From positions 11,284,001-11,348,000 of the forward strand of contig OZ024745.1 in assembly GCA_964016885.1 (NCBI GenBank): DNA of 64,000 nucleotides, written 5' to 3'. Below, one piece after another: positions 1 through 64,000 of this stretch (positions are counted from its first letter, which is position 1; every line of letters begins with the position of its first letter). A program made the translations under genes and the position numbers. This DNA comes from Eledone cirrhosa. Lineage: Eukaryota. The notes beneath the pieces were generated by a model that did not search any database, had not been told where the DNA came from, and saw only the letters and a program-made list of their open reading frames with translations.

Positions 1-3000
1 ACTAAACATATGGTAGTAACTAAACCTTACAGTAACTAAACATATGATAGTAACTAAACATATGGTAGTAACTAAACATATGGTAGTAACTAAACATATG
101 ATAGTTGCTAAACATCTGATAGTAACTAAACATATGATAGTAACTAAACATATGGTAGTAACTAAACCTGACAGTAACTAAACATATGATAGTAACTAAA
201 CATATGATAGTAACTAAACATATGATAGTAACTAAACATATGGTAGTAACTAAACATATGGTAGTAACTAAACATATGGTAGTAACTAAACATATGTTAG
301 TAACTAAACATATGATAGTAACTAAACATATGATAGTAACTAAACATATGATAGTAACTAAACATATGATAGTAACTAAACATATGGTAGTAACTAAACA
401 TGACTAACTAAACATATGATAGTAACTAAACTTATGATAGTAACTAAACATATGGTAGTAACTAAACATATGATAGTAACTAAACATATGGTAGTAACTA
501 AACATATGGTAGTAACTAAACATATGATAGCAACTAAACATATTATAGCAACTAAACATATGATAGTAACTAAACATATGATAGTAACTAAACATATGGT
601 AGTAACTAAACATATGATAGTAACTAAACATATGATAGTAACTAAACATATGATAGTAACTAAACATATGATAGTAACTAAACATATGGTAGTAACTAAA
701 CCTGACAGTAACTAAACATATGATAGTAACTAAACATATGATAGTAACTAAACATATGACAGTAACTAAACATATGGTAGTAACTAAACATATGATAGTA
801 ACTAAACATATGGTAGTAACTAAACATATGATAGCAACTAAACATATGACAGTAACTAAACATATGGTAGTAACTAAACATATGATAGTAACTAAACATA
901 TGGTAGTAACTAAACATATGATAGTAACCAAACATATGATAGCAACTAAACATATGACAGTAACTAAACATATGGTAGGAACTAAACATATGGTAGTAAC
1001 TAAACATATGGTAGTAACTAAACATATGGTAGTAACTAAACATATGATAGTAACTAAACATATGACAGTAACTAAACATATGGTAGTAACTAAACATATG
1101 ACAGTAACTAAACATATGGTAGTAACTAAACATATGGTAGTAACTAAACTTATGGTAGTAACTAAACATATGGTAGTAACTAAACATATTGTAGGAACTA
1201 AACATATGGTAGTAACTAAACATATGGTAGTAACTAAACATATGGTAGTAACTAAACATATGATAGCAACTAAACATATGACAGTAACTAAACATATGGT
1301 AGTAACTAAACATATGGTAGTAACTATACATATGATAGCAACTAAACATATGGTAGTAACTAAACCTGACAGTAACTAAACATATGGTAGTAACTAAACA
1401 TATGGTAGTAACTAAACATATGGTAGTAACTAAACATATGACAGTAACTAAACATATGGTAGTAACTAAACATATGGTAGTAATTAATCATATGGTAGTA
1501 ACTAAACATATGGTAGTAACTAAACATATGATAGTAACTAAACATATGATAGTAACTAAAGATATGGTAGTAACTAAACTTATGATAGTAACTAAACATA
1601 TGGTAGTAACTAAACATATGGTAGTAACTAAACATATGGTAGTAACTAAACATATGATAGCAACTAAACATATGGTAGTAACTAAACATATGATAGCAAC
1701 TAAACATATGATAGTAACTAAACATATGTTAGTAACTAAACATATGACAGTAACTAAAAATATGACAGTAACTAAACATATGGTAGTAACTAAACATGAC
1801 AGTAACTAAACATATGGTAGTAACTAAACATATGATAGTAACTAAACATATGGTAGTAACTAAACATATGGTAGTAACTAAACATTTGGTAGTAACTAAA
1901 CATATGATAGCAACTAAACATATGGTAGTAACTAAACATATGACAGTAACTAAACATATGGTAGTAACTAAACATTTGGTAGTAACTAAACATATGATAG
2001 CAACTAAACATATGATAGTAACTAAACATATGACAGTAACTAAACATATGATAGTAACTAAACATATGATAGTAACTAAACATATGGTAGTATCTAAACA
2101 TATGGTAGTAAATAAACATATGACAGTAACTAAACATATGGTAGTAACTAAACATATGGTAGTAACTAAACATATGACAGTAACTAAACATATGGTAGTA
2201 ACTAAACATATGGTAGTAACTAAACATTTGGTATTAACTAAACATATGATAGCAACTAAACATATGATAGTAACTAAACATATGACAGTAACTAAACATA
2301 TGGTAGTAACTAAACATATGACAGTAACTAAACATATGATAGTAACTAAACATATGTTAGTAACTAAGCATATGATAGCAACTAAACATATGACAGTAAC
2401 TAAACATATGGTAGTAACTAAACATATGATAGTAACTAAATATATAGCAGTAATTAAACATATGATAGTAACTAAACATATGGTAGTAACTAAATATATG
2501 GTAGTAACTAAACATATGACAGTAACTAAACATATGATAGTAACTAAACATATGGCAGTAATTAAACATATGATAGCATCTAAACATATGATAGTAACTA
2601 AACATATGGTAGTAACTAAACATATGACAGTAACTAAACATATGGTAGTAACTAAACATATGATAGTAACTAAACACATGGTAGTAACTAAACATATGAT
2701 AGTAACTAAACATATGGTAGTAACTAAACCTGACAGTAACTAAACATATGATAGTAACTAAACATATGATAGTAACTAAACATATGATAGTAACTAAACA
2801 TATGGTAGTAACTAAACATATGATAGTAACTAAACATATGGTAGTAACTAAACATATGGTAGTAACTAAACATATGATAGTAGCTAAACATATGATAGTA
2901 ACTAAACATATGGTAGTAACTAAACCTTACAGTAACTAAACATATGATAGTAACTAAACATATGGTAGTAACTAAACATATGGTAGTAGCTAAACATATG

Positions 3001-5189
3001 ATAGTAACTAAACATATGATAGTAACTAAACATATGGTAGTAACTAAAGATATGGTAGTAACTAAACATATGATAGTAACTAAACATATGATAGTAACTA
3101 AACATATGATAGTAACTAAACATATGATAGTAACTAAAAATATGGTAGTAACTAAACATGACAGTAACTAAACATATGATAGTAACTAAACATATGATAG
3201 TAACTAAATATATGGTAGTAACTAAACATATGATAGTAACTAAACATATGGTAGTAACTAAACATATGGTAGTAACTAAACATATGATAGCAACTAAAGA
3301 TATTATAGCAACTAAACATATGACAGTAACTAAACATATGGCAGTAACTAAACATATGGTAGTATCTAAACATATGGTAGTAACTAAACATATGATAGCA
3401 ACTAAACATATGATAGCAACTAAACATATGATAGTAACTAAACATATGATAGTAACTAAAGATATGGTAGTAACTAAACATATGATAGTAACTAAACATA
3501 TGATAGTAACTAAACATATGATAGTAACTAAACATATGATAGTAACTAAAAATATGGTAGTAACTAAACATGACAGTAACTAAACATATGATAGTAACTA
3601 AACACATGATAGTAACTAAACATATGGTAGTAACTAAACATATGATAGTAACTAAACATATGGTAGTAACTAAACATATGGTAGTAACTAAACATATGGT
3701 AGTAACTAAACATATGATAGCAACTAAACATATGATAGCAACTAAACATATGATAGTAACTAAACTTGATAGTAACTAAACATATGGTAGTAACTAAACA
3801 TATGATAGTAACTAAACATATGATAGTAACTAAACATATGATAGTAACTAAACATATGATAGTAACTAAACATATGGTAGTAACTAAACCTGACAGTAAC
3901 TAAACATATGATAGTAACTAAACATATGATAGTAACTAAACATATGACAGTAACTAAACATATGGTAGTAACTAAACATATGATAGTAACTAAACATAAG
4001 ACAGTAACTATACATATGATAGTAACTAAACATATGATAGTAACTAAACATATGACAGTAACTAAACATATGGTAGTAACTAAACATATGATAGCAACTA
4101 AACATAAGACAGTAACTATACATATGGTAGTAACTAAACATATGATAGTAACTAAACATATGGTAGTAACTAAACATATGTTAGTATCTAAAGATATGAT
4201 AGCAACTAAACATATGGTAGTAACTAAAGATATGATAGTAACTAAACATATGATAGTAACTAAACATATGATAGCAACTAAACATATGACAGTAACTAAA
4301 CATATGGTAGTAACTAAACATATGATAGTAACTAAACATATGGTAGTAACTAAACATATGATAGCAACTAAACATATGACAGTAACTAAACATATGGTAG
4401 GAACTAAACATATGGTAGTAACTAAACATATGGCAGTAACTAAACATGACAGTAACTAATCATATGACAGTAACTAAACATATGGTAGTAACTAAACATA
4501 TGGTAGTAACTAAACATATGGTAGTAACTAAACATATGGTAGTAACTAAACATATGGTAGGAACTAAACATATGGTAGTAACTTAACATATGGTAGTAAC
4601 TAAACATATGGTAGTAACTAAACATATGGTAGTAACTAAACATATGGTAGTAACTAAACATATGGTAGGAACTAAACATATGGTAGTAACTAAACATATG
4701 GTAGTAACTAAACATATGGTAGTAACTAAACATATGATAGTAACTAAACATATGGTAGTAACTAAACATATGGTAGTAACTAAACATATGATAGCAACTA
4801 AACATATGACAGTAACTAAACATATGGTAGTAACTAAACATATGGTAGTAACTAAACATATGATAGCAACTAAACATATGACAGTAACTAAACATATGAT
4901 AGCAACTAAACATATGGTAGTAACTAAACCTGACAGTAACTAAACATATGGTAGTAACTAAACATCACAGTAACTAAACATATGGTAGTAACTATACATA
5001 TGATAGCAACTAAACATATGGTAGTATCTAAACCTGACAGTAACTAAACATATGGTAGTAACTAAACATCACAGTAACTAAACATATGGTAGTAACTATA
5101 CATATGATAGCAACTAAACATATGGTAGTAACTAAACCTGACAGTAACTAAACATATGGTAGTAACTAAACATCACAGTAACTAAACAT
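1..5189. repeat. 18-bp tandem satellite (ACTAAACATATGRTAGTA), running off the left edge of the window
   Basis: Uninterrupted 18-bp period with GGT/GAT/GAC variants and occasional 16-bp units (AAACCTGACAGTAACT, AAACATCACAGTAACT). The MIVTKH/FSYYHM ORFs are translations of this repeat. Confidence 0.98.
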
Positions 5190-5484
5190 GATACTTTAGA
5201 ATATTATCATTAACGTTGAGTTTATTTAGTTGGGGATCTTTCCAAACAGGTCAACAGATATTTTTACTATTTTCCTTTATCAAGCTCAATCCCTTCTCCT
5301 TATGTTAGTTAACAATCCTTCATCAATTATTCTCAGTGACGTGATGAAGATTTTAATACCAAATATGGGCATAAACGTATATGATTGGAAATGAAACGAT
5401 TTAATATCAAACTAGAATTTTTTCAATACGACCAACTTATGAAGACCATTGTAGAATATAGAGAAACTGTGTTTTACCCTTATT

Positions 5485-5609
<125 letters not shown>

Positions 5610-5867
5610 TATATATACATACATATATATATATCATAGAGAAGGTTAGATCTTCACTAACACCATGAACAATCAATGCTCTATTGATGTACTGTATCTT
5701 CTACAGTTATTAAACTATAGAATTTATCGAAACACAGAAATATCCAAAAGTAAAGAAACAGTAGAAAATATATGGCGATAAGGAAACAAAACAATAAACA
5801 AGGAAAATAAGAAAAAAAGAGGAATTAAGCAACGAAAGAAAGGAAGAGGGAGTGACATGTTCTACAC

Positions 5868-6165
5868 GCCTGTCTGAGCGGTGTGTCAGCTGAGCATCAG
5901 CCAGAGCGGTGTTTCAAGTGAGTTTCTCTGAACGGTGTTTCAACTGAGCTTGAGCCTGAGTGGTATTTCGACTGAGTCTGAGCCTGAGCGGTGTTTCAGC
6001 TGAGCATCAGCCTGAGCGGTGTTTCAAGCGAGTCTCTCTGAACGGTGTTTCAGCTGAGCTTCAGCTGTAATGGTGTTTCAACTGAGCCTCAGCCCGAGCG
6101 TGTTTCAACTGAGCCTTAGCCTGAGCGGCGTTTCAACTGAGCCTAAGCGGTGTTTCAACTGAACC
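5868..6165. repeat. Degenerate ~29-30-bp minisatellite (core GCCTGAGCGGTGTTTCAACTGA)
   Basis: About 10 diverged copies of CTGAGCGGTGTTTCARCTGAG. Confidence 0.85.
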
Positions 6166-6548
6166 CTGCAGATAAAATGGCAAAGGTGTTTCCACAGAGA
6201 ATGGTCAGCGGCACTCACTGCAACGGCCACCCAAAATCTTCTGAACTAGCAATGTTTCTACCACTTGATTCTACCCCCCCCCCTCTGTTTAAAATCTCAA
6301 TTCGTTCCCACTAAAACAACAACAACAATAAGATAAAAATACAACAGAAATCAAACAAACCTGTACACAGATAAAGATGCTCTCTGAATTTAATCTCCTG
6401 ATCCCAAACCTTTTTGACTTTTCCTACTGACACCATCTTGCAAACAATTCCGGCTGAACATTCACTGATATGTCTATGGGTATTAATCTACCGCCCCAGT
6501 CAAATAAACATATATATATATGATAAGGGTTTAGATCGTTATCCAGTG

Positions 6549-6579
<31 letters not shown>

Positions 6580-7361
6580 TAGAAGCACATATATACATGT
6601 GCATACACATGTGTATCTGTAAGTGATTTTTCTATGTTCTATGAGATGTGTGTAAGGGTGTGTTTATGCGCTTGCACAATTGTATAGATATGTACGAACA
6701 CGCATCAACAAGCTGCAAAATAAAACGGTTGTGTCGTTTCTATATGAAAACGATAAAGGAGGTTTAGGTTTTACAAAACAGTTGTATGAGATTAAAACAC
6801 TCCAAGATAAAAAATAAAAACAGTGTTTGATAAAAATATTGTTAGATGAAAATATTGCGAGATAAAAAACAGTTGAAACGATCTATCAGTTATTTCTATT
6901 TCATATTGTTCAGATTCTGTTCATACAAGCTATTTTCTGTGAAAGGAAATAAGCATAGACGCAGTGTTGATATTAATACTGGAGATATTTTTGTCCAGCT
7001 AAAGTGGACATTTTGGTAAAATGGATTGACAATGAATGTAGGCTTTTGGACGCATCTCTTTGTTATATTAAAAAAAATAATAATAAGGAATAAACACGAA
7101 CATTACCTGACCATTGTTTAAAAATAAATCAATACTCGTATGACCAGTCAGTCGTTTCGTATCAACTAATATACTTAAATGTTTATAGATATGCAGGTGT
7201 TCCTAATATTGGTAGGGACATGATTTTCTGGGAATGGTAAAGTACCGCAGAAAATGTCTTATAATATTATTTAATCGAATATCTTCTAAAGTATTCGATT
7301 AAAGTTCTAAGTTAGTCTGTTCCCAGCTCAAATACTGACGAGATTTATTTTAGTCTTTCAC

Positions 7362-7565
7362 GGTACAGCGACCCGCCTTGAAGCGGAAAAGGAGATAGAC
7401 AAATACCGGGTATTATCCGGCCACTTCCTCTTCGCACTGGTCACCATCGATACCTCAGGGGTTCTCGGACCCCATATTGTCGAGCACCCCCAGAAGATCG
7501 GAACGTCAACATCTCGTCTGAGGAAGGAGCCCCTTAAGGTGAGGTGGCTGTTGCAGCAGGTGTCG

Positions 7566-7568
<3 letters not shown>
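7362..7568 (+). mobile_element. Fragment of a CRE-like non-LTR retrotransposon (C-terminal restriction-like endonuclease region)
   Basis: Open frame ...EAEKEIDKYRVLSGHFLFALVTIDTSGVLGPH...KIG...KEPLKVRWLLQQVSL. It aligns by eye with the 12063-12326 fragment and with the KY..L...F....E/DT.G..G...IG...EP....WL.Q.VS pattern of CRE-type C-termini. Confidence 0.7.
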
Positions 7569-7614
<46 letters not shown>

Positions 7615-7618
<4 letters not shown>

Positions 7619-8590
7619 AGTTAATATAAATTAATTGTTTCTACTTTTGGCACAAGGCCAGCAATTACCCAGTGCATTACTGGTACTTTATTTTATCGAC
7701 CCCGTAAGGATGAAAGGCAAAGTTAACCTAGGCGGGATTTGAACTCAGAATGGCAAGGGCCGTAACTCTATGCATCAAAGCATGGCATCCAACCCTCTAC
7801 CGATACTGCCAATTCACCGCCCAAGTTAATATAAATTAATATATGATAAACACATAAGTGTTTGTATTGTAAAAGACGAAGTTAGCTAGAATGAAATAAA
7901 CTAATTCAAATAAATATAGTTTGCCTGTCTCGATTTAAAATAATAAATCAATAAAAACAAACCCATATTGGCAATAACCGTGATACCTGGACAAATTTAA
8001 ATTTCAAAATCCAAACCTGTTCCGCAGACGAATTTGAATTTCAAAACCCAAATAAGTTTCGCAACGATAGTATAAAAAAAATTAATTGTAAAGGACTGTT
8101 TGAGTTTATAACTCTAAATATAATATAATATTACGGCTCCTTTTGTTGGGCTAATTTTTAATCCCATATAAACGGCTGTTATTTCTAGCGCCATGCGTAT
8201 GAGATAGTTAGTGAGTGGGAAACCACGTGCGTTTGCGCTTGTACACCAGACCTCCAAAAATATTTCGAGGTGAAACATCCTAATTTTCTGGATACCTGTT
8301 GATGAACACAGAAAATGGAATCTTTCACATTTTTTTATACTATCGTTGCGAAACTTATTTGGGTTTTGAAATTCAAATTTGTCTGCGGAACAGGTTTGGA
8401 TTTTGAAATTTAAATTTGTCCAGGTATCACGGTTATTGCCAATATGGGTTTGTTTTTATTGATTTATTATTTTAAATCGAGACAGGCAAACTATATTTAT
8501 TTGAATTAGTTTATTTCATTCTAGCTAACTTCGTCTTTTACAATACAAACACTTATGTGTTTATCATATATTAATTTATATTAACTTGTA
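7615..8590. repeat. Long inverted repeat (~260-bp arms, 7822-8079 and 8330-8590); fold-back or MITE-like, with the left arm interrupted by a SINE
   Basis: The arms are reverse complements with one mismatch seen. The right end TTAACTTGTA matches TACAAGTTAA at 7615, upstream of the SINE. Confidence 0.9.
7636..7821 (-). mobile_element. tRNA-derived SINE with 19-bp target-site duplication
   Basis: The minus strand has an A box (TGGCAGTATCGG), a B box (GAGTTCAAATCC) and the central GCCTTTCATCCTTACGGGGTCGATAAAATAAAGTACCAG motif. It is flanked by CAAGTTAATATAAATTAAT at 7617-7635 and 7822-7840. Confidence 0.93.
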
Positions 8591-8672
8591 TTTCACGGCT
8601 CAGAAATGCTTCTTTCTTTGAGCTAATTAATTGTAAAGGACTGTTTGAGTTTATAACTCTAAATATAATATA

Positions 8673-8751
<79 letters not shown>

Positions 8752-8833
8752 ACAGCGACACCTGCTGCAACAGCCACCTCACCTTAAGGGGCTCCTTCCT
8801 CAGACGAGATGTTGATGTTATATATATATATAT

Positions 8834-9108
8834 TGTTATGCTTTGGGAGGGTCATGTTGCCAATAAGAAACACACGCACCAGTTGCTTTCACTCAAATTA
8901 ATTATAAATTAAATTTATAAATTTAAGAATTTATAAATTTCCGGTTGGTTGGTTGGTTCCACAACCAGACGATTGTTCATATATTGTCAAAGTTCTTTCG
9001 TCACACATTCTGTGACCTCTTCAGTGACTGGGGATTCTTTTCTTTGTTTTGTGTCTCTCCTTTGTTCTGTCCTACGCCATCTTGTTTGATGGCGTAGGAC
9101 AGAACAAA
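8834..9108 (-). mobile_element. Short interspersed element carrying a hammerhead motif (Penelope-like pLTR or retrozyme-like family), with a terminal 21-bp fold-back
   Basis: Nearly identical to 33831-34056. Related TGTTATACTTG(G) ends occur at ~20296 and ~63984. The hairpin arms are 9061-9081 and 9088-9108. Confidence 0.7.
8986..9028 (-). ncRNA. Minimal type I hammerhead ribozyme (imperfect)
   Basis: Minus strand reads GUCA-CUGAAGA-g-GUCACA gaaug UGUGAC-GAAA-GAAC-UU-UGAC. It has a 4-bp stem I, a 6-bp stem II with one extra G after A9, and a CUU cleavage triplet. Confidence 0.6.
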
Positions 9109-9289
9109 TATAATGTGCATGCATAACTACAGTGCGTGTAACCGAGAGTGTACCAATGTATATAAATATATACACATTTCAAATTTGAAAGCATGAAAAA
9201 TACGAATTTCTTTGAAGATTGAAAATATCGTAAACATCTTCAATTGATTGTCGGATTTTATTGAATCCTCAGCAGAAGAGTCACAATGA

Positions 9290-9386
<97 letters not shown>

Positions 9387-9471
9387 GTGAAGTTTTTTTA
9401 CAAAATGAAAATAAACCGAGGTGTCCTACACGAGTGAGATGTGAGAAAAAACCACAGACCCTCCATCTCAA

Positions 9472-9515
9472 TTCTACTTTTGAAAAGCACAAGACCTGCG
9501 AAACCGGTAAAGGAA
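9472..9515 (+). ncRNA. Minimal type I hammerhead ribozyme, U3-A8 core variant
   Basis: Reads uucuaCUU-UUGAAAA-GCA caagacc UGC-GAAA-CCGG-UA-AAGgaa. Stem III is the palindrome ACCGGU, the triplet is GUA, and C3-G8 is replaced by U3-A8. Confidence 0.6.
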
Positions 9516-9589
9516 CCAAATAAATATATATTTTTATAAAAAAGACTCCAGCTGCATTTTCGTTTTCATCTTTTTTCCTTATATACATA

Positions 9590-10210
9590 TATATAATATT
9601 AAAATATAAATATTAATAAAATAGATGTTCTTTTGATCAATTACATTTTATTATACATATTTCGGATGTACAACAGTACGTCCTCATCAGACAAAATATA
9701 ATGATACATGACATACCCTGAGATGTTAAATGGTTAAGATTTAATCAAGGTAGTGATTAACCTAAGAGAAAATTTAACATATATACCCTAATTATGAGAA
9801 AATGCGAATACGTAATAAATTCATTAGAGAATGTGAGTAAGAAAAACGTTGCTTACTATGATACTACAATATATCTAGGAAAACATCTCATGAATCATAA
9901 CAGCCAGTGATAGCCACTGGAAAAGGATTTATAAAGAGGGAAAGATAAAGGGGGTGATATATGCTGAAGGAGATTTTTTCCGAAAGTTAAACGGTTAAAT
10001 TTGAAAATATTTAATTTATAATATTAGGGTGAAGACTCAATATTTCGGGATTTTTTTGCTGGTTATTTATATATTAGTTTTATAAATTCTATAAGTGTGT
10101 TAACATTTCTAAGCTTCTGAGTTTTATGAGGGTAACATTTAAAGGATTTAGCTGGCACATCAAGAATGAAATATTATACTGTTGATTATTTTCCTAAATT
10201 TAAACTTTAA
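9590..10210 (-). mobile_element. Decayed 3' end of a Penelope-like element (possible GIY-YIG C-terminal remnant, then pLTR with hammerhead)
   Basis: The stop-interrupted minus-strand frame ...NNQQYNISFL...KLRSLEMLTHL...INNQQ... loosely resembles the L..LE....LN.Q end of PLE endonucleases. It lies upstream of the hammerhead at 9645-9697. Confidence 0.35.
9645..9697 (-). ncRNA. Minimal type I hammerhead ribozyme
   Basis: Minus strand reads AUUUUGU-CUGAUGA-GGACGUAC uguu GUACAUCC-GAAA-UAUGUA-UA-AUAAAAU. It has a 7-bp stem I (one GU), 7 of 8 pairs in stem II, a near-palindromic stem III and an AUA triplet. Confidence 0.82.
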
Positions 10211-10213
10211 CAA

Positions 10214-10637
10214 AGATACCAACATATTAGGTATGTAAAGCTTTTGAAGTACTTATTGTTATACATATTTAAATAACGATTATGTATATAGATATATGTT
10301 AATGAGCCAGTATATTTTAGGTAATAGCGACGTAGATAAAAATAAAATAAAATAATAGATTGAGGCATGTTAAGGTTAAATATACACCTATATATAACTG
10401 GGTGTAAATGTATTAATTATTCTTTAACGGAGATACCAACATATTAGGTATGTAAAGCTTCTGAAGTATTTATTGTTAGAAATATTTAAATAACGATTAT
10501 GTATATAGATATATATTAATGAGCCAGTATATTTTAGGTAAATAATAACGAAAATAAAAATAAAATAATAGATTGAGGCATGTTACGGTTAAATATACAC
10601 CTATATATAACAAGGTGTAAATGCATTAATTATTCTT
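10214..10637. repeat. Tandem duplication of a ~210-bp AT-rich unit
   Basis: Copies start at AGATACCAACATATTAGG (10214 and 10431) and end at ATTAATTATTCTT. They differ by several substitutions and indels. Confidence 0.92.
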
Positions 10638-10807
10638 AGTTCAGAGTGTACGCAATCAAGAAATTTAGAAGTTAACTAAAGATTATGTATATGAAGATAT
10701 AGGGAGGTATATATATATATATATATATTAGGTATTAGTGGTGTAGTATACTTTAGGTAAATGATAACGGTTATAATTTTATAAAATAGAGTTCAACGTG
10801 TTACATT

Positions 10808-10900
<93 letters not shown>

Positions 10901-11035
10901 TTCATTTTTTCCGTTTATCGTTTTCGGTACCCCGGCCGATTAACTCACTCGATTTGCAAATTAGGCTGCTCAGCCGTTAATATGCATAAGGAAAGTATAT
11001 ACTTTCAGACGTTCAACCATCTGGCAGGAAGGTAT

Positions 11036-11078
11036 ACGTTGCTGACGATAACTAATAAGCTTGAAACTAGTACAGCGT
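11036..11078 (+). ncRNA. Minimal type I hammerhead ribozyme with a decayed stem II
   Basis: Reads ACGUUG-CUGACGA-uaacuaauaagcuu-GAAA-CUAG-UA-CAGCGU. It has a 6-bp stem I, palindromic stem III ACUAGU and a GUA triplet. Stem II pairs poorly. Confidence 0.62.
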
Positions 11079-11220
11079 TCCTTTGTCAGTGTTGAACAAA
11101 TGAGCAACGATGGTTGCTAGACACTGTACGGCTTAATTCGGGATGTTTGTTTACAAACACACCGAGATATTATAATAGATGTTCGGTGAATCCATACGTA
11201 CATATATATATGTGTGCATG

Positions 11221-11274
<54 letters not shown>

Positions 11275-11376
11275 CTACTGTACGTCTGTATACATATATG
11301 TATGTACGTATACATACTTATATTTAAGTATCAGCCGTACTAAGAGTGGGAAATGAAATTTCGTTTCATTTTTTCC

Positions 11377-11418
<42 letters not shown>

Positions 11419-11561
11419 TGGCGCTTTAGTTCGGATCTAGCTGCAGAAACGGTCAGAGCTCAGCCGTCGGGGTCCTGAATCTTTTCATATTACCCACTCT
11501 ACTACCCAAGTATCGAGTACTCTGGTGGGTTATCGTCTACCTGGTTTTTACCACACCCTGT

Positions 11562-11667
<106 letters not shown>

Positions 11668-12062
11668 AGTGAATGCTGTAACTCGATTTCGAGAAATGCT
11701 ATCGCTTGATACTTAAGCATGACCAACACGAAGGTGGCTTTTTAGTCAAGCTAGGGACTTGTCTATGGCCAGCAATGCAATGCATCGCAAAATGTCACAT
11801 ATCAAGCCATGTTTGCGCTTGAAGCTTTTTTGAGGGAGGAAAGGCTTGCACGGGGCCAATCCCACTTTCTGAACATCGAATGCATTTATTCAAAGAGTAG
11901 AACTGGTCTACATCATTGGATGTAAACGAAGTCGCATATATACATACACACATATATACATATATATATACACACATATATATAAATATATATGTGTGTG
12001 CGTAAATGCACAGATAGTTGTTACCTGAAGTTAACGATTGTCTTATATATAACAATAATCTA

Positions 12063-12326
12063 GAATAATCTAGATACCGGTCGCTCTCCGACAGCTTTGC
12101 GGTTGTACCCTTGGCAGTGGAGACTTCTGGTCTCCTCCGCCCTAGGGCTACTTCTCTACTCACCACCATAGGCGCTGAGCTGGCCAGCCGCAGGTGTGAG
12201 CCTCGAGAGCTGGAATGGCTTTTCCAGCGCGTCTCCCTTGCCGTCCTCCGGGGAAACGCCTTCTCCATTCTGTGCGCCGGGGCTGTGGGGAGACAACCCG
12301 ATTATATTACGAATTTTGTTGAATAG
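12063..12326 (+). mobile_element. 3' fragment of a CRE-like non-LTR retrotransposon (RLE domain C-terminus)
   Basis: RYRSLSDSFAVVPLAVETSGLLRPRATSLLTTIGAELASRRCEPRELEWLFQRVSLAVLRGNAFSIL matches the P.AVET.G...IG...EPRE..WL.QR.S.A..RGNA.SI signature of CRE-clade C-termini. Confidence 0.8.
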
Positions 12327-12912
12327 TCTTAAATACGTTTACTTGAGTTCATCTCAAGAGATGTAAAAGATCACGTGAGGAACAATTAGAAGAAACTGTA
12401 GTTAACATTTAACCTCGCCATTCCAAGTGATTGCTTTACAACTAAGTCCTCCAGAATTCGAGTCCTTTCTTCTGTGTTAAAGAGACGAACATTTTTCACT
12501 TCATATACAATGGTCTGCTTATATAATATCACGGAATATCTACATTTACACTTATAACAATGTATTGAAACAATTGAAAGTGAATTATCTAATCACCAAT
12601 TGCATGTTATACAAAATGTTAGTATTTCAACATTACTTCTGAATTCGTTAAAGCAGAAGCTAGCAGAGTAGCTGAAACCATTCATTCAAAGACAAATAAT
12701 ATCTATTATTATGCTCGACAATTTTAACTTTAATTAATTGCAAGAATTGTTGTCTTAGCAGAAGAGAGAAGGGCGTTAATTCGGTATTCTGTAGTTCATA
12801 ATTACACGGACAAACAATTCATTCTATGCTGTTATTTGCATAAGTTAAAATATTACACAAGAATACGCTGTTATACACAGATACATAAATATATACACAT
12901 TACCAGTATGTT

Positions 12913-12995
<83 letters not shown>

Positions 12996-13407
12996 GTATG
13001 TATATATATATACACATATGTATGTATATATACACACACATGCATGTACGTATTGCTGTATACAGCAACGGAGAAAAACTGACGACTATATTTGTATATG
13101 TGCGTGTATGTATATATAATGTCGTGGTAGAAACCAAGAAACTCCCCCACCCCACATTGGTGTCTGGTGGGGGAAGGGTCTTGATTCCGTCTTAGACCTA
13201 CTTATTTCCCTCGACTTATATACTTCCTCCCTTATGTTCTGACCACATAATTCATAGAAGGCACCCTAGTTGCCCCCCATTGATGGATACTGTTGATACT
13301 AACAATATTATACAATTGTTTTACACCGTGTTTCCATTGGTTAAATCAGTGTTTCGCCTTAAGCGTTCTATTCCTTCATGTACAACATTCCTTAAAATAG
13401 GATTGCA

Positions 13408-13916
13408 CTCTCTCTCCCTCCCTCCCTGTCTGTCTGTCTATATGACGATCTCTCCCTCCCTCCCTCCCTCCCTCCCTGTCTGTCTGTCTATATGACGATC
13501 TCTCTCTCTCTCCCTCCCTGTCTGTCTGTCTGTCTGTCTGTCTATATGACGATCTCTCTCTCTCTCCCTCCCTCCCTCCCTCCCTGTCTGTCTGTCTATA
13601 TGACGATCTCTCCCTCCCTCCCTCCCTGTCTGTCTGTCTGTCTGTCTGTCTATATGACGATCTCTCTCTCTCTCCCTCCCTGTCTGTCTGTCTGTCTGTC
13701 TATATGACGATCTCTCTCTCTCTCCCTCCCTGTCTGTCTGTCTGTCTATATGACGATCTCTCTCTCTCTCCCTCCCTCCCTGTCTGTCTGTCTGTCTGTC
13801 TATATGACGATCTCTCTCTCTTTCCCTCCCTCCCTGTCTGTCTGTCTATATGACGATCTCTCTCTCTTTCTCTCCCTCCCTCCCTCCCTCCCTGTCTGTC
13901 TGTCTATATGACGATC

Positions 13917-13985
<69 letters not shown>

Positions 13986-14000
13986 ATGACGATCTCTCTC
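13408..14000. repeat. Composite minisatellite [(TC)n(TCCC)n(TGTC)n TATATGACGATC], left part
   Basis: The invariant TATATGACGATC anchor recurs, separated by variable-length microsatellite blocks. Confidence 0.95.
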
Positions 14001-16968
14001 TTTGTTTCTTTTATTTGCCACCAGGGCATCAAAAGTGGGACAAGTACAAAGGGGGGAGTTTACACAAAAAGGCGTCCTCAATAAGGAGGAGGCAATAACA
14101 ATATATAAAAATAAAATAGAATATTACAAAAAATTAAATTTATAACAAAATCCTCAATAGAGAGGAGGCGCCTTGGGGGGTCGCACACACCCCCGAAAAA
14201 AGTGTGCAACCCTTTTCCTCAGGAGCACAGAGAGGGGGTGCTCCCTCGTTCCTTCCTCCCTTCCACCTACAGGCTTATGTAAAGAGAAGGCCCATTCACA
14301 CGGGCCATTCTCGCCACTTTCACCCACCTTTCATAAAAACGGCTGGGGTGGAGCACCTCTCTCTCCATCCTGATCCTTCTTCCGAAATAATATCGGAAGA
14401 AACGGACCAGTTGTTGGCCAGAGAGAAAGGTGCCTGACCTCAGTCCTTTCAGACGCGTCCACCATACAACTTCTTTCACCATGGCTATTACGCACAGAAA
14501 CACCGCCTCTCCTTCATCTTTGAAGTGGGGAGGCGGCTTGATCATTACAATAGACTCGGTGGTCAACCGGATCGGTCCCACCCTTGACAGCAGTTGTTCG
14601 ACATAGCCCCACAGATCGGCTACGCCCGAGCAGTGTACCAATGCGTGTGCAACGGTTTCCTCGTCGCACACGCATCTGGGACATATCTTTTTGGCGGGGT
14701 CCCTACCCGGGCGCCCGTGTCTGTAGAGCTTTTCTCGAACGGGTAGAGCCCCTCGGTAGCACTGCCAGGCCAGGGACTTCTGGAAGTTGTCCATAGGTCC
14801 CGGGCTGAATGTCCTACCGAACAGGCTGGCCAGTTCGTCCTCCTCCATGTCTAGGGCTTCTCCGAGGGCGTCGTCGCACCTGCTGCGTACCAGCCCTCTA
14901 TAGAATGTTGCGGTGGAGTCTCCACTGATAACCGGGTCCGCCTGCCAGAGGGCGGTGAGCGCCTGGGCACACTCAGTGTGCCAGGCGCCCAGTTTTCTCG
15001 GTCTTTGCTTGACCCAGGATTGCAGCTCGGTGAGTGAGACGAGTCTGGGAAAGGTTCGTCTCACAAGCGAGGACCACACCGGTTGACCGGTGAGGAATAC
15101 GTAGAGGTGCCGTAGCCTTAATGCGTGTTTACGCATCATTAGCCACGGCATCCCCAGCCCTCCTTTCGAAGGGTGTTGACAGCAGATGGATCTCCTCACC
15201 ATAGGAGCCCGCCTCTTCCAAAGGAATTGGAAGAGCGCGCGCTCCATCTTGGCGAGGATTTCCCTTGGGCACTACGGTCAGGCGGTAGTAGATGACGGAC
15301 GCTATATAGGTGTTCGCCACCTCCGCCCGACCTTTCAGGGATAGTTTGCAACTGGCCCACTTCCGGGTCAGTGCAAACACCCTGTTCGTAACCTCCGCCC
15401 AGTTTTTCTCCACCTGGAGGTCCGGTCCGAACCAGACCCCGAGCAACTTCACCGGGCCCTCCGTCCAGCGTCCGACGACGCCATCGGAGGGCATCGGTAT
15501 GCTCCTCCACGTGCCGAGTTGCAAACCGATCGACTTGTCCCGGTTCAGCTTAGCCCCTGTGAACCTTTCGTACTCCTCCAGTAAGGTGCCGACCGCCTCG
15601 ATTTCGGAGGCCGTCGACACCATTACTGTCACGTCATCGGCGTAGGCCGACACTGCTTTCCGCAATCCCGGTTCCAAAGGGATGCCCTGCAACAACTCCA
15701 ACTTCCGCAATAGTGGCTCGAGAGTCAACACATACAGAAGGGAGGATAGAGGGCACCCTTGTCGGATGGACCGCGCGATTTTGAACGGCTCCGAGAGGTA
15801 GCCGTTCACCTTGACCCTAGAGCAGATGCGGCTGCTGTGCATAGCAGTGATCCAGCCCCTGAAAACGGGTCCGAAGCCTGCCGTCGCTAGCACCGCATCC
15901 AGGTAACTATGGTCGACCCTATCGAACGCCTTAGATTGATCCAAGTTGATCAGAGCCCCACCAAAGCCGGGTTCGTTCCCAACCCTCTCTATGATGTATC
16001 GCATGAGGTGGAGGTTGTCATGGATGGACCTGGACGGGATAGCGCATGTCTGCGCATCTCCCACCAGGTTGCCCACGACAAGCGCCAACCTCTTTGCTAG
16101 CACCTTGGCCAAAATCTGTAACTCTGTATTTAGCAGAGTTATGGGCCTGAAGTTACTTATTTCGTCCCCTTGTTCTCGTCCTTCCTCACTAGCGTGACTA
16201 CGCCCTTGGTCACAGTACAGGGAATTCTCCCGTTCTGTTGCCAGTTGCAGTAGACCGCCTCGAGGAGATCGGGGAACAAGTCCGGCATAGCTAGATATAA
16301 TTCGTAAGGAAGACCATCGAGATCCGGGGATTTGCGTTTGCCGCATTGGCTCAGCACGTCCTCTATCTCAGCGGCCGAAATCGGCTCCTCGCAGGACTTC
16401 GCCTCCCTGTCCGAGAGACGCGGCAGGCCGTCGAGGTATGGACCGAAGTCCACGTTCCCAACCGGCTCCCCGCCCCTCCCGAACAGTCGGGCAAAGTGCC
16501 TTTGAAAGGCCTCACACATCTGCTTAGGCTCAAGAATCGCCCGTCAATCCAGGTCTTGCAAAGACCGGATGGTGGATTTAGTTCCACTGTTGGCCTCTGT
16601 CACGCGGGCCCAGCTAACAGCTTTGGCCCCCTCGTTCCCTAGAGCACGTATTTTACTTCGGACAACGCAGCCTTCGTGCTTCGCGTCGAAAAACTGGCTC
16701 AAAGCCGTTCTCGACGCTAGCACTCTGGCCACGTCGCCGCTTCTAATTGCCTCTTCTACTCTATCTATTAGCTCCCTCTCCTTCCTATTCCTATCCGCAG
16801 CTAGAACCTTACTAAATTCTATCGAGACTAATCTAATCTCTCTCTTTAGAGATACCCACCACCTGCTGTTGACGATCGCTCCAGTCCACCGTTCCTTAAC
16901 TAACGTACTAATCCGATCCCTGTAAGCTCTACTTGCCGGCAAGGACAAGTTGAGCTTCCAGTAACCGG
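14001..16968 (-). mobile_element. 5'-truncated L1/Tx1-type non-LTR retrotransposon (inactive)
   Basis: The minus strand starts at PGYWKLNLSL, the post-endonuclease motif. It has RT motifs (KSPDLDGLPYE, NFRPITLLN, DQSKAFDRVDH, RQGCPLS, YADD) and a CCHC zinc knuckle (CPRC...ETVAHALVHC). The 3' UTR ends AATAAAAGAAACAAA. Confidence 0.95.
14267..16968 (-). pseudogene. Disrupted LINE ORF2 (RT plus zinc knuckle; endonuclease lost)
   Basis: Pieced together from ORFs 16544-16948, 16157-16519, 15129-16346 and 14267-15247. There is an in-frame TGA at 16544-16546 and frameshifts near ~16165 and ~15265. Confidence 0.9.
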
Positions 16969-17164
16969 CTCTCCCTGTCTGTCTGTCTGTCTGTCTGTCT
17001 ATATGACGATCTCTCTCTCCCTCCCTCCCTCCCTGTCTGTCTGTCTGTCTATATGACGATCTCTCTCTCCCTCCCTCCCTCCCTCCCTCCCTCCTGTCTG
17101 TCTATATGACGATCTCTCTCTCTCTCCCTCCCTCCCTCCCTGTCTGTCTGTCTGTCTATATGAC

Positions 17165-17213
<49 letters not shown>

Positions 17214-17575
17214 GTCTGTCTGTCTGTCTGTCTATATGACGATCTCTCTCTCTCTCTCCCTCCCTGCCTGTCTGTCTGTCTGTCTATATGACGATCTCTC
17301 TCTCTCTCCCTCCCTGCCTGTCTGTCTGTCTGTCTATATGACGATCTCTCTCTTTCTCTCCCTGTCCGTCTGTCTGTCTGTCTGTCTGTCTGTCTATATG
17401 ACGATCCCTCCCTCTCTCTCTCTCTCTCTCTCTCTGTCTATCTGTCTATATGACAATCTCTCTTTCTTTCTCTCTTTCTCCCCCCCTCTCTCACACACAC
17501 ACACTCACTCTCGCTCTCTCTCTCTGTCAATATGACGATCTCACTCTCACTCTCTCACACTCTCTCTCTCTCTCC
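16969..17575. repeat. Composite minisatellite, right part (same family as 13408-14000)
   Basis: The same TATATGACGATC-anchored unit resumes immediately after the LINE 5' junction. Confidence 0.95.
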
Positions 17576-18158
17576 TTCCATCTGCCAGTTAGTTGTATTT
17601 CCTTTTCTCACCCGCAGTAGTTAGATTTCGTTTCACTTTATAAGAAACTCTTTCCATTCCGGAGTATTAATGACACAACCAGAGAATCGAAATTGAAAGA
17701 AATACCAAAGTTTTCTTTTCATCTTTTATTTATACGTCTGCTCTGGCAAATAGTTGCCTCAATTGAAAAACTATTATTTACTGTTTTTACATACATATAC
17801 AATGATTTGTAAAATCTCGATTAGTTTCTATACACGTAGTTTAGATCCGTTATATTCACACTTTAACCGTCTTAAAGAATGCCCAGGGAACATAATAAAT
17901 ATAAGTAAAACAACAAAAAAGCCACAACAAAATCAGACAAACAAATAGAAGATTACTCTACTAAGCCACCCCTCTCCACTTCTTTTTATTCTTTTATCGT
18001 TCGTTAATCTATGATTGTTAGTTCTTCAACCAAACATGGCTACCAGCACAGAAGATATTTACCGACAATATAACCAGTTTTAATAAAAATGGTTGAAACT
18101 TGTAAGTATGATAAATCTCTGCCGTTAGTCAACAATTATAGTGTTGTTAAGATATTAC

Positions 18159-18370
18159 AGAGAAGAGGTGAGAGATAGAGAGAGAGGGGGAGGGAGAGAG
18201 TGATAGAGAGGGAGAGAGAAAGTGAGTGAGAGAGAGGAAGAGCAAGATGAGGAGAGCTGTAGTGAGAAAGAAGTCGAGAGAGAGAGATAGATAGATAGAG
18301 AGGGAGAGAGAGAGTGGTAGGGATAGATAGAGAATGCAATGGAGAGATAGATAGAAAGCTGGAGAGAAGT
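18159..18370. repeat. Degenerate (GA)n purine-rich tract
   Basis: GA/GATA-rich low-complexity run. Confidence 0.85.
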
Positions 18371-18870
18371 TTGAAGGGAAGAATAAAGAAACACACTGTC
18401 GTTTGTTCAGTTTCGTTTCAAAGGCAACACTTTCCAAGCATTGTAGTTTTTAAGGAAACAATATTTCATCGATTGTCAGCGAGATTGTCCAATAGGAAAA
18501 TAAAGACGAAAAGAGTTCAAATACATTATATTCTTTTAATATTGGTATGCTCTGAAATTTTCTTGCAAAAGACGGGCGAGAAGTAAAAATAAAAGCATAG
18601 TTGATAATACGGTTAGAAATATTCAATAATGTGGCATATATAATTACACAGATTATATATAGCTGATCTTTTAGATATTTCCACGTTATATGTGTTGTTG
18701 ATGGTAGACTTCTATATCAAGCTTTAGATCAAGTAAACTGAGGACATTGTTACATATGTTTACACACATCCACATACACATATATACACACTCAGACACA
18801 CACATACACACACATATACACACACATTTACACACACTCAGACACACACATACACACATATATACATATG

Positions 18871-18921
<51 letters not shown>

Positions 18922-19010
18922 GAAAAGATTCAGGACCCACTCTACTACCTCAAGTATCGCGTACTCTGGTGAGTAATGGTCTAACTGGTTTTTACTACCT
19001 CCAATCTGTG

Positions 19011-19110
<100 letters not shown>

Positions 19111-19575
19111 AGAAGAAGATTATTAATTTTGGGTTCACATTATCGCTTTTCTGCACTAAAAAGCGGTAATGTGAAACTTTAATAACGATGGGAGTAAACA
19201 GCAATTTAATCGGTGTTATATATATACTTATGTATGTAGATCCGTATATATATGGCGGTTGGACAAACAATTCAATTAAGTGAGACTATTTCATGACCAC
19301 AACCCCTTTTATGGTTGTTCAGACAATGGGAAACAAGCAAGGGAGAGAACTCCTATAATTTGAGACGATCCAAGTCTTTTGGAATAACTTAAGGCAATAT
19401 AGTGTGAGTGGACTAAAAGCAGCGTCGGTATGTTTCGATTTTAGATCTCATAAGCGAAGCATCTTTAGCAAGTTAAACTGGACTGGGCAAGTAGATATAG
19501 GAAAGATCTCTCTCTCTCTCTTATATATATATATATAATATATAAGATCAAAAGATGGTTAAAGGAGTTCCATGT

Positions 19576-19644
19576 ATTTTATTATGCGCATTTCAAAAAC
19601 AAACATCATCATGCAATAATATTTGTGTTTTCATCAGATAAAAC
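19576..19644 (-). ncRNA. Type I hammerhead ribozyme with minimal stem III (left arm copy)
   Basis: Exact reverse complement of 19690-19758. Confidence 0.85.
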
Positions 19645-19689
19645 AGGAGAACATGATATGAAGGCTAAAAAACACTTGTGGATAGTGCA

Positions 19690-19758
19690 GTTTTATCTGA
19701 TGAAAACACAAATATTATTGCATGATGATGTTTGTTTTTGAAATGCGCATAATAAAAT
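19690..19758 (+). ncRNA. Type I hammerhead ribozyme with minimal stem III (right arm copy)
   Basis: Reads GUUUUAU-CUGAUGA-[36-nt stem II, 15 of 16 pairs including GU, loop GCAU]-GAAA-UGCGCA-UA-AUAAAAU. Stem III is the palindrome AUGCGCAU, with predicted cleavage after 19751. Confidence 0.85.
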
Positions 19759-19885
19759 ACATGGAACTCCTTTAACCATCTTTTGATCTTATATATTATG
19801 TATACTCCAGTCCTACAAACTGTAGAGTGCTTCTTATCCGATATCTGCATTGCTTTATTGTACTACAATAAAACTCACCTCCTAC

Positions 19886-19970
<85 letters not shown>

Positions 19971-20046
19971 GTATATATATATATTAAGTAAGAATATTTT
20001 TCGAAACAGCGAGTTGGTTTGAAATTATTAGAAATGTAAGCTATCG

Positions 20047-20232
20047 CCGTATTTTGACTAAAGAAATTAAAGAAATTGTTTAGCCTGATAGTGGGGTTAA
20101 GAACCCTCGGAGAAATAGAAAAAGATGAGTATTGACGTACATGTACGTCAATACTCATCTTTTTCCATTTCTCCGAGGGTTCTTAACCCCACTATCAGGC
20201 TAAATAATTTCTTTAATTTCTTTAGTCAAAAT

Positions 20233-20236
<4 letters not shown>
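20047..20236. repeat. Spacerless palindrome with 95-bp arms
   Basis: Centre is GACGTACA|TGTACGTC at 20141/20142. Two mismatches seen. The right arm abuts (TA)n. Confidence 0.95.
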
Positions 20237-20299
<63 letters not shown>

Positions 20300-20674
20300 T
20301 ACTTGGAGAGGGTCATATTGTTGTAATAATATTGCCAGAAATAATAACAGAACACACTCACTGTTTGGTTGGTTTTCGCTTCTGTATCTTTTATATATCC
20401 ATAGTTAATTTATTTGGCAATCAACGTTTATCATTGATTGACCAACGGTTAAAAATACAGATATAAATATATATAGTCTATCAAAGTTTGATTTATCGTG
20501 GTATATCTTCAGGTAAGATTTTCCTCTACTGCCCGACTCTATTTGTATGTAGACATTTCATACGTGTGCTCCCTCGGGCATTTTCGCCTTTACCCGTTGT
20601 TGACACAATCAACTCATGTTTATTTTCCCTCTTACTATATCTGTTTGACCAGTCTAGTCTAACTTACTAAGTCA

Positions 20675-20742
<68 letters not shown>

Positions 20743-20743
<1 letters not shown>

Positions 20744-20866
20744 TTACATGAATCAAAGTTCTGTTTAAACCATTTATTCACTTACAATTGTTTCTTCCAA
20801 ACCTCGGTTTGGAAGAAACAATTGTAAGTGAATAAATGGTTTAAACAGAACTTTGATTCATGTAAT
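20743..20866. repeat. Perfect hairpin with 61-bp arms and a 2-nt loop
   Basis: Arms are 20743-20803 and 20806-20866; the loop is TC. Confidence 0.95.
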
Positions 20867-21030
20867 TTCTATATAACTGCTCTGTAGAACAACTGATGTA
20901 ATTACATTGAGCTATTTATCTTACTGGTAATAAGGTAGTAATAAATTACTGTCTTTCACTATTTAGGGTTTAAAATGTATATAACTATAAAAGGTTATAG
21001 TATATACATAACCATAAATAGTATCCTTAA

Positions 21031-21103
<73 letters not shown>

Positions 21104-21188
21104 TCAAAGGTATATATTGAGTTAGAAACTGAAAATAGTCTCTAACAATTAAATAGCTCAAGGAAGGAGGTATTTCTGAGCCGTGTAA

Positions 21189-21348
21189 TATAATTGAATA
21201 TAAAAGGGAGATAAATACAGATATAAACATATATGTGTTCATATTGTTAATAGTTAGTATTCTTTTTAACCTAGCGAACCTAGTCCTTTACGATTTGAAC
21301 ACATATATGTTTATATCTGTGTTTATCTCTCTTTTATATTCAATTATA
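21189..21348. repeat. Inverted repeat with 53-bp arms and a ~54-bp spacer
   Basis: 21189-21241 versus 21296-21348, with two mismatches. Confidence 0.9.
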
Positions 21349-21690
21349 TATATATATATATATATATCTAAGTAAATGTATATATATCTTAGCTATCTGG
21401 GAGGCGTGGGATGGACGCACAAAGACTGTGTTGCGTCCATTAACGTATTGACCCTATTATTACTGCAAATGTCTAATTCAGATCCTACATACAGTTTTAA
21501 CGTGTATAAACTATTTCCATACTCTCTGTTCATCTTATTAATATAATTTAACTTAATTATTAGCCTAGTGTTAGTTTAATTCAAATGCATCTGAAAAATT
21601 AGCATCTATTCAATTAAATCTATACTATTCTGAAATATGTACATTTTAAATCCTGCTCGTGTTATTTAAATCTTGGCTTATAATAATAAT

Positions 21691-21881
21691 TGTTTCTACT
21701 TTTGGCACAAGGCCAGCAATTACTCAGTACATTACTGGTACTTTATTTTATCGACCCCGTAAGGATGAAAGGCAAAGTTAACCTCGGCCGGATTTAAACT
21801 CATGATGGCAAGGGTCGTAACTCTCTCTATGCGTCAAAGCATGGCGTCCGACCCTCTACCGATACTGCCAATCCACCGCCC
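21691..21881 (-). mobile_element. tRNA-derived SINE with 19-bp TSD
   Basis: Same family as 7636-7821. CTTGGCTTATAATAATAAT occurs at 21672-21690 and 21889-21907. Confidence 0.92.
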
Positions 21882-21912
21882 TAATGCCCTTGGCTTATAA
21901 TAATAATGATAA

Positions 21913-22131
21913 TGGTTTCTGATTTAGGCACAAGGGCAACCATTTTTTGGGAAGAGGAAAGTAAATTAAATCGACCCCAGTGCATTACTGCTACTATATT
22001 TTATTGACCTGGTAAGGATGAAAGGCAAAAATAATCTCAGTGGAATTTGAACTCAGAACGTAAAGGACTGTAACTGTATATCACGAAACATGGTGTCCGT
22101 CCTTCTACAGATACCACCAGTCCTCCACCCC
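21913..22131 (-). mobile_element. tRNA-derived SINE, older and longer subfamily
   Basis: Contains GGCACAAGG, an extra purine-rich/ATCGACCCCAG segment, GATGAAAGGCAAA and ATTTGAACTCAG (B-box complement). Confidence 0.85.
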
Positions 22132-22451
22132 AAGAAGTAGTTCCTCTCGTTACAATGACCCACTAGTGTTTCTGTATAATATGTCACCTAATGCTTCAAT
22201 GTTTTCTGCTTTAATTATAAGATGAGTAGGTATTTTCCCATTTAAAACCTTTTCCCGCCTTTCCTTGCTATAGAGACTACGGTAGACTCTACACCCTACA
22301 TTCTTAAGAACTCTATCAGTCTTTATATTTCGTAATCTTTTCAATTCCTTTCAACTCCCTCTTTATATCTGGAGGAGTAGAGTATATTTATTTTCCTTCT
22401 TAATTTATTTATTTCGTCTTTTGAGACTATCCCGTAGAAATTGCTAATAAT

Positions 22452-22485
22452 ACACACACACACACACGCACATACACACACACAG

Positions 22486-22569
<84 letters not shown>

Positions 22570-22745
22570 GCGCAAACACACACACGCACACACACACATA
22601 CACAAACACACACACACAAACACACTCACACACACATACACGCAAACACACACACACACGAAAACACACATACACACACACACGCAAACACAAACACCCC
22701 CCCCCCCCACACACACACATATCCTCACACACTCACACACACACT
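22452..22745. repeat. (CA)n-rich microsatellite
   Basis: Pure and degenerate CA run. Confidence 0.95.
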
Positions 22746-23898
22746 CCCGCCCGCGATTTAATGATCTCGTCATTTCGTCGTACACCTTTGAAAATTTTAT
22801 ATTCAAAGGTTACACTCCAAAGAAATAATATCTTTCCATTTCTCTTAAATAATTATTTTCTCTATTTTTTTCTGTGCCCGAGGGACGGGGAAACAATGAG
22901 AATCTGTATAGAACACAGCAGGAACCATTTAAGAATCCGACAGCATTAAATCACTGGAATCTCACAGAAATAAGTTTCTTTTATGTCGTATTGACACACT
23001 CTGTTTGCCGATGGGAAGAACAAACGTCGTTGTTTATCTTTTCTCTCCTAATCAATGATCAATTATATATTGTATTTATTATTTATTTTGAAGAGATGGG
23101 CTTCGGTAAATATTTGAAAATACTCAGGTCGTTTATGTATGTTTAAAAAAATGGCGTCCGTTTTATTTTTTTCATGCTTCCATTTACGGATAATTATGGT
23201 TAAATATTTTTGCAATGCTGTAAATCTGTTTACGGGAAGAACACATAAAATACAATAATATAAGATTGGTCTTGGTGTTTACATTACCAAATAAAAATAT
23301 AAAATGGTGTGTGTAAAATGGAAATTAATAAATAAAAAGACACGAGTAAAAAAACGAAAAAAAAAAAATACATTCGATATATTCTAGAAAATAAAAGGTT
23401 TATCTTGGTAAGTGTTTTACTTTTGTGTGTTTTTTCAAATAGGTTTTGGGATTCTATTCTAATTTATGTTTTTGTAGCTTTAAATTGGCAAGTTATTTTC
23501 ATCAATATATTTCAGGTGACTTCTTGGTCATGAAAGATTCTCTTTAAATCCTTATTTGGTAAGCTGACCCTTATGTTTCACATCCCTTAGCTTTAACAAT
23601 AGGTAACTGTAGCTTACTTTACAAACATTGAAAGCGATAATATGAACTTCCACAATTCCAGGCATATTTTTTATTTTCGACCAAAACCTTATTGATTCTT
23701 ACTTTAGGTACAATAACATAATTTCATATGGGCTTTAACATCAGAGCGGAGATTGCCCCAGATAAAAGTAAACTTTTACATCACTCCAAACATTATTTAG
23801 TTACCAGAACATTAATTGTACTCAATTTTCTGACCTGGATGATATAAAAATTAACGGCAGCCATATTAGAAATTGTACCAAGAAGAGTTGTCAGCATG

Positions 23899-24013
23899 TT
23901 TCGAATTCCCATGGTTTGGAGGGAGCCGACAAACCATGGGACTGACTGTTACTTCTGCGCTATTGACTGAGATCAACAGAAAGAACCGGAGCAGCTTCAA
24001 GCATCCTGATCTT
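23899..24013 (+). mobile_element. DNA-transposase N-terminal Cys/His-motif remnant (Chapaev3/CMC-like)
   Basis: FRIPMVWREPTNHGTDCYFCAID, then after a frameshift LTEINRKNRSSFKHPDL. This matches the PMVWREPxNHxxDCYFC...INRKNR....YPDL motif recalled from Chapaev3-type transposases; the family name is from memory. Confidence 0.7.
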
Positions 24014-24292
24014 ATAATACATCGAAGAAAACCTCTGGACTACATACACATACACATACACGCATATTAATACTTACTTACACGGAAACACGAATACACC
24101 CTCACACACATTTTTAAATACAAAAAAAGTGACATACACAGAGTGGGACATAAAGATGACCCACATTTTGAAAGGATATAAAAAAGAATGTGGGAGATCT
24201 TTATGCCTCACCTTGTATTTACATTTACATAAAATCACAATTCATCGTTTGTCGCCAACTATTTTAAAGCATAATTTCTGCGGAGGACATTT

Positions 24293-24585
24293 ATCTATAT
24301 ATCTAAAACAGAGAATATCTGTTTGTCTGTCTGTCAGCTCACTAAAACTCGAGAACCACCCAACCGATTGTTTTCAAACTTTACACATGTAATGCTTATG
24401 GTCCTGTGAGTGTTTTTAGAATTTTTTTTTCAAATTTTCAATGCAATAGGGACCGCATTAGGCGATTTAACGATATCTCTCTATAATTCTTAGTCTGTCT
24501 TTTTAGATAGATACATAGATATAACGTTGCGCCCTTATAATATCTGTCTGTATGTCTGGCTGTCTGCATTACGACATTATGACGC

Positions 24586-24590
<5 letters not shown>
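24293..24590 (+). mobile_element. Non-autonomous Helitron-like element fragment
   Basis: Starts ATCTATATATCTAAAA, followed by (TGTC)n and AACCGATT...CAAACTT. It shares TAATATCTGTCTGTATGTCTG...ACGACATT with the copy at ~32467-32790. Confidence 0.55.
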
Positions 24591-24677
<87 letters not shown>

Positions 24678-25079
24678 GTGTGTGTAAATATTTACTTCTG
24701 CGTTCACAGATTGATTTTTTTAGTTTCAGAAGATCCCGTTAAGGGTGAAAGCAGCGATTCTTTGCTTAAACTTTAATCTGTTATTTTAATATATATATAT
24801 ATATATATATAATGATATATTCGTGTACAGATATTTTTGCATACACAATAACAAAATATAAACAAAAGTATTTATTTCGCGATAAAGTATTGATTTTCTT
24901 CGCACGGAAAAAAACCCTGGTAATCTACGACGAATTGTTTTTATAAGCACAAAATGTAGACAAATTCCGATGCCGAGGTATTCCGTACTTCTCTGTACTG
25001 TTATATATATATATATGTCCCAAGGCTCTGATACCATCAACACTATAAACACAGAGCTGGCATATCTAAGAACTGACTA

Positions 25080-25135
25080 ACTACCTGATGAGGTCATAGC
25101 CATTCAATGGCTATCATCGAAATATATATAGCAGT
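25080..25135 (+). ncRNA. Minimal type I hammerhead ribozyme
   Basis: Reads ACUAC-CUGAUGA-GGUCAUAGCCAU uca AUGGCUAUCAUC-GAAA-UAUAUA-UA-GCAGU. Stem II has 11 of 12 pairs, stem III is palindromic, the triplet is AUA and stem I has 4 of 5 pairs. AAUAAA follows. Confidence 0.78.
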
Positions 25136-25683
25136 AAATAAAGGATTATGAGTTCATGCAATTGACTTAGGTTTCGTCACTATATATATATATATATATA
25201 TATATAATTATATATTCGTGTACAGATATTTTTGCATACACAATAACAAAATATAAACAAACGTATTTATTTCACGAGGCTCGATAAGGATAAATATATA
25301 TCAAATATAGAAGAACTCTAGAGCAAGTGAAATTATTTAATACCATTGTAGACAGATTTCTCATTATAATATTTTAAAACATAAAATCAGTTAAAGATAA
25401 GATTTTTATTTTGAGTAATTACCACATATCATTTTTGATATGAACATATAAACCTACACACTAAACACTCGACGCTATGAAATTTATAGATTTTATTGAC
25501 ACTTTCTTCTATTTAAATTTATTCATTAAAAGTTTTAATTAAAATTATTAAAAATATAAACTTATTTTTAATTTTTAATGTACAAAAATTCAACTCTCTT
25601 TAAAACAACAACAAAAACTGTCCATTATAAATCATTTTTTAGCCGTTTTATAAGATTGTATATTTAGAGATCGTTGATAATAC

Positions 25684-26322
25684 CATTGCTGTATCGAAGG
25701 AATATGGAACTTGGTGGGGTTGCTGGTTTAGTTGCCGACGACCCCACCATGCCACAGGTTGTACTGGGTTACATTGCTCTAACCAAGGAATATGGAACTT
25801 GGTGGGGTTGCTGGTTTAGTTGCCGACGACCCCACCATGCCACAGGTTGTACTGGGTTACATTGCTCTAACCAAAGAATATGGAACTTGGTGGGGTTGCT
25901 GGTTTAGTTGCCGACGACCCCACCATGCCACAGGTTGTACTGGGTTACATTGCTCTAACCAAAGAATATGGAACTTGGTGGGGTTGCTGGTTTAGTTGCC
26001 GACGACCCCACCATGCCACAGGTTGTACTGGGTTACATTGCTCTAACCAAGGAATATGGAACTTGGTGGGGTTGCTGGTTTAGTTGCCGACGACCCCACC
26101 ATGCCACAGGTTGTACTGGGTTACATTGCTCTAACCAAGGAATATGGAACTTTGTGGGGTTGCTGGTTTAGTCGCTGACGACCCGACCATACGACAGGTT
26201 GTACTGGGTTACATTGCTCTAACCAAGGAATATGGAACTTGGTGGGGTTGCTGGTTTAGTTGCTGACGACCCCACCATGCCACAGGTTGTACTGGGTTAC
26301 ATTGCTCTATCGAAGGAATATG
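25684..26322. repeat. 88-bp minisatellite, 7 near-identical copies, each with an internal GC-rich hairpin
   Basis: The period is exactly 88 (CATTGCT at 25684 and 26300). Each unit contains TGGTGGGGTTG...CGACCCCACCA. Confidence 0.97.
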
Positions 26323-27245
26323 AAAGTCCAGGGAATTAGAAGTTGTCTCATAAGAAATATAAATTCAACATCACACATTCTGTAATATTTCGTTTCTAAT
26401 ACGAAAAACGTGTGTACATACACACACATACATACACACATACACACATACACACATACATACATACATACGTGTGTGTGTGTGTGTGAGTTATATGCCA
26501 ACGTGCCATGTTTTTATATACCTTCCTAGGTACACAGTTTCCCGATACTGGCTAATATTATCGCCGCATCGATCAGCCTTTTTATATACTTATGCACCCC
26601 CCCCCCACACACACGCACACACACGCACACACAGACACACAGACACACACGCACGAGTTTCTTCACATCTATCACGCATGTATTCAAACACTCACACAAA
26701 CATACACCCCCCCCCCCCATTCACCCCCACCCCCACACACATTCACGCTCCCCCCCACACGTGTTTCCTCACATCTATCACAAATGCAGTCAAACACTCA
26801 CACAAACACACACACATACATACACATACACACACATACACATACACACATACACACACATACACACACACATACACATGCCTACTTATGGCTGCTTTAT
26901 CTACACGTGTGTATAGATCTGTTACGTGTAGCAGATTGACTCAGATCGATATTTATTGAACTCGAGTCTATATGTTAAAGTTAATAGTCAATCATACTTA
27001 ACGATAAGTATATCTACGTAGTCATTGAAATCGATATATTCAGATATAGAATATATTGATGATCTACTATGCTCTGATAGACATACTCTCGCCTGCATTA
27101 TAGACACTACACACATATACACACTCACATTTATACACACACACACACAGGCAAATACTCACTCGCATTTATATACATACAAAGGAAAATTGTTGACACT
27201 CGTGTATATATACCCACGCATATATTTATAGGCAAATACTCTCTC

Positions 27246-27318
<73 letters not shown>

Positions 27319-27524
27319 CCACTCACATTTGTGTACTAGGTACAAGTGAATAACGCTCATTTGTGACACAGACGGGATCAATATCCAATATATTTCTGTA
27401 TCATGAAAAATTAACGATCTCTCTCAGGTCATTAATAGATTCTTCAAGTAGACTCTCTACATCTCAGAAATTTTAATCAATAAACTTGTTCAATTTGAGC
27501 AACAAATGAAATTGTACTTCACCA

Positions 27525-27575
<51 letters not shown>

Positions 27576-27667
27576 CAAACATACATACACATGGACACAC
27601 ACACACATAAAAAAAAAAGTAAATAGGGGCTAACAAATATAGCTCTGTGGTTGTCCGACCTGCGAGA

Positions 27668-27728
27668 CATAACTTCCGCCTTAAACCATAACTTCCGCCT
27701 TAAACCATAACTTCCGCCTTAAACCATA
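27668..27728. repeat. 19-bp tandem triplication (CATAACTTCCGCCTTAAAC)
   Basis: Three exact copies inside a TCCGACCTG...CAGGTCGGA inverted pair. Confidence 0.9.
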
Positions 27729-27799
27729 CTCATCTCTCTCCAGGTCGGAATATAGCCGATCTCTTCTGGAATATATATATGTTTATCCCGGGTTCAATT

Positions 27800-28340
27800 G
27801 GGGGTAACCACAATATCTCAGGGCTGTGTTCATGAGTGATGGAAGGCAAGAATTTCAAAAGCTGGTGCAGTAATGTGCCAGCTTCAGCATGCAGTGATTA
27901 GAAGAAGGGGGGTAGGTGTAAAAGCCAAACTCGCTATCTTCAATTCGGTTTTCTTGCCAACCCTTACTTAGGGTCATGAATCTTGGGTAATGACCAAAAG
28001 AATATGCTTGCGAATACAAGCGGCCGAAATGGAGTTTCTCTGAAGGGTCTTTGGAGTCAGGTTACTCGATAAAGTGCATAGCTGAGAGACGAGAGAGTGA
28101 TTCCAGATAGAGCCGCTACTTCTCCGGAGAGATGACAGTTCTAATACTAGGGACATGTGGTGAAAATGTCTCAAGAAAGAATCGCTGGACAGATTTTACG
28201 GGCAAAACCAACTGGCAGGAGAGCCGGAGGCAGGCCCCAGTTGGATCAGTTGAAGATGGTTGCTTCTGACAGGACCCGTTGGAGGGAGTGTTTGAGGCCT
28301 CTGTCCCCGTGACCCTCTTAGTGGGTGAAGGAAAGAAGAT
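27800..28340 (+). mobile_element. Decayed 3' fragment of an RTE-clade LINE
   Basis: Stop-riddled frame ..VFLPTLT*GHESWVMTKRICLRIQAAEMEFL*RV.GV.LLDKV...IEPLLLR...GHVVKMSQERI..QI...PTGR.. is typical of the RTE post-RT C-terminus. Confidence 0.85.
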
Positions 28341-28924
28341 ACACTCACACACACACATATATATACATGTATATGCATATGTATTTTTATATCTATATAT
28401 ATGTGTATATAAACACACTCTCTCTCTCTCACACACACACATATATATAGACTCATCCACATACACACATACAAGCCGACCCTCCTTGCGCTGCCCAAAT
28501 CACACATATGGTACACATTACACACATTCAAACATTGAAACACATCCCCAAGTGTACTCCTCGATAGACATTTGTCATTATAGTCACTCAATTTCATTGG
28601 AATAAACAGACTGTGAAAGATCCATATACTCATATAATAGAGTAAAAATCAATGTATCAATGTTTATATAGCACTGAGTATTTTGGTCGGCTTCAGATCG
28701 ATATATCTATTAAGGGCTGAAAGAGAATTTCCTCATATACAGATCAATATCCGTATTTATTGACACACACAGACAGACAAACGCATACACACACGTACAC
28801 ATAAATACTCACATACAGGCATATACACACGCACTTGCACATACATACACATACATGCACACATGCACCCAAACATACACACACATATACACACATTTAC
28901 ACACACACACACACACACACACAG

Positions 28925-29180
28925 TTGACCTCCACGAGATTTGAACTCAGAATATACAAAACCAGAACAAATACTGTCTTGTCTGACACTCTACCGATTC
29001 TGCCAATTCCACCGCCCTTATTCAATCAAATGATTTTTGGCACAAACCCAGCAATTTGATGGAGGGGAAAGTCCAGCAAATTGACCCCAGTGTATTACTG
29101 GTACAGAATGGAAAGGGACGTAACTCTATCATGACACATGATGTCTGATGCTCCACCGATCCTACTGTTAGCCCACTACC
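28925..29180 (-). mobile_element. Partial tRNA-SINE copies
   Basis: Contains GATTTGAACTCAG, CTCTACCGATTCTGCCAATTCCACCGCC and GGCACAA...GACCCCAGTGTATTACTGGTAC segments. Confidence 0.75.
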
Positions 29181-29230
29181 TTTATTCAATCAAATAACAT
29201 TGATCCAATGGGAGGTAGAGGAAGGTCGAT

Positions 29231-30553
29231 TATATCGTCCCCAATATATATAGTCCCCAATATATATCGTCCCCAATATATATAGTCCCCAATATATATA
29301 TAGTCCCCAATATATATAGTCCCCAATATATATCGTCCCCAATATATATCGTCCCCAATATATATATCGTCCCCAATATATATCGTCCCCAATATATATA
29401 GTCCTCAATATATATCGTCCCCCATATATATCGTCCTCAATATATATAGTCCCCAATATATATAGTCCCCAATATAAATAGTCCCCAATATATATAGTCC
29501 CCAATATATATATAGTCCCCAATATATATTGTCCCCAATATATATATAGTCCCCAATATAAATAGTCCCCAATATATATAGTCCCCAATATATATAGTCC
29601 CCAATATATATATAGTCCCCAATATATATATAGTCCCCAATATATATATAGTCCCCAATATATATATAGTCCCCAATATAAATAGTCGCCAATATATATC
29701 GTCCCCAATATATATATAGTCCCCAATATATATAGTCCCCAATATATATATCGTCCCCAATATATATATAGTCCCCAATATATATAGTCCCCAATATATA
29801 TCGTCCCCAATATATATATAGTCCCCAATATATATATCGTCCCCAATATATATCGTCCCCAATATATATATCGTCCCCAATATATATAGTCCCCAATATA
29901 TATATCGTCCCCAATATATATTGTCCCCAATATATATAGTCCCCAATATATATATCGTCCCCAATATATATTGTCCCCAATATATATATCGTCCCCAATA
30001 TATATATAGTCCCCAATATATATAGTCCCCAATATATATTGTCCCCAATATATATCGTCCCCAATATATATATCGTCCCCAATATATATCGTCCCCAATA
30101 TATATTGTCCCCAATATATATAGTCCCCAATATATATTGTCCCCAATATATATCGTCCCCAATATATATAGTCCCCAATATATATATCGTCCCCAATATA
30201 TATTGTCCCCAATATATATAGTCCCCAATATATATATAGTCCCCAATATATATAGTCCCCAATATATATATCGTCCCCAATATATATTGTCCCCAATATA
30301 TATAGTCCCCAATATATATATCGTCCCCAATATATATAGTCCCCAATATATATATAGTCCCCAATATATATAGTCCCCAATATATATCGTCCCCAATATA
30401 TATAGTCCCCAATATATATATCGTCTCCAATATATATATAGTCCCCAATATATATTGTCCCCAATATATATATCGTCCCCAATATATATATCGTCCCCAA
30501 TATATATTGTCCCCAATATATATATTGTCCCCAATATATATTGTCCCCAATAT
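29231..30553. repeat. 17/19-bp minisatellite [(AT)n (A/C/T)GTCCCCA] embedded in a SINE remnant
   Basis: The GTCCCCAAT anchor is separated by variable (AT) runs. The flanks are SINE sequence. Confidence 0.96.
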
Positions 30554-30725
30554 AAAAGGCGAAGTTGACCTGAGTTGAACTCAGTACCCTGACCACTCAG
30601 CTAATCAACATCTCCCTTCAATGAAGTAATACGAACGTGATACTGTATGATCATTGTCCCGGCAAAATACTCGGCTATATTCTCAAAAATGAAGTAAAAA
30701 TCATTATACAGGGTGGTCCAAATAG

Positions 30726-31025
30726 GAGGAGGGTGCAGACATAGACAGCCTGTCACATCTATAGAAATACCAATGTGAGGAGGGTGCAAACATGGACAGC
30801 CTGTCACATCTATAGAAATACCAGTGTGAGGAGGGTGTAAACATGGACAGCCTGTCACATCTATAGAAATACCAGTGTGAGGAGGGTGTAAACATGGACA
30901 GCCTGTCACAAACTATAGAAATAGCAATGTGAGGAGGGTGCAAACATGGACAGCCTGTCACAAATTATAGAAATAGCAATGTGAGGAGGGTGCAAACATG
31001 GATATCTTGTCATAAACTAAAGAAA
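30726..31025. repeat. 51-bp minisatellite (~6 copies) derived from LINE coding sequence
   Basis: GAGGAGGGTG recurs every 51 bp (30726, 30777 and onward). The last copy runs in frame into an RTE-like RT C-terminus. Confidence 0.9.
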
Positions 31026-31165
31026 GTCTGGCACTCCAAATTGCCCCAAAGAATCAAAATCAAACTGTTCCTTGCAACTATTGAATCCATACTTTTGTAT
31101 GGCAGTGAAACAAGGACCCTGAGAAGTTAACGAGTGATGTAAACGATTGTTACACAAGTATGATG
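30968..31165 (+). mobile_element. RTE-like LINE fragment (post-RT region)
   Basis: NVRRVQTWISCHKLKKVWHSKLPQRIKIKLFLATIESILLYGSETRTL, followed by a decayed ..DCYT.. motif. Confidence 0.85.
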
Positions 31166-31322
31166 TTGGACTATAATATTGCACTATGATGTTGGACTAT
31201 GATGTTGGACTATGATGTTGGACTATGATGTTGGATTATGATGTTGGACTATGATGTTGGACTATGATGTTGGACTATGATGTTGGACTATGATGTTGGA
31301 CTATGATGTTGAACTATGATGT
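31159..31322. repeat. 13-bp tandem repeat (TATGATGTTGGAC)
   Basis: About 12 copies. Confidence 0.95.
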
Positions 31323-31694
31323 GTAGCGAGGGGACTTTGACGTTGCGGCCCGGTTTGAAACCGGCTAAGAAGGTATGTGATGTGACTCAGTTATGTGTTG
31401 TTTATACGATATACATCTAAAGCCCAACTAAGTTTGAAAATGAAGGTATTTATCATTTTTGTTTTCAATTTATCTGCCTATATATTGTGTACATTTCTGT
31501 AGTCTGGGTTACTTCTATTCTGTACAGATAAAAATATAATTTTATCATATACTTCGGTTGCTTAGCGCACAACTAATCATAAGGTTTATATCATTTGTAA
31601 ATGATTTGTACATATTTTTACTAACAGGCATATTTAATACAAAATAGAATTCTCCACTGAAAAGTACACATTTCAATGAATTCATTCAGCTTGA

Positions 31695-31870
31695 TAACAG
31701 CAATAACAACATTTTAACCTCCCACCTAAACCAGTTACTTTTCTGTTTATAACAACAGCAATAACAACAACATTTTAACCTCCCACCTAAACCAGTTACT
31801 TTTATGTCTATAACAACAGCAATAACAACAACATTTTAACCTCCCACCTAAACCAGTTACTTTTCTGTTG
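31695..31870. repeat. ~61-bp tandem triplication
   Basis: CATTTTAACCTCCCACCTAAACCAGTTACTTTT occurs three times, 61 bp apart. Confidence 0.93.
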
Positions 31871-32277
31871 ATTCTATTAACTACTTAACATTTCTTTTAT
31901 AAAACTTACCTATAAACTTTCATAAAAGAAAATATATTCTATAGATATTTTTTCCTTTAATTCCGAGTTTCCTTTTCCGTGTATACGTTTCAAACGAATA
32001 AACAGGACTTTATTCACTTTTCAAGTGAATAAACTTATGTTTTTATCCGCTTGAAACAAATTAAGAAAATATATCTTTTCAAATTTCAAAATGAAATTTA
32101 AAGAACATACGTTATGTAGAATCGTAGAAGATAGCAGGGCAGTAATAATTGTGTGTTGTGATGCTAGAAACGTAGAAAGATAAGATTTTCAGAAGGAAAA
32201 GAAACAGGTGGAATCCAGATAGAATAGGGGAAGAAAGGGACAACTGAGTAACTCTTATATTAAATAGCAGCAAATAA

Positions 32278-32461
32278 TCGTTTCTAATTTAGGACAACCC
32301 AACAAATCTTTGGGTGGAGGGAAAAATTCGATTAAATCGACCTTAGTGTGTTACTGGTACTTTATTTTATCGACACCGCAATAATGTAAAGCAAAGCCAA
32401 CCTCGGCGAGATTTGAAACTATGTTGTCCGACGCTCTACCGATACTGCCAATCTATCGCCT
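32278..32461 (-). mobile_element. Degenerate tRNA-SINE with an internal deletion
   Basis: TTACTGGTACTTTATTTTATCGAC...CCTCGGCGAGATTTGAA...CTCTACCGATACTGCCAAT. Confidence 0.8.
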
Positions 32462-32466
32462 TATTA

Positions 32467-32508
32467 TCTATATATATAAAACTGTTGTTGTTGTTGTTGT
32501 TGTTGTTG

Positions 32509-32565
<57 letters not shown>

Positions 32566-32790
32566 TGCGTCCTCAAAGTCGATAAAAATCCACATTTCTA
32601 CTCCGATTGACTTCAAACTTGCATTTATATATTCCTTGCGGTCTGAAGATACTAACTGCAGCTTTTATTTTTCAATTTTCTGTTGTTAAAGGGTTGTTAG
32701 GCGCCGGTTATCGATTTCCGTCGAGTCTTATAATATCTGTCTGTATGTCTGACTGTCTGCACAACGACATTCTGACGAACACGTCATTGC
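32467..32790 (+). mobile_element. Non-autonomous Helitron-like element fragment
   Basis: Starts ATCTATATATATAAAA, has internal (TTG)n/(GT)n and CCGATTGACTTCAAACTT, and is homologous to 24293-24590. Confidence 0.55.
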
Positions 32791-32910
32791 TGACGTATTA
32801 TCTTCGGTACATTCACACACACACACACACACACCCGCATATACATATATACTTATATATACACACATAAATATATATATATACATATATACATATACAC
32901 ACACATATAT

Positions 32911-32952
<42 letters not shown>

Positions 32953-33189
32953 GGAAGCTTAGTAAAATCGAAGCTTTGGCTGTGGGCAAGCAAAGTCGAC
33001 CTACAATATGAATGAGTTAGCAAAGCACTCAATAAGGGTAGGTCCTTAGAGTAACAACATACGTTTAAATAGCTTGGCAAATTGAACATTGTGGTAGATA
33101 TATATATATACAAACATATATACACATATATAGATATACACATATACACATATATAAATATACACATAAAAATATAGGTATACACACAT

Positions 33190-33236
<47 letters not shown>

Positions 33237-33271
33237 CATACATACACACACATATATATATATGCATACAT

Positions 33272-33323
<52 letters not shown>

Positions 33324-33629
33324 CTGTGTATATATATATGTATCTGTGTATATATATATATATGTATATATATATACACAGATACATTGTAGTTCGCTTT
33401 AACCCGTCTTTTATTATTCAAGAATCTTCTTGCCAATAAACATTAACCCTTTGTGCGCCATTCATCTAACTGTAGACCAACAAATGATGACAAGAACGAT
33501 GGCGAATGAATCTTCGAGGTAAGCAGTTTCCTCCCGAGATGTTAGTTCACGCGGGATTCTCTGCTACACCTTTTCATAATAAACCGAACAACGTACTGCT
33601 GGTCACTCCTCCTCCAAAAGCCGTACAAA

Positions 33630-33684
<55 letters not shown>

Positions 33685-33714
33685 CTCTCTCTCTCTCTCT
33701 CTCCCTCTCTCTCT

Positions 33715-33772
<58 letters not shown>

Positions 33773-33830
33773 CGTTTCTGAATTTGTTTAGCAAGATCCT
33801 TTATCTGAAAACGTGTGTTGAAACCGATAT

Positions 33831-34056
33831 TGTTATACTTTGGGAGAGCCAACACACGCACCAGTTACTTTCACTCCAATTTATTATAAATTAAATTTAT
33901 AAATTTAAGAATTTATAAATTTCCGGTTGGTTGGTTGGTTCCATAACCGGACGGTTGTTCATATATTGTCAAAGTTCTTTCGTCACACATTCAGTGACTG
34001 GGGAATCTTTTCTTTGTTTTGTGCCTCTCCTTGTTCTGTCCTACGCCATCTTGTTT
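33831..34056 (-). mobile_element. Second copy of the 8834-9108 element, with the hammerhead destroyed by an internal deletion
   Basis: Near-identical sequence, but it reads CACACATTCAGTGAC instead of CACACATTCTGTGACCTCTTCAGTGAC and has no terminal fold-back. Confidence 0.8.
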
Positions 34057-34377
34057 TTGTGTGTGTTGTGTGCTTAGTTTGTTATAAGAACAGTTTGTTA
34101 TAAGAACAGATTAAAGTTTAAGCAAAGAATCGCTGCTTTCAACATTAACGGGATCATCTGAAACTAAAAAATTTAATCTGTGAACGCAGAAGTAAATATT
34201 TCGAGAAACGTTGCAACCGAAGGAAAACAGGAAGACGATATTTTGGTTCGTGAAGACGTTCCCTGGTAATGAACGGAAACAAAGCGAGGATAATACGTCG
34301 TTATGTGGACCCGAAGAACAATTTCATGCAAAGACAAGACCAAGTTTATGGTATAAATGGAGTCGTTAGACTAATAT

Positions 34378-35104
<727 letters not shown>

Positions 35105-35168
35105 TATAATATATATTATTAATACAATACTATATTATATATTATTAATACGATAATATATAATATAT

Positions 35169-35383
35169 TGGTTTCTGATATAGGCACAAGGCCAGCAATT
35201 TTGGGTGAGGGGATGTCGATTAAATCGACTCCAGTGCGTGACTGGTACTTTATTTTATCGACTCCGTAAGGATGAAAGGTAAAGTTAACCTCGGTGGGAT
35301 TTTAACTCAGATAATAAAGGGCCGTAACTCTATGCTGCAGAGCATGGCGTCCGACCCTCTACCGATACTGCCAATCCATCGCC
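35169..35383 (-). mobile_element. tRNA-derived SINE (long subfamily)
   Basis: Full-length match to the family, including the GGGGATGTCGATTAAATCGAC insert. Confidence 0.9.
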
Positions 35384-35626
35384 TTATTATATAATATATT
35401 ATTAATACGATATTATATAATATATTAATATGATGTACATTATATATATGTCACCAGAAGGTGCCCAAAGTTGATTGGGCGTTTAGGGTTGAAGGTGGAA
35501 ACAATGAACGCTGGACACCGTCTGATGACAGCTCCTGGTCAAGGTTAAATTCACAGGAAGTGAATGAATTTGAAACATCTTGGTGTAAATATGCTTCTAT
35601 AATAATATATAACATATAATATAGAA

Positions 35627-35815
35627 TTGTTTCTACTTTTGGCACAAGGCCAGCAATTATCCCAATGTATTACTGGTACTTTATTTTATCGACCCCGTAA
35701 GGATGAAAGGCAAAGTTAACCTCGGTGGGATTTGAACTCAGACCGTAAAGGGGCGTAACTCTATGCTACAAAGCACGGCGTCCGACCCTCTACCGATACT
35801 GCCAATCCACTGCCC
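35627..35815 (-). mobile_element. tRNA-derived SINE with TSD
   Basis: Full-length copy. AACATATAATATA occurs at 35611-35623 and 35816-35828. Confidence 0.92.
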
Positions 35816-35907
35816 AACATATAATATATATATATATATAATATATTATATATATAACTTTTAAGATATTATAAGTTATATATATAATATATTATATATT
35901 ATATATA

Positions 35908-36093
35908 GGGCGGTGAATTGGCAGTATCAGTAGAGGGTTGGACTCCATGCTTTCTAGCATAGTTACGTCCCTTTACGGTTTGAGTTCAAATCCCGCCGAG
36001 GTTAACTTTGCCTTTCATCCTTACGGGGTCGATAAAATAAAGTACCAGTAGTGTACTGGGTAATTGCTGGCCTTGTGCCAAAAGTAGAAACAA
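35908..36093 (+). mobile_element. tRNA-derived SINE (sense orientation)
   Basis: Starts GGGCGGTGAATTGGCAGTATCAG (A box). B box GAGTTCAAATCC is at 35982-35993. It ends GTGCCAAAAGTAGAAACAA. Confidence 0.93.
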
Positions 36094-36558
36094 TTATATA
36101 TATAATATATTATATATATAATATATTATATATTATATATATATTATATATATAATATATTATATATTATATATATAATATATTATATATAAAACTTATA
36201 ATATATTATAAGTTATATATATAATATATTATATATTATATATTATATATTATATATATAATATATTATATATAAAACTTATAATATATTATAAGTTATA
36301 TATATAATATATTATATATTATATATATAATATATTATATATAAAACTTATAATATATTATAAGTTATATATATAATATATTATATATATAATATATAAT
36401 ATATTATATATATAACTTATAATATATTATATATTATACACATAATATATTATATATATAATATATAATATATTATATATTATATATATAACTTATAATA
36501 TATATATATAATATATAATATATTATATATATAATATATTATATATTATATATTATAT
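36094..36558. repeat. Almost pure A/T degenerate palindromic repeat
   Basis: TATATAATATATTATATA and AACTTATAATATATTATAAGTT motifs recur. Confidence 0.93.
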
Positions 36559-36621
36559 GTCACTCTACTTGTACTGAGTCTAGTTTTTCCGGTTTGTGCA
36601 ACACCCCCTCCCCACTTACAA

Positions 36622-38450
36622 TGCACACAGCTCACACAACACACACAACGCACACACAGAACAAACACAACACACACAACACACACAACGCACACACACA
36701 ACACACAACACACACAACACACACAACACACACACAACACACACAGCTCACACAACACACAACACACACATCTCACACAACACACAACACACAACACACA
36801 CAGCTCACACAACACACAGCTCACACAACACACAACACACAACACACACAACACACACAGCTCACACAACACACAAAACACAACACACACATCTTACACA
36901 ACACACAACACAGACAGCTCACACAACACACACAACACACACAGCTCACACAACACACACAACACACACAACACACACACCTCACACAAAACACAACACA
37001 GACAGCTCACACAACACATACAACACACACAGCTCACACAACACACACAACACACACAACACACACAGCTCACACAGCACACAACACACAACACACACAA
37101 CTCACACAACACACACAGCTCACACAACACACACAACACACAACACACACAACACACACAGCTCACACAACACACACAACACACACAGCTCACACAACAC
37201 ACACAACACACACAACACACACAGCTCACACAACACACACAACACACACAGCTCACACAACACACACAACACACACAACACACACAGCTCACACAACACA
37301 CACAACACACACAGCTCACACAACACACACAACACACACAACACACACAGCTCACACAACACACACAACACACACAACACACACAGCTCACACAACACAC
37401 ACAACACACAACACCCACAGCTCAGACAACACACACAGCTCACACAACACACACAACACACACAGCTCACACAACACACACAACACACACATCTCACACA
37501 ACACACACAACACACACAACACACACATCTCACACAACACACACAACACACACAGCTCACACAACACACACAACACACAACACCCACAGCTCACACAAGA
37601 CACACAGCTCAGACAACACACACAGCTCACACAACACACACAACACACTCATCTCACACAACACACACAACACACACAACACACACATCTCACACAACAC
37701 ACACAACACACACAGCTCACACAACACACACAACACACAACACCCACAGCTCACACAACACCCACAGCTCAGACAACACACACAGCTCACACAACACACA
37801 CAACACACACATCTCACACAACACACACAACACACACAACACACACAACACACACATCTCACAAACACACACAACACACACAACACACACAGCTCACACA
37901 ACACACAACACACACAGCTTACACAACACACACAACACACAACACCCACAGCTCACACAACACCCACAGCTCACACAACACACAACACACACAGCTCAGA
38001 CAACACACACAGCTCACACAACACACACAACACACACATCTCACACAACACACACAACACACACAACACACACAACACACACAACACACACAGCTCACAC
38101 AACACACAACACCCACAGCTCACACAACACACAACACACACAGCTCACACAACACACAACACCCACAGCTTACACAACACACAACACACACAGCTCACAC
38201 AACACACACAGCTCAGACAACACACACAGCTCACACAACACACACAACACACACATCTCACACAACACACACAACACACACAACACACACAACACACACA
38301 GCTTACACAACACACAACACACACAGCTTACACAACACACACATCTCACACAACACACACAACACACACAACACACACAACACACACAGTTTACACAACA
38401 CACAACACACACAGCTTACACAACACACACAGCACACACAACATACACAT
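36622..38450. repeat. Complex CA-rich satellite (ACAACAC / CAGCTCACACA modules)
   Basis: Modules of 7-9 bp interleave with CAGCTC/CATCTC anchors. The 631-aa and 629-aa H/T/N/Q ORFs are artefacts of this repeat. Confidence 0.95.
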
Positions 38451-38564
38451 ATCTGTGTGTATGTTGTGTGTATGGCTTTAAGTAGTTAATATCGTCATCG
38501 GAGACTATCAACATAACTACCTCCACCATTTATAGATATAATCAGAAAGAGCATGGCGGCAGCT

Positions 38565-39275
38565 TGGTGATGACGATGGTGATGGTGGTGATGGTGGTGG
38601 TGATGATGGTGGTGGTGATGGTGGTGATGATGGTGATGATGATAGTGATGGTGATGGTGGTGGTGATGGTGATGGTGGTGATGGTTGTGATGGTGGTGAT
38701 GGTGGTGGTGATGGTGGTGATGGTGATGGTGATGATGGTGGTAGTGGTGATGGTGGTGATGATGGTGGTGATGATGGTGATGGTGATCGTGGTGGTGATG
38801 GTGTTGATGGTGGTGGTGGTGATGGTGGTGATGGTGGTGATGGTGGTGATGATGGTGGTGATGGTGATGGTGGTGGTTATGGTGATGATGATGCTGATGG
38901 TGATGGTGATGATGGTGATGGTGATGATGATGGTGATGGTGATGGTAATGATGGTGGTGGTGATGGTGGTGTTGATGGTGATGGTGATGTTGGTGATGAT
39001 GGTGGTGATGGTGGTGGTAATGGTGATGGTGGTGGTGATGATGGTGATGGTGACGATGGTGACGGTGATGATGGTGATGGTGATGGTGATGGTAGTGGTG
39101 ATAGTGATGGTGGTGGTGGTGATGGTGGTGGTGATGGTGATGGTGGTGATGGTAATGGTAATGATGGTGGTGGTGATGGTGATGGTGATAATGGTGATGG
39201 TGATAATGGTGATGGTGATGGTGGTGGTAGTGGTGATGGTGATGGTGGTGGTGATAATAATGATGGTGATGATGG
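38565..39275. repeat. Mixed (GGT/GAT)n trinucleotide repeat
   Basis: About 700 bp of interleaved GTG/ATG triplets. Confidence 0.96.
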
Positions 39276-39689
39276 TTTTGACGTTGAGAATATTATGACG
39301 TCAATAATAGTCATAAACATATATTCACACACACATATATATATATATATATACTCTCATATACTCATATACATACACTCACACGCACACATACGCACAC
39401 TCATATACGGACACACACATACTCACATACGCATACTCATATTCGCACACTCCCACGCACACATAAGCACACTCACACACATACATACATACACGTACAG
39501 TTTTGATTGATGTAAGTAATCAACAATTTCAGACATGTGACTGTTTAGCCCCTGGTCAGCCATGGTCAAGCAGACCTTAGTCAAATGTCTTATGATCAAC
39601 ACTAGGTAAAGCTGTCTAAGGTAGTTTTGGCTTCTATTTCTAACCATTCAAGTTTCCAGATAGTGGCTGTCTCATCATGGCTGTAGTGT

Positions 39690-42600
39690 TGTAGTACTAA
39701 TAGTGGTTACAGTGGTGTTGGTGGTAGTATTAGTAGGGGTTACAGTGGTGTTGGTGGTAGTATTAGTAGGGGTTACAGTGGTGTTGGTGGTAGTATTAGT
39801 AGGGGTTACAGTGGTGTTGGTGGTAGTATTAGTAGTGGTTACAGTGGTGTTGGTGGTAGTATTAGTAGTGGTTACAGTGGTGTTGGTGGTAGTATTAGTA
39901 GTGGTTACAGTGGTGTTGGTGGTAGTATTAGTAGTGGTTACAGTGGTGTTGGTGGTAGTATTAGTAGTGGTTACAGTGGTGTTGGTGGTAGTATTAGTAG
40001 GGGTTACAGTGGTGTTGGTGGTAGTATTAGTAGTGGTTACAGTGGTGTTGGTGGTAGTATTAGTAGTCGTTACAGTGGTGTTGGTGGTAGTATTAGTAGT
40101 GGTTACAGTGGTGTTGGTGGTAGTATTAGTAGGGGTTACAGTGGTGTTGGTGGTAGTATTAGTAGGGGTTACAGTGGTGTTGGTGGTAGTATTAGTAGTG
40201 GTTACAGTGGTGTTGGTGGTAGTATTAGTAGGGGTTACAGTGGTGTTGGTGGTAGTATTAGTAGTGGTTACAGTGGTGTTGGTGGTAGTATTAGTAGTCG
40301 TTACAGTGGTGTTGGTGGTAGTATTAGTAGTGGTTACAGTGGTGTTGGTTGTAGTACTAATAGTGTTTACAGTGGTGTTGGTGGTAGTATTAGTAGGGGT
40401 TACAGTGGTGTTGGTGGTAGTATTAGTAGTGGTTACAGTGGTGTTGGTGGTAGTATTAGTAGTGGTTACAGTGGTGTTGGTGGTAGTATTAGTAGTGGTT
40501 ACAGTGGTGTTGGTGGTAGTATTAGTAGTGATTACAGTGGTGCTGGTGGTAGTATTAGTATGGTTACAGTGGTGTTGGTGGTAGTATTAGTAGTGGTTAC
40601 AGTGGTGTTGGTGGTAGTATTAGTAGTGGTTACAGTGGTGTTGGTGGTAGTATTAGTAGGGGTTACAGTGGTGTTGGTGGTAGTATTAGTAGTTGTTACA
40701 GTGGTGTTGGTGGTAGTACTAATAGTGGTTACAGTGGTGTTGGTGGTAGTATTAGTAGGGGTTACAGTGGTGTTGGTGGTAGTATTAGTAGGGGTTACAG
40801 TGGTGTTGGTGGTAGTATTAGTAGTGGTTACAGTGGTGTTGGTTGTAGTACTAATAGTGGTTACAGTGGTGTTGGTGGTAGTATTAGTAGGGGTTACAGT
40901 GGTGTTGGTGGTAGTATTAGTAGGGGTTACAGTGGTGTTGGTGGTAGTATTAGTAGGGGTTACAGTGGTGTTGGTGGTAGTATTAGTAGTGGTTACAGTG
41001 GTGTTGGTTGTAGTACTAATAGTGGTTACAGTGGTGTTGGTGGTAGTATTAGTAGGGGTTACAGTGGTGTTGGTGGTAGTATTAGTAGGGGTTACAGTGG
41101 TGTTGGTGGTAGTATTAGTAGGGGTTACAGTGGTGTTGGTGGTAGTATTAGTAGTGGTTACAGTGGTGTTGGTTGTAGTACTAATAGTGTTTACAGTGGT
41201 GTTGGTGGTAGTATTAGTAGGGGTTACAGTGGTGTTGGTGGTAGTATTAGTAGTGGTTACAGTGGTGTTGGTGGTAGTATTAGTAGTGGTTACAGTGGTG
41301 TTGGTGGTAGTATTAGTAGTGGTTACAGTGGTGTTGGTTGTAGTACTAATAGTGTTTACAGTGGTGTTGGTGGTAGTATTAGTAGGGGTTACAGTGGTGT
41401 TGGTGGTAGTATTAGTAGTGGTTACAGTGGTGTTGGTGGTAGTACTAATAGTGGTTACAGTGGTGTTGGTGGTAGTATTAGTAGGGGTTACAGTGGTGTT
41501 GGTGGTAGTATTAGTAGGGGTTACAGTGGTGTTGGTGGTAGTATTAGTAGTGGTTACAGTGGTGTTGGTGGTAGTACTAGTAGGGTTACAGTGGTGTTGG
41601 TGGTAGTATTAGTAGTGGTTACAGTGGTGTTGGTGGTAGTACTAATAGTGGTTACAGTGGTGTTGGTGGTAGTACTAGTAGTGGTTACAGTGGTGTTGGT
41701 GGTAGTATTAGTAGGGGTTACAGTGGTGTTGGTGGTAGTACTAATAGTGGTTACAGTGGTGTTGGTGGTAGTATTAGTAGGGGTTACAGTGGTGTTGGTT
41801 GTAGTATTAGTAGGGGTTACAGTGGTGTTGATGGTAATATTAGTAGTGGTTACAGTAGTGTTGGTTGTAGTATTAGTAGTGGTTACAGTGGTGTTGGTTG
41901 TAGTATTAGTAGTGGTTACAGTGGAGTTGGTGGTAGTATTAGTAGGGGTTAGAGTGGTGTTGGTTGTAGTATTAGTATGGTTACAGTGGTGTTGGTTGTA
42001 GTACTAGTAGTGGTTACAGTGGTGTTGGTTGTAGTATTAGTAGTGGTTACAGTGGTGTTGGTTGTAGTATTAGTAGTGGTTACAGTGGTGTTGGTGGTAG
42101 TTTTAGTAGTGGTTACAGTGGTGTTGGTTGTAGTACTAGTAGTGGTTACAGTGGTGTTGGTGGTAGTATTAGTAGTGGTAACAGTGGTGTTGGTTGTAGT
42201 ATTAGTAGTGGTTACAGTGGTGTTCGATGTAGTATTAGTAGGGGTTACAGTGGTGTTGGTGGTAGTATTAGTAGGGGTTAGAGTGGTGTTGGTTGTAGTA
42301 TTAGTATGGTTACAGTGGTGTTGGTTGTAGTACTAGTAGTGGTTACAGTGGTGTTGGTTGTAGTATTACTAGTGGTTACAGTGGTGTTGGTTGTAGTATT
42401 AGTAGTGGTTACAGTGGTGTTGGTTGTAGTACTAGTAGTGGTTACAGTGGTGTTGGTTGTAGTATTAGTAGTGGTTACAGTGGTGTTGGTTGTAGTACTA
42501 GTAGTGGTTACAGTGGTGTTGGTTGTAGTATTAGTAGTCGTTACGGTGGTGTTGGTTGTAGTATTAGTAGGGGTTACAGTGGTGTTGGTTGTAGTATTAG

Positions 42601-45600
42601 TAGGGGTTACAGTGGTGTTGGTTGTAGTATTAGTAGGGGTTACAGTGGTGTTGGTTGTAGTATTAGTATGGTTACAGTGGTGTTGGTGGTAGTATTAGTA
42701 TGGTTACAGTGGTGTTCGTTGTAGTATTAGTAGTGGTTACAGTGGTGTTGATGGTAGTATTAGTAGTGGTTACAGTGGTGTTGGTGGTAGTATTAGTAGT
42801 GGTTACAGTGGTGTTGGTGGTAGTATTAGTAGTGGTTACGGTGGTGTTGGTTGTAGTATTAGTAGTGGTTACAGTGGTGTTGGTTGTAGTATTAGTAGTG
42901 GTTACAGTGGTGTTGGTGGTAGTATTAGTAGTGGTTACAGTGGTGTTGGTGGTAGTATTAGTATGGTTACAGTGGTGTTGGTGGTAGTATTAGTAGTGGT
43001 TACAGTGGTGTTGGTGGTAGTATTAGTAGTCGTTACAGTGGTGTTGGTGGTAGTATTAGTAGTGGTTACAGTGGTGTTGGTTGTAGTATTAGTAGTGGTT
43101 ACAGTGGTGTTGGTGGTAGTATTAGTAGTGGTTACAGTGGTGTTGGTTGTAGTATTAGTAGTGGTTACAGTGGTGTTGGTGGTAGTATTAGTAGTGGTTA
43201 CAGTGGTGTTGGTGGTAGTATTAGTATGGTTACAGTGGTGTTGGTGGTAGTATTAGTAGTGGTTACAGTGGTGTTGGTGGTAGTATTAGTAGTGGTTACA
43301 GTGGTGTTGGTGGTAGTATTAGTATGGTTACAGTGGTGTTGGTGGTAGTATTAGTAGTGGTTACAGTGGTGTTGGTGGCAGTATTAGTAGTGGACAGTGG
43401 TGTTGGTGGTAGTATTAGTATGGTTACAGTGGTGTGGTGGTAGTATTAGTAGTGGTTACAGTGGTGTTGGTGGTAGTATTAGTAGTGGTTACAGTGGTGT
43501 TGGTGGTAGTATTAGTAGTGGTTACAGTGGTGTTGGTGGTAGTATTAGTAGTGGTTACAGTGGTGTTGGTGGCAGTATTAGTAGTGGACAGTGGTGTTGG
43601 TGGTAGTATTAGTATGGGTACAGTGGTGTTGGTGGTAGTATTAGTAGTGGTTACAGTGGTGTTGGTGGTAGTATTAGTAGTGATTACAGTGGTGCTGGTG
43701 GTAGTATTAGTATGGTTACAGTGGTGTTGGTGGTAGTATTAGTAGTGGTTACAGTGGTGTTGGTGGTAGTATTAGTAGTGGTTACAGTGGTGTTGGTGGT
43801 AGTATTAGTATGGTTACAGTGGTGTTGGTGGTAGTATTAGTAGTGGTTACAGTGGTGTTGGTGGTAGTATTAGTAGTGATTACAGTGGTGCTGGTGGTAG
43901 TATTAGTATGGTTACAGTGGTGTTGGTGGTAGTATTAGTAGTGGTTACAGTGGTGTTGGTGGTAGTATTAGTAGTGGTTACAGTGGTGTTGGTGGTAGTA
44001 TTAGTATGGTTACAGTGGTGTTGGTGGTAGTATTAGTAGTGGTTACAGTGGTGTTGGTGGCAGTATTAGTAGTGGACAGTGGTGTTGGTGGTAGTATTAG
44101 TATGGTTACAGTGGTGTTGGTGGTAGTATTTGTATGGTTACAGTGGTGTTGGTGGTAGTATTAGTAGTGGTTACAGTGGTGTTGGTGGTAGTATTAGTGT
44201 GGTTACAGTGGTGTTGGTGGTAGTATTAGTAGTGGTTACAGTGGTGTTGGTGGTAGTATTAGTATGGTTACAGTGGTGTTGGTTGTAGTACTAGTAGTGG
44301 TTACAGTGGTGTTGGTGGTAGTATTAGTATGGTTACAGTGGTGTTGGTGGCAGTATTAGTATGGTTACAGTTGTGTTGGTGGCAGTATTAGTATGGTTAC
44401 AGTGGTCTGGTGGTAGTATTAGTAGTGGTTACAGTGGTGTTGGTGGTAGTATTAGTAGTGGTTACAGTGGTGTTGGTTGTAGTATTAATAGTGGTTACAG
44501 TGGTGTTGGTGGTAGTATTAGTATGGTTACAGTGGTGCTGGTGGTAGTATTAGTAGTGGACAGTGGTGTTGGTGGTAGTATTAGTATGGTTACAGTGGTG
44601 TTGGTGGTAGTATTTGTATGGTTACAGTGGTGTTGGTGGTAGTATTAGTAGTGGTTCCAGTGGTGTTGGTGGTAGTATTAGTGTGGTTACAGTGATGTTG
44701 GTGATAGTATTAGTAGTGGTTACAGTGGTGTTGGTGGTAGTATTAGTATGGTTACAGCGGTGTTGGTTGTAGTACTAGTAGTGGTTACAGTGGTGTTGGT
44801 GGTAGTATTAGTAGTGGTTACAGTGGTGTTGGTGGTAGTATTAGTATGGTTACAGTGGTGTTGGTGGTAGTATTAGTAGTGGTTACGGTGGTGTTGGTTG
44901 TAGTATTAGTAGTGGTTACAGTGGTGTTGGTGGTAGTATTAGTAGTGGTTACAGTGGTGTTCGTTGTAGTATTAGTATGGTTACAGTGGTGTTGGTGGTA
45001 GTATTAGTAGTGGTTACAGTGGTGTTGGTGGTAGTATTAGTATGGTTACAGTGGTGTTGGTTGTAGTACTAGTAGTGGTTACAGTGGTGTTGGTGGTAGT
45101 ATTAGTAGTGGTTACAGTGGTGTTGGTGGTAGTATTAGTATGGTTACAGTGGTGTTGGTGGTAGTATTAGTAGTGGTTACGGTGCTGTTGGTGGTAGTAT
45201 TAGTAGTGGTTACAGTGGTGTTGGTGGTAGTATTAGTAGTGGCTACAGTGTGTTGGTTGTAGTACTAGTAGTGGTTACAGTGGTGTTGGTGGTAGTATTA
45301 GTAGTGGCTACAGTGTGTTGGTTGTAGTACTAGTAGTGGTTACAGTGGTGTTGATGGTAGTATTAGTAGTGGTTGCAGTGGTGTTGGTTGTAGTATTAGT
45401 GTGGTTACAGTGGTGTTGGTGGTAGTATTAGTATGGTTACAGTGGTGTTGGTGGTAGTATTAGTAGTGGTACAGTGTGTTGGTTGTAGTACTAGTAGTGG
45501 TTACAGTGGTGTTGGTGGTAGTATTAGTATGGTTACAGTGGTGTTGGTGACAATATTAGTAGTGGTACAGTGTGTTGGTTGTAGTACTAGTAGTGGTTAC

Positions 45601-48600
45601 AGTGGCGTTGGTGGTAGTATTAGTATGGTTACAGTGGTGTTAGTGGCAGTATTAGTAGTGGTACAGTGTGTTGGTGGTAGTATTAGTAATGGTACAGGGC
45701 TGTTGGTGGTAGTATTAGTAGTGGTTACAGTGGTGTTGGTGGCAGTATTAGTATGGTTACAGTGGTGTTGGTTGTAGTATTAGTATGGTTACAGTGGTGT
45801 TGGTGGTAGTAGTAGTGTAGTTACAGTGGTGTTGGTGGTAGTATTAGTAATGGTACAGTGGTGTTGGTGGTAGTATTACTATGGTTTCAGTGGTGTTGGT
45901 GGTAGTATTAGTAGGGGTTACAGTGGTGTTGGTGGTAGTATTAGTAGGGGTTACAGTGGTGTTGGTGGTAGTATTAGTATGGTTACAGTGGTGTTGGTTG
46001 TAGTATTAGTAATGGTACAGTGGTGTTGGTGGTAGTATTACTATGGTTACTGTGGTGTTGGTTGTAGTATTAGTAGTGGTTACAGTGGTGTTGGTGGTCG
46101 TAGTAGTATGGTTACAGTGGTGTTGGTGGTAGTATTAGTAGTGGTTACAGTGGTGTTGGTTGTAATATTAGTAGTGGTTACAGTGGTGTTGGTGGTAGTA
46201 GTATTAGTATGGTTACAGTGGTGTTGGTGGTAGTATTAGTAGTGGTTACAGTGGTGTTGGTGGTAGTATTAGTAGTGGTACAGTGTGTTGGTGGTAGTAT
46301 TAGTATAGTTACAGTGGTGTTGGTGGTAGTATTACTAGTGGTACAGTGTGTTGGTGGTAGTATTAGTATAGTAACAGTGGTGTTGGTGGTAGTATTAGTA
46401 GTGGTACAGTGTGTTGGTTGTAGTATTAGTATGGTTACAGTGGTGTTGGTTGTAGTACTAGTAGTGGTTACAGTGGTGTTGGTTGTAGTATTAGTAGTGG
46501 TTACAGTGGTGTTGGTTGTAGTATTAGTAGTGGTTACAGTGGTGTTGGTTGTAGTACTAGTAGTGGTTACAGTGGTGTTGGTTGTAGTATTAGTAGTGGT
46601 TACAGTGGTGTTGGTTGTAGTACTAGTAGTGGTTACAGTGGTGTTGGTTGTAGTATTAGTAGTGGTTACGGTGGTGTTGGTTGTAGTATTAGTAGGGGTT
46701 ACAGTGGTGTTGGTTGTAGTATTAGTAGGGGTTACAGTGGTGTTGGTTGTAGTATTAGTAGGGGTTACAGTGGTGTTGGTTGTAGTATTAGTATGGTTAC
46801 AGTGGTGTTGGTGGTAGTATTAGTATGGTTACAGTGGTGTTCGTTGTAGTACTAGTAGTGGTTACAGTGGTGTTGATGGTAGTATTAGTAGGGGTTACAG
46901 TGGTGTTGGTGGTAGTATTAGTAGTGGTTACAGTGGTGTTGGTGGTAGTATTAGTAGTGGTTACGGTGGTGTTGGTGGTAGTATTAGTAGTGGTTACGGT
47001 GGTGTTGGTTGTAGTATTAGTAGTGGTTACAGTGGTGTTGGTTGTAGTATTAGTAGTGGTTACAGTGGTGTTGGTGGTAGTATTAGTAGTGGTTACAGTG
47101 GTGTTGGTGGTAGTATTAGTAGTGGTTACAGTGGTGTTGGTGGTAGTATTAGTAGTGGTTACAGTGGTGTTGGTTGTAGTATTAGTAGTGGTTACAGTGG
47201 TGTTGGTGGTAGTATTAGTATGGTTACAGTGGTGTTGGTGGTAGTATTAGTATGGTTACAGTGGTGTTCGTTGTAGTATTAGTAGTGGTTACAGTGGTGT
47301 TGGTGGTAGTATTAGTAGTGGTTACAGTGGTGTTGGTGGTAGTATTAGTAGTGGTTACAGTGGTGTTGGTGGTAGTATTAGTAGTGGTTACAGTGGTGTT
47401 GGTGGTAGTATTAGTAGTGGTTACAGTGGTGTTGGTGGTAGTATTAGTAGTGGTTACAGTGGTGTTGGTTGTAGTATTAGTAGTGGTTACAGTGGTGTTG
47501 GTGGTAGTATTAGTATGGTTACAGTGGTGTTGGTGGTAGTATTAGTATGGTTACAGTGGTGTTCGTTGTAGTATTAGTATGGTTACAGTGGTGTTGGTGG
47601 TAGTATTAGTATGGTTACAGTGGTGTTCGTTGTAGTATTAGTATGGTTACAGTGGTGTTGATGGTAGTATTAGTAGTGGTTACAGTGGTGTTGGTGGTAG
47701 TATTAGTAGTGGTTACGGTGGTGTTGGTTGTAGTATTAGTAGTGGTTACAGTGGTGTTGGTGGTAGTATTAGTAGTGGTTACAGTGGTGTTGGTGGTAGT
47801 ATTAGTAGTGGTTACAGTGGTGTTGGTGGTAGTATTAGTAGTGGTTACAGTGGTGTTGGTGGTAGTATTAGTAGTGGTTACAGTGGTGTTGGTGGTAGTA
47901 TTAGTAGTGGTTACGGTGGTGTTGGTTGTAGTATTAGTATGGTTACAGTGGTGTTGGTGGTAGTAGTAGTGTGGTTACAGTGGTGTTGGTGGTAGTATTA
48001 GTAATGGTACAGTGGTGTTGGTGGTAGTATTACTATGGTTTCAGTGGTGTTGGTGGTAGTATTAGTAGGGGTTACAGTGGTGTTGGTGGTAGTAGTATTA
48101 GTATGGTTACAGTGGTGTTGGTGGTAGTATTAGTAGTGGTTACAGTGGTGTTCGTTGTAGTATTAGTATGGTTACAGTGGTGTTGGTGGTAGTATTAGTA
48201 ATGGTACAGGGGTGTTGGTGGTAGTATTAGTAGTGGTTACAGTGGTGTTGGTGGCAGTATTAGTATGGTTACAGTGGTGTTGGTTGTAGTATTAGTATGG
48301 TTACAGTGGTGTTGGTGGTAGTAGTAGTAGTGGTTACAGTGGTGTTGGTGGTAGTATTAGTAGTGGTTACAGTGGTGCTGGTTGTAGTACTAGTAGTGGT
48401 TACAGTGGCGTTGGTGGTAGTATTAGTATGGTTACAGTGGTGTTAGTGGCAGTATTAGTAGTGGTACAGTGTGTTGGTGGTAGTATTAGTAATGGTACAG
48501 GGGTGTTGGTGGTAGTATTAGTAGTGGTTACAGTGGTGTTGGTGGCAGTATTAGTATGGTTACAGTGGTGTTGGTTGTAGTATTAGTATGGTTACAGTGG

Positions 48601-51600
48601 TGTTGGTGGTAGTAGTAGTGTGGTTACAGTGGTGTTGGTGGTAGTATTAGTAATGGTACAGTGGTGTTGGTGGTAGTATTACTATGGTTTCAGTGGTGTT
48701 GGTGGTAGTATTAGTAGGGGTTACAGTGGTGTTGGTGGTAGTATTAGTAGGGGTTACAGTGGTGTTGGTGGTAGTATTAGTATGATTACAGTGGTGTTGG
48801 TTGTAGTATTAGTAATGGTACAGTGGTGTTGGTGGTAGTATTACTATGGTTACTGTGGTGTTGGTTGTAGTATTAGTAGTGGTTACAGTGGTGTTGGTGG
48901 TAGTAGTAGTATGGTTACAGTGGTGTTGGTGGTAGTATTAGTAGTGGTTACAGTGGTGTTGGTTGTAATATTAGTAGTGGTTACAGTGGTGTTGGTGGTA
49001 GTAGTAGTATGGTTACAGTGGTGTTGGTGGTAGTATTAGTAGTGGTTACAGTGGTGTTGGTGGTAGTATTAGTAGTGGTACAGTGTGTTGGTGGTAGTAT
49101 TAGTATAGTTACAGTGGTGTTGGTGGTAGTATTACTAGTGGTACAGTGTGTTGGTGGTAGTATTAGTATAGTAACAGTGGTGTTGGTGGTAGTATTAGTA
49201 GTGGTACAGTGTGTTGGTTGTAGTATTAGTATGGTTACAGTGGTGTTGTTTGTAGTACTAGTAGTGGTTACAGTGGTGTTGGTTGTAGTACTAGTAGTGG
49301 TTACAGTGGTGTTGGTTGTAGTATTAGTAGTGGTTACAGTGGTGTTGGTTGTAGTACTAGTAGTGGTTACAGTGGTGTTGGTTGTAGTATTAGTAGTGGT
49401 TACGGTGGTGTTGGTTGTAGTATTAGTAGGGGTTACAGTGGTGTTGGTTGTAGTATTAGTAGGGGTTACAGTGGTGTTGGTTGTAGTATTAGTATGGTTA
49501 CAGTGGTGTTCGTTGTAGTATTAGTAGTGGTTACAGTGGTGTTGATGGTAGTATTAGTAGTGGTTACTGTGGTGTTGGTGGTAGTATTAGTAGTGGTTAC
49601 AGTGGTGTTGGTGGTAGTATTAGTAGTGGTTACGGTGGTGTTGGTTGTAGTATTAGTAGTGGTTACAGTGGTGTTGGTTGTAGTATTAGTAGTGGTTACA
49701 GTGGTGTTGGTGGTAGTATTAGTAGTGGTTACAGTGGTGTTGGTGGTAGTATTAGTATGGTTACAGTGGTGTTGGTGGTAGTATTAGTAGTGGTTACAGT
49801 GGTGTTGGTGGTAGTATTAGTAGTGGTTACAGTGGTGTTGGTTGTAGTATTAGTAGTGGTTTCAGTGGTGTTGCTGGTAGTATTAGTAGTGGTTACAGTG
49901 GTGTTGGTTGTAGTATTAGTAGTGGTTACAGTGGTGTTGGTGGTAGTATTAGTAGTGGTTACAGTGGTGTTGGTGGTAGTATTAGTATGGTTACAGTGGT
50001 GTTGGTGGTAGTATTAGTAGTGGTTACAGTGGTGTTGGTGGTAGTATTAGTAGTGGTTACAGTGGTGTTGGTTGTAGTATTAGTAGTGGTTACAGTGGTG
50101 TTGGTGGTAGTATTAGTAGTGGTTACAGTGGTGTTGTTTGTAGTATTAGTAGTGGTTACAGTGGTGTTGGTGGTAGTATTAGTAGTGGTTACAGTGGTGT
50201 TGGTGGCAGTATTAGTAGTGGACAGTGGTGTTGGTGGTAGTATTAGTATGGTTACAGTGGTGTTGGTGGTAGTATTAGTAGTGGACAGTGGTGTTGGTGG
50301 TAGTATTAGTATGGTTACAGTGGTGTTGGTGGTAGTATTAGTAGTGGTTACAGTGGTGTTCGTTGTAGTATTAGTAGTGGTTACAGTGGTGTTGGTGGTA
50401 GTATTAGTAGTGGTTACAGTGGTGTTGGTGGTAGTATTAGTAGTGGTTACAGTGGTGTTGATGGTAGTATTAGTATGGTTACAGTGGTGTTGGTGGTAGT
50501 ATTAGTAGTGGTTACAGTGGTGTTGTTGGTAGTATTAGTATGGTTACAGTGGTGTTGGTGGTAGTATTAGTAGTGGTTACAGTGCTGTTGATGGTAGTAT
50601 TAGTATGGTTACAGTGGTGTTGGTGGCAGTATTAGTATGGTTACAGTGGTCTGGTGGTAGTATTAGTAGTGGTTACAGTGGTGTTGGTGGTAGTATTAGT
50701 AGTGGTTACAGTGGTGTTGGTGGTAGTATTAGTATGGTTACAGTGGTGTTGGTGGTAGTATTAGTAGTGGTTACAGTGGTGTTGGTGGCAGTATTAGTAG
50801 TGGTTACAGTGGTGTTGGTTGTAGTATTAATAGTGGTTACAGTGGTGTTGGTGGTAGTATTAGTATGGTTACAGTGGTGCTGGTGGTAGTATTAGTAGTG
50901 GACAGTGGTGTTGGTGGTAGTATTAGTATGGTTACAGTGGTGTTGGTGGTAGTATTTGTATGGTTACAGTGGTGTTGGTGGTAGTATTAGTAGTGGTTAC
51001 AGTGGTGTTGGTGGTAGTATTAGTGTGGTTACAGTGATGTTGGTGGTAGTATTAGTAGTGGTTACAGTGGTGTTGGTGGTAGTATTAGTATGGTTACAGT
51101 GGTGTTGGTTGTAGTACTAGTAGTGGTTACAGTGGTGTTGGTGGTAGTATTAGTAGTGGTTACAGTGGTGTTGGTGGTAGTATTAGTATGGTTACAGTGG
51201 TGTTGGTGGTAGTATTAGTAGTGGTTACGGTGGTGTTGGTTGTAGTATTAGTAGTGGTTACAGTGGTGTTGGTGGTAGTATTAGTATGGTTACAGTGGTG
51301 TTGGTTGTAGTACTAGTAGTGGTTACAGTGGTGTTGGTGGTAGTATTAGTAGTGGTTACAGTGGTGTTGGTGGTAGTATTAGTATGGTTACAGTGGTGTT
51401 GGTGGTAGTATTAGTAGTGGTTTCGGTGGTGTTGGTGGTAGTATTAGTAGTGGTTACAGTGGTGTTGGTGGTAGTATTAGTAGTGGTTACAGTGGTGTTC
51501 GTTGTAGTATTAGTATGGTTACAGTGGTGTTGGTGGTAGTATTAGTAGTGGTTACAGTGGTGTTGGTGGTAGTATTAGTATGGTTACAGTGGTGTTGGTT

Positions 51601-54600
51601 GTAGTACTAGTAGTGGTTACAGTGGTGTTGGTGGTAGTATTAGTAGTGGTTACAGTGGTGTTGGTGGTAGTATTAGTATGGTTACAGTGGTGTTGGTGGT
51701 AGTATTAGTAGTGGTTTCGGTGGTGTTGGTGGTAGTATTAGTAGTGGTTACAGTGGTGTTGGTGGTAGTATTAGTAGTGGTTACAGTGGTGTTCGTTGTA
51801 GTATTAGTATGGTTACAGTGGTGTTGGTGGTAGTATTAGTAGTGGTTACAGTGGTGTTGGTGGTAGTATTAGTATGGTTACAGTGGTGTTGGTTGTAGTA
51901 CTAGTAGTGGTTACAGTGGTGTTGGTGGTAGTATTAGTAGTGGTTACAGTGGTGTTGGTGGTAGTATTAGTATGGTTACAGTGGTGTTGGTGGTAGTATT
52001 AGTAGTGGTTTCGGTGGTGTTGGTGGTAGTATTAGTAGTGGTTACAGTGGTGTTGGTGGTAGTATTAGTAGTGGTTACAGTGGTGTTGGTTGTAGTATTA
52101 GTGTGGTTACAGTGGTGTTGGTGGTAGTATTAGTATGGTTACAGTGGTGTTGGTGGTAGTATTAGTAGTGGTTACAGTGGTGTTGGTTGTAATATTAGTA
52201 GTGGTTACAGTGGTGTTGGTGGCAGTAGTAGTATGGTTACAGTGGTGTTGGTGGTAGTATTAGTAGTGGTTACAGTGGTGTTGATGGTAGTATTAGTAGT
52301 GGTTACAGTGGTGTTGGTGGTAGTATTAGTAGTGGTTACAGTGGTGTTGGTGGTAGTATTAGTAGTGGTTACGGTGGTGTTGGTTGTAGTATTAGTAGTG
52401 GTTACAGTGGTGTTGGTGGTAGTATTAGTAGTGGCTACAGTGGTGTTGGTGGTAGTATTAGTAGTGGCTACAGTGGTGTTGGTGGTAGTATTAGTATGGT
52501 TACAGTGGTGTTGGTGGTAGTATTAGTAGTGGTTACAGTGGTGTTGGTGGTAGTATTAGTAGTGGGTACATTGGTGTTGGTTGTAGTATTAGTAGTGGTT
52601 ACAGTGGTGTTGGTGGTAGTATTAGTAGTGGTTATAGTGGTGTTGGTTGAAGTATTAGTAGTGGTTACAGTGGTGTTGGTGGTAGTATTAGTAGTGGTTA
52701 CAGTGGTGTTGGTGGTAGTGTTAGTATGGTTACAGTGGTGTTGGTGGTAGTATTAGTAGTGGTTACAGTGGTGTTGGTGGCAGTATTAGTAGTGGACAGT
52801 GGTGTTGGTGGTAGTATTAGTATGGTTACAGTGGTGTTGGTGGTAGTATTAGTAGTGGACAGTGGTGTTGGTGGTAGTATTAGTATGGTTACAGTGGTGT
52901 TGGTGGTAGTATTAGTAGTGGTTACAGTGGTGTTCGTTGTAGTATTAGTAGTGGTTACAGCGGTGTTGGTGGTAGTATTAGTAGTGGTTACAGTGGTGTT
53001 GGTGGTAGTATTAGTATGGTTACAGTGGTGTTGGTGGTAGTATTAGTAGTGGTTACAGTGGTGTTGGTGGTAGTATTAGTAGTGGTTACAGTGGTGTTGG
53101 TGGTAGTATTAGTATGGTTACAGTGGTGTTGGTGGTAGTATTAGTAGTGGTTACAGTGGTGTTGGTGGCAGTATTAGTAGTGGACAGTGGTGTTGGTGGT
53201 AGTATTAGTATGGTTACAGTGGTGTTGGTGGTAGTATTAGTAGTGGTTACAGTGGTGTTGGTGGTAGTATTAGTAGTGGTTACAGTGGTGTTGGTGGTAG
53301 TATTAGTATGGTTACAGTGGTGTTGGTGGTAGTATTAGTAGTGATTACAGTGGTGCTGGTGGTAGTATTAGTAGTGGTTACAGTGGTGTTGGTGGCAGTA
53401 TTAGTATGGTTACAGTGGTGTGGTGTTAGTATTAGTAGTGGTTACAGTGGTGTTGGTGGTAGTATTAGTAGTGGTTACAGTGGTGTTGGTGGTAGTATTA
53501 GTAGTGGTTACAGTGGTGTTGGTGGTAGTATTAGTAGTGGTTACAGTGGTGTTGGTGGTAGTATTAGTAGTGATTACAGTGGTGCTGGTGGTAGTATTAG
53601 TAGTGGTTACAGTGGTGTTGGTGGTAGTATTAGTAGTGGTTACAGTGGTGTTGGTGGTAGTATTAGTAGTGGTTACAGTGGTGTTGGTGGTAGTATTAGT
53701 AGTGGTTACAGTCGTGTTGGTGGTAGTATTAGTAGTGATTACAGTGGTGCTGGTGGTAGTATTAGTAGTGGTTACAGTGGTGTTGGTGGTAGTATTAGTA
53801 GTGGTTACAGTGGTGTTGGTGGTAGTATTAGTAGTGGTTACAGTGGTGTTGGTGGTAGTATTAGTAGTGGTTACAGTGGTGTTGGTGGTAGTATTAGTAT
53901 GGTTACAGTGGTGTTGGTGGTAGTATTAGTAGTGGTTACAGTGGTGTTGGTGGTAGTATTAGTAGTGGTTACAGTGGTGTTGGTTGTAGTATTAGTATGG
54001 TTACAGTGGTGTTGGTGGTAGTATTAGTAGTGGTTACAGTGGTGTTGGTGGTAGTATTAGTAGTGGTTACAGTGGTGTTGGTGGTAGTATTAGTAGTGGT
54101 TACAGTGGTGTTGGTGGCAGTATTAGTAGTGGTTACAGTGGTGTGGTGTTAGTATTAGTAGTGGACAGTGGTGTTGGTGGCAGTATTAGTAGTGGTTACA
54201 GTGGTGTTGGTGGTAGTATTAGTAGTGGTTACAGTGGTGTTGGTGGTAGTATTAGTAGTGGTTACAGTGGTGTTGGTGGTAGTATTAGTAGTGGTTACAG
54301 TGGTGTTGGTGGTAGTATTAGTAGTGGTTACAGTGGTGTTGGTGGTAGTATTAGTAGTGGTTACAGTGGTGTTGGTGGTAGTATTAGTAGTGGTTACAGT
54401 GGTGTTGGTGGCAGTATTAGTAGTGGTTACAGTGGTGTTGGTGGTAGTATTAGTAGTGGTTACAGTGGTGTTGGTGGCAGTATTAGTAGTGGTTACAGTG
54501 GTGTTGGTGGTAGTATTAGTAGTGGTTACAGTGGTGTTGGTGGTAGTATTAGTATGGTTACAGTGGTGTTGGTGGTAGTACTAGTAGTGGTTACAGTGGT

Positions 54601-57600
54601 GTTGGTGGTAGTATTAGTATGGTTACAGTGGTGTTGGTGGCAGTATTAGTATGGTTACAGTGGTGTGGTGGTAGTATTAGTAGTGGTTACAGTGGTGTTG
54701 GTGGTAGTATTAGTATGGTTACAGTGGTGTTGGTGGCAGTATTAGTATGGTTACAGTGGTGTGGTGGTAGTATTAGTAGTGGTTACAGTGGTGTTGGTGG
54801 TAGTATTAGTAGTGGTTACAGTGGTGTTGGTGGTAGTATTAGTATGGTTACAGTTGTGTTGGTGGTAGTATTAGTAGTGGTTACGGTGGTGTTGGTTGTA
54901 GTATTAGTAGTGGTTACAGTGGTCTGGTGGTAGTATTAGTATGGTTACAGTGGTGTTGGTGGTAGTATTAGTAGTGGTTACGGTGGTGTTGGTGGTAGTA
55001 TTAGTAGTGGTTACGGTGGTGTTGGTGGTAGTATTAGTATGGTTACAGTGGTGTGGTGGTAGTATTAGTAGTGGTTACAGTGGTGTTGGTGGCAGTATTA
55101 GTATGGTTACAGTGGTGTGGTGGTAGTATTAGTAGTGGTTACAGTGGTGTTGGTGGTAGTATTAGTAGTGGTTACAGTGGTGTTGGTGGTAGTATTAGTA
55201 GTGGTTACAGTTGTGTTGGTGGTAGTATTAGTAGTGGTTACGGTGGTGTTGGTTGTAGTATTAGTAGTGGTTACAGTGGTGTTGGTGGTAGTATTAGTAG
55301 TGGTTACAGTGGTGTTGGTGGCAGTATTAGTAGTGGACAGTGGTGTTGGTGGTAGTACTAGTAGTGGTTAAAGTGGTGTTGGTTGTAGTACTAGTAGTGG
55401 TTACAGTGGTGTTGGTGGTAGTATTAGTAGTGGTTACGGTGGTGTTGGTGGTAGTATTAGTAGTGGTTACGGTGGTGTTGGTTGTAGTACTAGTAGTGGT
55501 TACAGTGGTGTTGGTGGTAGTATTAGTAGTGGTTACAGTGGTGTTGGTGGTAGTATTAGTATGGTTACAGTGGTGTTGGTGGTAGTATTAGTAGTGGTTA
55601 CAGTGGTGTTGGTGGCAGTATTAGTTGTGGTTACAGTGGTGTTGGTGGTAGTATTAATAGTGGTTACAGTGGTGTTGGTGGTAGTATTAGTATGGTTACA
55701 GTGGTGCTGGTGGTAGTATTAGTAGTGGACAGTGGTGTTGGTGGTAGTATTAGTATGGTTACAGTGGTGTTGGTGGTAGTATTTGTATGGTTACAGTGGT
55801 GTTGGTGGTAGTATTAGTAGTGGTTACAGTGGTGTTGGTGGTAGTATTAGTGTGGTTACAGTGTTGTTGGTGGTAGTATTAGTAGTGGTTACAGTGGTGT
55901 TGGTGGTAGTATTAGTATGGTTACAGTGGTGTTGGTTGTAGTACTAGTAGTGGTTACAGTGGTGTTGGTGGTAGTATTAGTAGTGGTTACGGTGGTGTTG
56001 GTGGTAGTATTAGTATGGTTACAGTGGTGTTGGTGGTAGTATTAGTAGTGGTTACAGTGGTGTTGGTGGCAGTATTAGTTGTGGTTACAGTGGTGTTGGT
56101 GGTAGTATTAATAGTGGTTACAGTGGTGTTGGTGGTAGTATTAGTAGTGGTTACAGTGGTGTTCGTTGTAGTATTAGTATGGTTACAGTGGTGTTGGTGG
56201 TAGTATTAGTAGTGGTTACAGTGGTGTTGGTGGTAGTATTAGTATGGTTACAGTGGTGTTGGTTGTAGTACTAGTAGTGGTTACAGTGGTGTTGGTGGTA
56301 GTATTAGTAGTGGTTACAGTGGTGTTGGTGGTAGTATTAGTAGTGGTTACAGTGGTGTTGGTGGCAGTATTAGTTGTGGTTACAGTGGTGTTGGTGGTAG
56401 TATTAGTATGGTTACAGTGGTGTTGGTTGTAGTACTAGTAGTGGTTACAGTGGTGTTGGTGGTAGTATTAGTAGTGGTTACAGTGGTGTTGGTGGTAGTA
56501 TTAGTAGTGGTTACGGTGGTGTTGGTGGTAGTATTAGTAGTCGTTACAGTGGTGTTGGTGGTAGTATTAGTAGTGGTTACAGTGGTGTTGGTGGTAGTAT
56601 TAGTAGTCGTTACAGTGGTGTTGGTGGTAGTATTAGTAGTCGTTACAGTGGTGTTGGTGGTAGTATTAGTAGTGGTTACGGTGGTGTTGGTGGTAGTATT
56701 AGTAGTGGTTACGGTGGTGTTGGTGGTAGTATTAGTAGTGGTTACAGTGGTGTTGGTGGTAGTATTAGTAGTGGTACAGTGGTGTTCGTTGTAGTATTTG
56801 TATGGTTACAGTGGTGTTGGTGGTAGTATTAGTAGTGGTTACAGTGGTGTTGGTGGTAGTATTAGTATGGTTACAGTGGTGTTGGTGGTAGTATTAGTAG
56901 TGGTTACAGTGGTGTTGGTGGCAGTATTAGTAGTGGTTACAGTGGTGTTGGTGGCAGTATTAGTAGTGGACAGTGGTGTTGGTGGTAGTATTAGTATGGT
57001 TACAGTGGTGTTGGTGGTAGTATTAGTAGTGGTTACAGTGGTGTTGGTGGTAGTATTAGTAGTGGTTACAGTGGTGTTGGTGGTAGTATTAGTATGGTTA
57101 CAGTGGTGTTGGTGGTAGTATTAGTAGTGATTACAGTGGTGCTGGTGGTAGTATTAGTAGTGGTTACAGTGGTGTTGGTGGCAGTATTAGTATGGTTACA
57201 GTGGTGTGGTGTTAGTATTAGTAGTGGTTACAGTGGTGTTGGTGGTAGTATTAGTAGTGGTTACAGTGGTGTTGGTGGTAGTATTAGTAGTGGTTACAGT
57301 GGTGTTGGTGGTAGTATTAGTAGTGGTTACAGTGGTGTTGGTGGTAGTATTAGTAGTGATTACAGTGGTGCTGGTGGTAGTATTAGTAGTGGTTACAGTG
57401 GTGTTGGTGGCAGTATTAGTAGTGGTTACAGTGGTGTTGGTGGTAGTATTAGTATGGTTACAGTGGTGTTGGTGGTAGTATTAGTAGTGATTACAGTGGT
57501 GCTGGTGGTAGTATTAGTAGTGGTTACAGTGGTGTTGGTGGTAGTATTAGTAGTGGTTACAGTGGTGTTGGTGGTAGTATTAGTAGTGGTTACAGTGGTG

Positions 57601-60600
57601 TTGGTGGTAGTATTAGTAGTGGTTACAGTGGTGTTGGTGGTAGTATTAGTATGGTTACAGTGGTGTTGGTGGTAGTATTAGTAGTGGTTACAGTGGTGTT
57701 GGTGGTAGTATTAGTAGTGGTTACAGTGGTGTTGGTTGTAGTATTAGTATGGTTACAGTGGTGTTGGTGGTAGTATTAGTAGTGGTTACAGTGGTGTTGG
57801 TGGTAGTATTAGTAGTGGTTACAGTGGTGTTGGTGGTAGTATTAGTAGTGGTTACAGTGGTGTTGGTGGCAGTATTAGTAGTGGTTACAGTGGTGTGGTG
57901 TTAGTATTAGTAGTGGTTACAGTGGTGTTGGTGGCAGTATTAGTAGTGGTTACAGTGGTGTTGGTGGTAGTATTAGTAGTGGTTACAGTGGTGTTGGTGG
58001 TAGTATTAGTAGTGGTTACAGTGGTGTTGGTGGTAGTATTAGTAGTGGTTACAGTGGTGTTGGTGGTAGTATTAGTAGTGGTTACAGTGGTGTTGGTGGT
58101 AGTATTAGTAGTGGTTACAGTGGTGTTGGTGGTAGTATTAGTAGTGGTTACAGTGGTGTTGGTGGCAGTATTAGTAGTGGTTACAGTGGTGTTGGTGGTA
58201 GTATTAGTAGTGGTTACAGTGGTGTTGGTGGCAGTATTAGTAGTGGTTACAGTGGTGTTGGTGGTAGTATTAGTAGTGGTTACAGTGGTGTTGGTGGTAG
58301 TATTAGTATGGTTACAGTGGTGTTGGTGGTAGTACTAGTAGTGGTTACAGTGGTGTTGGTGGTAGTATTAGTATGGTTACAGTGGTGTTGGTGGCAGTAT
58401 TAGTATGGTTACAGTGGTGTGGTGGTAGTATTAGTAGTGGTTACAGTGGTGTTGGTGGTAGTATTAGTATGGTTACAGTGGTGTTGGTGGCAGTATTAGT
58501 ATGGTTACAGTGGTGTGGTGGTAGTATTAGTAGTGGTTACAGTGGTGTTGGTGGTAGTATTAGTAGTGGTTACAGTGGTGTTGGTGGTAGTATTAGTATG
58601 GTTACAGTTGTGTTGGTGGTAGTATTAGTAGTGGTTACGGTGGTGTTGGTTGTAGTATTAGTAGTGGTTACAGTGGTCTGGTGGTAGTATTAGTATGGTT
58701 ACAGTGGTGTTGGTGGTAGTATTAGTAGTGGTTACGGTGGTGTTGGTGGTAGTATTAGTAGTGGTTACGGTGGTGTTGGTGGTAGTATTAGTATGGTTAC
58801 AGTGGTGTGGTGGTAGTATTAGTAGTGGTTACAGTGGTGTTGGTGGCAGTATTAGTATGGTTACAGTGGTGTGGTGGTAGTATTAGTAGTGGTTACAGTG
58901 GTGTTGGTGGTAGTATTAGTAGTGGTTACAGTGGTGTTGGTGGTAGTATTAGTAGTGGTTACAGTTGTGTTGGTGGTAGTATTAGTAGTGGTTACGGTGG
59001 TGTTGGTTGTAGTATTAGTAGTGGTTACAGTGGTGTTGGTGGTAGTATTAGTAGTGGTTACAGTGGTGTTGGTGGCAGTATTAGTAGTGGACAGTGGTGT
59101 TGGTGGTAGTACTAGTAGTGGTTAAAGTGGTGTTGGTTGTAGTACTAGTAGTGGTTACAGTGGTGTTGGTGGTAGTATTAGTAGTGGTTACGGTGGTGTT
59201 GGTGGTAGTATTAGTAGTGGTTACGGTGGTGTTGGTTGTAGTACTAGTAGTGGTTACAGTGGTGTTGGTGGTAGTATTAGTAGTGGTTACAGTGGTGTTG
59301 GTGGTAGTATTAGTATGGTTACAGTGGTGTTGGTGGTAGTATTAGTAGTGGTTACAGTGGTGTTGGTGGCAGTATTAGTTGTGGTTACAGTGGTGTTGGT
59401 GGTAGTATTAATAGTGGTTACAGTGGTGTTGGTGGTAGTATTAGTATGGTTACAGTGGTGCTGGTGGTAGTATTAGTAGTGGACAGTGGTGTTGGTGGTA
59501 GTATTAGTATGGTTACAGTGGTGTTGGTGGTAGTATTTGTATGGTTACAGTGGTGTTGGTGGTAGTATTAGTAGTGGTTACAGTGGTGTTGGTGGTAGTA
59601 TTAGTGTGGTTACAGTGTTGTTGGTGGTAGTATTAGTAGTGGTTACAGTGGTGTTGGTGGTAGTATTAGTATGGTTACAGTGGTGTTGGTTGTAGTACTA
59701 GTAGTGGTTACAGTGGTGTTGGTGGTAGTATTAGTAGTGGTTACGGTGGTGTTGGTGGTAGTATTAGTATGGTTACAGTGGTGTTGGTGGTAGTATTAGT
59801 AGTGGTTACAGTGGTGTTGGTGGCAGTATTAGTTGTGGTTACAGTGGTGTTGGTGGTAGTATTAATAGTGGTTACAGTGGTGTTGGTGGTAGTATTAGTA
59901 GTGGTTACAGTGGTGTTCGTTGTAGTATTAGTATGGTTACAGTGGTGTTGGTGGTAGTATTAGTAGTGGTTACAGTGGTGTTGGTGGTAGTATTAGTATG
60001 GTTACAGTGGTGTTGGTTGTAGTACTAGTAGTGGTTACAGTGGTGTTGGTGGTAGTATTAGTAGTGGTTACAGTGGTGTTGGTGGTAGTATTAGTAGTGG
60101 TTACAGTGGTGTTGGTGGCAGTATTAGTTGTGGTTACAGTGGTGTTGGTGGTAGTATTAGTATGGTTACAGTGGTGTTGGTTGTAGTACTAGTAGTGGTT
60201 ACAGTGGTGTTGGTGGTAGTATTAGTAGTGGTTACAGTGGTGTTGGTGGTAGTATTAGTAGTGGTTACGGTGGTGTTGGTGGTAGTATTAGTAGTCGTTA
60301 CAGTGGTGTTGGTGGTAGTATTAGTAGTGGTTACAGTGGTGTTGGTGGTAGTATTAGTAGTCGTTACAGTGGTGTTGGTGGTAGTATTAGTAGTCGTTAC
60401 AGTGGTGTTGGTGGTAGTATTAGTAGTGGTTACGGTGGTGTTGGTGGTAGTATTAGTAGTGGTTACGGTGGTGTTGGTGGTAGTATTAGTAGTGGTTACA
60501 GTGGTGTTGGTGGTAGTATTAGTAGTGGTACAGTGGTGTTCGTTGTAGTATTTGTATGGTTACAGTGGTGTTGGTGGTAGTATTAGTAGTGGTTACAGTG

Positions 60601-63200
60601 GTGTTGGTGGTAGTATTAGTAGTGGTTACAGTGGTGTTCGTTGTAGTATTTGTATGGTTACAGTGGTGTTGGTGGTAGTATTAGTAGTGGTTACAGTGGT
60701 GTTGGTTGTAGTATTAGTATGGTTACAGTGGTGTTGGTTGTAGTACTAGTAGTGGTTACATTGGTGTTGGTGGTAGTATTAGTAGTGGTTACAGTGGTGT
60801 TGGTGGTAGTATTAGTATGGTTACAGTGGTGTTGGTTGTAGTACTAGTAGTGGTTACATTGGTGTTGGTGGTAGTATTAGTAGTGGTTACAGTGGTGTTG
60901 GTGGTAGTATTAGTATGGTTACAGTGGTGTTGGTTGTAGTACTAGTAGTGGTTACATTGGTGTTGGTGGTAGTATTAGTAGTGGTTACAGTGGTGTTGGT
61001 GGTAGTATTAGTATGGTTACAGTGGTGTTGGTTGTAGTACTAGTAGTGGTTACATTGGTGTTGGTGGTAGTATTAGTAGTGTTTACAGTGGTGTTGGTGG
61101 TAGTATTAGTATGGTTACAGTGGTGTTGGTGGTAGTATTAGTAGTGGTTACGGTGGTGTTGGTGGTAGTATTAGTAGTGGTTACAGTGGTGTTGGTGGTA
61201 GTATTAGTATGGTTACAGTGGTGTTGGTTGTAGTATTAGTATGGTTACCGTGGTGTTGGTGGTAGTAGTAGTGTGGTTACAGTGGTGTTGGTGGTAGTAT
61301 TAGTAATGGTACAGTGGTGTTGGTGGTAGTATTAGTAGTGGTTACAGTGGTGTTGGTGGTAGTATTAGTAGTGGTTGCAGTGGTGTTGGTTGTAGTATTA
61401 GTGTGGTTACAATGGTGTTGGTGGTAGTATTAGTATGGTTACAGTGGTGTTGGTGGTAGTATTAGTAGTGGTACAGTGTGTTGGTTGTAGTACTAGTAGT
61501 GGTTACAGTGGTGTTGGTGGTAGTATTAGTATGGTTACAGTGGTGTTGGTGACAATATTAGTAGTGGTACAGTGTGTTGGTTGTAGTACTAGTAGTGGTT
61601 ACAGTGGCGTTGGTGGTAGTATTAGTATGGTTACAGTCTTGTTAGTGACAGTATTAGTAGTGGTACAGTGTGTTTGTGGTAGTATTAGTAATGGTACAGG
61701 GGTGTTGGTGGTAGTATTAGTAGTGGTTACAGTGGTGTTGGTGGCAGTATTAGTATGGTTACAGTGGTGTTGGTTGTAGTATTAGTATGGTTACCGTGGT
61801 GTTGGTGGTAGTAGTAGTGTGGTTACAGTGGTGTTGGTGGTAGTATTAGTAATGGTACAGTGGTGTTGGTGGTAGTATTACTATGGTTTCAGTGGTGTTG
61901 GTGGTAGTATTAGTAGGCGTTACAGTGGTGTTGGTGGTAGTATTAGTAGGGGTTACAGTGGTGTTGGTGGTAGTATTAGTATGGTTACAGTGGTGTTGGT
62001 TGTAGTATTAGTAATGGTACAGTGGTGTTGGTGGTAGTATTACTATGGTTACTGTGGTGTTGGTTGTAGTATTAGTAGTGGTTACAGTGGTGTTGGTGGT
62101 AGTAGTAGTATGGTTACAGTGGTGTTGGTGGTAGTATTAGTAGTGGTTACAGTGGTGTTGGTTGTAATATTAGTAGTGGTTACAGTGGTGTTGGTGGTAG
62201 TACTAGTATGGTTACAGTGGTGTTGGTGGTAGTATTAGTATAGTTACAGTGGTGTTGGTAGTAGTGTTAGTAGTGGTACAGTGTGTTTGTGGTAGTATTA
62301 GTATAGTAACAGTGGTGTTTGTGGTAGTATTAGTAGTGGTACAGTGTGTTGGTGGTAGTATTAGTATGGTTACAGTGGTGTTGGTGGTAGTATTAGTAAT
62401 GGTACAGTGGTGTTGGTGGTAGTATTAGTATTGTTACAGTGGTGTTGGTGGTAGTATTAGTAGTGGTACAGTGTGTTGGTGGTTGTTTTAGTATGGTAAC
62501 AGTGGTGTTGGTGGTAGTATTAGTAGTGGTACAGTGTGTTGGTGGTAGTATTAGTATGGTTACAGTGGTGTTGGTGGTAGTATTAGTAATGGTACAGTGG
62601 TGTTGGTGGTAGTATTAGTATGGTTACAGTGGTGTTGGTGGTAGTATTAGTAGTGGTTACAGTGGTGTTGGTGGTACTATTAGTAGTGGTTACAGTGGTG
62701 TGGGTGGTAGTATTAGTATAGTTACAGTGGTGTTGGTGGTAGTATTAGTAATGGTACAATGGTGTTGGTGGTAGTATTAATATGGTTACAGTGGTGTTGG
62801 TGGTAGTATTAGTAGTGGTACAGTGTGTTGGTGGTAGTATTAGTAGTGGTTACAGTGGTGTTGGTTGTAGTATTAGTAGTGGTTACAGTAGTGTTGGTGG
62901 TAGTATTAGTAGTGGTTCAGTGGTGTTGGTGGTAGTATTAGGAGTGGTTACAGTGGTGTTGTTTGTAGTATTAGTAGAGGTTACAGTGGTGTTGTTTGTA
63001 GTATTAGTAGAGGTTACACTGGTGTTGGTGGTAGTATTAGTAGTGGTTACAGTGGTGTTGGTGGTAGTATTAGGAGTGGTTACAGTGGTGTTGGTGGTAG
63101 TATTAGTAGTGGTACAGTGGTGGTGGTAGTATTAGTAGTGGTATAGTGGTGTTGGTGGTAGTATCACCAGTGGTACAGTAGTGTTGGTAGTAGTAGTATT
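39690..63200. repeat. ~23.5-kb satellite, monomer GGTTACAGTGGTGTTGGTGGTAGTATTAGTAGT (33 bp, with 31/32-bp variants) and higher-order repeats
   Basis: Continuous period of about 33 bp. Diagnostic variants recur at offsets such as 98, ~294, 2800, 3754 and 16002 bp. The poly-Val and GGSISSGYSGV ORFs are translations of the repeat. Confidence 0.98.
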
Positions 63201-63509
63201 ACTCAACTTCAATGGAAGGTGCAAATGGTAAAGAACGAGAGAGAATTATATCTTTTACAATGTTTTAGTTATAACTAAGTTGTATTCTTTAATTCTTTTG
63301 CAGGTTTCCATGATAAGATTGCGGCCATGCGAGGGCACAACCTTGAAAAGTGTACATTCTGAATACAACACCCACTGGATTTGAATTGCAATCGAAAACA
63401 TAAAGGACGGTTCGTTCAATCGAAGATGTCCCTCCACTTGCACCAAAGTGTGAAATTAATATATTTTTTTATTTCACCGAATTTACATTAGAACAGATTT
63501 TGTGCATTA

Positions 63510-63662
63510 CAAAAAAAAAAAAATAAATAAATAAATAAATAAATAAAAATAAAAATAAAAATAAAAATAAAAATAAAAATAAAAAGTGAAAAATAAAAGA
63601 AAAAGAATAAGAAAAGAAGAAAAAAAGCAAAAAAAGAAAAAGAAAGAAAGAGGGATAAAAAA
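63510..63662. repeat. A-rich low-complexity tract [(TAAA)n, (TAAAAA)n]
   Basis: Seen directly in the sequence. Confidence 0.9.
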
Positions 63663-63904
63663 CAACCCTGCCAAAACCTTCCAATTGTTGCTAAGTAGGG
63701 ACATGAAATATTTTAAGTGTAAAAGATAGTAAAAAGTAAATTAAAACAAATGCAATAAAATACAAGAAATAAAGAAGCCGAAATCTCTAATAACTACACA
63801 TTAAAACTTTCACAGATATCTTGCTATATTTATCTATCTGTCTGAATATATATTACACACACACGCATATATATATGAGTATGTATATATATATATCAAT
63901 ATAT

Positions 63905-63949
<45 letters not shown>

Positions 63950-64000
63950 TTTTTGATATGAAAACGTGTGTCGAAACAAATATTGTTATACTTGTATAAC

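Follow-up and report, generated by a model that had tools for sequence, protein, structure and literature searches.

The window (the whole 64,000-nt stretch of DNA analysed) sits in the 3.0-Gb genome of Eledone cirrhosa and is rich in simple repeats, with long satellites toward its ends: a 33-bp unit repeated 721 times at 39691-63195 and an 18-bp unit repeated 290 times at 1-5189, the latter continuing upstream in locus L364 (L numbers designate the genomic loci that we fetched for comparison). A smaller array of seven 88-bp units lies at 25684-26322. Hammerhead-ribozyme motifs are found in a cluster of about two kilobases and at two sites further downstream (Table 1). By BLAST against all the fetched loci, the cluster was split into the separate repeats called here modules 1 to 5; a single composite element spanning the region was rejected, as elsewhere the modules are found apart from one another and in different orders. 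A sequence-only reading of this DNA had described short modules parted by (TA)n tracts. Long tracts do lie between modules 2 and 3 and between modules 4 and 5, but modules 1 and 2 have none between them, and the TA runs between modules 3 and 4 are short. Neither are all the modules short, given that module 4, which contains an internal duplication of ~210 bp, spans 1.2 kb. In the same way, what had been taken for a pair of motifs at 19.6 kb is one element with two inverted arms.

Table 1. Features of the window; coordinates are those of the window and element assignments are predictions from sequence comparison.
Feature	Position	Strand	Description
Module 1	8833..9108	-	5'-truncated 3' end (pseudo-LTR) of protein-coding PLE, CX4CxxC linker
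Module 1 hammerhead	8986..9028	-	C3-G8 core, non-palindromic stem III
Module 1 short 5' fold-back	~9062-9107		3' end of module adjoins (TA)7 at 8819-8832
Module 2	9120..9282	-	Old-family fragment; decayed hammerhead 9237-9279
TA/TG tracts between modules 2 and 3	9293..9379		Shared target and junction sequence
Other TA/TG tracts	8674-8741, 8819-8832, 10811-10894, 11380-11417		
Module 3	9380..9590	+	Neptune-type PLE 3' end; hammerhead 9477-9512
Module 3 inverted tail	9380-9437		Head-to-head with sense copy
Module 4	9600..10810	-	1.2 kb of 3' UTR and pLTR, Hydra-type PLE; hammerhead 9640-9702
Module 5	10900..11379	+	One unit of ~430-bp non-coding tandem retrozyme; hammerhead 11036-11078; 3' end adjoins (TA)19
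Family E	19535..19888	.	Single head-to-head inverted insertion, Hydra-type PLE 3' end
Family E hammerheads	19575-19645, 19690-19758	-, +	~85-nt tail on right arm only
Module 6	25012..25181	+	170-bp Hydra-type PLE 3' end, truncated at internal TA-like site; hammerhead 25080-25135

Several other repeats accompany these features. A broken non-LTR retrotransposon, which we take to be L1/Tx1-like, occupies 14020-16960 on the minus strand (RT frame matching PF00078, E 1.9e-26) and is bracketed by two arrays of one ~50-bp CT/CTGT minisatellite (13410-13983 and 16983-17475). A perfect inverted repeat of 259 nt with a 249-nt spacer lies at 7822-8588. The same piece of ~60 bp is found in opposite orientations at TA tracts, at 7505-7570 and 8755-8815; the translated peptide of its longer copy (7380-7571) may resemble the C-terminal end of a non-LTR element. 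A short, TA-flanked dispersed repeat at 11425-11560 (with a similar one at 18925-19010) reached a coverage of 54-69 in the fetched loci, where it is often beside PLE ends; no hammerhead was detected in it with our descriptor. There is also a SINE, presumably of an octopod-like kind.

The motifs were delimited with a type I descriptor, either strict or relaxed to three stem II pairs, that covers the U3-A8 core variant and a U/U-flanked stem II. Perfect 13-nt cores with their stems were found in modules 1, 4 and 5, in both arms of family E and in module 6, and the module 3 hammerhead was matched once the descriptor admitted the U3-A8 core. The type I order of a 13-nt core (C3-G8 or U3-A8) with stems I and II is thus present in the window copies of six of the seven families, the exception being module 2, whose window copy is decayed although the full core is kept in 7 of the 29 loci of its family. 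The seven sites listed by the sequence-only reading were therefore all present where it placed them, the decay of the second one included, and they are minimal type I hammerheads of the kind known from Penelope-like elements (PLEs) and retrozymes. Its description of stem III as often palindromic holds for five families (self-pairing of 1.0 in modules 3, 4, 5 and 6 and family E; ACCGGU in module 3 and ACUAGU in module 5) and not for module 1 (0.67). The idea that the stem sequences are all unrelated fails, because the hammerheads of module 4 and family E, both with Hydra-type parents, share stem I. The module 1 hammerhead carries an additional nucleotide after A9 and a U at position 17, and stem II of module 5 is flanked by U/U. 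A decayed core was considered for module 3 and rejected, since U3 and A8 were found in all 85 of the copies retrieved by BLAST; U3-A8 is a fixed family variant, a compensatory swap of C3-G8.

Over positions 8901-11150 the strict descriptor gives two matches, a number reached in none of 2,000 dinucleotide shuffles, and the relaxed descriptor gives four, the best shuffle having two (in one of the 2,000). The motif density is thus not matched by shuffled sequence under either setting. The notion that AT-rich repetitive DNA produced the motifs by chance could point to the Rfam scan of the whole window, in which none of the 105 matches at E<=1 was a hammerhead (most were miRNA models on TA/TG tracts), and to the folding of the monomers: only the module 4 motif was clearly better than its own shuffles (z -2.5), the other six ranging from z +1.05 to -1.71. 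Such weak folding is expected of minimal motifs without a stable stem III, and it was not counted as support. Against chance stand the shuffle controls, the fixed position of the motifs behind PLE ORFs, the compensatory C3-G8 to U3-A8 swap and the conservation of the core, which is intact in most of the BLAST-retrieved copies of each young family (56/60 for module 1, and 70/85, 34/37, 61/73, 54/57 and 54/61 for the others); the module 2 query recovered the window copy alone in this count. We consider the chance reading next to impossible, already refuted by the shuffles together with core conservation. The hammerhead motifs are real, though ordinary, and self-cleavage is predicted. Covariation of the stems within families seems modest: pair 3 of stem I in module 5 is UG in 52 copies, GU in 7, AU in 7 and UA in 4, and two AU pairs of stem II in family E are GU in 8 of 57 copies. 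Besides, A-C mismatches have amplified in stem I of module 6 (30 of 61 copies) and in stem II of module 5 (20 of 73), and since such non-pairing variants have multiplied, cleavage may be weak or dispensable.

For five of the seven families (modules 1, 3, 4 and 6 and family E) the search for parent PLEs coding for RT and GIY-YIG was successful: longer genomic copies continue from the hammerhead-bearing sequence into such an ORF. These five are therefore 5'-truncated 3' ends of protein-coding PLEs and not the short non-autonomous elements that the sequence-only reading had proposed, while its expectation that the families are dispersed in the genome was borne out. By their motifs, three of the parents appear to be Hydra-type and two have a linker of the Neptune/Nematis type. 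Among these copies is L061, a full-length copy of the module 3 family, with a 938-aa ORF in which Pfam detects both RT and GIY-YIG and with the module 3 hammerhead in both pLTRs, 4,979 nt apart (the search gave 1,861 first-look candidates). In the module 1 family (835 first-look candidates) the GIY-YIG frame of the same family lies directly upstream in 6 of 29 loci, ending ~220 nt before the hammerhead; L356 has a 569-aa RT frame, and L098 the linker and part of the GIY-YIG domain. The linker, of the form CX2-5CxxC and ahead of a C-terminal GIY-YIG, is CX4CxxC in both L061 and L098; the choice between the names Neptune and Nematis is a provisional one, based on motifs and not on phylogeny.

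The Hydra-type assignments follow the motifs defined by Craig 2021 (PMC8557442), namely a CxCX5C linker, CxxC and CxH in the EN and DKT in the RT, and not a reference RT tree. These motifs are found in L180 and L363 for module 6 and across L359-L361 for module 4, and, in the part inspected, the linker and EN motifs in L267 for family E. Of the 29 loci selected by their EN, 19 carry the module 6 hammerhead at 0.9-1.3 kb beyond it, and L363 has an 847-aa ORF with DKT, CxCX5C, CxxC and CxH, of which the nearest Atlas clusters are unnamed proteins, some of them carrying HTH_animal or GIY-YIG; Pfam detected no domain in the Hydra-type ORFs of L363 and L359. Twelve of 29 loci have a Hydra-type protein upstream of module 4 and on its strand; DKT is present in L359, and L361 has the CxCX5C linker and a pair of hammerheads separated by 4.4 kb (1,603 candidates with a 1-kb UTR query, used in place of a 201-bp query that gave mostly AT-rich end matches). 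For family E, the hammerhead in L267 follows 1,258 nt after the end of an open Hydra-type RT and EN frame; this link relies on that one complete locus, from the even sample described below, and two partial ones (L240 and L194), and the ORF of the family was reached in none of 25 loci selected by fold-back. The point of 5' truncation varies among copies, there are two alternative 3' ends per family, and in L061 and L361 the pLTRs are in partial tandem, with two hammerheads around the ORF. Further PLE families with hammerheads of their own behind a GIY-YIG were seen in L055, L031, L038, L060, L064, L065, L067 and L075, a second U3-A8 family among them, and the catalogue of all fetched loci holds many more hammerhead types. 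An endonuclease query of the Hydra type (L180:2629-3084) returned 59,869 first-look candidates, which is not a copy number, and 150 of the 150 scored matches had at least 85% identity, so the Hydra-type clade must be very abundant in this genome.

Two families have a different organization. Module 5 (779 first-look candidates) is in tandem in 10 of 29 loci, which represent eight distinct arrays of up to five units, and has an inverted copy in 12 of 29; no linked PLE ORF was found within 1.5 kb upstream, one of the 29 loci having an unrelated element there. Because its units are non-coding, of ~430 bp, in tandem and free of a linked ORF, it can be classed as a retrozyme, and it appears to be the only window family with this tandem non-coding organization. 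Module 2 has 72-77% identity to its best genomic copies, sometimes in tandem with a spacing of 343-368 bp, and no parent ORF in the 1.5 kb upstream (where one of 29 loci had an unrelated, much younger element); it is an old, probably retrozyme-like family. Non-LTR retrozyme organization was not found in the five ORF-linked families, so that the non-autonomous description suits module 5 and possibly module 2 only.

The association of these elements with TA repeats, as anticipated, is clear. A (TA)>=4 tract begins within 6-16 nt after 115 of 132 ends (87%) of the five PLE families, against a background of 1.7-3.7%, although the true enrichment is smaller than this raw ratio because the loci lie in TA-rich neighbourhoods and the background is evenly sampled DNA. 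Only loci that had not been chosen by a query holding the end of that family entered the tally, and module 5 (9 of 22 ends at TA) was left out because its tandem units run past the end. All 22 ends found in the 29 EN-selected loci adjoin TA. Many copies have TA on both sides, truncated 5' junctions included, and different families are found directly end-to-end at the same tract. The elements therefore likely insert into TA repeats, and TA could also be added or expanded at insertion.

To place the cluster against the genome we used forty 10-kb stretches at fixed, evenly chosen positions. There were 32 strict matches in these 400 kb against 1.3 in shuffles, a few of them in no recurring family and possibly false, corresponding to ~2.4x10^5 motifs genome-wide (bootstrap 1.2-3.8x10^5, weighted by chromosome class). 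In this sample (TA)5 was present within 150 nt downstream of 69% of 35 motifs and of 22% of random positions, and 6.3% of the bases were in (TA)>=4 tracts. One of the forty stretches (L289) held five motifs in 1.9 kb, from fewer families than in the window. The window cluster is locally dense but not exceptional.

Among the inverted insertions of modules 1 and 3 and family E, exactly one arm is tailed in 56 of 61 head-to-head pairs, and none has two tails. The rule is not clean in module 5 (30 pairs with one tail, seven with none, five with both), and the single pair of module 4 has two tails. The two arms of family E differ by 2.3%, against 5.6% to other copies, and are each other's closest in 15 of 20 cases; for module 1 the values are 3.5% and 6.3% (6 of 17) and for module 3 they are 12.1% and, for random copies, 13.6% (5 of 17). 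Closer arms would fit the copying of one template, a pattern that gene conversion would also give. Other fold-backs were seen by eye near 20050-20237, 20730-20870 and 21210-21340; they may be PLE inversions and have no hammerhead detected by the descriptor.

Taken together, the region is very probably the product of independent insertions of several PLE families and one tandem retrozyme, each contributing a hammerhead-bearing 3' end and clustered via TA. The motifs would most likely cluster because TA repeats are where the elements end and probably where they insert. The GIY-YIG of the element would nick (TA)n and the RT would prime on the 3' end of the RNA and usually stop early, which would explain why a pseudo-LTR with its hammerhead alone remains. 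Were the RT to prime again at a TA-like position 55-95 nt in from the end of the RNA, the inverted arm that lacks a tail could result. As insertion would leave TA on both sides, the target would be renewed and later elements could stack alongside. The hammerhead, by analogy with the literature, may trim RNA of the precursor or tandem kind, dimerizing by way of its palindromic stem III.

The alternative put forward by the sequence-only reading, a community of short ribozyme retroelements that amplify as such with PLE proteins supplied in trans, is true of module 5, with its ORF-less arrays, and possible for module 2. Short derived copies acting as sources could account for the shared TA-like site at which many module 6 copies begin and for the likeness of fold-back junctions among family E copies. 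For the region as a whole we find it unlikely: the same sequences run on into ORF-bearing elements, 5' ends vary, the shared starts fall at TA-like microhomologies, and equal lengths are favoured in best-match lists that were picked for likeness to the window copy. It is also conceivable that the insertions themselves made or lengthened the TA tracts, by RT slippage on the UA-rich RNA end, with clustering due to tolerance in gene-poor DNA. That in every family the "short" end terminates in TA-like bases, and the large share of sampled bases in TA tracts given above, would agree with this. We hold it for distinctly improbable as the main cause, given the TA on both sides of many copies, truncated 5' junctions among them, the different families end-to-end at one tract, and the listing of (TA)n as the preference of nearly all Hydra families in Craig 2021 (PMC8557442). 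TA targeting and TA synthesis are not mutually exclusive.

The insertion of PLE families and one retrozyme at TA repeats does not amount to the undescribed system that had been suspected, as its features are already in the texts of Cervera & de la Pena 2014 (PMC4209133) and Craig 2021 (PMC8557442). The former describes minimal PLE hammerheads that fall into many families within one genome and sit for the most part in truncated elements. It reports a palindromic stem III, low activity as dimers, an extra base after A9, the U3-A8 core and pairs on opposite strands at distances of 100-700 bp; the latter (Craig et al. 2021) reports inverted truncated copies with a one-sided tail, the Hydra motifs and the (TA)n preference, and its supplement an Octopus Hydra PLE with hammerhead and (TA)n preference. 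Accordingly, the families of modules 4 and 6 and family E have the same CxCX5C linker, CxxC and CxH, and modules 4 and 6 the same DKT, as the Hydra-clade PLEs, Hydra-1_Obim of Octopus bimaculoides included, as well as the C-terminal GIY-YIG, 3' hammerhead, (TA)n ends and 5'-truncated inverted copies (PMC8557442), and the U/U flanking of stem II in module 5 is as in published Hydra-clade hammerheads (PMC8557442). They differ in that none of the 364 fetched loci contained the Hydra-1_oBim hammerhead motif as published (PMC8557442), in their long 3' UTRs of ~1.1-2 kb, and in abundance, few families outside cnidarians being reported in PMC8557442. With the Neptune/Nematis-type PLEs, modules 1 and 3 between them share the RT, CX2-5CxxC linker, C-terminal GIY-YIG and hammerhead in both pLTRs (PMC4209133; Craig 2021), and the U3-A8 core, extra nucleotide after A9, opposite-strand pairs and mostly truncated single copies (PMC4209133); U3-A8 was published from Schistosoma Cercyon elements (PMC4209133), and its fixation in the Neptune-type family of module 3 is a difference.

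Non-LTR retrozymes were defined by Cervera & de la Pena 2020 (PMC7229834), and a recent study derives retrozymes from PLE pLTRs and reports cleavage in one of nine dimers (Li, Clavereau & Pollet 2026, 10.64898/2026.07.22.740005). Module 5 has the same non-coding unit with one type I hammerhead, occurs from monomers to 5-mers and co-exists with PLEs (PMC7229834; 10.64898/2026.07.22.740005). It is unlike the published retrozymes in its minimal, Hydra-style hammerhead instead of a canonical one, its PLE-style inverted ends and its TA junctions (PMC7229834), and no parent pLTR was identified for it. What the window holds is thus one retrozyme and families that are new within PLE clades already known, and no new class of element. 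A repeat annotation of Octopus vulgaris lists 31 recently active Penelope-like families, its available text making no mention of ribozymes (PMC13282606), and no genome-wide census of cephalopod hammerheads appeared among the titles and abstracts searched, a scope outside which most subscription papers fall.

What these data add is scale, with six or more families carrying hammerheads in a single large invertebrate genome, and material for tests: near-intact parent ORFs (938 and 847 aa), a young family in which the U3-A8 core is fixed, a young retrozyme and a one-tail rule that can be counted. The set could serve to study how PLEs prime and what the pLTR hammerhead does. A much bolder proposal, which we regard as very unlikely, would join the huge hammerhead load (~2x10^5), self-renewing TA nests in which retrozymes and PLEs of several clades are stacked, and, as several families share compatible palindromic stem IIIs, heterodimer cleavage of nest read-through transcripts across families into a source of chimeric circles and new retrozymes. 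If this were true, the genome would have one of the largest hammerhead loads recorded and TA nests would be the birthplace of retrozymes, and the one-tail rule would be the trace of priming twice, either on a single RNA or on a ribozyme-paired RNA dimer.

Follow-up and report, generated by a model that had tools for sequence, protein, structure and literature searches.

Two hammerhead motifs head to head in a (TA)n microsatellite: a probable truncated insertion of a high-copy, Penelope-like retroelement

The closest described systems to the locus reported here are the complex insertions of endonuclease-positive Penelope-like elements (PLEs), for which an inverted 5'-truncated copy, a one-sided tail and targeting of (TA)n have been reported (PMC8557442), head-to-head being the most frequent inverted arrangement of PLE copies (PMC3846280). 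For the origin of such insertions, a PLE protein has been described as extending both strands from two reverse transcriptase (RT) start sites, one on each side of the tail (PMC11167929), while an alternative proposal invokes self-priming on an antisense template (PMC3846280). Minimal hammerhead ribozymes are described as dimer-dependent, a single motif having been assayed without detectable activity (PMC4209133; PMC6765202), and in Schistosoma mansoni dual minimal hammerheads lie on opposite strands 100–700 bp apart (PMC4209133). Our locus resembles the PLE complex insertions (PMC3846280; PMC8557442) in its head-to-head layout with 3' ends outward and unequal truncation, and in having a tail at one end only, a microhomology join and a likely (TA)n target, as in the Neptune and Naiad clades; unlike the published cases it has no open reading frame (ORF), its tail measures ~85 nt rather than 30–40, and it shows no readable target-site duplication.

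In the window, by which we mean the whole 64,000-nucleotide stretch of DNA analysed, we saw that positions 19535–19644 and 19690–19799 are reverse complements, identical at 110 of 110 positions and separated by a 45-nt spacer, just as a preliminary description of this DNA had claimed for a perfect 110-bp inverted repeat; with one mismatch permitted, the arms lengthen to 115 nt. Contigs of the public runs X1, X4 and X5 were compared with 19112–19886 at 85% likeness; from a fourth run, X22, raw Hi-C reads sampled at about 1 in 100 yielded 0 matching reads. The features of the locus are as follows.

19523–19538, no strand: (TA)n run at the left end, seen in the sequence; a likely target, continuous with the minus copy's inner 3' end
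19535–19695, minus strand: 5'-truncated repeat copy, made up of 51 nt of native upstream sequence, the hammerhead and a downstream part; tail absent
19575–19645, minus strand: minimal type I hammerhead in native context, with an 8-bp stem I, core 19637–19631 and cleavage position 19583
19645–19689, minus strand: spacer of 45 nt, native to the minus copy and lying upstream of its hammerhead
19690–19695, no strand: 6-nt microhomology GTTTTA at the head-to-head junction, from contig matches and their divergence point
19690–19758, plus strand: minimal type I hammerhead in truncated context, with a 7-bp stem I, core 19697–19703 and cleavage after 19751
19690–19888, plus strand: 5'-truncated repeat copy including the tail, from contig pieces 19690–19804, 19771–19856 and 19802–19886
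19800–19888, plus strand: ~85-nt tail of the plus copy only; other family copies end at 19804, followed by (TA)n
19889–19985, no strand: (TA)n run at the right end, seen in the sequence; likely target site

With a probability of about 80%, we read this locus as a dead insertion in a (TA)n microsatellite, produced by a high-copy Penelope-like retroelement whose hammerhead-bearing end (pLTR) is present as two 5'-truncated copies placed head to head. The earlier remark that Penelope-like elements are known to carry inverted pLTRs names this same explanation, the inverted 5'-truncated copy with its tail being a published layout (PMC8557442; PMC3846280). The two halves come from one repeat family: the spacer is native to the minus copy and the tail to the plus copy. 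Contig pieces span the border between left arm and spacer at 19575–19683 (X1), 19590–19695 (X5) and 19613–19695 (X4), and since such crossing pieces were found in all three runs we take the spacer to be sequence native to the minus copy, upstream of its hammerhead. Agreement between family contigs and the window ends after 19695 (34 loose ends in X1, 2 in X4 and 3 in X5), indicating that the six letters 19690–19695 are common to both halves; GTTTTA occurs both upstream in the minus copy and in the 5' strand of stem I of the plus copy. Since the native upstream sequence also matches 19690–19695, placement of the junction is ambiguous over 6 nt. The claim that the boundary of the repeat coincides to the base with stem I fits the plus copy, with its 7-bp stem I, but neither this ambiguity nor the minus copy, whose 8-bp stem I reaches into the spacer and is predicted to continue for a further 5 bp past an internal loop.

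Part of 19545–19870 was present in 20 of 24 listed public runs, which carried 16 organism labels, came from 15 studies and included none listed as RNA. In X1 the summed contig depth, which is a marker of abundance and not a copy number, was ~3e5–1.7e6 across 19554–19886, whereas most of the left flank had 0–79 and a single short patch in it 1155; judged by this depth, 19554–19886 in its entirety is a very high-copy repeat. Family depth drops toward the 5' end, being 2.3e6 immediately downstream of the ribozyme and 1.0e6 upstream of it, which is what 5' truncation predicts. Since loose ends at 19804 entered TA repeats (58 in X1, 2 in X5) and the right arm runs natively into 19800–19886, the family has two 3' ends, at 19804 and ~19886, one represented in each arm; both adjoin (TA)n. 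The 19535–19888 insertion itself has (TA)n on both sides, and a target-site duplication is unreadable within such a run. The 110/110 identity bounds the divergence of the arms at <2.7%, and a minority allele, G at 19730, is common to both (A accounts for 62% of X1 depth). As one young event from one source suffices for such identity and a shared minority allele, the arms are, from their sequence, best interpreted as duplicate copies from one source, laid down in a single, fairly young event. A blastn search within the window found no further family copy and no second same-strand copy, and none of the X1, X4 and X5 pieces listed bridged the locus's own junction, the unique flanks being incompletely covered in these runs. 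Exact-pattern scans of metagenome contigs and prokaryote genomes gave 0 matches, and among the papers listed on hammerhead ribozymes and octopus the family was absent from titles and abstract openings, although supplements may contain it.

Each arm has an outward-pointing CTGATGA...GAAA...TA core. A type I descriptor applied over 5001–36000 found three motifs (one in each arm and one at 9690 on the minus strand), and because none appeared in any of 100 local dinucleotide shuffles we do not attribute these motifs to chance. In the plus hammerhead, stem II (19704–19739) is followed by GAAA (19740–19743) and then by a palindromic stem III. This stem III consists of two A-U pairs around GCGC, inside the self-complementary ATGCGCAT, with a predicted pairing probability of ≤0.001; the ATGCGCAT self-duplex is predicted at -10.5 kcal/mol. 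As monomers, the minus and plus copies have predicted probabilities of 6e-5 and 6e-7, respectively, of adopting the catalytic fold. The preliminary description had presented the hammerheads as complete and intact, which is right for the cores and their outward orientation but not for completeness, given the 2-bp stem III, an A-U pair at 10.1–11.1 and fold probabilities of at most 6e-5. Similarly, the stem II given as 16 bp does span 16 positions, of which 15 are paired (11 A-U, 1 G-C and 3 G·U) and one is a C-U mismatch. On these predicted folds, both hammerheads are of the minimal type I, whose cleavage depends on a partner in the same strand. They share with metazoan PLE minimal hammerheads (PMC4209133; PMC6765202) a type I topology, an intact core, a long stem II and a palindromic stem III; unlike those described, they have A10.1-U11.1 instead of G-C and no extra base after A9 (so that 2 of 4 hallmarks of PLE minimal hammerheads are absent), a stem II of 16 rather than 7–8 positions, and cores only 59 nt apart. 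Sister subfamilies, seen at contig loose ends, carry C before GAAA. Searches with Rfam covariance models returned 105 matches in one case (E ≤ 1) and 27 in another (E ≤ 10), none of them to a hammerhead family; they were chance miRNA and snoRNA hits arising from hairpins and microsatellites. Single-arm folding z-scores (-0.83 and 0.09) were uninformative.

Membership of the family in the Penelope class is likely, against which stands the tail of ~85 nt where 30–40 is usual. None of 134 frames scanned with Pfam gave a Penelope-type match, and there was no RT or GIY-YIG ORF at the locus; the 134 were drawn from 169 candidate frames, the remaining 35 being 33 alternate LINE frames and two of low complexity. 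Matches at E ≤ 0.01 were limited to 4 of the 134 frames (RVT_1 and zf-RVT of a nearby LINE, and two below the cut-off). The LINE, at 14267–17101 on the minus strand, is 5'-truncated and frameshifted, matches RVT_1 and zf-RVT, and is flanked by a (CTGT/CTCC) minisatellite. A sigma-70 promoter scan performed at chance level (5 versus 3.5), such a scan being inapplicable to an animal genome, and was set aside.

As to how the insertion might have formed, we propose that both target strands were nicked and then extended. A first cDNA would have been primed at a TA-like patch near 19790–19804 and copied to 19695, and a second would have started from the outer end (19888) and extended to ~19690, after which their complementary 3' ends, GTTTTA and TAAAAC, would have annealed and been filled in. 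This two-cDNA model would account for the tail sitting on the arm that lacks the spacer, where a single fold-back from the locus presumably could not place it, and the two RT start sites, described in vitro for one Penelope-like element, fit the locus better than simple self-priming. The ribozymes would be passengers, normally acting as same-strand dimers and unable to pair up at 19535–19799, and any read-through RNA would fold into the 110-bp hairpin. By itself the locus carries little weight, being one among many truncated insertions with a layout already published; it is useful as a mechanistic trace, in that cDNAs primed from opposite strands would suit both the 6-nt join and a tail borne by the arm without the spacer.

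For sister junctions we counted 19 of 20 X1 joint rows, mostly at ~6–25x depth, in a list that is filtered by short contigs and omits both junctions identical to the window's and pairs with long upstream sequence on both sides. Because all 19 joints fuse antisense to sense, many with native upstream letters missing from the window, we regard them as independent head-to-head copies. A plus copy starting at 19690–19696 was seen in 0 of 19 (0.75 expected; 95% upper bound 15%), and no other junction kept both ribozymes (0/19), so that this survey of 19 junctions spoke against a preference of inversions for breaking at stem I. The breakpoints were scattered but not evenly so: seven of the 19 plus-copy starts fell in the 3' strand of stem II (~1.7 expected) and nine minus-copy ends in that strand or in GAAA/stem III (~3.0 expected), a clustering with P ~0.001 in bins chosen post hoc. 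Another group of minus-copy ends (7/19) lay 45–63 nt upstream of stem I, near the locus's own end, and is partly a short-contig artefact. An in-register fold-back on stem II was rejected, the junction sums being 39452–39481 versus 39444 expected.

On either strand the full hairpin is predicted at -171 kcal/mol, which is 87–93 kcal/mol below the best predicted fold with a hammerhead formed, in agreement with the suggestion that a transcript would form a long dsRNA hairpin in competition with the catalytic fold. The ribozymes are divergent, and from the sequence read-through RNA of either strand makes the antisense arm first. Since the antisense arm comes first and the hairpin is predicted to outcompete the hammerhead fold, there is nothing to switch, and the self-silencing switch envisaged earlier, whose arm is in addition of the dimer-dependent type, is not supported; for a ribozyme to be freed, transcription would have to begin within the spacer, and that ribozyme would then be without a same-strand partner. 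Because it is predicted to form a long hairpin, read-through RNA could plausibly be an incidental ADAR or small-RNA substrate at most. Octopus has been reported to have very high hyper-editing and dsRNA potential, and a lizard to have edited Penelope copies (PMC5625713). Like palindromic repeats that serve as ADAR substrates (frog Harbinger, for example; PMC5625713), the locus is predicted to self-fold into a perfect hairpin of ~100 bp; unlike theirs, its hairpin is known from sequence alone. Six of 20 listed variants reached ≥5% in X4 and <2% in X1, and all six were A>G or T>C, the signal being family-wide and X4 a small run from another sample that is not on record as RNA; two of the six recur in X5 and one fits a subfamily. 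One subfamily present in X4 has a stem II whose base is G+C-rich and an altered stem I pair, and this subfamily is possibly expressed and edited. From the breakpoint cluster in stem II, the 20743–20866 palindrome described below and the A>G/T>C excess in X4 we tentatively raise, with considerable doubt, a wider idea in which the long stem II would set an RT stop and so generate thousands of perfect head-to-head hairpins with their centres in its 3' strand, a major dsRNA source for the heavy A-to-I editing seen in this animal group, the present locus being a rare instance in which both cDNAs got past the stem.

A similar layout could be produced by a non-autonomous short element (retrozyme-like or a hammerhead SINE, ~270 nt) moved by a Penelope-like RT and inserted head-to-head, which we consider unlikely. 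The minus-copy ends 45–63 nt upstream of stem I, in so far as they are not a short-contig artefact, may mark the 5' end of such a template, no ORF was found in the 134 frames scanned, and retrozymes have been proposed as PLE derivatives (bioRxiv 10.64898/2026.07.22.740005); with non-LTR retrozymes (PMC7229834; bioRxiv 10.64898/2026.07.22.740005) the locus shares its shortness, lack of coding sequence, type I hammerhead, high copy number and an animal genome. However, retrozymes as described are defined by same-strand tandem repeats, whereas the locus is an inverted pair, and same-strand tandem units were found neither in the window by blastn nor as a go-back joint among the joints listed. In addition, the native upstream sequence continues for at least 17 shared letters beyond 19695 in X1 and X5. 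We think it very unlikely that the locus is an assembly or library fold-back artefact: although the arms are identical at 110/110 positions, the junction and unique flanks are seen in none of X1, X4 and X5, and the window holds several perfect palindromes, the right arm enters a native tail missing from the left arm, where a fold-back would have copied the left flank. Comparable junctions also occur as contigs of single-copy depth (most ~6–25x) in an independent read set, and both arms share the minority G at 19730.

That the hairpin is a selected self-silencing switch, or a dedicated siRNA/ADAR hairpin, seems highly improbable to us. Its predicted stability would suit such a role, as would the X4-specific variants (6/6 A>G or T>C), which editing would give if X4 were RNA; against this, X4 is a different sample whose RNA status is not on record, the signal extends over the family, and two of the six variants occur in X5 and one looks like a subfamily difference. 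Moreover, the monomer fold is improbable, the antisense arm is made first, both ribozymes are present in 0 of 19 sister junctions, and conservation of the locus was not seen in X1, X4 or X5. We can scarcely credit a later local inverted duplication of one pre-existing copy by a replication template switch: the 6-nt microhomology would fit it, and 6-nt inverted partners are frequent in this AT-rich element, where 41 positions of 250 nt start a 6-mer with an inverted partner, but the outer ends are the family's two natural 3' ends, each abutting (TA)n, and a random switch would not give both. The head-to-head insertion of a Penelope-like pLTR remains our preferred reading.

Microsatellites and satellites abound in the window, which is animal DNA and apparently octopus-like, and it contains three further inverted repeats of the same layout, in which one end lies at or near (TA)n, an unshared extension lies opposite and no full hammerhead is present. 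The palindrome at 20047–20236 has 95-bp arms with 2 mismatches and no spacer, (TA)n on its right and a 62-nt unshared extension on its left, and no hammerhead was found in it. At 20743–20866, perfect 61-bp arms are separated by a 2-nt spacer, each arm beginning ~10 nt before GAAA-CAATTG-TA; this motif reads as the 3' half of another minimal hammerhead, inside whose stem II the inversion likely took place. At 7822–8588, 259-bp inverted arms with 1 mismatch and a 249-nt spacer are followed by an 89-nt extension that reaches (TA)n. A SINE-like insert with a 19-nt duplication lies at ~7636–7821, and an outer perfect 68-bp inverted pair facing TA runs occupies 7506–8815. At 9061–9108 we saw perfectly inverted 21-bp repeats around a 6-nt loop. 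On the minus strand, 9640–9702 holds a minimal hammerhead that belongs to another family and is better formed (stem I of 12 bp, G10.1-C11.1, stem III of 2 bp). A degenerate hammerhead-like motif at 25085–25135 on the plus strand combines an intact core with a weak stem I; the unit containing it ends at (TA)n, and the motif sits inside a ~60-bp direct duplication (24815 / 25212). Satellites occupy 1–5000, 29200–30600 and 36600–38450, as well as 39700–63000, where ~23 kb of a 30-bp satellite shows strong strand skew (GC skew ~0.82).
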